The notes beneath the pieces are model-generated. The model was not told the origin of the DNA. It did no database searches and worked only from the letters and a program-made list of their open reading frames with translations. A program made the position numbers and the translations under genes. Of a stretch of DNA of 37,270 bases, positions 1 through 37,270 are shown in pieces. How positions within the stretch are numbered: position 1 is the stretch's first letter; each line of letters starts with the position of its first letter. The stretch comes from a virus. Taxonomy: Duplodnaviria > Caudoviricetes. The stretch spans positions 1 through 37,270 of IMG/VR virus record IMGVR_UViG_3300017766_001679; one strand, 5' to 3'.

Positions 1-1461
1 CTTGCCCATATATCCCCCCAAGAGGCTGGCGTCCTAAAACTTCTTGGTGGATCAGGAACCATCAACCCGCATACGGGTTTACCCGAATTTAAGTCAATTA
101 GACAGTATTTAAAAAGTACGCCAGTAGTTAGAGATATCTATAAAGTTGGCTCCAAAATTGGTAAAGAAATTGAGGGTGGTATTGAGTCAATAGCCAGAAA
201 CAAAATTCTTGGGCCGATTGCCCAGATGGCGTCTTACTTGCACCCAGTTTCTGCTGCTTTATATGCCGGTCTCTCCCCTGAAGGCAGTAGTTTTGATATA
301 AAAGGCGCCGCTAAGGCTGCTGCTATGCAACAAATAGGGCAGGGAGTAAAAGAATATATGGCGGGTGCTTCTCCTACAGGTTCAGACGCCTTTATGGGGG
401 GAGTTAATGAGCGCGGAGGTTCTTACCTTGCTGCTTCTAGTTCGGCACCTACAGGCGTTCCTGATTTTGTGGGAGGTATTACTGAGCGTGGTGGCTCTTA
501 TCTTGCTGCTAGCCCAGAAATAGGTGCTGTAGAAAGCGCAATAAATGCGCCAATTCCATATACCCCAGATCCCAGTTCTTATGTCAGTGGCGCTTCCGCA
601 GTAGATAGTGCTTATGCAAGTGCACCCCAAACTACCTTTACAGACGCTGCCCCGGCTCCTGCCCCTGCTCCTACCCCGGCCCCTTCGGTTAACCCATATG
701 ATGTAGACAATATAGGGAACGTCTCTGAAAGCCGTGTTATGGGGGACTACGGATACGGCTCTGCGCCAGTTGAAACTTACAATATCCCAAGGGCCGAAGA
801 TGCTACTGGTATCCGTGGCCTTGACACTGCTGGAGAGAATTATTTAGGGGCTGCTGGCTCCTTGGCAGAGGGTGCTTACGATCTCGCGGCTTCTAATCCT
901 ATGACTACCGCTGCTGTTGCTTATGGTGGATATACGGCTTACCAAACCAAGAAAGAACTTGACGACGCTAAAGAAGAGGCAGAGCGTATTCTGCGTGATC
1001 AGGCAAACAAAAAAGCCGAGGAAATTGCATGGGCACAGGGTGTTCTGCGCGACTACCCCTATAACTACCGGCGTCTAACTGAAGAAGATGTACGTCGTGA
1101 GCGCGGTATGGCTATGGGTGGACGGATCAACTCTTATGATGACGAAATGGGCAGTGACGATGGTATGATGCAGGGTGGTATCGCTGCTCTTGCTAAAGGC
1201 GGTCTACCCCCTCGGTATCTTCGGGGTGGTGGCGACGGAATGAGTGACTCAATCAAAGCAAATATTGACGGTAAACAAGAAGCCCGTCTGGCTGATGGTG
1301 AGTTTGTAGTCCCAGCCGACGTGGTGTCTCACCTTGGTAATGGCTCCTCTAACGCTGGGGCTAAAAGATTATATGAAATGATGAATCGGGTCCGTAAGTC
1401 TCGCACAGGAAAAACCCGTCAGGCACCTGAAGTTAATACTCGCAAAATGATGCCTGTTTAA
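1..1461 (+). CDS. Putative virion (internal/ejection) protein, 5'-truncated
   Basis: Frame 1 is open from base 1 (LAHISPQEAGVLKLLGGSGTINPHTGLPEF...), so the ORF extends upstream of the track's 226 start. The C-terminal GGGDGMSDSI...ARLADGEFVVPADVV motif is typical of phage virion proteins. Ala/Gly/Pro-rich. Confidence 0.7.
   Translation, partial: LAHISPQEAGVLKLLGGSGTINPHTGLPEFKSIRQYLKSTPVVRDIYKVGSKIGKEIEGGIESIARNKILGPIAQMASYLHPVSAALYAGLSPEGSSFDIKGAAKAAAMQQIGQGVKEYMAGASPTGSDAFMGGVNERGGSYLAASSSAPTGVPDFVGGITERGGSYLAASPEIGAVESAINAPIPYTPDPSSYVSGASAVDSAYASAPQTTFTDAAPAPAPAPTPAPSVNPYDVDNIGNVSESRVMGDYGYGSAPVETYNIPRAEDATGIRGLDTAGENYLGAAGSLAEGAYDLAASNPMTTAAVAYGGYTAYQTKKELDDAKEEAERILRDQANKKAEEIAWAQGVLRDYPYNYRRLTEEDVRRERGMAMGGRINSYDDEMGSDDGMMQGGIAALAKGGLPPRYLRGGGDGMSDSIKANIDGKQEARLADGEFVVPADVVSHLGNGSSNAGAKRLYEMMNRVRKSRTGKTRQAPEVNTRKMMPV
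373..516 (+). repeat. Two-copy 75-nt (25-aa) intragenic repeat
   Basis: PTGSDAFMGGVNERGGSYLAASSS / PTGVPDFVGGITERGGSYLAASP, starting at 373 and 448. Confidence 0.85.
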
Positions 1462-1471
1462 AGGATAGATC

Positions 1472-2407
1472 ATGCCAACCACATCACAAGTCGTAACCTC
1501 AGCGCTACCTACCGCGTTTGAAGAGTTTTATAAAACCGGTGCCCAAGGCGTTCCCGGCCTAATCCCACAGGCGTTTAAACTCTACGGAGCAGGTACTCCT
1601 GCTGAGTATCAGGCCAATATCAAAGGCCCCCTAGAGGCGGCTAAACTTTATAGCGGAACGGAGCGGATACAGGGGCTAACACAAGATCAAATTGATGTAG
1701 GCACTGGATTAAGGGCTATGGCTACTCCCGGTCAATTTGCATCGGGTACAAGTTCCTTAGCGTCTGGGGTCACTGCTTTAAGTGGGCTACCAAGTTTATC
1801 GGATGCCGCAACGGTAACAAGTTATATGTCACCCTATGCTCAGGGTGTGGTAGACGTTCAGAAACGGGAAGCCCTAACGGATGCCCAGAAAGCCCAGTTA
1901 ACTACTAATTTGGGCGCAGCACGTCAAGGAACTTATGGTGGCGCACGTCAACTTCTTGCCACAACAGAGCGTGAGCGCAACCTCCAGAACCAACTTGGTG
2001 ATATTCAAGCAAGAGGCACACAGGCTGCTTATGAGGCTGCACAGAAGGGAATTGAATCCGAGCGTGCGGCTCGTCTGCAACAGGCACAAACCTATGGCAC
2101 ACTAGGCCAGCAATACGGTCAGTTAGGTACCGCAGAACAAGCCGCAGATATTGATCGCTTTAAGACCCTTGGAGCCTACGGTGACTACGAGCGTGCAGTG
2201 GCGCAACAGAAAACTGATATTGACTATCAAAATTTGATGCAGCGCATCCAGTATCCTGAGCAACAACTCGAGAAACTTAGTAACTTTATTCGTGGTGTCC
2301 CGCTTACCGATACAACGACTCAAACAACTACCCCACCGCCTTCATTTGCAAGCCAGTTGGCTGGTCTTGGGTTGTCCGGCTTGAGCCTTTATAACCTGAT
2401 GAAGTAA
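1472..2407 (+). CDS. Putative internal virion / DNA ejection protein
   Basis: 311 aa, Gln/Ala/Gly-rich and helical (YMSPY..., GTYGGARQ), with a C-terminal hydrophobic Gly-Leu segment. RBS AAAGGA. Lies among virion genes. Confidence 0.6.
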   Translation: MPTTSQVVTSALPTAFEEFYKTGAQGVPGLIPQAFKLYGAGTPAEYQANIKGPLEAAKLYSGTERIQGLTQDQIDVGTGLRAMATPGQFASGTSSLASGVTALSGLPSLSDAATVTSYMSPYAQGVVDVQKREALTDAQKAQLTTNLGAARQGTYGGARQLLATTERERNLQNQLGDIQARGTQAAYEAAQKGIESERAARLQQAQTYGTLGQQYGQLGTAEQAADIDRFKTLGAYGDYERAVAQQKTDIDYQNLMQRIQYPEQQLEKLSNFIRGVPLTDTTTQTTTPPPSFASQLAGLGLSGLSLYNLMK

Positions 2408-2417
2408 GGAGTAGACG

Positions 2418-4079
2418 ATGGGAATCACTAGCGCCCTCAAACTCCAAGAGGGTTCAATTCAAGAATTAGCCATGCTGCCGCAGGATGTGTTGATGCAGAT
2501 GGCACAAGCGGGGCGTATAGCCCCTACCCTGCTTCCGGTGTTGTTAAGTGAAAAAGCCGACATGGCAAAGCAGGCTGCAAACGCACAACTCCTTGCAAAA
2601 TCCGCGCAGGGTAAGCCACCTTCAATTATCGAACAAGATATGGCTGTCAACGCCCAAGCCGAAGGGTCTGAAGAAGCAATGCCTGACACTGGTATTGCCG
2701 CCCTGCCTGTATCTGACAAGGTATTTCGTGCCGCTGGTGGTGGCATAGTTGCTTTTGACGACGGTGGTGAAGTACCCGGGTACAGTTCTAGGGGGTTTGT
2801 TAATTCAAACTACTATGGGATTGACCCTGATTTTGCCGATTTTATTCAGTCAAAAGAAACCGGTGGGATGCGTAATCCCGACATGGCAGTATCCCCCAAA
2901 GGCGCTCGTGGTCGGATGCAGATCATGCCTAAGACGGCTATGGCCCCCGGGTTTGGTGTCAAGAACATTTTTGATATGGCTGACGATATGGGTATCCGTT
3001 ATGAAGATCGCAGCCAAGCATCCGCTGAACAGTTACTAACTAACCCCCGTTTAAACCGCACTTTTGGTGAGAATTATCTTGGAGCCATGAGTGAGCGATT
3101 TGGGGGTGATCCGGTTAAGGTAGCGGCTGCTTACAATGCTGACCCCGGTGCGGTTGAGAAGGCTGGTGGGGTTCCCGATTTTCCGGAAACCAAAAGGTAT
3201 GTGGCTGGGATTTCTCCTGAGCGGTTTGAGTCTGCTTCTGGCAAGGTTCGTGCGGCTCGTCGTGAGCAGATGGGTCTTGATAAGCCACGCGCTCCGGTTC
3301 CTGAAGGCTTAGGCTCTACATTTGACCCATATTTAGAGGCAACTCAGTCTATGACGCCTCCGCCACCACTTGCCGGTGAGGAAAACCTACAGTTGTTCTC
3401 AGACATGTTGGCAGGTCGCAAACCTATTCCTAAGCGCGGGCAAGACGCTGGGTTAATGGCAGAGCGGACACCCCCTGCCTTAGCCGGTAAACAAAAACCA
3501 GCCCCTGCTGCAGAGGTTGCTAAGGCCGCCGAGAATGACTACCTTGCTGAACTACGCAAGAGCCTTGGTGACCGGGAAACAGCCCTTAAAGGTCAGAAAG
3601 AAACCGACAAGTACATGTCTCTCTTGGCTGCTGGCCTTGGCATGATGGGTGGCACGTCCCCCTACGCTCTGTCTAATATCGGTGCTGGTGGCCTTAAAGG
3701 CGCTGAGTACTACGCAGGTGCCCGCAAACAACAGCGTGAAGAAGAGCAGGACATCTTGGCAGGTCGCCTTGGTCTGGCTAAAGCAGGGGCTACGGATAAG
3801 TATTACCAACAGATGCTCAAAGATAAGGCTGCTGGACGCGATATCCAAGCCCGTGGGTTGCAGTTACGCCTTGCTGACTTAAAACGCAAAGCGGTAGCCG
3901 ACTGGGATAACAGCCCCGCCAAGACCGAATTGATCAAGAGTTTCAATAAAAAAGATTGGCAAAACGATGCAAGACTGAAAGGAAAATACGAGTTAGAGAA
4001 ATCACGATTTATTAGCCAGTTCGTTGACAGCGGAGTGAGCGATAATGTGATGTCTGCTTCCTCCTTACTTGAGGACTAA
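2418..4079 (+). CDS. Virion protein with soluble lytic transglycosylase (SLT) domain
   Basis: SLT motifs: KETGG (catalytic Glu), SPKGARGRMQIMPKTA, N...G..YL, AAAYNADPG, ETKRYV. RBS TAAGGAG. Confidence 0.85.
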   Translation: MGITSALKLQEGSIQELAMLPQDVLMQMAQAGRIAPTLLPVLLSEKADMAKQAANAQLLAKSAQGKPPSIIEQDMAVNAQAEGSEEAMPDTGIAALPVSDKVFRAAGGGIVAFDDGGEVPGYSSRGFVNSNYYGIDPDFADFIQSKETGGMRNPDMAVSPKGARGRMQIMPKTAMAPGFGVKNIFDMADDMGIRYEDRSQASAEQLLTNPRLNRTFGENYLGAMSERFGGDPVKVAAAYNADPGAVEKAGGVPDFPETKRYVAGISPERFESASGKVRAARREQMGLDKPRAPVPEGLGSTFDPYLEATQSMTPPPPLAGEENLQLFSDMLAGRKPIPKRGQDAGLMAERTPPALAGKQKPAPAAEVAKAAENDYLAELRKSLGDRETALKGQKETDKYMSLLAAGLGMMGGTSPYALSNIGAGGLKGAEYYAGARKQQREEEQDILAGRLGLAKAGATDKYYQQMLKDKAAGRDIQARGLQLRLADLKRKAVADWDNSPAKTELIKSFNKKDWQNDARLKGKYELEKSRFISQFVDSGVSDNVMSASSLLED

Positions 4080-4085
4080 ACTCGA

Positions 4086-7000
4086 ATGATCCTTGACCTG
4101 CCAAAAATTGGCTCGGTTCGGTTTGATGATAACCTGACTGACGAGCAGTTCAACGCACAACTGCAAGCCCTATCTCAAAAATACGGCTTTGAGGTACCCC
4201 GTGGACAACTAACCACTGGAGAGATGGCGTCTCGTGCCTTTACCCGTGGGCGCAAACAGTTAGGATCAGTCTTTGGCGACATCATCCCGGCTATGGCTGG
4301 GCAGGCGCTTGGGTTTGAAGATTATGCCAAGCAACAGTTAGAAGAGGCTGCTGAGACGCAGCGTGAACTAGCCACAACATACGAGCCACAGTACCGCTCC
4401 CTAGAAGATGTTAAGGGAATCTCTGATGCTCCCGGCTTTGCTTTAGAAACTATCATCGAGCAAATCCCCAATATCGCTACATCCCTCTTTCCGGGTATGG
4501 GCGCTGGGGTGGTGGCTGCACGTACTGCTGCAACAAGTTTGGGGAAACAACTTACTTTACAGGCTGCAGAACGGGGTCTGGCTGGTAAAGCCGTCCAAGA
4601 GTTTGTAGAGCAAGGTCTTAAACAAGCCGCCCCACGCATAGCCGCTCAGGCAGGTGTTGCACAGAACGCCGGTATCTTCCTTGGCTCCTACGCTCAGAAC
4701 GCCCCAGAGGTGTTCCAGAATATATATGAAGCCACGGGTCAGATGGATGTGGGCACGGCTATGATTTTTGGTTCGGCTGCTGCGGCACTAGATTCCGTGC
4801 TTCCGGCTACCTTGGCTCGCCAGTTAACTGGCCCCGTGCGGGTTGGTGTCATTGAGAAAGTTCTTGAGAAATCAGGCATGGACCGGGGGCTAATCCGCTC
4901 AACCACAGCCGGACTGCTCAAGGGTGTTGGTGGTGAGGGATTGACCGAAGGCGCACAGGAAGCCATTAGTATTTCGGCTGAAAGGTTCGTAGCCGAGAAC
5001 CCCCAGATCTTTGAGAGCAAGGACTGGAACCGTATCATGGAAGCCAGCGTGCGTGGAGCCGTGGCTGGTGGTGGGTTTGGTGGTGTAGGTGGTGGGGTAC
5101 AAGGACTGCGGCAGAAAGCCGAGCGTGGTCGTCAGATGGCAGAAGCGATGGAGCGCCGTGGACAACGCCAAGAAGCCGCCCGGTTACGTCGGGAAGTGGC
5201 TGATGCTGAAGCACAGATTGCTGAGATTGAGGCTGGTAGAACCCAGATGGAGTTGCCCGGGTTAGAGACTGGGCCTTACGCTTCCATGTTGCCCACCGAG
5301 CGGGCACTAAAAGCCGCTGCAGATGCCAAGAATAAGTTGACTGGCAAGCAGATTGAGATGTTCGATGCCGAGGGCAACCTGACTACTGCGGTTCAAAAAG
5401 CCGCCAATAAAGACGAGAAGCGTGCGGCTATCCAAGCCCGAGAGCAAGACAAGCGAGAAGCCACCGAGTTAAGGGCGGCTCAGGACCGTCTACGCAAGTT
5501 AGTATCCGGCACGCAGATGACGTTGCCCGGGATGTCCGCAGAAGAGATTAAGGCCGCTGAAGCCCAACAGGCCGCAGTTCAGGCACAGGTTGCTGAGACT
5601 GGTCAAGGTGATTTGTTCGCAGGTATGCCCCCAGCCAGAGCCGCCGAGGAAGCCGTTGCCGAGCCTACCGTGGTTGAGCGCAAGGAACCGATTGCCCCAG
5701 AACAAGTTTCTACGAAGATTGACGACACGGTACTTAAATCGCTGGGTGTTGGCCCCACGGCATTGCTTCGTAAAAACAAGATACTAGATGGACGAGACAT
5801 CACTAATCCAGAAGATGCCGCCGAGGTCAGACGGGTGCTGGAGGCGTATGCCGAGAATCGCAGTGCACCCATTCGTGAAAAGATTGAAGCCTACCTAAAT
5901 CGCCCGGAGTTCCAAGCGGCGGAAGGAGTTGACCGTGGAGAGCGAGTTACTACAGAACCTATCGTCGGAGCAGGTGAGCCTAGCGTTCCTAGCGTTGGAG
6001 AACCCGGAGGAGTATTGGCCCCTGCCGGAGCCGCTGAACAAACTGTCGAAGCAGGAGTGGGAACAACTGGACTTCCTGCTGTACGCCCTGACCTTGGAGA
6101 AGAAGGCGTCGAGCGTCCACTAGGTAAGAAAGCCCAAGCAGACGTCCGCAAGACTGAGGAAAAGGCCGAGGTAGCCACCAAGGAGCAGGCTAACTTTGTT
6201 TCTGAAACTGACCAGAATACTTCGGCCCTACTTAATACAACCCTACGGGATGCGATGCGTGCGGCTAATTTGCCAGATGACGCGATTGACGCAGAAGACT
6301 TTATTGGTACTGAAGCGCACAACATGTTGCGCCTGCCACCCCTGATTAATCGGTTCCTAGACCTGAAAGAAACACTGGCTATCCCGGCAGAAAAGACTTC
6401 TCAAGCCAAGGCCCAGCGTGCTAAGAACCTGCAAGAGTTAAATGTCCTGAAAAAGGGTATCGCCAAGTCTAGCCCCGAGGTTGCTGACTTCTTAGACGGC
6501 ATGTCCACCCTACCTACGCCTGATCAGCGCAATCAGATTTTGTCTCAGTTCAATAAGCAAGGCAGGGAGTCATTTGCGCCTGTTGCTGCTGAGAAGATTG
6601 CCAAGGCTAAGGCTGGTATGGAGGCTCCGGCTAAGGCTGCCCCGGCTAAGAAAGAGATTACGGACGAGGAGTTAGACGATCTTGCCAATGACTTCAATGC
6701 CCGGTTCATGGCTAAGACTGGCAAGCGGTTGTTCCTACCAAAGTTTGTGGGCGCTTCGTTTAATGAAGAACAACGTGCGCTGGCCCAGAGCGGTGATCTA
6801 CGTGGACTGGTAAACAACTTAGCAGAAAACACAACCAATGCTGGCGTCAGACGGGTTCTAAAGCGTATTAAGGGACTGAACCTTAAAACCACCATCCGTG
6901 TGGGAGACGTACCAGAGGGCAAGGCTAGTTTCTACGACCCCCGTGCCAACGAGATTGTGGTTAGCCCTGATGGGTTAAGTGAGCACGCAGCCGTCCATGA

Positions 7001-9980
7001 GTTAGTCCACGCCGCCATATCTCATGTGCTTCGCAATCCGGATATCAAACTGACCCAAGAGTTCACTAAGTTCTTTGAGACTTTGCAGAACCAGTTAGGC
7101 GCGGCATACGGTGGTCAGGATATCCAAGAGTTTGCCTCTGAGTTAGTCAGCAACCCCGAGTTCCAAGCCCTGCTAAAAGACATGAAGGCTCCCCGGAGCG
7201 GCAGTTGGTTTGATAAGTTTGTGCAGGCTATCGCTGAGTTCTTTGGGTTCCGCAAAGGGGAAACTGGCTACGATGCTGGCATGCGCTTTGTGATGAATGC
7301 CTTGGATATATCTGGCGATGTAGAGGCTCACCCCGCAGATAAGTTGTTCTTGGGCCTTGGCCCGTCGGTCACGTCCGGGTTCGGTACGGTTGGGAAGATT
7401 GGGCAAGCAATGCCAAGGCTCGCTGGGAATACCGTAGAAGCAACTAGAAACTACTTATCTAATGCACCCCGTGGGGCAACAAGCCTTGCAATGGGACTGC
7501 TTCGCCTTGACAACATCAATACCATCTACGGCAAAGAACTTCCGTCTATTCAGACCCTACTGGATGCACTTGAGAAACGTAATGGGAACCAAGAACAACG
7601 GATCAAGACGATCAACGACAACTATAAGCAGTTCATAAAGATTGCCAAGGCCAAGCCGCAGGCGATGGATCGTATGAACAAGATGGCGTATGAATCCCGT
7701 CTGCAACAGGTAGATCCACTAGGCCCTGCACCGACTGCGCCATCTCAGATTGCTGCCTATAACACCCTGAAAGCAAACTTTGACTCGTTGCCAAAAGACG
7801 TCCAAGGGGTGTACCGTACTATTCGTAATTCTTACGAAAGTGCCATCAACGAGTACGAGCAGATGCTTTTAAGTAGCGTCACTCCTTCGTTGGCTGCAAA
7901 ACTAAAACTGGAGTTCCAGACCCGCAAGCGTCAGGCCGCATACATTCCGTTCCTCCGTCGAGGCGAGTTTTGGGTAGAGTACACGGGTGAGGATGGCGAG
8001 CGTTGGGCTTCTGCCTTTGAGTCAGTACGGGAGCGCGAGCGGTTTGTAGGCCAAGAACTTAAGCGCCGTGGTATTACTGATGCCCGTCTGTACGAGAACA
8101 TCCAGAACGCTAGATTCCAGCAGGGCACAGTGCCTCCTACGTCCTTTATAGGGCGGGTCATGAACGACTTGACCCAGCAGGGGGCAAACCAACAGCAACT
8201 TGATAGCGTCTATCAGGCATACCTTGCCCTGTTCCCGGGACAGTCCATCTCTAAGAACTTTATGAAGGCCGACAATGTTCGGGGCATGGAGCAGGATATC
8301 GTCCGTGGGTATGGCGAGACTATGATTAAGTGGGCACGTCGCCTATCTAACTCCGAGTACACCCCACAGATTGACCGTGCTATACAAGGCATCGTGGCTG
8401 AATCAGAGCAAGCCAGCGACCCAAATGCTCGAGTAGCGGCTCAGAATATCGTTAATCAGCAACAGTTCTTGCATAACCCGACCTATGGAAGTCTAGTTAC
8501 TGCCGCTACGACCTTTAGTTACTTTAACTATATCGCGGGCAACATCTCATCGGCGCTGATTAACTTATCGACGCTACCCATGTTCTCCTACCCCATACTT
8601 GGGGCAAAGTTCGGGTTTGATAAAGCCGCGTCTGCAATGCTGTCTGCAAGTAAAACAGCAACCAATTACATCTTAAATAATAAGATTGATGGGCGGTACA
8701 AGGATCTCTTTGATGTTTTGAACGACCATGCGCAGTTATCTCACACGCTGGCAAGAGAGGTACTGGAAGGGCAACGTCAAACTACGGCAGAATTTACCGG
8801 ACTAAAAGCCAAAGTTATGGATGGACTATCCATCCCATTTGCGGCAACCGAGAAATTAAACCGTGGCGCTACGGCTATCGCTGCTTATGACTTGGCTATG
8901 TCTAGCGGAATGTCCAAAGATGCCGCCATTCAGTACGCCCTACGCACCGTAAAAGATATCAACACGTCTGGTTTATCGGCTACGGCCCCTAGTTGGATGC
9001 AACATCCGCTAGGCCGCGTGTTCTTCACGTTCAAATCGTTCGTGTGGAACAGTGCATTTATCATGGCTCGCTCGTTCCATCAAGCGTTTAAGGGCGAATC
9101 TCCAGCCGTAAGGCGTGAGGCACGTAGACAATTCCTTGGTATCTCCGGCATGGCGTTCACGTTGGCAGGGGCTAAAGGACTACCGTTTATGGGCGCGGCT
9201 TCGGTGCTGGCTGAAATGCTCCACACCTTGTTTGGAGATGATGACGAACCGTTTGACTTCCAGACCGAGATGCGTGAGTTCTTTGGGGACGCGATGTATA
9301 AGGGGGCAATTAACTACGCCCTGAATCTTGAGGTTGCCAACCGTATCGGTGTAGCCCAAGACCTTCTGTTCCGTGATGACCCTCGTGGTATAGCCGAAGA
9401 TGGTTACGTTTTGACTGCCATGAAGCAGGCGTTTGGTCCGGCAGGGTCTTACTTCTGGGGTGCAGAGCGTGGCATCCGGGCTATGGCTGAAGGTAATGTG
9501 ATGCGTGGAGTTGAGTCTCTGTTGCCAAGTTTCATACGTAACGGTTTGAAGGGTGGTCGGTACATGACCGAAGGGGCATTGACCCTGAAGGGCGATCCAA
9601 TTGATGAGGATATCAGTGCTTATAACTCGTTAATGCAAGTGCTTGGGTTCTCCCCGGCTGATCTATCTACCAAATATGAAGAGACTTCTGCCGCCAAAGG
9701 TTATGAGCGCGAGGTTATGGCACGCCGCAAACGGCTTCTAAACAAGTTTGACATGGCTAGAACCGCTGGGGATGTGGACTTGATGCAGGAAGTGCGGGGA
9801 GAAATCAACGAGTTTAACGCCTCCCGTACTGATCCCAAGGCTCGTATCGGTGTAGATACTTTACGCAAATCCGAAGCAGCCCGTCGCGCCGCCGAGCGCA
9901 ATATGATCAACGGGGTGAAGTTCAACAAGGGCCTGAAGTCTGAGATTGAGGCCAAGTTCTTTGAGGACGAAGAGGATTAA
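4086..9980 (+). CDS. Large polyvalent virion protein (zincin-like HExxH domain; PLxRFG/LPD-like C-terminal region)
   Basis: 1964 aa. AVHELVHAA...QEFASELVSNPEFQ (6996-7010 and downstream). YIPFLRRGEFWV at 7941 resembles the PLxRFG domain. The N-terminal EGLTEGAQE segment is typical of ejected virion proteins. Confidence 0.7.
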   Translation: MILDLPKIGSVRFDDNLTDEQFNAQLQALSQKYGFEVPRGQLTTGEMASRAFTRGRKQLGSVFGDIIPAMAGQALGFEDYAKQQLEEAAETQRELATTYEPQYRSLEDVKGISDAPGFALETIIEQIPNIATSLFPGMGAGVVAARTAATSLGKQLTLQAAERGLAGKAVQEFVEQGLKQAAPRIAAQAGVAQNAGIFLGSYAQNAPEVFQNIYEATGQMDVGTAMIFGSAAAALDSVLPATLARQLTGPVRVGVIEKVLEKSGMDRGLIRSTTAGLLKGVGGEGLTEGAQEAISISAERFVAENPQIFESKDWNRIMEASVRGAVAGGGFGGVGGGVQGLRQKAERGRQMAEAMERRGQRQEAARLRREVADAEAQIAEIEAGRTQMELPGLETGPYASMLPTERALKAAADAKNKLTGKQIEMFDAEGNLTTAVQKAANKDEKRAAIQAREQDKREATELRAAQDRLRKLVSGTQMTLPGMSAEEIKAAEAQQAAVQAQVAETGQGDLFAGMPPARAAEEAVAEPTVVERKEPIAPEQVSTKIDDTVLKSLGVGPTALLRKNKILDGRDITNPEDAAEVRRVLEAYAENRSAPIREKIEAYLNRPEFQAAEGVDRGERVTTEPIVGAGEPSVPSVGEPGGVLAPAGAAEQTVEAGVGTTGLPAVRPDLGEEGVERPLGKKAQADVRKTEEKAEVATKEQANFVSETDQNTSALLNTTLRDAMRAANLPDDAIDAEDFIGTEAHNMLRLPPLINRFLDLKETLAIPAEKTSQAKAQRAKNLQELNVLKKGIAKSSPEVADFLDGMSTLPTPDQRNQILSQFNKQGRESFAPVAAEKIAKAKAGMEAPAKAAPAKKEITDEELDDLANDFNARFMAKTGKRLFLPKFVGASFNEEQRALAQSGDLRGLVNNLAENTTNAGVRRVLKRIKGLNLKTTIRVGDVPEGKASFYDPRANEIVVSPDGLSEHAAVHELVHAAISHVLRNPDIKLTQEFTKFFETLQNQLGAAYGGQDIQEFASELVSNPEFQALLKDMKAPRSGSWFDKFVQAIAEFFGFRKGETGYDAGMRFVMNALDISGDVEAHPADKLFLGLGPSVTSGFGTVGKIGQAMPRLAGNTVEATRNYLSNAPRGATSLAMGLLRLDNINTIYGKELPSIQTLLDALEKRNGNQEQRIKTINDNYKQFIKIAKAKPQAMDRMNKMAYESRLQQVDPLGPAPTAPSQIAAYNTLKANFDSLPKDVQGVYRTIRNSYESAINEYEQMLLSSVTPSLAAKLKLEFQTRKRQAAYIPFLRRGEFWVEYTGEDGERWASAFESVRERERFVGQELKRRGITDARLYENIQNARFQQGTVPPTSFIGRVMNDLTQQGANQQQLDSVYQAYLALFPGQSISKNFMKADNVRGMEQDIVRGYGETMIKWARRLSNSEYTPQIDRAIQGIVAESEQASDPNARVAAQNIVNQQQFLHNPTYGSLVTAATTFSYFNYIAGNISSALINLSTLPMFSYPILGAKFGFDKAASAMLSASKTATNYILNNKIDGRYKDLFDVLNDHAQLSHTLAREVLEGQRQTTAEFTGLKAKVMDGLSIPFAATEKLNRGATAIAAYDLAMSSGMSKDAAIQYALRTVKDINTSGLSATAPSWMQHPLGRVFFTFKSFVWNSAFIMARSFHQAFKGESPAVRREARRQFLGISGMAFTLAGAKGLPFMGAASVLAEMLHTLFGDDDEPFDFQTEMREFFGDAMYKGAINYALNLEVANRIGVAQDLLFRDDPRGIAEDGYVLTAMKQAFGPAGSYFWGAERGIRAMAEGNVMRGVESLLPSFIRNGLKGGRYMTEGALTLKGDPIDEDISAYNSLMQVLGFSPADLSTKYEETSAAKGYEREVMARRKRLLNKFDMARTAGDVDLMQEVRGEINEFNASRTDPKARIGVDTLRKSEAARRAAERNMINGVKFNKGLKSEIEAKFFEDEED

Positions 9981-10006
9981 AAAAGACCCCCGGACTAGCC
10001 GGGGGT
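9979..10006 (-). terminator. Rho-independent terminator ending the minus-strand arm
   Basis: 8-bp stem ACCCCCGG/CCGGGGGT (9986-9993/9999-10006) with a 5-nt loop, followed by CUUUUUU on the minus strand. Sits at the convergent gene junction. Confidence 0.85.
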
Positions 10007-10040
10007 AGAGTTCTTCTCGAGGAGTGGAGAAGAAGAGTGC
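9979..10040 (-). ncRNA. Candidate trans-acting anti-RBS small RNA (~62 nt)
   Basis: Lies between a TATAAT promoter and the terminator. Predicted fold: 5'-GCACUC, stem UUCUUCUC/GAGAAGAA with loop CACUCCUC, then the terminator. Complementary to GAGTGC/AGGAGTG at several phage start codons. Confidence 0.55.
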
Positions 10041-10252
10041 GAAGGCATTATAGCCTCACTTCTCCAAACTCGTAAACCGTATTTCCCTTTCTCCACAACT
10101 TGTTTACAAATAATTTGGATTCCCAGCCTCCGTGCTTCGCCCTCAACAAACCGCTGGGTTAGCCGCCTGTCGATGCAAGGGACAAAGAACGAGGTTCCGG
10201 GCTTAAACTTCTCCCACTGGATCAGCAGTGGAAGATTCAGAATCTTTAGCAT
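9995..10252 (-). CDS. Small conserved phage protein (GxSFFVP...GLRVWR type)
   Basis: 85 aa. The FKPGTSFFVPC and GLRVWR motifs recur in small phage proteins. Overlaps the primase 3' end; the exact start is uncertain. Confidence 0.6.
   Translation of the reverse strand: MLKILNLPLLIQWEKFKPGTSFFVPCIDRRLTQRFVEGEARRLGIQIICKQVVEKGKYGLRVWRSEAIMPSHSSSPLLEKNSTPG
10047..10076 (-). promoter_or_regulatory. sigma70-type promoter for the candidate sRNA
   Basis: TTTACG-N18-TATAAT on the minus strand (perfect -10), embedded in the 3' part of ORF 9995-10252. Confidence 0.55.
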
Positions 10253-13073
10253 TTAATAGTACGGCGTCGTCAAAAAACTCTAGTTTGGTGGTGTCAAACC
10301 ACAGAGCGTTTACGGGTGCTTGGGTGTTGGCGGCTGTACCTGCCGTCATACGTTTCTTCTTGATCTCAAGCAGGGCCTTGGTTTTGCGGTACGGGGCAAG
10401 CGATTCCTCAAAGTTAATAAAGTTCTTGGAGCAGTCATCCCGGTAGGTGCGAACCACGACGAATAGCAGTTTGGTATCCGGCTCATAACGGGCAGTAAGT
10501 GCTCCACGGGGTTCGCGGATGGGGCTTTGCTCTAGCCCAGTGCGCTTGTCATTCTTACCATTGATAACAAGAATCTCATGGAAGTGCCGTTGTAGGAAGC
10601 CACCGATGTAGTCGTCTGCGTCAAACATGTACTCTTTGTTGCGCTTGCGGGTATCCCCAATCAGTTGCACGCCAAAGTTAAACACGGGCTTAATAGGAAT
10701 GTCGTGTATTCCAAGCGTCTTAGCAATTGACCCACCCGCGATAGCCAGTGAAGTCATAGCCGCCCAAAACCGTTCCGAGTTCTTAGTCTTTGCTGCCTCG
10801 TCAATCCGCTCCTGTACCCGGATCAATTGCTCCTTAACTGTGGGTAGTTGGTTCAGGATTGCCCGACTGTATATATCAACGGCGTGCCCATAGTTATCCA
10901 TGAGCCTGCCAAAGTGGTTGCGTGCCCATGCTGGGTCATCATACGGATCGGGTTTTATGTTGATCTCCAGCACACGCATCAATTCGCCATCTGGAAAACT
11001 CTTAATGGATAGCAGTGAATCGGGTACGGACCGGTTAGATGAAGTGATTAACCCCGTTGCCCACTTGGTATGGTTGAGGCGTTCGGCGTTGTCGTGCTGT
11101 CTTAGTCGGTGCTTACCCCGTCCCGAGGTCACGTCATAAATCTGTTGTGACATTTGATCCGGCGGCATATTGGTGATCTCGTCCATTGTGAGCGCAAAGT
11201 TCTGCATCGTGCCCATGCGTTGCATACGAGCGTTGTAGGTATCTTTGGGAGATAGCAGTAATTCTTTGGGTCTACCGTAGATACTGTTGATGGCTTGCAG
11301 GATGGTGGTCTTACCCGATCCGGACTCACGGCTCATGAGGTTTAGGAGGAACCCATCAAGCGAGGTGAAACGAAGGAGCATGCACCCAAATCCCATGAAG
11401 AACGCAAACGCACGGTCCTCCATACCCTCACGTCCGTAGGCGTTGATAACATCTTTCCATACATGGAAGTCGCCCTTGGCTTGGAACAAAGGTATTAGTG
11501 GTAAGGTGGGGCCGGATGGTGGGCTATATACCGTCTCAGTGGCGCGTATTTCTCTGTCGCCTACGATGATGCCCGACTCATCTTCAATCCATCCGAACTG
11601 TTTGTGGGCTTTCTCCGCTTGTGATGTCATCTGCAATTCCTCAATCCATTTTGTTACATACATCATTAAGGTGTCCTGTTGTTTTGTTAGTACGGCTACC
11701 CCCTGCGAGGCAATCGTGTCCCTAAATTTTTCTTTTGACAGCGCATGTGCTAACGGCATGATGAATTCCCGCACACCATCTTTGGGCAGGTGTAGGCGCA
11801 GTAGCATGGTTTCCCCCAAGTCAGGGTCAATCATTCGCTTCACAACATAAAAGTCATACGGATAAACAAGTTCGTCTTTATCGTTATCGTCCCGGTCCTT
11901 GGTATGCACGAAGATGCCACCGGACTTACCCCTGAAGAAAGGCCACGGGAACTTGGGGATGTTGTAAGTCTTTAATTCCTTGGTCTGCGGCACTACGTCC
12001 AAGACCACACTTTCCTCTTCCGTAGCCTCAACGATCTCTTTACCCAACTGAATTGGAGATGTGATTTTGTGCGTACAGCCTTCGCATCCAGACGGGTTTA
12101 GTTTCTTAAACGTCTCGCAGGTATACGGACCTTTTGTTTGATTGGCTTTGTCCTCAGTATCTTGAGGGTGGTATGCAGGGTGCTGTTTAGAGATAACATG
12201 CACGGCCTTATCTCGGTCTACGCAGACTTGGGCAATACTCAATCCCGCACGCCATAGCGGCTCTTCAATAGACTTTTGGTTCTCGTAAATGTTAAGGATC
12301 TGATTACAGCCAGTACCCTCGGCGCTTTTGACTAGGATGGTTTTAAACCGGGACTGGCTACTACCCATGAGCGCCAAGGTAAGCGCATCCATCGGGCGTT
12401 TGAATTCGGCCTTCTGCAAATCCTTCAGGATTCCCTCAGTAGGCTCAAGTATCTCTTTGATCTTCTCGTTGGTAAGTACGGGCGCTAGGTAAAGCACCTC
12501 GACCGGAATCGGGTTTGTTGGGTCTTTAATGTGGTTAGACTCGACGGTGCGCAACACTCGAGCGGCATCAGCAGGTACGGCATAGTCGATATCAAAGTTA
12601 TGCTCGGTACATAATTCTTTCAGACGTTCGGCGTGCGGCTTCCACTCGGTACGCTCCATCGGGGTTTCAAATACCCAGTACAGATGCGCCCCGCGTCCGG
12701 AACGGACAATCGTTGGACGGGGTAGTTTGACCGCAACACAAAACTTCTTAAGAGCAATCAGCCCATCTTCCAAAGTTGGGTAGGGTTTTCCTTCTCCGCA
12801 ATCTAAATCAATGAAGAAAGACTTCAGGGCCAGTGCGTTTGTTGCGTACCGCCCGTTATCAGCAGGCCCGTACTTAGCCATACCATTGAACCCGTTAAAC
12901 CCATTACCTTGCAGTGCATCAACCTGATCGCTCAATTCGTCAAAGGAAGTGGCAAAATTCTGACGGACTAATTTCTTCCCGTTCTGATCTTCCTTGTTCC
13001 CCCAACTGCAATAGTTCTCGCCTTCTTCGAGGGGCGGTAAAACTAGAGCAAAAAACTCTTTCCTTGAAAGCAT
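10203..13073 (-). CDS. Primase-helicase (AEP/RepB-like primase + DUF927 + P-loop helicase)
   Basis: Primase motifs FFIDLDC, RSGRGAHLYW and DAARVLR. Cys cluster CETF...CEGC. Walker A ESGSGKTT and Walker B LTMDE. Confidence 0.85.
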   Translation of the reverse strand: MLSRKEFFALVLPPLEEGENYCSWGNKEDQNGKKLVRQNFATSFDELSDQVDALQGNGFNGFNGMAKYGPADNGRYATNALALKSFFIDLDCGEGKPYPTLEDGLIALKKFCVAVKLPRPTIVRSGRGAHLYWVFETPMERTEWKPHAERLKELCTEHNFDIDYAVPADAARVLRTVESNHIKDPTNPIPVEVLYLAPVLTNEKIKEILEPTEGILKDLQKAEFKRPMDALTLALMGSSQSRFKTILVKSAEGTGCNQILNIYENQKSIEEPLWRAGLSIAQVCVDRDKAVHVISKQHPAYHPQDTEDKANQTKGPYTCETFKKLNPSGCEGCTHKITSPIQLGKEIVEATEEESVVLDVVPQTKELKTYNIPKFPWPFFRGKSGGIFVHTKDRDDNDKDELVYPYDFYVVKRMIDPDLGETMLLRLHLPKDGVREFIMPLAHALSKEKFRDTIASQGVAVLTKQQDTLMMYVTKWIEELQMTSQAEKAHKQFGWIEDESGIIVGDREIRATETVYSPPSGPTLPLIPLFQAKGDFHVWKDVINAYGREGMEDRAFAFFMGFGCMLLRFTSLDGFLLNLMSRESGSGKTTILQAINSIYGRPKELLLSPKDTYNARMQRMGTMQNFALTMDEITNMPPDQMSQQIYDVTSGRGKHRLRQHDNAERLNHTKWATGLITSSNRSVPDSLLSIKSFPDGELMRVLEINIKPDPYDDPAWARNHFGRLMDNYGHAVDIYSRAILNQLPTVKEQLIRVQERIDEAAKTKNSERFWAAMTSLAIAGGSIAKTLGIHDIPIKPVFNFGVQLIGDTRKRNKEYMFDADDYIGGFLQRHFHEILVINGKNDKRTGLEQSPIREPRGALTARYEPDTKLLFVVVRTYRDDCSKNFINFEESLAPYRKTKALLEIKKKRMTAGTAANTQAPVNALWFDTTKLEFFDDAVLLNAKDSESSTADPVGEV

Positions 13074-13165
13074 AGCCGTCCTTAACGCACCGTTCTAATA
13101 GGAGAGGATGGGCAGGGGTGCGACGGCGTACACCCTTTTCGATTGCGCAATCTAGCCCCCTCGAA
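13074..13165 (-). promoter_or_regulatory. Structured 5' leader RNA of primase (three-way junction with loop-RBS pseudoknot)
   Basis: Stems GAGG-GGGC/GCCC-AU-CCUC, GAUU/AAUC and GGGUGU/GCACCC. The loop GCCGUC is complementary to GACGGC in AAGGACGGCUAUG. Confidence 0.55.
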
Positions 13166-13171
13166 ACTGAC

Positions 13172-13402
13172 TTATTTCAACTTTTCAATTAACTTCCGCA
13201 TTTTGGCTTCGTGCTTTGGTGACACCACCGCTTCCCCTTTGAACCACGAGTAAACGGCTACCCTACTTACCTCGAAGAACTCAGCAATGTCTTTAACCGG
13301 AATATCCAGTTCAACACACCGTCTGCCAAGTTGTACTCCGAGGAAGCGAGAGTCAGCGTTACGAATCTCCTCTGCGGTCAGCAGTGAATATCCTTTAGGC
13401 AT
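13172..13402 (-). CDS. XRE/Cro-type helix-turn-helix protein
   Basis: VKDIAEFFEVSRVAVYSWFKG HTH. The ATG at 13402 lies 2 nt after the upstream stop and is preferred to the track's 13420. Confidence 0.75.
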   Translation of the reverse strand: MPKGYSLLTAEEIRNADSRFLGVQLGRRCVELDIPVKDIAEFFEVSRVAVYSWFKGEAVVSPKHEAKMRKLIEKLK

Positions 13403-13404
13403 CG

Positions 13405-14298
13405 TTATTCGTCGTCCCATTCGTTAAGGATTTTGGACAAGTCTTTCTTTTCGGCGGGGGCCTCCTCCTTCTTAGCACTACGCTTGACTGGCTCCTCAAC
13501 CTCTTCGACCTCAACGACTTCTGCCTTAGCGGGTTTAGCCGCTTCTAGTTTGGGGGCTTGTGGCTCCTTCACATTGTCCGCTTGAGAAACCGTCATGGTA
13601 ATGGCACGCTGTGCGGCATCCGACTTACCTTGATCAATCACCATGTTGTGCTCGTCAGGGTTCAAAACTTTAATCGGTTTGAACGTCAGTTTGGGTGTAG
13701 CACTGCTCGTGTCAAAACGCATCTCAGTAACAACAGCCGTGATAGGCACGCCCTTACTACCAATCATCTTGGCGTAAGTTTGCAAAGGCCACTTCCCGGG
13801 TTCTCCAGCACCGAAGATAGATGCGGCAGGTAGGGTCAACTGGAACACATCACCTTGCAAGTCATTTGCCAACACAACTGCAAGACGCTGGCTGAAACGG
13901 CAAGCACGGGAATCACCTTGACCTGAACCCTTTGCGTTTTGTGGGCAGTCAAGGCAACGCTTAGATTGTGGTGCGGTTGCTGTAGGATCAGGCACTTCAC
14001 CGTCAGCAGACCAACAATCCGGTGCAGTTACATCTCCACCTTCGGTGTACGACTTAGCGTACCAAGTGCGGGATACTTTGGGTGAAGCCGCTACGATTAC
14101 TACATTCATAGCGCGGTCTTCGTTTTTGGCAATCTCTTTACCGTTAACCATCATGCGCCACACACCACCCTTGATGGAGATACGTTTGATACCGCCGCCA
14201 CCGCTACCACCCATAAGGGCTTTAGTAGTGGAGTCTAACTCTAGTTCTTTCAAATACGATGGCAGGCCACCGTCAAGCACAGCAAGATCGTTACTCAT
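13405..14298 (-). CDS. Putative single-stranded DNA-binding protein
   Basis: 297 aa in the replication cluster. Cys pattern PDCWS..CLDCPQN..RACR and an acidic C-terminal tail (LNEWDDE). Function inferred from position and tail. Confidence 0.55.
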   Translation of the reverse strand: MSNDLAVLDGGLPSYLKELELDSTTKALMGGSGGGGIKRISIKGGVWRMMVNGKEIAKNEDRAMNVVIVAASPKVSRTWYAKSYTEGGDVTAPDCWSADGEVPDPTATAPQSKRCLDCPQNAKGSGQGDSRACRFSQRLAVVLANDLQGDVFQLTLPAASIFGAGEPGKWPLQTYAKMIGSKGVPITAVVTEMRFDTSSATPKLTFKPIKVLNPDEHNMVIDQGKSDAAQRAITMTVSQADNVKEPQAPKLEAAKPAKAEVVEVEEVEEPVKRSAKKEEAPAEKKDLSKILNEWDDE

Positions 14299-14307
14299 TT
14301 AACACTC

Positions 14308-14691
14308 CTATCTTTTGGTTATTACTATGGTTTGATTTGCATCCGCGTTCAGCCCCGGCGGGTGCAAGTCGGGGTTTTCTTCAAGAAACTGATCCATGTT
14401 TGCGTTGTTGATACGTTGTTGCATTAACGCAAACGCATCGTGCTCCTTGATGAAGTTAAAAAAAGATTCCCAATCGTTAGTCCAGTAACGCCTAGAAATT
14501 CTTCGGGATATTGTTCCATGCTCAGTACGGATCGTAGCCGCACCTTGTTCTTTGCAGATCTCTAACAGAGCAGAAGAAACTTCGGCTAACTGCTCCTCTA
14601 GTTCTTTGTCTTGCTTCGCTAGTTCTCTACGCTTCTCACGAATTTTAACGTAAATTTTAGTGAGCCTTTCGGCATTTACTTCATTTGTCAT
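14308..14691 (-). CDS. Conserved phage replication-module protein (N-terminal coiled coil)
   Basis: ATG at 14691 with RBS AAGGAAG (alternative GTG at 14697). Coiled coil followed by IRTEHGT...DWESF. Confidence 0.7.
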   Translation of the reverse strand: MTNEVNAERLTKIYVKIREKRRELAKQDKELEEQLAEVSSALLEICKEQGAATIRTEHGTISRRISRRYWTNDWESFFNFIKEHDAFALMQQRINNANMDQFLEENPDLHPPGLNADANQTIVITKR

Positions 14692-14718
14692 TTGCACTCT
14701 TCCTTTTAGTTTTTTTAA

Positions 14719-14747
14719 ATACTAATCCCACTACTTTACTTTGTCAA
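14719..14747 (-). promoter_or_regulatory. sigma70-type promoter
   Basis: TTGACA-N17-TAGTAT upstream of the 14691 gene. Confidence 0.75.
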
Positions 14748-16291
14748 GTATCTTCCACAATATTTTTATAAAGATCAATTAACCGAGTATGTATATCAAC
14801 TTTTTCTGACAACATTTTATAGATACGCTTTTCAACGGGGCTGCCTTGGATATGTACAACGGTACATGGGTTGCGTTGCCCTGCACGATGCACGCGGGCG
14901 TTAGCCTGCAAGTAAGTCTCAATAGATGTTATAGGCCCCCACCAAACCACGACGTTGGCGGCATGTAGTGTGACACCGTGTGCGGCGGCTTGAGGCTGTA
15001 TGACAAGCACATGAGGGTTTTCCTCAGTTTGAAATTTCGCAAATATTTCTGTACGTTTCGTGGCGCTAATGCCCCCGTGGATTACTTCGCAACTAATTGA
15101 CTTGGCTTTTAGTTCTTCCGCGATGATCTCGATGGCGTGCCTAAAGGGTGCAAACACAATCACTTTATGGCTGGCTTCCTCAATGACCTCAAGCAATGCA
15201 TGCATGCGGCTCTTGGCATCAAAGGCTACGATCTCACCACTATCCGAGTACACCGCGCCACACGATAATTGCAGTAACTTGTTAAGGTTTGCCGCCGCAT
15301 TGACTGTGGTTATCTCTTCCCCCGCCGCGATAGCCATCATATTCTTGCGGATCGTTTCGTAGAACTTAATTTGTTGGCTAGTCAGGGGTACTTCTCGGGT
15401 CACGTAGGTCATGTCCGGTAAGTCTAGGCACTCCTCCTTGGTGAACCGGATCGCAGGTTGTAGCACGTCATGTAGTACCCGCTCAGACGATGGCTTGGGT
15501 AGCCACTTAAATTGGGTAATCTTTTGCATGACCATATCGCGGAACGCCCCAAAGAACTTGGGCACACCAGACGGATTGATGATCTTGGCTAGGCCGTAAG
15601 CATCTGTAGGGGACTGTGACGCCGGGGTTCCTGTCAACATCCAAACCCAAGTGTCCGCACGGATAATGCTTACCAGAGTTTTCCAACGCTTTGTGGAAAC
15701 ATTTTTATAGGCGTTAGCCTCGTCTACCACAATCAGATCAAACTTGGCTTCGTTGATTTCGTTTTTGACAATCTCCAAGCCATCGTAATTGATGATGACA
15801 AACTCAGCCTCACTCTTGATTGCCTTGATTCTGTTGTCTTTGCTGTAACTGTGGGCTATGGCGCATGAGCGGTGCATAGCAAACTTAAAAAGATCCGCTT
15901 CCCAAGCCGACTGCATGATGGATAGAGGGCAAAGCACAAGCACCCGCTTGATGGCGTTCTGCGTCATTAGGTAGTCTGCCGCCCAAATTACGGACGACGT
16001 TTTACCTGTGCCCTGCTCGTTAAAGCAGAAAGCCCTGCGGTGTAGGGTTAGAAACGATGCCGTGTCCCGTTGATGGGAGAACGGACGATATAGCCCGGGC
16101 CAGTCGTATGCCGCTTGGATGGGGGATGGCACGTTCTTGATGCGCAAATTCTTGAGCACCTGCGCTTCTTCCAACCCCCACTTGACTAGCACTTCGCCTG
16201 AATCAAGGATCTTGCTTTTCGGTATTACCGTGGTGATGCGGCTAGGTTCTCTGACCCTTAACAGCAACGCCTTGTTTTCAACTATTTGCAC
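14744..16291 (-). CDS. SNF2-family (SF2) helicase
   Basis: EQGTGKT, VLVLCP, IVVDEA, LTGTP, KLLQL, HGVTL, QANARVHRAGQ. Confidence 0.92.
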   Translation of the reverse strand: MQIVENKALLLRVREPSRITTVIPKSKILDSGEVLVKWGLEEAQVLKNLRIKNVPSPIQAAYDWPGLYRPFSHQRDTASFLTLHRRAFCFNEQGTGKTSSVIWAADYLMTQNAIKRVLVLCPLSIMQSAWEADLFKFAMHRSCAIAHSYSKDNRIKAIKSEAEFVIINYDGLEIVKNEINEAKFDLIVVDEANAYKNVSTKRWKTLVSIIRADTWVWMLTGTPASQSPTDAYGLAKIINPSGVPKFFGAFRDMVMQKITQFKWLPKPSSERVLHDVLQPAIRFTKEECLDLPDMTYVTREVPLTSQQIKFYETIRKNMMAIAAGEEITTVNAAANLNKLLQLSCGAVYSDSGEIVAFDAKSRMHALLEVIEEASHKVIVFAPFRHAIEIIAEELKAKSISCEVIHGGISATKRTEIFAKFQTEENPHVLVIQPQAAAHGVTLHAANVVVWWGPITSIETYLQANARVHRAGQRNPCTVVHIQGSPVEKRIYKMLSEKVDIHTRLIDLYKNIVEDT

Positions 16292-16312
16292 TCATCTCTC
16301 CATGACGCCGAT

Positions 16313-16343
16313 AGGCCGAAAGTGGTCTGTCCACTTTCAGCCT
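16313..16343 (-). promoter_or_regulatory. 13-bp hairpin in the helicase 5' leader
   Basis: AGGCUGAAAGUGG-ACAGA-CCACUUUCGGCCU (one U-G pair), with no U tract. Confidence 0.5.
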
Positions 16344-16369
16344 CGAAAACTTTACTTTGTAAAACTAAA

Positions 16370-16666
16370 TTACTTCTTTTTCCGCTCTCGCGGACTTACT
16401 TCTGAAACCATACCACGTTTTGCATCCCGGTCAAAAGACCGATTTGTTGATGCAGGTACTACTTTAGTGCGGCTCTTTGCCCCACCCTTGGATATTGCTT
16501 TGGTGTGGTGTACGTCTGTACCGTCGCCCTTACTTGCCTTACCGTCCCGAATAGCATCCCGCCGTGCCTTATTGCGCAGTGCACGATTTTTCTTCTGCTC
16601 AGGCGTGCCTTGATACTCGGCATACTCCCGGTCATAGTTGCGGTCTGACTTGTTCTTGTAAGGCAT
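16370..16666 (-). CDS. Small HNH-type endonuclease
   Basis: GDGTDVHHTKAISKGG...VVPASTNRS. Confidence 0.7.
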   Translation of the reverse strand: MPYKNKSDRNYDREYAEYQGTPEQKKNRALRNKARRDAIRDGKASKGDGTDVHHTKAISKGGAKSRTKVVPASTNRSFDRDAKRGMVSEVSPRERKKK

Positions 16667-17341
16667 TTAGCGGTACTCACCTTTTCCGTTATGGGCACAG
16701 TCTTTCACAGCACAGAAATTTTTGCAAGTGAAATTTGGTCGGGGATTCCATACGTCCAGTTCGATTGCTTTTTCCAATCGATTTGTATCTTCGATCCATT
16801 TTAACCAATAAGTATGCGACTGATCTGCATCGTATTTAGCCTTTACAAAGTCGTTTGCCACCACAAAAAGTAGCCCTGCCTTGACCTTTTTGACCTTTGG
16901 AAAGTGCTTAAAGATAGCCAAGGACAGGATTTCTAACTGCTTGGTGTCCGCGTAGGCGGCAGATTTTCCGGTCTTGTAGTCCACCACATAGGCTTGGTCG
17001 TCTTTCATAATGATTAAGTCAGCAATCCCACGCCACCAAACTTGTTTGTCAAAGAACTTACATGCCTGCAAGTCCCTCGTTAATCCAAGCCGATACTCGC
17101 ACAGGGCTTCCCCTTCAATACTACGCAGGGCTTCTAGGGCTTCCGTCATGTAGGCATACTGCGGCGGGATGGGTTTCCCGTCCCTAATAAATTCTTCGGC
17201 GGCTTTGTGTACTGCTAACCCATAGCGCAGGTGCTCGGTCTGCGGCTCAACCACATCCTTCTTGACCTTAAGACGGTAGTATTTGTGGGGGCACTGCTTA
17301 AATAAATCCAGCGATGAGTAAGACCAAGTGTATTTAGTCAT
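16667..17341 (-). CDS. PD-(D/E)XK exonuclease, Cas4/RecB-like
   Basis: SYSSL..FKQCP, G..VH, E..L, RGIADL, VVDYKTGK, QL..., and C-terminal C...C....C. Confidence 0.85.
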   Translation of the reverse strand: MTKYTWSYSSLDLFKQCPHKYYRLKVKKDVVEPQTEHLRYGLAVHKAAEEFIRDGKPIPPQYAYMTEALEALRSIEGEALCEYRLGLTRDLQACKFFDKQVWWRGIADLIIMKDDQAYVVDYKTGKSAAYADTKQLEILSLAIFKHFPKVKKVKAGLLFVVANDFVKAKYDADQSHTYWLKWIEDTNRLEKAIELDVWNPRPNFTCKNFCAVKDCAHNGKGEYR

Positions 17342-17577
17342 TCTTTGACGTGGCTTTTTATAGCCGCCCTCATTAGCCGCAGTTCAACAATCGTCTGATC
17401 AATCGTTGCCGCTGCCGCCACAAAATCTTTACTCAGCAAAAGCACATGGATTTCTTTTAGTAACTCCTTGACTTTTAGTTCGTGAGCCGTGTAGTTCAAG
17501 GAAGTATCTATTCTTACTGCCGTACTTTGCAGGGAGGCAACAGCGTTATACGCCCCAACACCTTTAACATTTACCAT
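17338..17577 (-). CDS. Hypothetical protein
   Basis: ATG at 17577 with RBS GGAG. Overlap-coupled to both neighbours. Confidence 0.6.
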   Translation of the reverse strand: MVNVKGVGAYNAVASLQSTAVRIDTSLNYTAHELKVKELLKEIHVLLLSKDFVAAAATIDQTIVELRLMRAAIKSHVKE

Positions 17578-19375
17578 AGTTTTCTCCGTATCCAACTTCA
17601 CAATTCAAGGGTAAGTCTTTGCACCAACTGGGTCGCCATCTCATACATTCTTCCACGTATTTTACCGCTTCTTCGCGCTCGTCCACGGGGGCTAAACACG
17701 CCACAGCGTCATGGACTGTCAAGACCACTTTGTACTTATTGCCGATTTTTAGCATCTGCTCCGCTATGATGCACCGTGCCACGGCTTGACATACGTTCTC
17801 AATGATCTTGCCGCCGTAGATTTTGGTGAATCCAGCCCTAGTCTTATAGGCATATTGATCTTCTGAATCCTTGGATAACTCGGGGTATCGTAGATACAGC
17901 CCGGACGGTAGGCGAATTCCGGCACGTCCCTCGACACCAACCACATCGGGGTATTTACCAATAGGGGCGGCGCGATCCGCGAGAACCGCCTCAAGGGCGT
18001 TGTGGGCTTGCTTCCATAGGGTAGGGATCGCAGGGTAGGTTTCTCGGTAGACTTTAATGATTCGCTTTGACTCGTCCTCGTCAACCTCAACCCCAAACAC
18101 CTTAAGTTGAGCCTGAAACTTAACCGCGCCCATTCCATATCCCGCGCCAAGGATTGTTGTCTTACCAACGAATCTTTCTTCCTTTGTAATTTCTTCGATA
18201 GGTTTGACATAAATAGCCGACGCCATGATTTTGTATACATCTTCGCCCTTCTCAAATGCCTCCACCAAGTCGGTCTGCCCTGCCAACCATGCCACGGTAC
18301 GGGCTTCGATCTGTGATGAGTCCGCATCAATTAACACATAGCCATCCGGAGCGCAGATAGAAGTTTTTAATTTGCCTGCGTTCTGACCACGAGCCGGTAA
18401 ATTTTGCAGGTTTACCTTATCATCTCCACCCCACCTACCCGTATGGGCGGCATAGTATTTGATGGGTACTGGGAGTTTGCCCCTTTGGGAGATACCGATA
18501 AATCTTTGGGTACGTGTTTCCTCTAAAGTTGTTTTGTTACCAAGCCTCGCCGCTACCAACGTCTGCACCCGTACATCAGCGTGGTTCTGTAATCCCTTAA
18601 ATTCTTCGTCTGTCTTTGCAAACGCCCATGCTTCCTTGCCCGTGCGTGCGCTGATCTTGGTAGGTGGGTCAACCCCTAGTTGCCTAAGCAGTTCGGCAAA
18701 CTTGTCGTTCGACATCAGCGTGTCCTTGTCTGCCTCTGCCGCCTCCAATAGTTTCTCCTTGCGGGTCTTGACATCTAACAGGTGTTGCTCAAGTAGGGGG
18801 AGATCCAATTCCAGCGTAGGCTCGATAAACATCCGCAAAGTGCAGTCGATTACCTTAAGTTCCTTGGGTGGGAATTTCTCGGCTAGGATCTTAAACAACG
18901 CATAGGTTAACTCCACATCGTTCTTACAATACTCCCCGTACCGCTCAAGATCCTCGGGGGTGAAGTCCGCACGGTGCTTACCCATAGCGTTCATTACTTC
19001 CGTACCCTTTTCCCCCAGTTCGTAATGCTTCGCCAAATTCGCAAGAGACGCGCTTGTATCCACCCCGTTAACAGCACGCGCCATACAAATAGTATCCAAC
19101 CAACCCTTCGGCTTAATCCCAAAATGCCACGAGAGTATTGACCCATCAAACGCGGTGTTGTGCGCGAGTACAAAGGCATTTGCCCAGTCGTACTGGTTAA
19201 GAAATTTCTTAATCTCCCCCTTGGTTCCGGAGCACCACGTCGTTTCGCCTTCATCTACCTTTACCCCCACGCCGATAATCTCAAACCCGTCATGACGCAC
19301 GTACTCCTCTGTCGTCATCTTGGATAATGAAAATTCTTTGTCATAATAAGTTTCTAAATCTAGGCTAATAATCAT
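17564..19375 (-). CDS. polA: DNA polymerase family A with 3'-5' exonuclease
   Basis: Exo motifs DLET, AHNTAFD and YCKND. Pol motif A DSSQIEAR, motif B RFVGKTTILGAGYG, motif C VHDA. No 5'-3' exonuclease domain. Confidence 0.95.
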   Translation of the reverse strand: MIISLDLETYYDKEFSLSKMTTEEYVRHDGFEIIGVGVKVDEGETTWCSGTKGEIKKFLNQYDWANAFVLAHNTAFDGSILSWHFGIKPKGWLDTICMARAVNGVDTSASLANLAKHYELGEKGTEVMNAMGKHRADFTPEDLERYGEYCKNDVELTYALFKILAEKFPPKELKVIDCTLRMFIEPTLELDLPLLEQHLLDVKTRKEKLLEAAEADKDTLMSNDKFAELLRQLGVDPPTKISARTGKEAWAFAKTDEEFKGLQNHADVRVQTLVAARLGNKTTLEETRTQRFIGISQRGKLPVPIKYYAAHTGRWGGDDKVNLQNLPARGQNAGKLKTSICAPDGYVLIDADSSQIEARTVAWLAGQTDLVEAFEKGEDVYKIMASAIYVKPIEEITKEERFVGKTTILGAGYGMGAVKFQAQLKVFGVEVDEDESKRIIKVYRETYPAIPTLWKQAHNALEAVLADRAAPIGKYPDVVGVEGRAGIRLPSGLYLRYPELSKDSEDQYAYKTRAGFTKIYGGKIIENVCQAVARCIIAEQMLKIGNKYKVVLTVHDAVACLAPVDEREEAVKYVEECMRWRPSWCKDLPLNCEVGYGENYGKC

Positions 19376-19769
19376 ATGTCTGTTTCTTGGTTTTTGTGTG
19401 GGTGCTATCCATCAAATTTTTAGTTGCACGAGATAGCGTAGCCATACTAAGTTCTCCCCGCTTAGGGGGGTTCATCATCGCTCTCACATACGGCAGATTC
19501 AACTGCTCCCCTTCTTCGGTTACGTCAGCAAGTCCCCGTAGGATATCCGCAGTAAACTTGTTGCGCTCCATATTACGCAACCCCTCAAACAAAGCGTTTA
19601 TTTCTTCGTCATACAGAAAAGGTACTATGGTTTTGACACCCTCTTTGCGCCCCATAATTTGGTCGATTATATGTTGCCACTTACCAAATGGTGTCTCAAA
19701 TTCTTCGGGGTTTGTTTTCATGCGCTCTAATAGTATTTGCACCCCTTCGTTCATCTCCTCGATCCGCAT
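19365..19769 (-). CDS. Hypothetical protein
   Basis: 134-aa ORF tightly packed in the operon (GVQILLERMKTNPEEF). Confidence 0.65.
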   Translation of the reverse strand: MRIEEMNEGVQILLERMKTNPEEFETPFGKWQHIIDQIMGRKEGVKTIVPFLYDEEINALFEGLRNMERNKFTADILRGLADVTEEGEQLNLPYVRAMMNPPKRGELSMATLSRATKNLMDSTHTKTKKQTYDY

Positions 19770-20071
19770 CAGATCTCTCCCAAATACTTGACTAAATCGT
19801 TGTACTTCGCGGTTGGCTGTAACTTCTTTATACGCAGGTTGGTTTCGTCAGCCACACGGTCGATCAGTCCGTGCTTTACCAACTTCTTGATGCGCGAGTG
19901 GGTCGTAGCGTAAGACGCCGCCTTGAAGTTCCTGATAATACCCATGATGGTGGCTCCCCCATTATCTTTATGGGTGGACACGATGGCGTTTAGCAGTAGC
20001 ACGTCCGTGCTATCTAATTTGTACTTTGACTTTAGCCCCGCAATTGCTACACACAATTTGTCAATTCTCAT
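19769..20071 (-). CDS. MarR-like winged-helix DNA-binding protein
   Basis: SYATTHSRIKKLVKHGLIDRVADETNLRIK fits the MarR recognition helix and wing. Confidence 0.7.
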   Translation of the reverse strand: MRIDKLCVAIAGLKSKYKLDSTDVLLLNAIVSTHKDNGGATIMGIIRNFKAASYATTHSRIKKLVKHGLIDRVADETNLRIKKLQPTAKYNDLVKYLGEI

Positions 20072-20289
20072 TTTTTATTTCTCCTAAGTTTGTAATACAC
20101 ACAACGGTCAGTCCCTCGGTACTTCGGAATTACAAGGTCAGCCGCTACCATCTTGGCAAAATACCGTTGAGCAGTTCGCATACTGCACTCCAGCATATTT
20201 TGAATGTCCCTGATACAGAACGAATACTTCCCCCGCAAGTGCCGGATCAGCCATACTAAATTAGCATCACTCGGCTTTGCCTTCATCAC
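20068..20289 (-). CDS. Small winged-HTH protein
   Basis: IRDIQNMLECSMRTAQRYFAKM. Confidence 0.6.
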   Translation of the reverse strand: MMKAKPSDANLVWLIRHLRGKYSFCIRDIQNMLECSMRTAQRYFAKMVAADLVIPKYRGTDRCVYYKLRRNKK

Positions 20290-20515
20290 TCAACTCAATA
20301 ATTTTGTCTAAGTAATGTCGGGCTTTCTTAACATCTTGTACGCCACCCTTACCCTCGACGCCCTTGGTATTTACCCGTGCAAGGTACGCGATGGCAGAGC
20401 CTAACAGAAACCCACGAAACTGGGCGGGGGTCATCCACGCTTCCATCGCATCCCACGGTTGCACCTTCATGGCTTTATAGTGATCGCCGCCCTCTTGAAT
20501 GTCGTTCGCGCTCAT
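20267..20515 (-). CDS. DUF3310 protein (T7 gp1.7-like nucleotide kinase family)
   Basis: GGDHYK...QPWD...GFLLGSAIAYLAR...KGGVQDVKKARHYL. Confidence 0.8.
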   Translation of the reverse strand: MSANDIQEGGDHYKAMKVQPWDAMEAWMTPAQFRGFLLGSAIAYLARVNTKGVEGKGGVQDVKKARHYLDKIIELSDEGKAE

Positions 20516-20985
20516 TTAATTGTCCTGTATTTTGTTTTCATAACTTCTTCATACGAAAACTTTTTACCTAGCGCCTGAACAACATCTATTTCTTGTTTAG
20601 AGTATTTAACTAACCTACTATTAAACACAAACGCATATTTAGGCAGAGCAATTTTCTTGCGTAGGAAGTCCCGTCCTTTCGGTGTCAAGCGCCACAATCC
20701 TGATGCACGCTTATCTTCTTTCAGGTCTTTGGGTTTCTTTTCAACTAAGTCCCAATGGCGTAGGGTAGCCAAAGGCTTAGACCGCAGAATCATTTTATGC
20801 GCCCTGCCAATATCTATCCACTCGCTTTTACGAAAGTTATTGAGCATCCAAAGCATCCCCATCACCTGTGTGCTTGTTATCTGATACCCATTGATCTTCC
20901 CCCACCGTCCGCAACACGGGCAGTTAGCACCTTTGTCTTTGATTGCGCTGTTAAACTGTTGCCGCGCTTCAACTAATGTTTTCAT
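20512..20985 (-). CDS. Hypothetical protein (CPCC motif, winged-helix-like C-terminus)
   Basis: NCPCCGR; LRHWDLVE...SGLWRLTPKGRDF. Confidence 0.7.
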   Translation of the reverse strand: MKTLVEARQQFNSAIKDKGANCPCCGRWGKINGYQITSTQVMGMLWMLNNFRKSEWIDIGRAHKMILRSKPLATLRHWDLVEKKPKDLKEDKRASGLWRLTPKGRDFLRKKIALPKYAFVFNSRLVKYSKQEIDVVQALGKKFSYEEVMKTKYRTIK

Positions 20986-21197
20986 AGTAACGCTTCTCCT
21001 AATTGTTCAATTTCTTTTTGTTTAGTCTTACGCTCCTGCTTCTTGAACCACTTACTCAAAACCTTAAGTTCTTCCTCAGTCTTAAAAGGCCAAGCCATTC
21101 GCACCGAATCAAGGGGTGGTTCTTCTGCATCAAGATACTGGTGCTCCTTTGGTACTAACTGATTTATTAGAAACCAATCTACTGTAGGCTCATTCAT
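20982..21197 (-). CDS. Hypothetical protein
   Basis: The ATG at 21197 with RBS GGAGG overlaps the stop of the upstream small ORF. Confidence 0.6.
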   Translation of the reverse strand: MNEPTVDWFLINQLVPKEHQYLDAEEPPLDSVRMAWPFKTEEELKVLSKWFKKQERKTKQKEIEQLGEALL

Positions 21198-21339
21198 GTT
21201 TAAAATACCCTCCCTCACGCAGTCCTAGGTCAAGAGACAGCCGCTCGTTCTCATCTTTGACCCTGTGGTATGCCTGTCTCAAATACTCAATTTCTTTCTT
21301 TAACCGCTCAATTTCGGCTTTGTATTCTTCAGGAGTCAT
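21190..21339 (-). CDS. Small coiled-coil protein (49 aa, not in ORF track)
   Basis: MTPEEYKAEIERLKKEIEYLRQAYHRVKDENERLSLDLGLREGGYFKHE. ATGA-coupled to the upstream gene and fills the gap exactly. Confidence 0.6.
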   Translation of the reverse strand: MTPEEYKAEIERLKKEIEYLRQAYHRVKDENERLSLDLGLREGGYFKHE

Positions 21340-21542
21340 TCTTTCACCTTATAAAATTTCTTGGAGCCGATACGCACTATATCGGCGATATTGTTCTCAA
21401 CAAACCTGTTCAATGTTCGGGCTATTTTGTGCTTGCTTACGATCCATTCCTTTGCAATTGTCTTTGCTTGCACGGGGGTTTTTGGATGAGAAAGTAGATA
21501 CCTCCACACCTTCTCTTCAAAGTCGGCCATCTCAACTGCCAT
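21336..21542 (-). CDS. Small winged-HTH protein
   Basis: VWRYL...AKTIAKEWIVSKHKIARTLNRF...IGSKKFY. Confidence 0.65.
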   Translation of the reverse strand: MAVEMADFEEKVWRYLLSHPKTPVQAKTIAKEWIVSKHKIARTLNRFVENNIADIVRIGSKKFYKVKE

Positions 21543-21545
21543 CGT

Positions 21546-21839
21546 CTATCCCCTAATCCCTCTTGCTTCCCATAACACCTGACCCAATCGTTGCAATATC
21601 TCTTCCAATTGTTTTTTGTTTTCGTTGTACAGGCGCTCAGACAAATAGAAAAAGCAGGCGGCCTTCCCGTCATCGAAATCCATGTGTACAGAATCAAGTA
21701 ACTGACTGACCTCATCAAACCTGTATGACACCTCGTCAAGGTCATTGTTTATCTGCCATGCCCCATTAAGAAGTTTGTCTAAGTCCTCTGTCTTAACTAG
21801 GGCCATCGAGGAGGATTTCTTAGCGGCTTTTTTCTTCAT
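21546..21839 (-). CDS. Hypothetical protein
   Basis: 97 aa, strong RBS AAGGAG. Confidence 0.65.
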   Translation of the reverse strand: MKKKAAKKSSSMALVKTEDLDKLLNGAWQINNDLDEVSYRFDEVSQLLDSVHMDFDDGKAACFFYLSERLYNENKKQLEEILQRLGQVLWEARGIRG

Positions 21840-21851
21840 GTGTTCTTCTCC

Positions 21852-22283
21852 TTAACTCTTAAGTTTTAGGCCGTGTTCAGCCAACGCTGCTACAATATTA
21901 TTAAGACATACTCTACCGAGGTTTGGTACTTTCCATAAGTTATGGGTATGCTGATTACACAACTCACCAATCGTCTGTATGTTTTCTGCTCGTAAACAAT
22001 TTAGTGTTCTTACATCTAATTCTAAATGCCCAACCGAATAAGAAAGTAGTTTAGTCTTATTATTCCTTTCGTTTAGCATGGCGTCTGCCATAATATATGC
22101 AGATCTAGCGCATACGTGTTCCGAGTCATTATCAGAATCCCCTACGTAGATTCCATCTGTGTATTGACTATCCAGTATCGTCTGCATTGCTTTCGCCGCA
22201 AAGTAATCTCTCAGGCTCATACCCGGATTGTCTGCGCTTGGAAATGCTGAACCACCATCTTCTACTTCAATAGTAACAATCAT
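21852..22283 (-). CDS. Small phage domain (GMSLRDYFAAKAM) fused to RNA polymerase alpha-subunit C-terminal domain
   Basis: The C-terminus SVGHLELDVRTLNCLRAENIQTIGEL...LWKVPNLGRVCLNNIVAALAEHGLKL aligns by eye with RpoA CTD (PVDDLELTVRSANCLKAE.I..IGDL...[26 protein letters not shown]). Confidence 0.85.
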   Translation of the reverse strand: MIVTIEVEDGGSAFPSADNPGMSLRDYFAAKAMQTILDSQYTDGIYVGDSDNDSEHVCARSAYIMADAMLNERNNKTKLLSYSVGHLELDVRTLNCLRAENIQTIGELCNQHTHNLWKVPNLGRVCLNNIVAALAEHGLKLKS

Positions 22284-22606
22284 AATCTAGTACCTCCACG
22301 ATTAGCACAAGGCCATACTTGGGATAACGCGTTTACCACAAGAGAATCGGCAGAGTAATGTCTTCTCTCAGGGTTAAGTTCTAGGTACTGCTTAACCACA
22401 TCTCGGGCTTGCCCTGCTGTTACATTTTGTGGGGCACATACCTTTACTCTTGCGTACACATCAGCCACTCCCTGTACATATCCAAGTGCAACCATCTTTG
22501 GAATAGATTCGGAATCGTTCATCCTCGACAGCAGACCGTTACCATCTAAAAACTCGGCGCACGCAATACCCGGTATAAGTAGCAAACTTGCTATAGTCTT
22601 TTTCAT
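22280..22606 (-). CDS. Secreted Rap1a/Tai-family immunity-like protein
   Basis: Signal peptide MKKTIASLLLIPGIACA. Rap1a pattern DGNGLL, GYVQGVAD, C.P..VT.GQ..DVV.QYL..NPE.RH..A..LV..AL...WPC. Confidence 0.8.
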   Translation of the reverse strand: MKKTIASLLLIPGIACAEFLDGNGLLSRMNDSESIPKMVALGYVQGVADVYARVKVCAPQNVTAGQARDVVKQYLELNPERRHYSADSLVVNALSQVWPCANRGGTRL

Positions 22607-22938
22607 TTATCACCTCCTAAAAATACCCACGTTGAACCTTTAAGTTCTTGGTTGAGATCGGTTAATAACTTTTCAAAATGCGTAAGTCCGGTTTCGTCAA
22701 CGACCACCCCCACACCCCCCTGCGATGATAGTTCCGACAAATTCTTCATCTGTAGGGCGGTAGGTTTGTTGCCGTTGGCCTTGCACTCGATACCAAGGAA
22801 TATGCCATCAAGGCACGCAATAATATCGGGCACACCGGACGATCCGTAGCCATGCGTGGCAGGCATAAAGTAGTAAGCCTTACGCTCTGCTAGCATGCGC
22901 TTAACCTTGTCCTTTACCTTTTTCTCAGGTGTGGACAT
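22603..22938 (-). CDS. VRR-NUC / Holliday junction resolvase-like nuclease
   Basis: TPEKKVK, GYGSSGVPDII, GIECKA, PTALQ. Confidence 0.85.
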   Translation of the reverse strand: MSTPEKKVKDKVKRMLAERKAYYFMPATHGYGSSGVPDIIACLDGIFLGIECKANGNKPTALQMKNLSELSSQGGVGVVVDETGLTHFEKLLTDLNQELKGSTWVFLGGDK

Positions 22939-22940
22939 GG

Positions 22941-23258
22941 TTATCTCAGATCAAGTTTCTTTTCTAGGTATGCAATCACCGCAAGCGCATCGTAATACTT
23001 CACGCTCAGGTCTTGCAGTTTCTTCTGTAATGCAGTCTCGTAGTCCTCGTTGGCCTCGGGTGGCTCATCGACGGGGTTACTGCGGAGGAAAAACTTATCC
23101 TCGTATTTGGTCATCTGCCCTTCCTTTACCAACTTACTCAGCATGCCATAGACCTGCGTAATGGGCTTCTTGGTTGCTTGGGCTATCTGCTTTGCCGTTG
23201 ACCCGGAGTTTCTAAATACTTCTTTTAGTACGGCGGCTTTTACGGTTATCTTTTTCAT
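22941..23258 (-). CDS. Winged-HTH protein with C-terminal coiled coil
   Basis: STAKQIAQATKKPITQVYGMLSKLVKEG. ATG at 23258 preferred. Confidence 0.65.
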   Translation of the reverse strand: MKKITVKAAVLKEVFRNSGSTAKQIAQATKKPITQVYGMLSKLVKEGQMTKYEDKFFLRSNPVDEPPEANEDYETALQKKLQDLSVKYYDALAVIAYLEKKLDLR

Positions 23259-23550
23259 TTGCACTCTTTCTTGTTTGTTTAAGTTCATGGTACTCGTCAT
23301 ACGAAATGTAAATTATGATGCTCGTTGGGTTTAATTTTCTACCGATAGATTCTCCTATATCTGATTTATTAACATCTGTTAACTTAAGTAACGCCAGCCT
23401 CTCGGATACAAACAGCGGACACTCGGATATGTCAGGCAATGCAAACTTCTCGCTACTTGCGTTGTCGCACGCCACCATCCAATCCACATCACCGTTCTCG
23501 TGCAGATACACGATAACTACAAATCTTTGGTTCATTCTAATCCTCGTCAC
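23212..23550 (-). CDS. Hypothetical protein, apparent paralogue of the C-terminal domain of 23589-24395
   Basis: ISECPLFVSERLALLKL resembles MDSAPKNVQEQVAMLRM. Has its own promoter; start uncertain. Confidence 0.6.
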   Translation of the reverse strand: MTRIRMNQRFVVIVYLHENGDVDWMVACDNASSEKFALPDISECPLFVSERLALLKLTDVNKSDIGESIGRKLNPTSIIIYISYDEYHELKQTRKSANEKDNRKSRRTKRSI

Positions 23551-23556
23551 AACACT

Positions 23557-23585
23557 AAATTATCAAACAGTTTTAAGTCTGTCAA
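23557..23585 (-). promoter_or_regulatory. sigma70-type promoter
   Basis: TTGACA-N17-TAATTT with a TGn extended -10. Confidence 0.65.
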
Positions 23586-23588
23586 GTG

Positions 23589-24395
23589 TTATGAAAAAGT
23601 ATTTTTACCGACCTCGACCCAGTACTGGTTATCGTTGACCTTCATACCAACCTCGGGCACGAACGCTTTGTTGTCCATCATGCGTAACATAGCAACTTGT
23701 TCTTGGACATTCTTGGGTGCGCTGTCCATAGACCCCGAAGTAGCCAGTACGCTACCATCACTCGATAGACTCACCGACCCATCAGGGTTTATCAGTACAT
23801 GCAGGTGCATGACTTCTCGGTTCCTGACCCGCTTCATCTCTTGAAACGCAGGGATGGCGTCGTCCATTAGTTTTGCCAACTTCTCGGTCTGTGGCCGGAA
23901 CCCCATGTCGCGTAGCATGATAAGTTCTTCTACGATATCTTCCAGTTCAATCTTATCTGTGGTGCGCCTGTAATTAGAACGCACCTTATTAAACCACTCG
24001 TGTACGCTGTGCCGGAAGTCCCCCCTCGTCCATTTAGCCACCCGCGTAGCCGCAAACGGTTTCACATGCTCACGCAGAATCCTTAAGATCTTTTTAGGAT
24101 CCCGTGACTGTTTGCTGTGATACTCATCTGTACCTTGGCGGTACTTGTCGTTCTCGATTGTCTCTGCCCGCACAATAAAAACATCACGGCCTTTTGCATC
24201 GGCCTCTATCTGCACCTTTGCAATTAACGCATCGCCTCTATCCCCATCCAAAAACCTACTGTCGTAAAATTTTATGACGGTGGCTAGCGTAGTAACATGT
24301 ATAGGGAACTTGCTCACATGCCCACGCCGTAACTCCACAAGTATGCCCTGCAAATCATCACGCAAACCACTTGTATATTCAGGTAACACTAGCAT
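23589..24395 (-). CDS. Hypothetical protein
   Basis: ATG at 24395 with RBS TAAGGAG. The track's 24494 start overlaps the upstream gene. Confidence 0.7.
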   Translation of the reverse strand: MLVLPEYTSGLRDDLQGILVELRRGHVSKFPIHVTTLATVIKFYDSRFLDGDRGDALIAKVQIEADAKGRDVFIVRAETIENDKYRQGTDEYHSKQSRDPKKILRILREHVKPFAATRVAKWTRGDFRHSVHEWFNKVRSNYRRTTDKIELEDIVEELIMLRDMGFRPQTEKLAKLMDDAIPAFQEMKRVRNREVMHLHVLINPDGSVSLSSDGSVLATSGSMDSAPKNVQEQVAMLRMMDNKAFVPEVGMKVNDNQYWVEVGKNTFS

Positions 24396-24405
24396 CGCAC
24401 TCTCC

Positions 24406-25239
24406 TTAGAACATTGATAAAATCTCATCGACCCGAGCCTTGGTATCCAACCGCAAGGCATCATCCTCACGCAGATCTTTAGGCGTGACCCCAACCAAGG
24501 CAGACTCCAACTTCTTACGGGCGGCTTCCAACTTGGTGTCGTTCGTGACGTTCAACTTAGTCAGCAGGTCACACATATCCACCGCGTTGTTGACCAACGA
24601 ATCACGGAAGATCTGCTTTTCCTCACCCGCCAACTTGCCGCTCATCTTCGATAGACATTCGTGGAGCCGGTCCCAGACGTCCTTAGTGGCTTCTGTTAAC
24701 TTGTTTTGGTAAAACGATTCATATTGAGCCACCAACTCCTCTTTATGTTGCTCGTTTACGTCAATCCGGAAGTCCCCTACATCCGGCACAGGTAGGAACA
24801 CATACCGGAACTTGAACTTGTTGATCAACTGATCGACATCGGGGTACTCCTCGGCATCGAACAGGTCACCCAACTGAAACGCCGCCGCACTAACTAATGT
24901 CGGGTACTCCCGCAAGAACTCCTTGACCGCATCGTTGAACTGCTGTTCGTAGTCAGAGAGCGTAGCCTTGTAGTCAAAGAAGTTTTTCATAGGTAACAGC
25001 CTAGAACCCCCGTCACTCCACGGTAGCGTCTGCTCGTAGTGCCATGTCCGTATCATGCCAACAAGTTTCTGCACCTGCTCCAACTTATCGGTTCCTGCCA
25101 AAAGTTTTTTATGGTAGTTACCCGCCTTGGTCTTGGTACTCTTAGCGGCATCAATCTCCTCGGACACCTTCTTATCTTGCTTGCGACCTGTCCATACGCT
25201 TATGTTCAAGTCGGCTAACATCGAACTGTTCTGAATCAT
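24406..25239 (-). CDS. DUF3150-like helical protein
   Basis: LNISVWTGRKQDK...KKLL...TLPW...RLLP...YP....F.F pattern. ATG at 25239 with RBS AAGGAG. Lies downstream of the AAA and VWA genes. Family call is from memory. Confidence 0.6.
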   Translation of the reverse strand: MIQNSSMLADLNISVWTGRKQDKKVSEEIDAAKSTKTKAGNYHKKLLAGTDKLEQVQKLVGMIRTWHYEQTLPWSDGGSRLLPMKNFFDYKATLSDYEQQFNDAVKEFLREYPTLVSAAAFQLGDLFDAEEYPDVDQLINKFKFRYVFLPVPDVGDFRIDVNEQHKEELVAQYESFYQNKLTEATKDVWDRLHECLSKMSGKLAGEEKQIFRDSLVNNAVDMCDLLTKLNVTNDTKLEAARKKLESALVGVTPKDLREDDALRLDTKARVDEILSMF

Positions 25240-25439
25240 TTGCACTCTCCTTGGTTAAGTAATATGCACATCGCGTGCGCTTCGTCCTCGTTAAAGTCGT
25301 AGTAAATCTTGTCGTAGTGCATCACCCTGTTGTAATGCTCTACTTGCCACACCATAACTTCTTTCAAAGTGTTCCACCCTCCTTGCCAGTTAGTAAGTTT
25401 CTTTCGACCAACCACACACCAATCTTTGATCGCACTCAT
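25236..25439 (-). CDS. Hypothetical protein
   Basis: 67 aa, ATGA-coupled at both ends. Confidence 0.6.
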   Translation of the reverse strand: MSAIKDWCVVGRKKLTNWQGGWNTLKEVMVWQVEHYNRVMHYDKIYYDFNEDEAHAMCILLNQGECK

Positions 25440-25624
25440 TTATTAACACCTGTTAATTTAAGAAACGCTACTGCTTCGTCCTTGGTTAAACCTTTGGTTA
25501 ATATCTCTCCTTTTACAAATCGTTTTAGATTCTTATCCCGCATCACCGACTCCGCTATATATAAAAGTTTTCCGTTTGCACCCTTCACTATTGCGTATGT
25601 AGATTCTTTGGGCGGTGTATTCAT
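25436..25624 (-). CDS. Hypothetical protein
   Basis: 62 aa, ATGA-coupled at both ends. Confidence 0.6.
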   Translation of the reverse strand: MNTPPKESTYAIVKGANGKLLYIAESVMRDKNLKRFVKGEILTKGLTKDEAVAFLKLTGVNK

Positions 25625-26775
25625 TGCATGTGTACCGTCTTACCCACACCACTTACTTCATCTGTCGTGATACCCCACAGCGTCGGGCATGACCAACCAT
25701 TACCCCAGTTAGGCACATACCCATCGGTAAGCACGATGGCGCACTCGGCTTTGATCTTCTTCTCACTCATGTAGTCCACGATGCACTGCGGGTTAGTGCC
25801 CCCACCACCTCTCGGTTTGGTAGAGCCAAGCAGATTGTCCAACTGATCTTGCTCGTACTTCTCGTGCTGACACACATCAGTATCCCAATACAACAAGTCG
25901 ATACCCTCGGGCTTGACCCGATCACAAATGTCACGCACCTCACCCAAGAACTGACTGACCTCGTTGGAGCCGATAGAGCCTGACATGTCAATGGCAACCA
26001 CAACCCGACCCACCGACTCACCGATAAGTGATGGCATGTAGACATCATCACCGATCCACCGCCTCGATGGCCTGCGCCAAGTAGACTCGTCTTTGTCCAC
26101 ACAGAAACTTGTTATGAACTCACGCAGAGCCTCGCGCCAGTCAACCTTCGGTGTTAGCACATCACCAATCTCGCGGGGCACATTACCTTTCATCTTGCCT
26201 GCAAGGATCGCACCCTGACGCAACGCCTGATCCACATCCCGTGCTAACTGCTCTTTCTCCTCGGGCGACATCCCCTCGGCAGATTCCCAACCATGCTCGT
26301 CGAACCCACCCTCTCCACCTCCACCACCACTCTCGGCATCTTCCTTCAACATGCGGTACACCGTCCCCGCATCCATGCCTCGATACTTCTCATCAAGCAA
26401 CCTACCTTCGGGTAGTGTGACCTCGCCTGCTCCGTCATCAGCGTCCGCAATCATAAGATTGATCACATAGTCACACGCCATGTTCGCCAACTTAGCCTGC
26501 TCTTTGTAGAGATGCTTCCACACAGTCGTATGCCGGAAAGCCTTGTGCAGATTCTCGTGCAGTATCAGACCCTTCAAGTCAGACTCGGACAATTTATCTA
26601 CAAACTTCCTACCGTATGCCGTGTTGCGCCCATCGGTGTACGCAGTCGGACAACCCTCATCCTTCACCTCCGTCTTACCAATCATTAGCACACCCGAATA
26701 CAGACAATACTTCGGATGCTTCATGAGCCACACATGAGCCTTCTGCACCCGTTGCTCTGCTGTTAACTTACTCAT
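25621..26775 (-). CDS. DUF2201-type metallopeptidase-VWA protein
   Basis: TAYTDG, LILHENLH (HExxH), NMACDYVIN, acidic Gly linker, MIDAS motif IDMSGS, GGGT, IVLTDG. Confidence 0.9.
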   Translation of the reverse strand: MSKLTAEQRVQKAHVWLMKHPKYCLYSGVLMIGKTEVKDEGCPTAYTDGRNTAYGRKFVDKLSESDLKGLILHENLHKAFRHTTVWKHLYKEQAKLANMACDYVINLMIADADDGAGEVTLPEGRLLDEKYRGMDAGTVYRMLKEDAESGGGGGEGGFDEHGWESAEGMSPEEKEQLARDVDQALRQGAILAGKMKGNVPREIGDVLTPKVDWREALREFITSFCVDKDESTWRRPSRRWIGDDVYMPSLIGESVGRVVVAIDMSGSIGSNEVSQFLGEVRDICDRVKPEGIDLLYWDTDVCQHEKYEQDQLDNLLGSTKPRGGGGTNPQCIVDYMSEKKIKAECAIVLTDGYVPNWGNGWSCPTLWGITTDEVSGVGKTVHMQ

Positions 26776-26792
26776 TTATTAACTCCTGTTAA

Positions 26793-27881
26793 TTAAAACA
26801 ACCACTGGTTAGCCAACGCCCAGTCCTTGAACTCTTTGTTCACCACACAGAACGCTTGCTTATTCGGAGACTTCATCACGCTCGTTGCGAACAGAGCCTG
26901 CCACTCCATGTCCATGCGCTGAACATAGGTCATCCACTTGCTCAGAGTATCTTTCTCCACACGACTGATCGCAGAGAACACCATGATGCACTTGGCTATC
27001 GTATCGTCGGGCATCTTCGCTCCCTTCGGATCGTTGATCACCGCCTCCCAACTTGGTAACTTGTCCACCACCGTGAAGAACGCCTGCATATCTCGCGCCG
27101 CACTCTCACCGATAGTCCCCGTGAGTAAACTTATTGTTAGTGCATCACCCAACTCGGCACGCTGTTTAGCGATATGGCTTGCCTTCTCCAACGATCTTGG
27201 TGTCACCACCGCACCGCTACCCGCCCGTGTCGGATTGAAGATATAGGGATTCTCTCGTTGCGCAGGGTCGGTGTAAGACTCCAAGGCATGCGGGAACTGT
27301 TTGACCCACGCGATCACCTCGGGCGACACATCATTACCGATTGCCCACTCGATCCACTCGTCTGCGTTAGGCTTGCGAACCGTCACGAACGCCACCCGAT
27401 TGCGAGCATGCGCCTCCAACATATCTCCGACACCATCTGTTAACAAGTTAGTCGTACCGAAAACGATTGACCCATCCGGCAAGTAATGATCACCGATGCG
27501 ATGCTCCAGCATGAGAGTCAATAGCACATTCTTTACCGCCTTCATGGCTTTGCCGATCTCGTCCAACATCACAATGACTGGCTTACCCTCGTGCATCTTG
27601 AACCTAGCGTTCGGTGCGAACTTCGTTATTTTATTAACACCTGATAACTTATTGTCCACGACCTCGGTGTACGGCAAAGCGAAGTCACCCAAGTCAAGCA
27701 AGGTGCAGTCAATGTACGCCGTCGCGTAGTCGGGGAATTGCTTTTCCAAGACCTTCAACATGGCAGACTTGCCAATGCCGGGTTCGCCCTGCCCGATGAT
27801 AGTTACAGATTGCCCTACCGTACCAATACCCTTAGCAAAATCACGCAGGGTCACGGAACCACCAAAGTTAATTACGCTCAT
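26793..27881 (-). CDS. MoxR/dynein-related AAA+ ATPase
   Basis: Walker A GEPGIGKS, Walker B VMLDEI, sensor TTN, arginine finger RNR, TPRS. Adjacent to the VWA gene. Confidence 0.9.
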   Translation of the reverse strand: MSVINFGGSVTLRDFAKGIGTVGQSVTIIGQGEPGIGKSAMLKVLEKQFPDYATAYIDCTLLDLGDFALPYTEVVDNKLSGVNKITKFAPNARFKMHEGKPVIVMLDEIGKAMKAVKNVLLTLMLEHRIGDHYLPDGSIVFGTTNLLTDGVGDMLEAHARNRVAFVTVRKPNADEWIEWAIGNDVSPEVIAWVKQFPHALESYTDPAQRENPYIFNPTRAGSGAVVTPRSLEKASHIAKQRAELGDALTISLLTGTIGESAARDMQAFFTVVDKLPSWEAVINDPKGAKMPDDTIAKCIMVFSAISRVEKDTLSKWMTYVQRMDMEWQALFATSVMKSPNKQAFCVVNKEFKDWALANQWLF

Positions 27882-28024
27882 TTCTTACCACCTTTCTTAT
27901 CATCATTAAAGGAAATCCATATACCAATACCAATCACAACAAATATCAATACAACAAACCACACCAACTCTTGCGCGGCTTGAGCCGCCATGCCTGAGTC
28001 AACCCACCAATTAGTTTTACTCAT
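27878..28024 (-). CDS. Small single-pass membrane protein (48 aa, not in ORF track)
   Basis: MSKTNWWVDSGMAAQAAQELVWFVVLIFVVIGIGIWISFNDDKKGGKK; ATGA-coupled. Confidence 0.65.
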   Translation of the reverse strand: MSKTNWWVDSGMAAQAAQELVWFVVLIFVVIGIGIWISFNDDKKGGKK

Positions 28025-28161
28025 TTCACCCCCCTCTTATCCATTTCGTTTTCTAATAGCGAGATATAAATCTCATCGCGTACCCCCGTTGATTGCAGGT
28101 CTTTATACAACTCGTAAGTTTTGAGCAACTCAGCATCACTCATTGTTTTTGGGTTAGTCAT
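28021..28161 (-). CDS. Small protein (46 aa, not in ORF track)
   Basis: MTNPKTMSDAELLKTYELYKDLQSTGVRDEIYISLLENEMDKRGVK; RBS AGGAG; coupled. Confidence 0.6.
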   Translation of the reverse strand: MTNPKTMSDAELLKTYELYKDLQSTGVRDEIYISLLENEMDKRGVK

Positions 28162-28297
28162 CCGTCATCTCCTGTTCTTTAATGCAAAACCCGATCTCAA
28201 TCCACCCATCCTCAGTCCGTATCACTTCGTATGGGATGCCTGCTTTTTGCAACGCATCATGTATTTGCTTTTCATTGACTTCCATTCTCTCTGTCAT
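28154..28297 (-). CDS. Small protein (47 aa, not in ORF track)
   Basis: MTERMEVNEKQIHDALQKAGIPYEVIRTEDGWIEIGFCIKEQEMTDD; RBS GGAGG; coupled. Confidence 0.6.
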   Translation of the reverse strand: MTERMEVNEKQIHDALQKAGIPYEVIRTEDGWIEIGFCIKEQEMTDD

Positions 28298-28407
28298 TTG
28301 TCATCCCCTCCCGATATGATGCACGCCAAGAAATACACACAGAACGCTATGCAGATCAGACCTAATGCCGCGTTCAGTCCTTTTAAAACCTCTGCGATCA
28401 CACTCAT
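28294..28407 (-). CDS. Small membrane protein (37 aa, not in ORF track)
   Basis: MSVIAEVLKGLNAALGLICIAFCVYFLACIISGGDDK. First ORF after the consensus promoter; its RBS AGGAG lies inside a palindrome copy. Confidence 0.6.
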   Translation of the reverse strand: MSVIAEVLKGLNAALGLICIAFCVYFLACIISGGDDK

Positions 28408-28454
28408 TTATTAACTCCTGTTAATATGTTCTTTCTTTTACGACTGTTATACAC

Positions 28455-28483
28455 ATTATAACATAACAGCGCACCCATGTCAA
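28455..28483 (-). promoter_or_regulatory. Full-consensus sigma70 promoter
   Basis: TTGACA-N17-TATAAT with a TGn extension. Confidence 0.9.
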
Positions 28484-28503
28484 GCGTTTGAACTCCAACG
28501 CAA

Positions 28504-29541
28504 TCAAACTATGTTATGGATAGCGCCATCCGTCACCTCGACTTCCTCGAGTTTGTGTACCTCACACGCCTTGATGGACATGGCGTACACCATCCGTTTT
28601 AGCGTCTCGAACTCGAACCTGTAGTCGTAGTACTCAATCTTCCTATCACCATGAACCTCTACCGTTGCGAGCCTCTTCGCCTCATACTTACCCCGATGAC
28701 TGAGCAGGAAGCACATCGCCCCCAAATACTTATCCTCGGGACAACTGCTCAGGTATGCGTACATCGCCTTCGGCTCTGCCTGTCCGTAGTACGGGTTCGC
28801 AATAATCCCATCGGGTAGCCCATAGTCGTACATCACACTAGACCACCTGTCCACCACCAAGCCCCCAACTTGTTTGCGTGTCTCGTGCATGATCCACCCG
28901 TCTGACATGGCTAGAAATGTCTTGGCGAAATTCAAAAACGGTTGGAGCGGCTCCCTCGCCCCCTTGGTCTTAGAGCGGTCAATGAGTTTCTTCATCACCA
29001 TGACCTTCTCGACGGGTTGCCATGCGCCATTGACACGGTGGAACTTAATCTCGCCTTGGTTCGGCACGGGGTAATCTGTCCTGCCAACTTCCCCACCACC
29101 CACAACTAGCCACAACTTGCTGTACTTCTTGTAGCACTTAAACGGGCTATGGATATGAATAAACTCGGCGGTTGTCGGGGTAGGCCATGAGTCACACTTA
29201 ATCCCGACTACTCCGTTTGGGTAATACACCACAACTTGTGTACGGTAGAGTTTGCAGGCGATGGCGCCATCCTCGTTTTGTTCGATCAACTCCCAGTCCC
29301 GGCTCCGCTTACCGATGGGTCTGACTGGCTCGGCTCTCCCCCGAATGGGCTTGATGGAGTCGTACATGTTCTTATAATACTCATACAGGTTTGCACTCAT
29401 TTTGAACTCTCTTTCGTCTAATGTTTGTTGCACCGCGTCCAACGCGAGGGTGTTGTATTCCTTTGTACTTATTGCCGCTTTTAACTGATCGTCCGGCGTG
29501 AACTTAAAGTATCTCCACATGAACTTGACCGTCAGTTTCAT
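28504..29541 (-). CDS. Hypothetical early protein
   Basis: 345-aa ORF. An alternative in-frame start at 29400 (MSANLYEYY) has a GAGAG RBS. Confidence 0.75.
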   Translation of the reverse strand: MKLTVKFMWRYFKFTPDDQLKAAISTKEYNTLALDAVQQTLDEREFKMSANLYEYYKNMYDSIKPIRGRAEPVRPIGKRSRDWELIEQNEDGAIACKLYRTQVVVYYPNGVVGIKCDSWPTPTTAEFIHIHSPFKCYKKYSKLWLVVGGGEVGRTDYPVPNQGEIKFHRVNGAWQPVEKVMVMKKLIDRSKTKGAREPLQPFLNFAKTFLAMSDGWIMHETRKQVGGLVVDRWSSVMYDYGLPDGIIANPYYGQAEPKAMYAYLSSCPEDKYLGAMCFLLSHRGKYEAKRLATVEVHGDRKIEYYDYRFEFETLKRMVYAMSIKACEVHKLEEVEVTDGAIHNIV

Positions 29542-29771
29542 TTATTAACACCTGATAACTTGTTTACCACCACCCAATCTAACTGCAAACTAGCGATGGG
29601 CATATCCAAGGCTCGCCATGAGTCGTCATGCATTAACTTCTGCACCTTGACCTTTAGGCTCGCCTCGTCGAACTCGCCCAACTGATACCGACTGGGGAAC
29701 CCCTTGTAGTTACGCCTCACGATCCAGTCCCCGAACCGCACTCGAGCACCCGTTTTTCTGTCGATCAGCAT
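29538..29771 (-). CDS. Hypothetical protein
   Basis: MLIDRKTGARV...; the ATG at 29771 overlaps the upstream small ORF. Confidence 0.6.
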   Translation of the reverse strand: MLIDRKTGARVRFGDWIVRRNYKGFPSRYQLGEFDEASLKVKVQKLMHDDSWRALDMPIASLQLDWVVVNKLSGVNK

Positions 29772-29917
29772 GTCAACCCCCAAGCAAGAACCCCAACTAA
29801 CAGGGTGCATATCGCCATCACCGCAAAGACCACGAACTTAATCGTACCCACCACAAAGACTGTCCGCTTGCGGCGACGCACAAAGAGATCAAACTCTCGG
29901 CTATTTAATGGATTCAT
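29765..29917 (-). CDS. Small membrane protein (50 aa, not in ORF track)
   Basis: MNPLNSREFDLFVRRRKRTVFVVGTIKFVVFAVMAICTLLVGVLAWGLTC: a basic patch followed by a hydrophobic helix. Confidence 0.6.
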   Translation of the reverse strand: MNPLNSREFDLFVRRRKRTVFVVGTIKFVVFAVMAICTLLVGVLAWGLTC

Positions 29918-30054
29918 TTTGTCCCCTTGGCTATCCATATTAGATAGAGCGCGTTTAGCATCTTCAGGCCGCCCATCTCCCGCAACTTCCAGTAAGCGTA
30001 GCGCGTGCCGTGGAACTCGATTAGATGTTTTACTTCGATTGGATTTGTGATCAT
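29914..30054 (-). CDS. Small protein (46 aa, not in ORF track)
   Basis: MITNPIEVKHLIEFHGTRYAYWKLREMGGLKMLNALYLIWIAKGTK; ATGA-coupled at both ends. Confidence 0.55.
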   Translation of the reverse strand: MITNPIEVKHLIEFHGTRYAYWKLREMGGLKMLNALYLIWIAKGTK

Positions 30055-30248
30055 TTGACTAGTCCGCCTTTCTGATTAACACCTGTTAATAAGTTTTTAT
30101 CTTGAATGACTACATAGTTACTCTTGTGCATGGGCACGATGGTGTGCTTGACCTTCTTGGACTCCACTTCGCCACAATTTAGGCAAGTCCGATAGCCAAG
30201 ATCCCAACGGCTCGGGTGTATCCAACTACCGCAGAAAATGCATTGCAT
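30051..30248 (-). CDS. DksA/TraR-type C4 zinc-finger protein
   Basis: CIFCGSWIHPSRWDLGYRTCLNC; RBS GAGG. Confidence 0.7.
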   Translation of the reverse strand: MQCIFCGSWIHPSRWDLGYRTCLNCGEVESKKVKHTIVPMHKSNYVVIQDKNLLTGVNQKGGLVK

Positions 30249-30306
30249 GGGGTCGTTCCTCTCATAAACATAGAAAATTTGTGTTATAGGATGATTTTGA
30301 GGGTTG

Positions 30307-30618
30307 TGTTCCGGGAAACGGAGGGTTTGTTCTGCATTGTTCCGTCTTCGAAAACACGAGATTCTCCATTAAAATCAAAGGGTTAGGTGGTTGGTTGTCG
30401 GCTCTGTTCCATGTTCCATCAAAATAACACCGCGCAAAAGGCTCTCTCGAACCAAACCCCATAGGTAGTTTACAATGTAAACCAGAGCCACAGGTCGTCG
30501 TCTACTTATATATATATATGGAACAATGGAACAATTAAAGAAAAACCCTCTGAGATGGCTTGCCGTAGCCGTTTTTGCCTGTTCCATGCACACGGAACAA
30601 TTCGGAACAGACGGAACA
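30307..30618. repeat. Iteron-like GGAACA/TGTTCC array with (TA)n core; putative replication origin
   Basis: TGTTCC at 30307, 30338, 30405, 30412 and 30580. GGAACA at 30520, 30528, 30594, 30604 and 30613. (TA)6 at 30507. IHF-consensus AATCAAagggTTA at 30373. Confidence 0.65.
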
Positions 30619-30715
30619 GAGCCTGCCGCATTAACATCTGTTAATAAATTGAGGTGCATCATCATCTTCTCCTCTAGGAACTATCATCAAAAAGAATGGA
30701 GTGAAAATTTAGGGC

Positions 30716-30742
30716 AATAAAAAACCCCGACCTGAGTCGGGG
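30716..30742 (-). terminator. Rho-independent terminator
   Basis: CCCCGAC-UCAG-GUCGGGG followed by UUUUUUAUU, downstream of 30764-31279. Confidence 0.85.
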
Positions 30743-30763
30743 CGGGTTGGGTTAACTTGTTTT

Positions 30764-31279
30764 TTACTTGGCGACAACGGCGAGGGCCTGCTTCAAAAAC
30801 CCAAGGGTCGCGACCATATCGAAATCGGCATTTTCTGCCTTTTCCCCGTCTTTGATCAAAGCGGTTATCCGCTCGCAAAATTTCGTTTTCAGGGTTTTAG
30901 GCGTGCTTGCTTCGCTTTCGGATTCTTTGGGGAAAGCATACTTAATGACCCGGGCGAACATGGTGTGCGCGGTGGCGCGTGCGTCTTTTTTAGCCTGATT
31001 CGCGCTTTCCCATTTTGCCCGATTCGCTTCGGTCATCTCATTGAATTCTTTGGAACCCTTGCGCGGTAGATCTAATGCGAGCGCGGCGGCATGCTTTTTA
31101 TCGAGCGCGGGGAGGATTGCATCAGCGATAAACTGCGCCTTAACTTCGGTCAATGCCACCTCGGAACCGTAAAACTCTCGAACACTTGAACCGGCGGTGT
31201 GCCATTTGTTAACACTTGTTAACTCGTTAGAAACGGCGGCGGTAACTTGCTTGATAACTTCGGTGTATGTGGTTTGCAT
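30764..31279 (-). CDS. Hypothetical protein, first gene of the early arm
   Basis: 171 aa, Ala/Lys-rich and helical. RBS GGAG; own terminator. Confidence 0.75.
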   Translation of the reverse strand: MQTTYTEVIKQVTAAVSNELTSVNKWHTAGSSVREFYGSEVALTEVKAQFIADAILPALDKKHAAALALDLPRKGSKEFNEMTEANRAKWESANQAKKDARATAHTMFARVIKYAFPKESESEASTPKTLKTKFCERITALIKDGEKAENADFDMVATLGFLKQALAVVAK

Positions 31280-31658
31280 GATATTTGAAACTCCAGTTTT
31301 TAATAGCGGCTCGCGGGAATCGCTCGCCTAAGTGAATAATACTAAAAACTAGAAATATTCAAAGTGTTTTATTATCACCTGTTAACAAATCGTCAGGCGC
31401 AGACCCCACCGTACCCCGACCCCCCAAAATATGTTTAGTTACCTGCGCTGCCATACACTCAATGATTTGCACATTAGATGAGCGACTTTCAAACAGCCCC
31501 TACCCCCTAGGCATTTTTTGCCGCTAGACCCCCACCCCCTCATTATGGAAAACACCCCCCTTGTCTTTCTGGTTCCATCTATGCCGGGGGGTATATAATT
31601 TTTTCGTGGGGGCGCCTCTTTTTGACGATGGAGGTTATCCAAGTCCCCCACATTTATC

Positions 31659-31687
31659 TTGACAAATTAAGAAAAGGTAGTTAAGTT
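31659..31687 (+). promoter_or_regulatory. sigma70-type promoter for the packaging operon
   Basis: TTGACA-N17-TAAGTT, 36 nt upstream of the 31724 ATG. Confidence 0.65.
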
Positions 31688-31723
31688 CGGGTCCATCTTC
31701 GCCACAAACCGCGATAGGACAAC

Positions 31724-32323
31724 ATGCCCATAGTTGCAACCCCTGAAGTTGGAATACCTTTACCTTTCGATACAACCCCGGAGGAGATAGAGGACTTTCG
31801 GCAAAAGGCCCACGCCTTATTTGAGACGGTTCAAGAACTGATCAAGCAGGGTGCAGAAGTCGCCATCACGGATTCGGACAAGGCCGAGAGCCACAGGATC
31901 GCCGCCGAAGGTAAGTTACCCCCAGTTCGTAGCCTGACCCCCGGGACCATAATCAATCTGGAAGCCATTCTGAGCGAGTGGGACCAAGAGGTTTTGGACG
32001 TAGGCAGGCGGCTAAGGAACTACGTAACCAACAAATTAATTATGGAGTCCGTAGACCCGGACCCCCGCCAGCGCATGAAGGCGTTGGAAAACCTTGGGAA
32101 AATAAGCACAGTCGGGCTGTTCTCAGAGCGCATAGATGTGACGGTGACCCACCGCACGGTGCAGGATATTGAGGCCGAACTGGCTAAGACCTTGGAAATC
32201 TACATGGGCGACGTACAGGATGTGGAGGAGAAAACCCCCACCCAAAGCCTTGCGGAACTAGATATTGACAAAGAACTGGGCTTGGACGATGGATCAGAAT
32301 CTACTGATAAAAGCCCAGAATAA
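31724..32323 (+). CDS. Putative terminase small subunit
   Basis: Directly upstream of and overlapping terL; RMKALENLGK...VGLF motif. Confidence 0.6.
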   Translation: MPIVATPEVGIPLPFDTTPEEIEDFRQKAHALFETVQELIKQGAEVAITDSDKAESHRIAAEGKLPPVRSLTPGTIINLEAILSEWDQEVLDVGRRLRNYVTNKLIMESVDPDPRQRMKALENLGKISTVGLFSERIDVTVTHRTVQDIEAELAKTLEIYMGDVQDVEEKTPTQSLAELDIDKELGLDDGSESTDKSPE

Positions 32324-33806
32324 CCTGCATAAGTTCCCCCCGGCAGTCCAGCAGAAGGTTGGGCAACTTATTGCCGAGTTACGTAAGACCGCCGTGCACG
32401 ACGTGGCGAAGCAGGACTTTATGTCGTTTGTAAAGTATGTGTGGCCTAACTTCATACACGGGGCGCACCACGAGAAGATGGCCCGGGCCTTTGAGGGGGT
32501 GGCTGAAGGGCGGATAAAACGCCTGATTATCAACATGCCTCCTCGCCACACCAAGTCTGAGTTCGCTTCCTACCTACTTCCGGCTTGGTTCTTAGGTAAG
32601 TTTCCCGGCAAAAAGGTCATTCAGACCTCCCACACCGCCGAGTTGGCTGTGGGTTTTGGTCGTAAAGTGCGAAATCTGGTGGATGCGGACCGATACAAAG
32701 ACCTGTTTCCGGAGGTTTCGCTCCAGTCTGACTCCAAGGCGGCGGGCCGGTGGGCTACAAACTTCGCCGGTGAGTACTTCGCTATCGGTGTCGGGGGTGC
32801 GGTGACTGGTAAAGGTGCCGATCTGCTCATTATTGACGACCCCCACTCGGAGCAAGAGGCCGCTTTGGCGGAAATTAATCCCGAAATCTACGACAAAACC
32901 TACGAGTGGTACACCTCTGGACCAAGGCAGCGTCTCCAGCCGGGGGGAGCCATCGTGGTTGTGATGACTAGGTGGAGTAAAAAGGACTTAACGGGCCAAG
33001 TTTTGAAAGCAGCCGCCCAGCGGGACGGTGATGAGTGGGAAGTTATCGAGTTACCGGCACTTTTACCGTCTGGCAACCCGCTTTGGCCCCAGTTTTGGTC
33101 GCTAAAAGAGTTAGAAGCGCTCAGAAACGAGTTGCCCCACGGCAAGTGGATGGCCCAGTACCAGCAAGACCCCACCTCAGAGACCTCGGCTATTGTAAAG
33201 CGGGAGTGGTGGAAGATCTGGGAGGACGACGAGGCCCCGCGCTGTGAATTTATCCTCCAATCTTGGGATACGGCCTTTGAAAAGACCACCCGAAGCGACT
33301 ATTCGGCCTGTACTACGTGGGGTGTGTTCTACCACGAGGACGAAAAGACCGGAATGATGGAGTCAAACATCATCCTGCTAAATGCCTTTCGGGACCGGCT
33401 TGAGTTTCCGGCGCTCAAACGGGAGGCCATAGACCAATACCAGAACTGGGAACCGGATTCCATCATTATTGAGAAGAAGGCTTCTGGGGCGCCCTTGATT
33501 TATGAGATGCGGGCGATGGGAATCCCGGTCCAAGAGTTCACCCCCTCCCGAGGTAACGATAAAATAAGCCGTTTGAACGCGGTCTCTGATCTTTTTGCTT
33601 CGAGTAGAGTATGGGCACCGAACACCCACTGGGCGGAGGAAGTAATCGAAGAGGTTGCATCTTTCCCTGCCGGGGAGCATGATGACTATGTTGACAGCGT
33701 ATCCCTTGCGTTGATGAGATTCCGCAAGGGTGGGTACATTCGTACTAATTTAGATGAACCCGAAGAAACAAAATACTTTAGACGGAAGTTTGAGGGCTAT
33801 TATTAA
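32289..33806 (+). CDS. terL: Terminase large subunit
   Basis: INMPPRHTKS (Walker A), GKGADLLIIDDP (Walker B), VMTRW, YQQDP, nuclease motifs SWDTA, IIEKKASG and HDDYVDS. ATG at 32289 preferred. Confidence 0.95.
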   Translation: MDQNLLIKAQNNLHKFPPAVQQKVGQLIAELRKTAVHDVAKQDFMSFVKYVWPNFIHGAHHEKMARAFEGVAEGRIKRLIINMPPRHTKSEFASYLLPAWFLGKFPGKKVIQTSHTAELAVGFGRKVRNLVDADRYKDLFPEVSLQSDSKAAGRWATNFAGEYFAIGVGGAVTGKGADLLIIDDPHSEQEAALAEINPEIYDKTYEWYTSGPRQRLQPGGAIVVVMTRWSKKDLTGQVLKAAAQRDGDEWEVIELPALLPSGNPLWPQFWSLKELEALRNELPHGKWMAQYQQDPTSETSAIVKREWWKIWEDDEAPRCEFILQSWDTAFEKTTRSDYSACTTWGVFYHEDEKTGMMESNIILLNAFRDRLEFPALKREAIDQYQNWEPDSIIIEKKASGAPLIYEMRAMGIPVQEFTPSRGNDKISRLNAVSDLFASSRVWAPNTHWAEEVIEEVASFPAGEHDDYVDSVSLALMRFRKGGYIRTNLDEPEETKYFRRKFEGYY

Positions 33807-34483
33807 TGGATTTACCCGGATACGATCCTTTTTATAGTTTGCCAGATGCAGAGCGCCTTTATAGAACCGAAAGGGGTTCTACCTATGCCCATTTCTCGGA
33901 CCAAACGTCTCAAAGAAATAGGAGCGGAGAAAAGCATTCAGACAAAACAACTGGCTTGCAGGACAGGTCGCTCAAAACTGTTTACATGGAACCAAAAGCG
34001 ATAAATGCTATCGGCACTTGGCTACAAGATGAAAGTACATCTACCAGATTAAAACCTGTTTTGGACGCAGAAGGCAAACAAACGGGCAGGGCGCAGGTCC
34101 AAATAGTGGAGCCACATACGTATCAGCCTACTAAATTAGAAAATGGAAAGTTTGTAAAAACGGGGGCACCAGTAACTTACGAGGCAGGACGAATAGTTGC
34201 TGAAGTCCCTTACGAAAAGAAACCAGTAAAGGGTTACCACCCGGTTGAAATTTTTAATTCAGAAAGCCCAAAAGGAAACAAAGGAACGGGTGTTCATTTT
34301 GGGTCTAAAATTACTGAAATCATGCAAAGAACCCGAGGTGGTGGCGGGGGCGGAGGCGGAGGATCTTTGATGCAAGCAGATCCAAAGCAACTTGGCGGGA
34401 CAAAAATAGGGCCACGTATGGCTGTTGGCGGGGTAGTCAATATGCCAGAAAACTACTCTACGGGTCGTTGGCGATTAATTTAA
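33806..34483 (+). CDS. Hypothetical protein inserted between terL and portal
   Basis: 225 aa, A-rich coding sequence, poly-Gly linker, C-terminal MAVGGVV...GRWRLI. Confidence 0.7.
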   Translation: MDLPGYDPFYSLPDAERLYRTERGSTYAHFSDQTSQRNRSGEKHSDKTTGLQDRSLKTVYMEPKAINAIGTWLQDESTSTRLKPVLDAEGKQTGRAQVQIVEPHTYQPTKLENGKFVKTGAPVTYEAGRIVAEVPYEKKPVKGYHPVEIFNSESPKGNKGTGVHFGSKITEIMQRTRGGGGGGGGGSLMQADPKQLGGTKIGPRMAVGGVVNMPENYSTGRWRLI

Positions 34484-34492
34484 GGACAGAAT

Positions 34493-36970
34493 ATGGCTAT
34501 TGATAAAGCACTAGGACAAGCCCCGATGGGTTTAGATCTCGAAGAGATGATGGATGAACCTGCTCTTGAGATTGAGATCGAAGACCCCGAGGCCGTCCGT
34601 ATTGGCATTGATGGACAGCCAATATTAGAGATTGAAGCAGAAGAAGTTGAAGACGACTTCAACGCCAACCTTGCCGAAGACATGGACGATGGTGAGTTGA
34701 CCGAGTTATGCGATGACTTGCTTGGTGAGTTTGAGGAAGACCTATCCAGCCGCAAGGACTGGATGCAGACTTATGTGGATGGCCTAGAGTTGCTGGGTCT
34801 GAAGATCGAGGACCGCACAGAGCCTTGGCCCGGAGCATGTGGCGTCTACCACCCGCTGTTGAGTGAGGCGCTGGTTAAGTTCCAAGCCGAGACGATCATG
34901 GAGACCTTCCCCGCTGCGGGACCGGTCAAGACACAAATTATAGGCAAAGAAACCCCTGCGAAACGCGAGGCCGCTGTACGTGTCAAGGATGACATGAATT
35001 ACCAATTAACGGAAGTGATGGTTGAGTACCGGCCTGAGCACGAGCGGATGTTGTGGGGCTTGGGGTTAGCGGGTAATGCGTTTAAGAAGGTGTACTTTGA
35101 CCCCAGCCTAGACCGGCAGGTGTCGCTATTTGTGCCCGCCGAGGATGTCGTGGTCCCCTATGGGGCGTCAAACATCCAGACCGCCGAGCGTGTAACCCAC
35201 GTGATGCGTAAGACGGAAAACGAACTGCGCAAGTTGCAGGTGGCAGGCTTTTATCGTGACGTAGAACTTGGTGATCCAGTTGATTCATTCGACGAGGTTG
35301 AGAAGAAAATTGCTGAGAAGATGGGCTTCCGTGCCTCATCTGATGACCGGTACAAGATCCTTGAGATGCACGTGGACATGGACCTGCCCGGCTACGAAGA
35401 CAAAGACGAGGACGGCGAGCCGACGGGTATTGCGCTGCCTTACGTCGTTACTATTGAAAAAGGCACCCAGAACGTTTTAGCAATCCGACGCAATTGGAAC
35501 CCCGATGATGAGAATAAACAAAAACGAAATCATTTTGTCCATTATTCATACATCCCGGGATTTGGTTTCTACGCTTTTGGTCTCATTCATCTTATTGGCG
35601 CTTTTGCTAAGTCTGGCACTTCTATTATTCGCCAACTTGTTGACGCTGGTACTCTCTCGAATCTCCCCGGAGGATTCAAAACAAAAGGTCTTCGGGTTAA
35701 GGGTGATGACACGCCGATTTCTCCGGCAGAATTCCGAGATGTAGATGTAGCCTCTGGCACGATCAAAGACAACATCATGACGCTCCCATACAAGGAGCCA
35801 AGTCAGGTGTTGTATACCCTCTTGGGCACCATTGTTGAAGAAGGTCGTAGATTCGCTAGTGCAGCGGATCTGAAGGTATCCGACATGAGTGCCCAGTCTC
35901 CTGTTGGAACGACGCTGGCTATTCTTGAGCGCACGCTTAAGGTGATGTCGGCAGTTCAGGCCCGTATTCACTACTCGATGAAGCAGGAGTTCAAACTCCT
36001 CAAAAACATCATTCGTGACTACACCCCCGAGGATTACTCGTATGAGCCGGTAGAAGGGCCACCACGGGCTAAACAGTCAGACTACGACGATGTAGACGTG
36101 ATTCCGGTCTCAGACCCCAACGCTGCGACGATGAGTCAGAAGGTGGTGCAGTACCAAGCGGCGCTACAACTAGCCCAGTCTGCCCCTCAGTTATACGATC
36201 TGCCATACCTACACCGGCAGATGCTAGAAGTTCTCGGTATCAAGAATATACAGAAACTTATACCGATGAAAGACGATATGAAACCGCGTGATCCCATATC
36301 CGAGAACATGGATGCGCTTAAGGGTAAGCCAGTCAAGGCTTTCTCTTATCAGGACCATCAGGCCCATATCACAACCCATATGACCTTTATGCAAGACCCC
36401 ATGACTGCCCAGATGATCGGTCAAAACCCGATGGCGCAGCAGATTATGGGAGCACTGCAAGCACACATTGCAGAGCATTATGGTTATATGTACCGCAACC
36501 AGATCGAGCAACAAGTTGGGGCACCCATCCCGACCTTTGACGACGAGGATGCGGAAATCCCAGAGGACATGGAGGCTGCTCTCTCCCGTCTGGTGGCTCA
36601 GGCATCACAACAACTCCTGCTCCAGAACCAGACAGCCGCTGCACAACAGCAGGCACAGCAGCAAGCCCAAGATCCGATACTTCAGTTGCAGGCAAAAGAG
36701 GTCTCAATCAAAGAAGCAGACCTCCAACGCAAAGTGCTTAAGGACAAGACCGACGCACAACTCAAGGCTAGCCAACAGGACATTGAGCGCCAGCGGATTC
36801 AATCACAAGAGAAACTTGCTGGGGCTGATGCAATGGTCAAAGCCACTGCTGAAGATGAGAAATTAAAAGTTAAACAGTCTGACGCCATTATCAAAGCCGT
36901 GGCGGAGGATGAAAGAATGAAACTGGAGCGGGACAAAGAACTTCTCCGGGTTCGTAGCAAGAGGTCTTAA
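34493..36970 (+). CDS. Portal protein
   Basis: 825 aa following the terminase. SRKDW, HPLLSEA, GNAFKKVYFD, FYAFGLIH, RQLVDAGTLSN, and a Gln-rich C-terminal coiled coil as in P22-type portals. Confidence 0.85.
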   Translation: MAIDKALGQAPMGLDLEEMMDEPALEIEIEDPEAVRIGIDGQPILEIEAEEVEDDFNANLAEDMDDGELTELCDDLLGEFEEDLSSRKDWMQTYVDGLELLGLKIEDRTEPWPGACGVYHPLLSEALVKFQAETIMETFPAAGPVKTQIIGKETPAKREAAVRVKDDMNYQLTEVMVEYRPEHERMLWGLGLAGNAFKKVYFDPSLDRQVSLFVPAEDVVVPYGASNIQTAERVTHVMRKTENELRKLQVAGFYRDVELGDPVDSFDEVEKKIAEKMGFRASSDDRYKILEMHVDMDLPGYEDKDEDGEPTGIALPYVVTIEKGTQNVLAIRRNWNPDDENKQKRNHFVHYSYIPGFGFYAFGLIHLIGAFAKSGTSIIRQLVDAGTLSNLPGGFKTKGLRVKGDDTPISPAEFRDVDVASGTIKDNIMTLPYKEPSQVLYTLLGTIVEEGRRFASAADLKVSDMSAQSPVGTTLAILERTLKVMSAVQARIHYSMKQEFKLLKNIIRDYTPEDYSYEPVEGPPRAKQSDYDDVDVIPVSDPNAATMSQKVVQYQAALQLAQSAPQLYDLPYLHRQMLEVLGIKNIQKLIPMKDDMKPRDPISENMDALKGKPVKAFSYQDHQAHITTHMTFMQDPMTAQMIGQNPMAQQIMGALQAHIAEHYGYMYRNQIEQQVGAPIPTFDDEDAEIPEDMEAALSRLVAQASQQLLLQNQTAAAQQQAQQQAQDPILQLQAKEVSIKEADLQRKVLKDKTDAQLKASQQDIERQRIQSQEKLAGADAMVKATAEDEKLKVKQSDAIIKAVAEDERMKLERDKELLRVRSKRS

Positions 36971-36990
36971 CCTGACAAAAAGGAGAGTAA

Positions 36991-37185
36991 ATGAGTAATG
37001 ACCTACTCAAGTATCTTTCAGACAAGATACGAGAGGAAATGAAGGTAATCGAGCAGGACGCAGTTTTAGGTAAAGCCAAAGATTTTGGGGCGTATCAATA
37101 CGCCTGTGGTATTTACCGTGGGCTTCTGATCGCAAACAATATTCTTATAGAAACAAAAGAAAGGATGGAAGGCTCTGATGAGTGA
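36991..37185 (+). CDS. Small conserved protein after portal
   Basis: 64 aa, RBS AAGGAG; G.AKDF..Y...CG..RGL motif. Confidence 0.7.
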   Translation: MSNDLLKYLSDKIREEMKVIEQDAVLGKAKDFGAYQYACGIYRGLLIANNILIETKERMEGSDE

Positions 37186-37270
37186 ATTATTAATCGGCAC
37201 AAACCCCGATGACCCAAACGAGGCAACAGTACTACCCGACACCGACGATAGAAAAGCAAAGCAGTTACCA
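37178..37270 (+). CDS. 3'-truncated ORF (possibly the GroES-like co-chaperonin found at this position in similar phages)
   Basis: MSELLIGTNPDDPNEATVLPDTDDRKAKQLP... runs off the window. The product is a guess from synteny only. Confidence 0.4.
   Translation, partial: MSELLIGTNPDDPNEATVLPDTDDRKAKQLP

What the first reader, a model, noticed from the sequence alone, without database searches (positions are those of the whole stretch)
9979..10076. Candidate phage-encoded multi-target sRNA that could silence the phage's own early genes at their ribosome-binding sites
Seen: inside the 3' end of the last minus-strand ORF is TTTACG-N18-TATAAT (10076-10047). A start 7 nt downstream (G10040) gives 5'-GCACUC-UUCUUCUC-[CACUCCUC]-GAGAAGAA-CUCU-terminator-U6. 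That is an exposed 5' seed, an 8-bp hairpin with an anti-Shine-Dalgarno loop, and an intrinsic terminator. The seed complement GAGTGC lies at or next to seven minus-strand starts (14691, 16291, 23258, 24395, 25239, 25439 and the alternative start 29400). At 14691, AGGAAGAGUGC can form 11 contiguous pairs (one G-U). The loop CACUCCU matches AGGAGUG at the SSB-like gene RBS (14298), and UUCUUCUCC matches GGAGAAGAA at 21839. Known: 5'-seed and CU-rich-loop sRNAs repress translation by RBS pairing, and P1 C4 / P4 CI RNAs give RNA-based phage immunity. Inference: an RNA-based early-gene shut-off or immunity circuit encoded at the end of the replication operon. It could also hit host mRNAs.
Basis: partly seen in the sequence, partly recalled or inferred. 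Interest (0 to 1): 0.92.

Follow-up and report, generated by a model that had tools for sequence, protein, structure and literature searches.

The report
Phage sRNA targeting its own genes
A large family of uncultured phages keeps a predicted 60-base RNA gene whose front end changes in step with the ribosome-binding sites of the phage's own early and replication genes, so it likely switches their translation off together.

Summary
The element lies at the 3' end of the replication operon of an uncultured ~62-kb phage family with no cultured member. Across 41 sequence clusters of relatives the -10 box (38 of 41), a C/U-rich stretch and the terminator persist regardless of reading frame. The key result is covariation: each phage's RNA pairs better with its own start region of the DUF7307 gene (window 14691) and the helicase than with relatives' (permutation p at or near 5e-5, repeated on a second set of loci; four control genes null). 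GAGTGC marks 27 of 217 early starts in GCACUC-seed genomes, 0 of 109 late starts, 0 of 338 early starts in other-seed genomes. A tree-aware test is weaker (p 0.02 by energy, not significant by match length). Best reading: a trans-acting antisense sRNA that represses the phage's own early and replication genes. No transcript or repression is shown. The loop sites are weak, immunity is unsupported, and the host is unknown. No Rfam family is met. This scan noted the same idea before on other DNA (two look-alike genomes, eight word matches; unchecked notes).

The parts
10047..10076 (-). Predicted sigma70-type promoter of the sRNA, inside the G-L-R-V-W-R codons of the 85-aa gene (-35 TTTACG 10076-10071, -10 TATAAT 10052-10047)
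   Evidence: TAnnnT at the same offset in 38 of 41 clusters (shuffles mean 3.2, max 10); Leu codon TTR in 37 of 39 versus 42% background; ORF stops at or before the -10 in 30 of 41
9979..10040 (-). Predicted 62-nt sRNA
   Evidence: seed G lies 6 nt after the -10 in 37 of 47 seed-type sequences; no transcript seen
10035..10040 (-). 5' seed GCACUC, predicted single-stranded
   Evidence: unpaired probability 1.0; above 0.7 in 38 of 46 seed-type RNAs
10011..10034 (-). Hairpin 1; its 5' arm holds the C/U-rich bases that continue the seed into the SD
   Evidence: z below -1.5 against shuffles in 10 of 14 seed-type clusters, median -3.5; loop has an anti-SD word in 7 of 14
9979..10006 (-). Intrinsic terminator shared with the replication operon; one-directional
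   Evidence: no U-tract on the opposite strand in 41 of 41 clusters
9995..10252 (-). 85-aa gene of no known family that carries the promoter; conserved core ends at GLRVWR, tail varies
14692..14704 (-). Main predicted target site, between SD and ATG of the DUF7307 (Gam/Gp157-like) gene 14308-14691, first gene of the replication operon
   Evidence: 11 pairs, -18.1 kcal/mol; covariation; Pfam
14719..14747 (-). Promoter of the replication operon (TTGACA-17-TAGTAT); the short leader is essentially the target site
   Evidence: a 9/12 or better promoter within 100 nt in 32 of 38 clusters versus 1 of 36 for SSB and 0 of 35 for primase
16288..16300 (-). Predicted target site over the GTG start of the SNF2 helicase (16291)
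23259..23271 (-). Predicted target site before the winged-HTH gene (start 23258)
24396..24407 (-). Predicted target site before the 268-aa early gene (start 24395)
25240..25252 (-). Predicted target site before the DUF3150-like gene (start 25239)
25432..25437 (-). Uncertain site: GAGTGC in the first codons of a 67-aa ORF (25439)
29393..29398 (-). Uncertain site: GAGTGC at the alternative start 29400
   Evidence: homologues begin about here

Best explanation
A predicted 62-nt small RNA, likely made from its own promoter inside the last gene of the replication operon, carries a 5' seed complementary to a private tag next to the start codons of several of the phage's early and replication genes, and likely represses their translation in trans by covering the ribosome-binding site. 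Shown by sequence comparison: conserved promoter-like, seed and terminator elements; complementarity; seed and tag change together between lineages; late genes lack the tag. Inferred: the free seed nucleates on the tag, the stem then opens so the hidden C/U-rich bases cover the SD, which would confine action to tagged mRNAs. Inferred: the stable RNA accumulates as genomes replicate and acts as a timer or negative feedback that turns early translation down and leaves late mRNAs free. The most constant target is the first gene of the operon at whose end the RNA lies.
For: Promoter and terminator conserved independent of frame. Own versus foreign pairing for the DUF7307 start: first set 25 clusters p 5e-5; second set 19 clusters p 5e-5; pooled 38 clusters z 6.6 (energy) and 9.1 (match length); still significant among the 25 clusters without the GCACUC seed. 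Helicase: 14, 17 and 25 clusters, p 0.002, 0.0008 and 5e-5 by energy. Exonuclease, primase, HNH and polymerase starts null in the pooled set. Seed yes/no against tag yes/no at DUF7307: 10/3 versus 1/24. Compensatory examples: L022, L041, L043, L166 versus L177, L182, and perfect 12-16-nt matches with unrelated seeds in L054, L055, L069, L185. In the L142 group the tag has moved across the start codon and the RNA spacer has lengthened to match. Tag in 27 of 217 early starts of 7 seed genomes, 0 of 109 late, 0 of 338 early starts of 11 other-seed genomes. Upstream of the helicase alone: 12 of 172 versus 0 of 251, own versus foreign p 0.0007 in 16 genomes. In the window the five best starts for the 5' 14 nt are all tag sites; all 9 late starts are weaker.
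Against: No transcript or repression is shown. Tree-aware test on 31 disjoint pairs: own better 18, worse 7, tied 6 by energy (p 0.02), but 11/6/14 by match length (p 0.17); helicase 14/6 (p 0.06) and 9/2 (p 0.03). Within the GCACUC clade the DUF7307 signal is marginal (13 clusters, p 0.045 and 0.18). Fisher counts overstate significance because genomes share ancestry. G-U versus A-C asymmetry, a test of which strand pairs, was inconclusive (10 versus 12; seed-anchored 20 versus 12). With unfolding costs four untagged starts score like tagged ones. Some lineages match DUF7307 poorly (L057 group, L059, L061), and the element looks absent in L062-L064 and L160. The late-gene null rests on 6 genomes (p 0.09 by energy). 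Starts come from my own simple gene caller. Timing is pure inference: RNA and targets both have sigma70-type promoters.
Confidence: 0.72

Rival explanations
1. The pairing works on the parent operon only: the 3' end of the 4.7-kb replication mRNA, or a piece processed from it, pairs with the operon's own 5' leader (autoregulation like OppZ).
For: The most constant target is the first gene of this very operon, with its own conserved promoter; the terminator is shared.
Against: A separate -10 is conserved just before the seed. Tags and own-pairing extend to the helicase and to genes upstream of it, outside that operon.
Confidence: 0.1
2. The RNA is an exclusion or carrier-state device: a resident phage silences the early genes of an incoming relative with the same tag, and seed-tag pairs diverge like immunity groups.
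For: Seeds and tags differ strongly between lineages while staying matched; P1 C4 is an RNA of an immunity region (PMC8201110, passages).
Against: No integrase, serine recombinase or ParA in 5 of 5 complete relatives; only 3 short MAG contigs among bacterial genomes. Drift under self-regulation would give the same divergence.
Confidence: 0.08
3. The shared motif is a protein-binding site or a plus-strand decoy: the late transcript reading through here would carry a sense copy of the tag, for a translational repressor.
For: No plus-strand U-tract at the hairpin in 41 of 41 clusters; wobble asymmetry inconclusive.
Against: Promoter and terminator bound the element on the minus strand; the seed starts at the predicted +1 in 37 of 47; wholesale seed and tag replacement is easier for base pairing than for a protein.
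Confidence: 0.05
4. It is only the operon's terminator and 3' UTR; matches come from SD composition and shared ancestry.
For: Single-locus promoter match is at chance level; tree-aware test modest.
Against: Gene-specific covariation with null control genes of the same genomes; 0 of 338 tags in other-seed genomes with ordinary SDs; frame-independent -10 conservation.
Confidence: 0.03
5. The main targets are host mRNAs (anti-SD host shut-off, like Burkholderia toxic sRNAs).
For: Sub-threshold likeness to RF02278 (26.3 bits, cut-off 50).
Against: The seed tracks phage sites lineage by lineage, and the anti-SD part is predicted to be folded away. Host unknown, so untested.
Confidence: 0.02

Closest known systems
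sRNAs with ORF-embedded promoters at mRNA 3' ends (DapZ, MicL, MicX; PMC9438474, passages seen)
   Same: Promoter inside the upstream coding sequence near its stop, terminator shared with the mRNA, short seed pairing in trans.
   Different: Those are chromosomal, shown by experiment, and act on cell genes. This one is in a phage, is predicted only, and matches the phage's own starts.
OppZ of Vibrio cholerae (PMC9438474, passages seen)
   Same: RNA from the 3' end of an operon that pairs with its own operon mRNA.
   Different: OppZ is cut out by RNase E and has one self target; here an own promoter and several targets outside the operon are predicted.
C4 antisense RNA of phages P1/P7 (RF01695; PMC8201110, passages seen; mechanism otherwise recalled)
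   Same: Phage RNA that silences phage genes by short antisense pairing.
   Different: No Rfam C4 match. C4 controls antirepressor expression in a temperate phage; here many dispersed starts, 5' seed, no sign of lysogeny.
Betaproteobacteria toxic sRNA (RF02278) and anti-hemB (RF02837)
   Same: About 60 nt, C/U-rich 5' part, hairpin, terminator; best Rfam likeness.
   Different: 26.3 and 23 bits against cut-offs 50 and 49.5; chromosomal in Burkholderia with unknown function there (PMC4603805, passages seen); the seed here is lineage-specific.
Phage-encoded Hfq sRNAs VpdS (VP882) and PreS (lambda) (PMC12197685 and 10.1101/2024.10.31.621285, passages seen)
   Same: Trans-acting, multi-target phage sRNAs.
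   Different: Temperate phages, mostly host targets; no co-evolving private tag on the phage's own starts appears in the passages I saw.

Membership tests
RF02278 Betaproteobacteria toxic sRNA | Covariance-model score at or above 50 bits | tested here: not met
   26.3 bits, E 0.0011; no hit in 9 related loci
RF02278 Betaproteobacteria toxic sRNA | About 60 nt, C/U-rich 5' region, intrinsic terminator | tested here: met
RF02278 Betaproteobacteria toxic sRNA | Chromosomal locus in Betaproteobacteria | tested here: not met
   phage locus; only 3 short MAG contigs in bacterial genomes
RF02278 Betaproteobacteria toxic sRNA | Toxic when cloned in E. coli | not testable with these tools
   feature taken from PMC4603805 passage
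C4 antisense RNA (RF01695) | Rfam C4 match | tested here: not met
   not among 0 gathering hits or 16 E-value hits
C4 antisense RNA (RF01695) | Controls antirepressor expression in the immunity region of a temperate phage | tested here: not met
   predicted targets are replication and early genes; no integrase, recombinase or ParA in 5 of 5 complete relatives
ORF-embedded-promoter 3'-end sRNAs (DapZ/MicL class) | Conserved promoter inside the upstream CDS and shared terminator | tested here: met
   (by conservation, not by mapping)
ORF-embedded-promoter 3'-end sRNAs (DapZ/MicL class) | Primary transcript with 5' triphosphate detected | not testable with these tools
   no RNA holder listed
ORF-embedded-promoter 3'-end sRNAs (DapZ/MicL class) | Regulates other mRNAs by seed pairing | tested here: inconclusive
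   covariation supports pairing; regulation not measured
Hfq-dependent phage sRNAs (VpdS, PreS) | Hfq binding | not testable with these tools
   U-tail terminator is compatible; host unknown

The most novel reading that the evidence does not exclude
An apparently virulent phage family runs its early-to-late switch with RNA alone: one small RNA reads a private, fast-evolving tag written into the ribosome-binding sites of a whole set of its own genes, by a toehold that unmasks a hidden anti-SD. The seed-tag code differs by lineage and may also shut out co-infecting kin. A second antisense-like RNA (int-alpA) guards the primase start in the same operon.
Probability: 0.35. Interest if true: 0.88.

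Novelty: new variant of a known kind. Interest (0 to 1): 0.76.

Why it matters
Phage developmental switches are mostly explained by transcription factors, sigma factors or nucleases, and few phage sRNAs are characterised. A self-directed sRNA regulon with a co-evolving address tag, in a family with on the order of a thousand stored viral stretches, would add a post-transcriptional timer to lytic development. The natural seed-tag pairs make it directly testable in E. coli reporters and offer orthogonal translational repressors. It also gives a likely role to int-alpA, an Rfam motif found here next to a complementary primase RBS.

Tried and rejected
Expression: no RNA holder listed; three same-study RNA-labelled runs laid no contig on 9700-10500. 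This is no evidence either way. Rfam: no family at cut-off for the element. Cultured model: the 85-aa gene has no match in 50,697 phage records; distant kin with similar gene order (Pseudomonas phage Rollin, Rhizobium phage RHph_TM3_14A, Xanthomonas phage Xp15) show no such element at the junction by inspection. Host: 3 short MAG contigs with conflicting taxa, probably mis-binned; no WhiB in 5 of 5; distant kin infect Proteobacteria. Not resolved. Peptide reading of the tail: rejected, stop position and frame vary. Wobble asymmetry test inconclusive. The energy line held an overflow artefact and was redone. Loop pairing to the SSB start: weak (-8.2 kcal/mol net); SSB covariation modest (pooled p 0.003 and 0.008, not significant at the 60% clustering). 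Literature: searches listed no paper on this element (listings and abstract starts only). Four seed motifs were not found in the readable supplements of PMC10690425, but its two zip files and three oversized files could not be searched, so the RNA may be there as an anonymous candidate. The Kimelman 2012 paper was not held. IntaRNA and Prodigal were not available; RNAduplex/cofold and a simple gene caller were used.
Full report
Setting. The window is part of a tailed-phage genome: terminase, portal, ejection and DarB-like proteins on the plus strand; ATPase, DUF2201, PolA, exonuclease, SNF2 helicase, a DUF7307 (Gam/Gp157-like) gene, an SSB-like gene, an HTH and a DUF927 primase on the minus strand. 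The two arms converge at about 9980. Complete relatives are 62-67 kb. Five of five lack tyrosine integrase, serine recombinase, ParA and WhiB, so the family is probably virulent. The host is not known.

Observation. All stated features are present. The predicted RNA runs 10040-9979, 62 nt. Six of 13 minus-strand GAGTGC sites lie at curated starts (p 7e-7). The promoter match alone is at chance level.

Relatives. The 85-aa ORF is a real gene family. I examined 135 loci: 80 of 314, 52 further ones among the 80 of 545 shown, and 3. After removing duplicates and loci with no terminator in view, 86 distinct sequences including the window remained, in 41 clusters at 70% identity. Dropped: contig ends (L021, L045, L066, L154, L170, L183), terminators my pattern missed (L138, L146), and loci where the element looks absent (L062-L064, L160). 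A TAnnnT box sits at the same offset in 38 of 41 clusters (shuffles mean 3.2, max 10), and the Leu codon that forms the -35 is TTR in 37 of 39 against 42% elsewhere. The ORF stops at or before the -10 in 30 of 41, so the constraint is on the nucleic acid. The seed G follows the -10 by 6 nt in 37 of 47 seed-type sequences.

Covariation. For each gene I scored every RNA against every start region, centred the matrix and permuted. For the DUF7307 start own pairing beats foreign pairing in the first set (25 clusters, p 5e-5), in the second set (19 clusters, p 5e-5) and pooled (38 clusters, z 6.6 and 9.1). The second set is the same family, not an independent lineage. The helicase behaves alike. 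SSB is modest; exonuclease, primase, HNH and polymerase are null in the pooled set, HTH p 0.08. These genes share genome composition with the targets, so composition does not explain the result. Single cases are clear: L022, L041 and L043 change seed and site together; L166 and L177 differ by one matched change; L054, L055, L069 and L185 have unrelated seeds with perfect 12-16-nt matches; in the L142 group the tag lies across the start codon and the RNA spacer has lengthened. Against this, a test on 31 disjoint pairs of a quick tree (77 of 86 rows) gave 18 better, 7 worse, 6 tied by energy (p 0.02) and 11/6/14 by match length (p 0.17); close pairs mostly share their seed. Some lineages match poorly. 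The wobble test for strand was inconclusive.

Many targets, early only. In 18 longer genomes, GAGTGC lies at 27 of 217 early starts of the 7 seed genomes, 0 of their 109 late starts, 0 of 338 early and 1 of 139 late starts of the 11 others; shared ancestry inflates any p value here. Leaving out the helicase and everything downstream, the counts are 12 of 172 and 0 of 251, and own pairing still wins (16 genomes, p 0.0007 by energy). Late starts show no effect in 6 genomes (p 0.09 to 0.75), with low power. In the window the five best starts for the 5' 14 nt are 14691, 25239, 24395, 16291 and 23258 (-18.1 to -14.5 kcal/mol); the 9 late starts reach at best -11.0. With unfolding costs the seven tag sites score -10.1 to -13.6 and late starts at best -7.2, but four untagged early starts score alike, partly through the terminator arm.

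Anatomy and mechanism. The seed is predicted free in 38 of 46 seed-type RNAs. The hairpin behind it is more stable than shuffles in 10 of 14 clusters, while an anti-SD word in its loop occurs in 7 of 14. So the constant design in this clade is a free seed followed by a stem that hides the bases facing the SD. I infer toehold pairing and stem opening, which would spare untagged mRNAs. In the distant clade the matching stretch lies inside the RNA before the terminator, so the fold is not universal. The DUF7307 gene has its own conserved promoter (32 of 38 clusters): the operon begins with the main target and ends with the RNA. That fits negative feedback, and also keeps the cis or parent-only rival alive. 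All duplexes cover the SD, spacer or start codon, so repression is the expected sign (established sRNA mechanism, from my own knowledge). Timing is inferred only. Because the terminator has no plus-strand U-tract, late transcripts could read through as antisense to the RNA; untested.

Known systems. No Rfam family is met; the best are RF02278 (26.3 of 50 bits) and RF02837 (23 of 49.5). It is built like ORF-embedded-promoter sRNAs such as DapZ and MicL, recalls OppZ in aiming at its own operon (PMC9438474, passages), and works like P1 C4 in silencing phage genes by antisense (PMC8201110, passages), without being a member. VpdS and PreS are the nearest phage trans-acting sRNAs (passages). Searches listed no description of this element; unread supplement files of PMC10690425 may hold it. 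Earlier notes of this scan describe the same idea in two genomes that share words with the 85-aa protein and in eight others found by words; they are unchecked, were seen after my tests, and are not counted as support.

Verdict. Real and conserved feature; predicted trans-acting antisense sRNA against the phage's own early and replication starts (0.72). New variant of a known kind. Interest 0.76. Expression and repression remain to be shown.

Noticed in passing
window 13090-13162 (-), just upstream of the primase start 13073: An int-alpA RNA (RF02996, 40.7 bits, cut-off 35.8) that the whole-window scan missed. Its loop GCCGUC (13127) is complementary to GACGGC at the primase RBS (13080). Element, loop word and downstream complement occur together in 24 of 35 clusters; L185 has a changed loop with a matching changed site by eye. 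Likely a second, cis antisense control in the same operon.
   Followed up: partly
window 28483-28455 (-) and starts 29541, 26775, 25439, about 28406: A perfect TTGACA-17-TATAAT promoter with TG, and a second repeated RBS motif aacagg(t/a)gttaataaATG before several early genes, without the GAGTGC tag upstream of the ATG.
   Followed up: no
L142, L143, L144, L145, L155, L163, L165, L175: DUF7307 start: The seed site lies over the start codon and first codons (Met-Ser-Ala), so the N-terminal sequence may be shaped by RNA pairing.
   Followed up: partly
window 9986-10006 (+): The late operon's last stop codon abuts the terminator, which has no plus-strand U-tract in 41 of 41 clusters; late read-through would be antisense to the sRNA.
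   Followed up: no
L062-L064 and L160, downstream of the GLRVWR gene: The promoter-seed-terminator element looks lost; the opposite-strand gene follows directly. Natural negatives for a test of tag decay.
   Followed up: no
L187 19752-22835 (Rhizobium phage RHph_TM3_14A): The gene annotated 'putative integrase' is the homologue of the window's DUF927 primase; probably mis-annotated.
   Followed up: no
window 29400 versus 29541 (-): Homologues of the 345-aa gene begin about 30-45 residues later, near the ATG at 29400; the true start is uncertain.
   Followed up: partly
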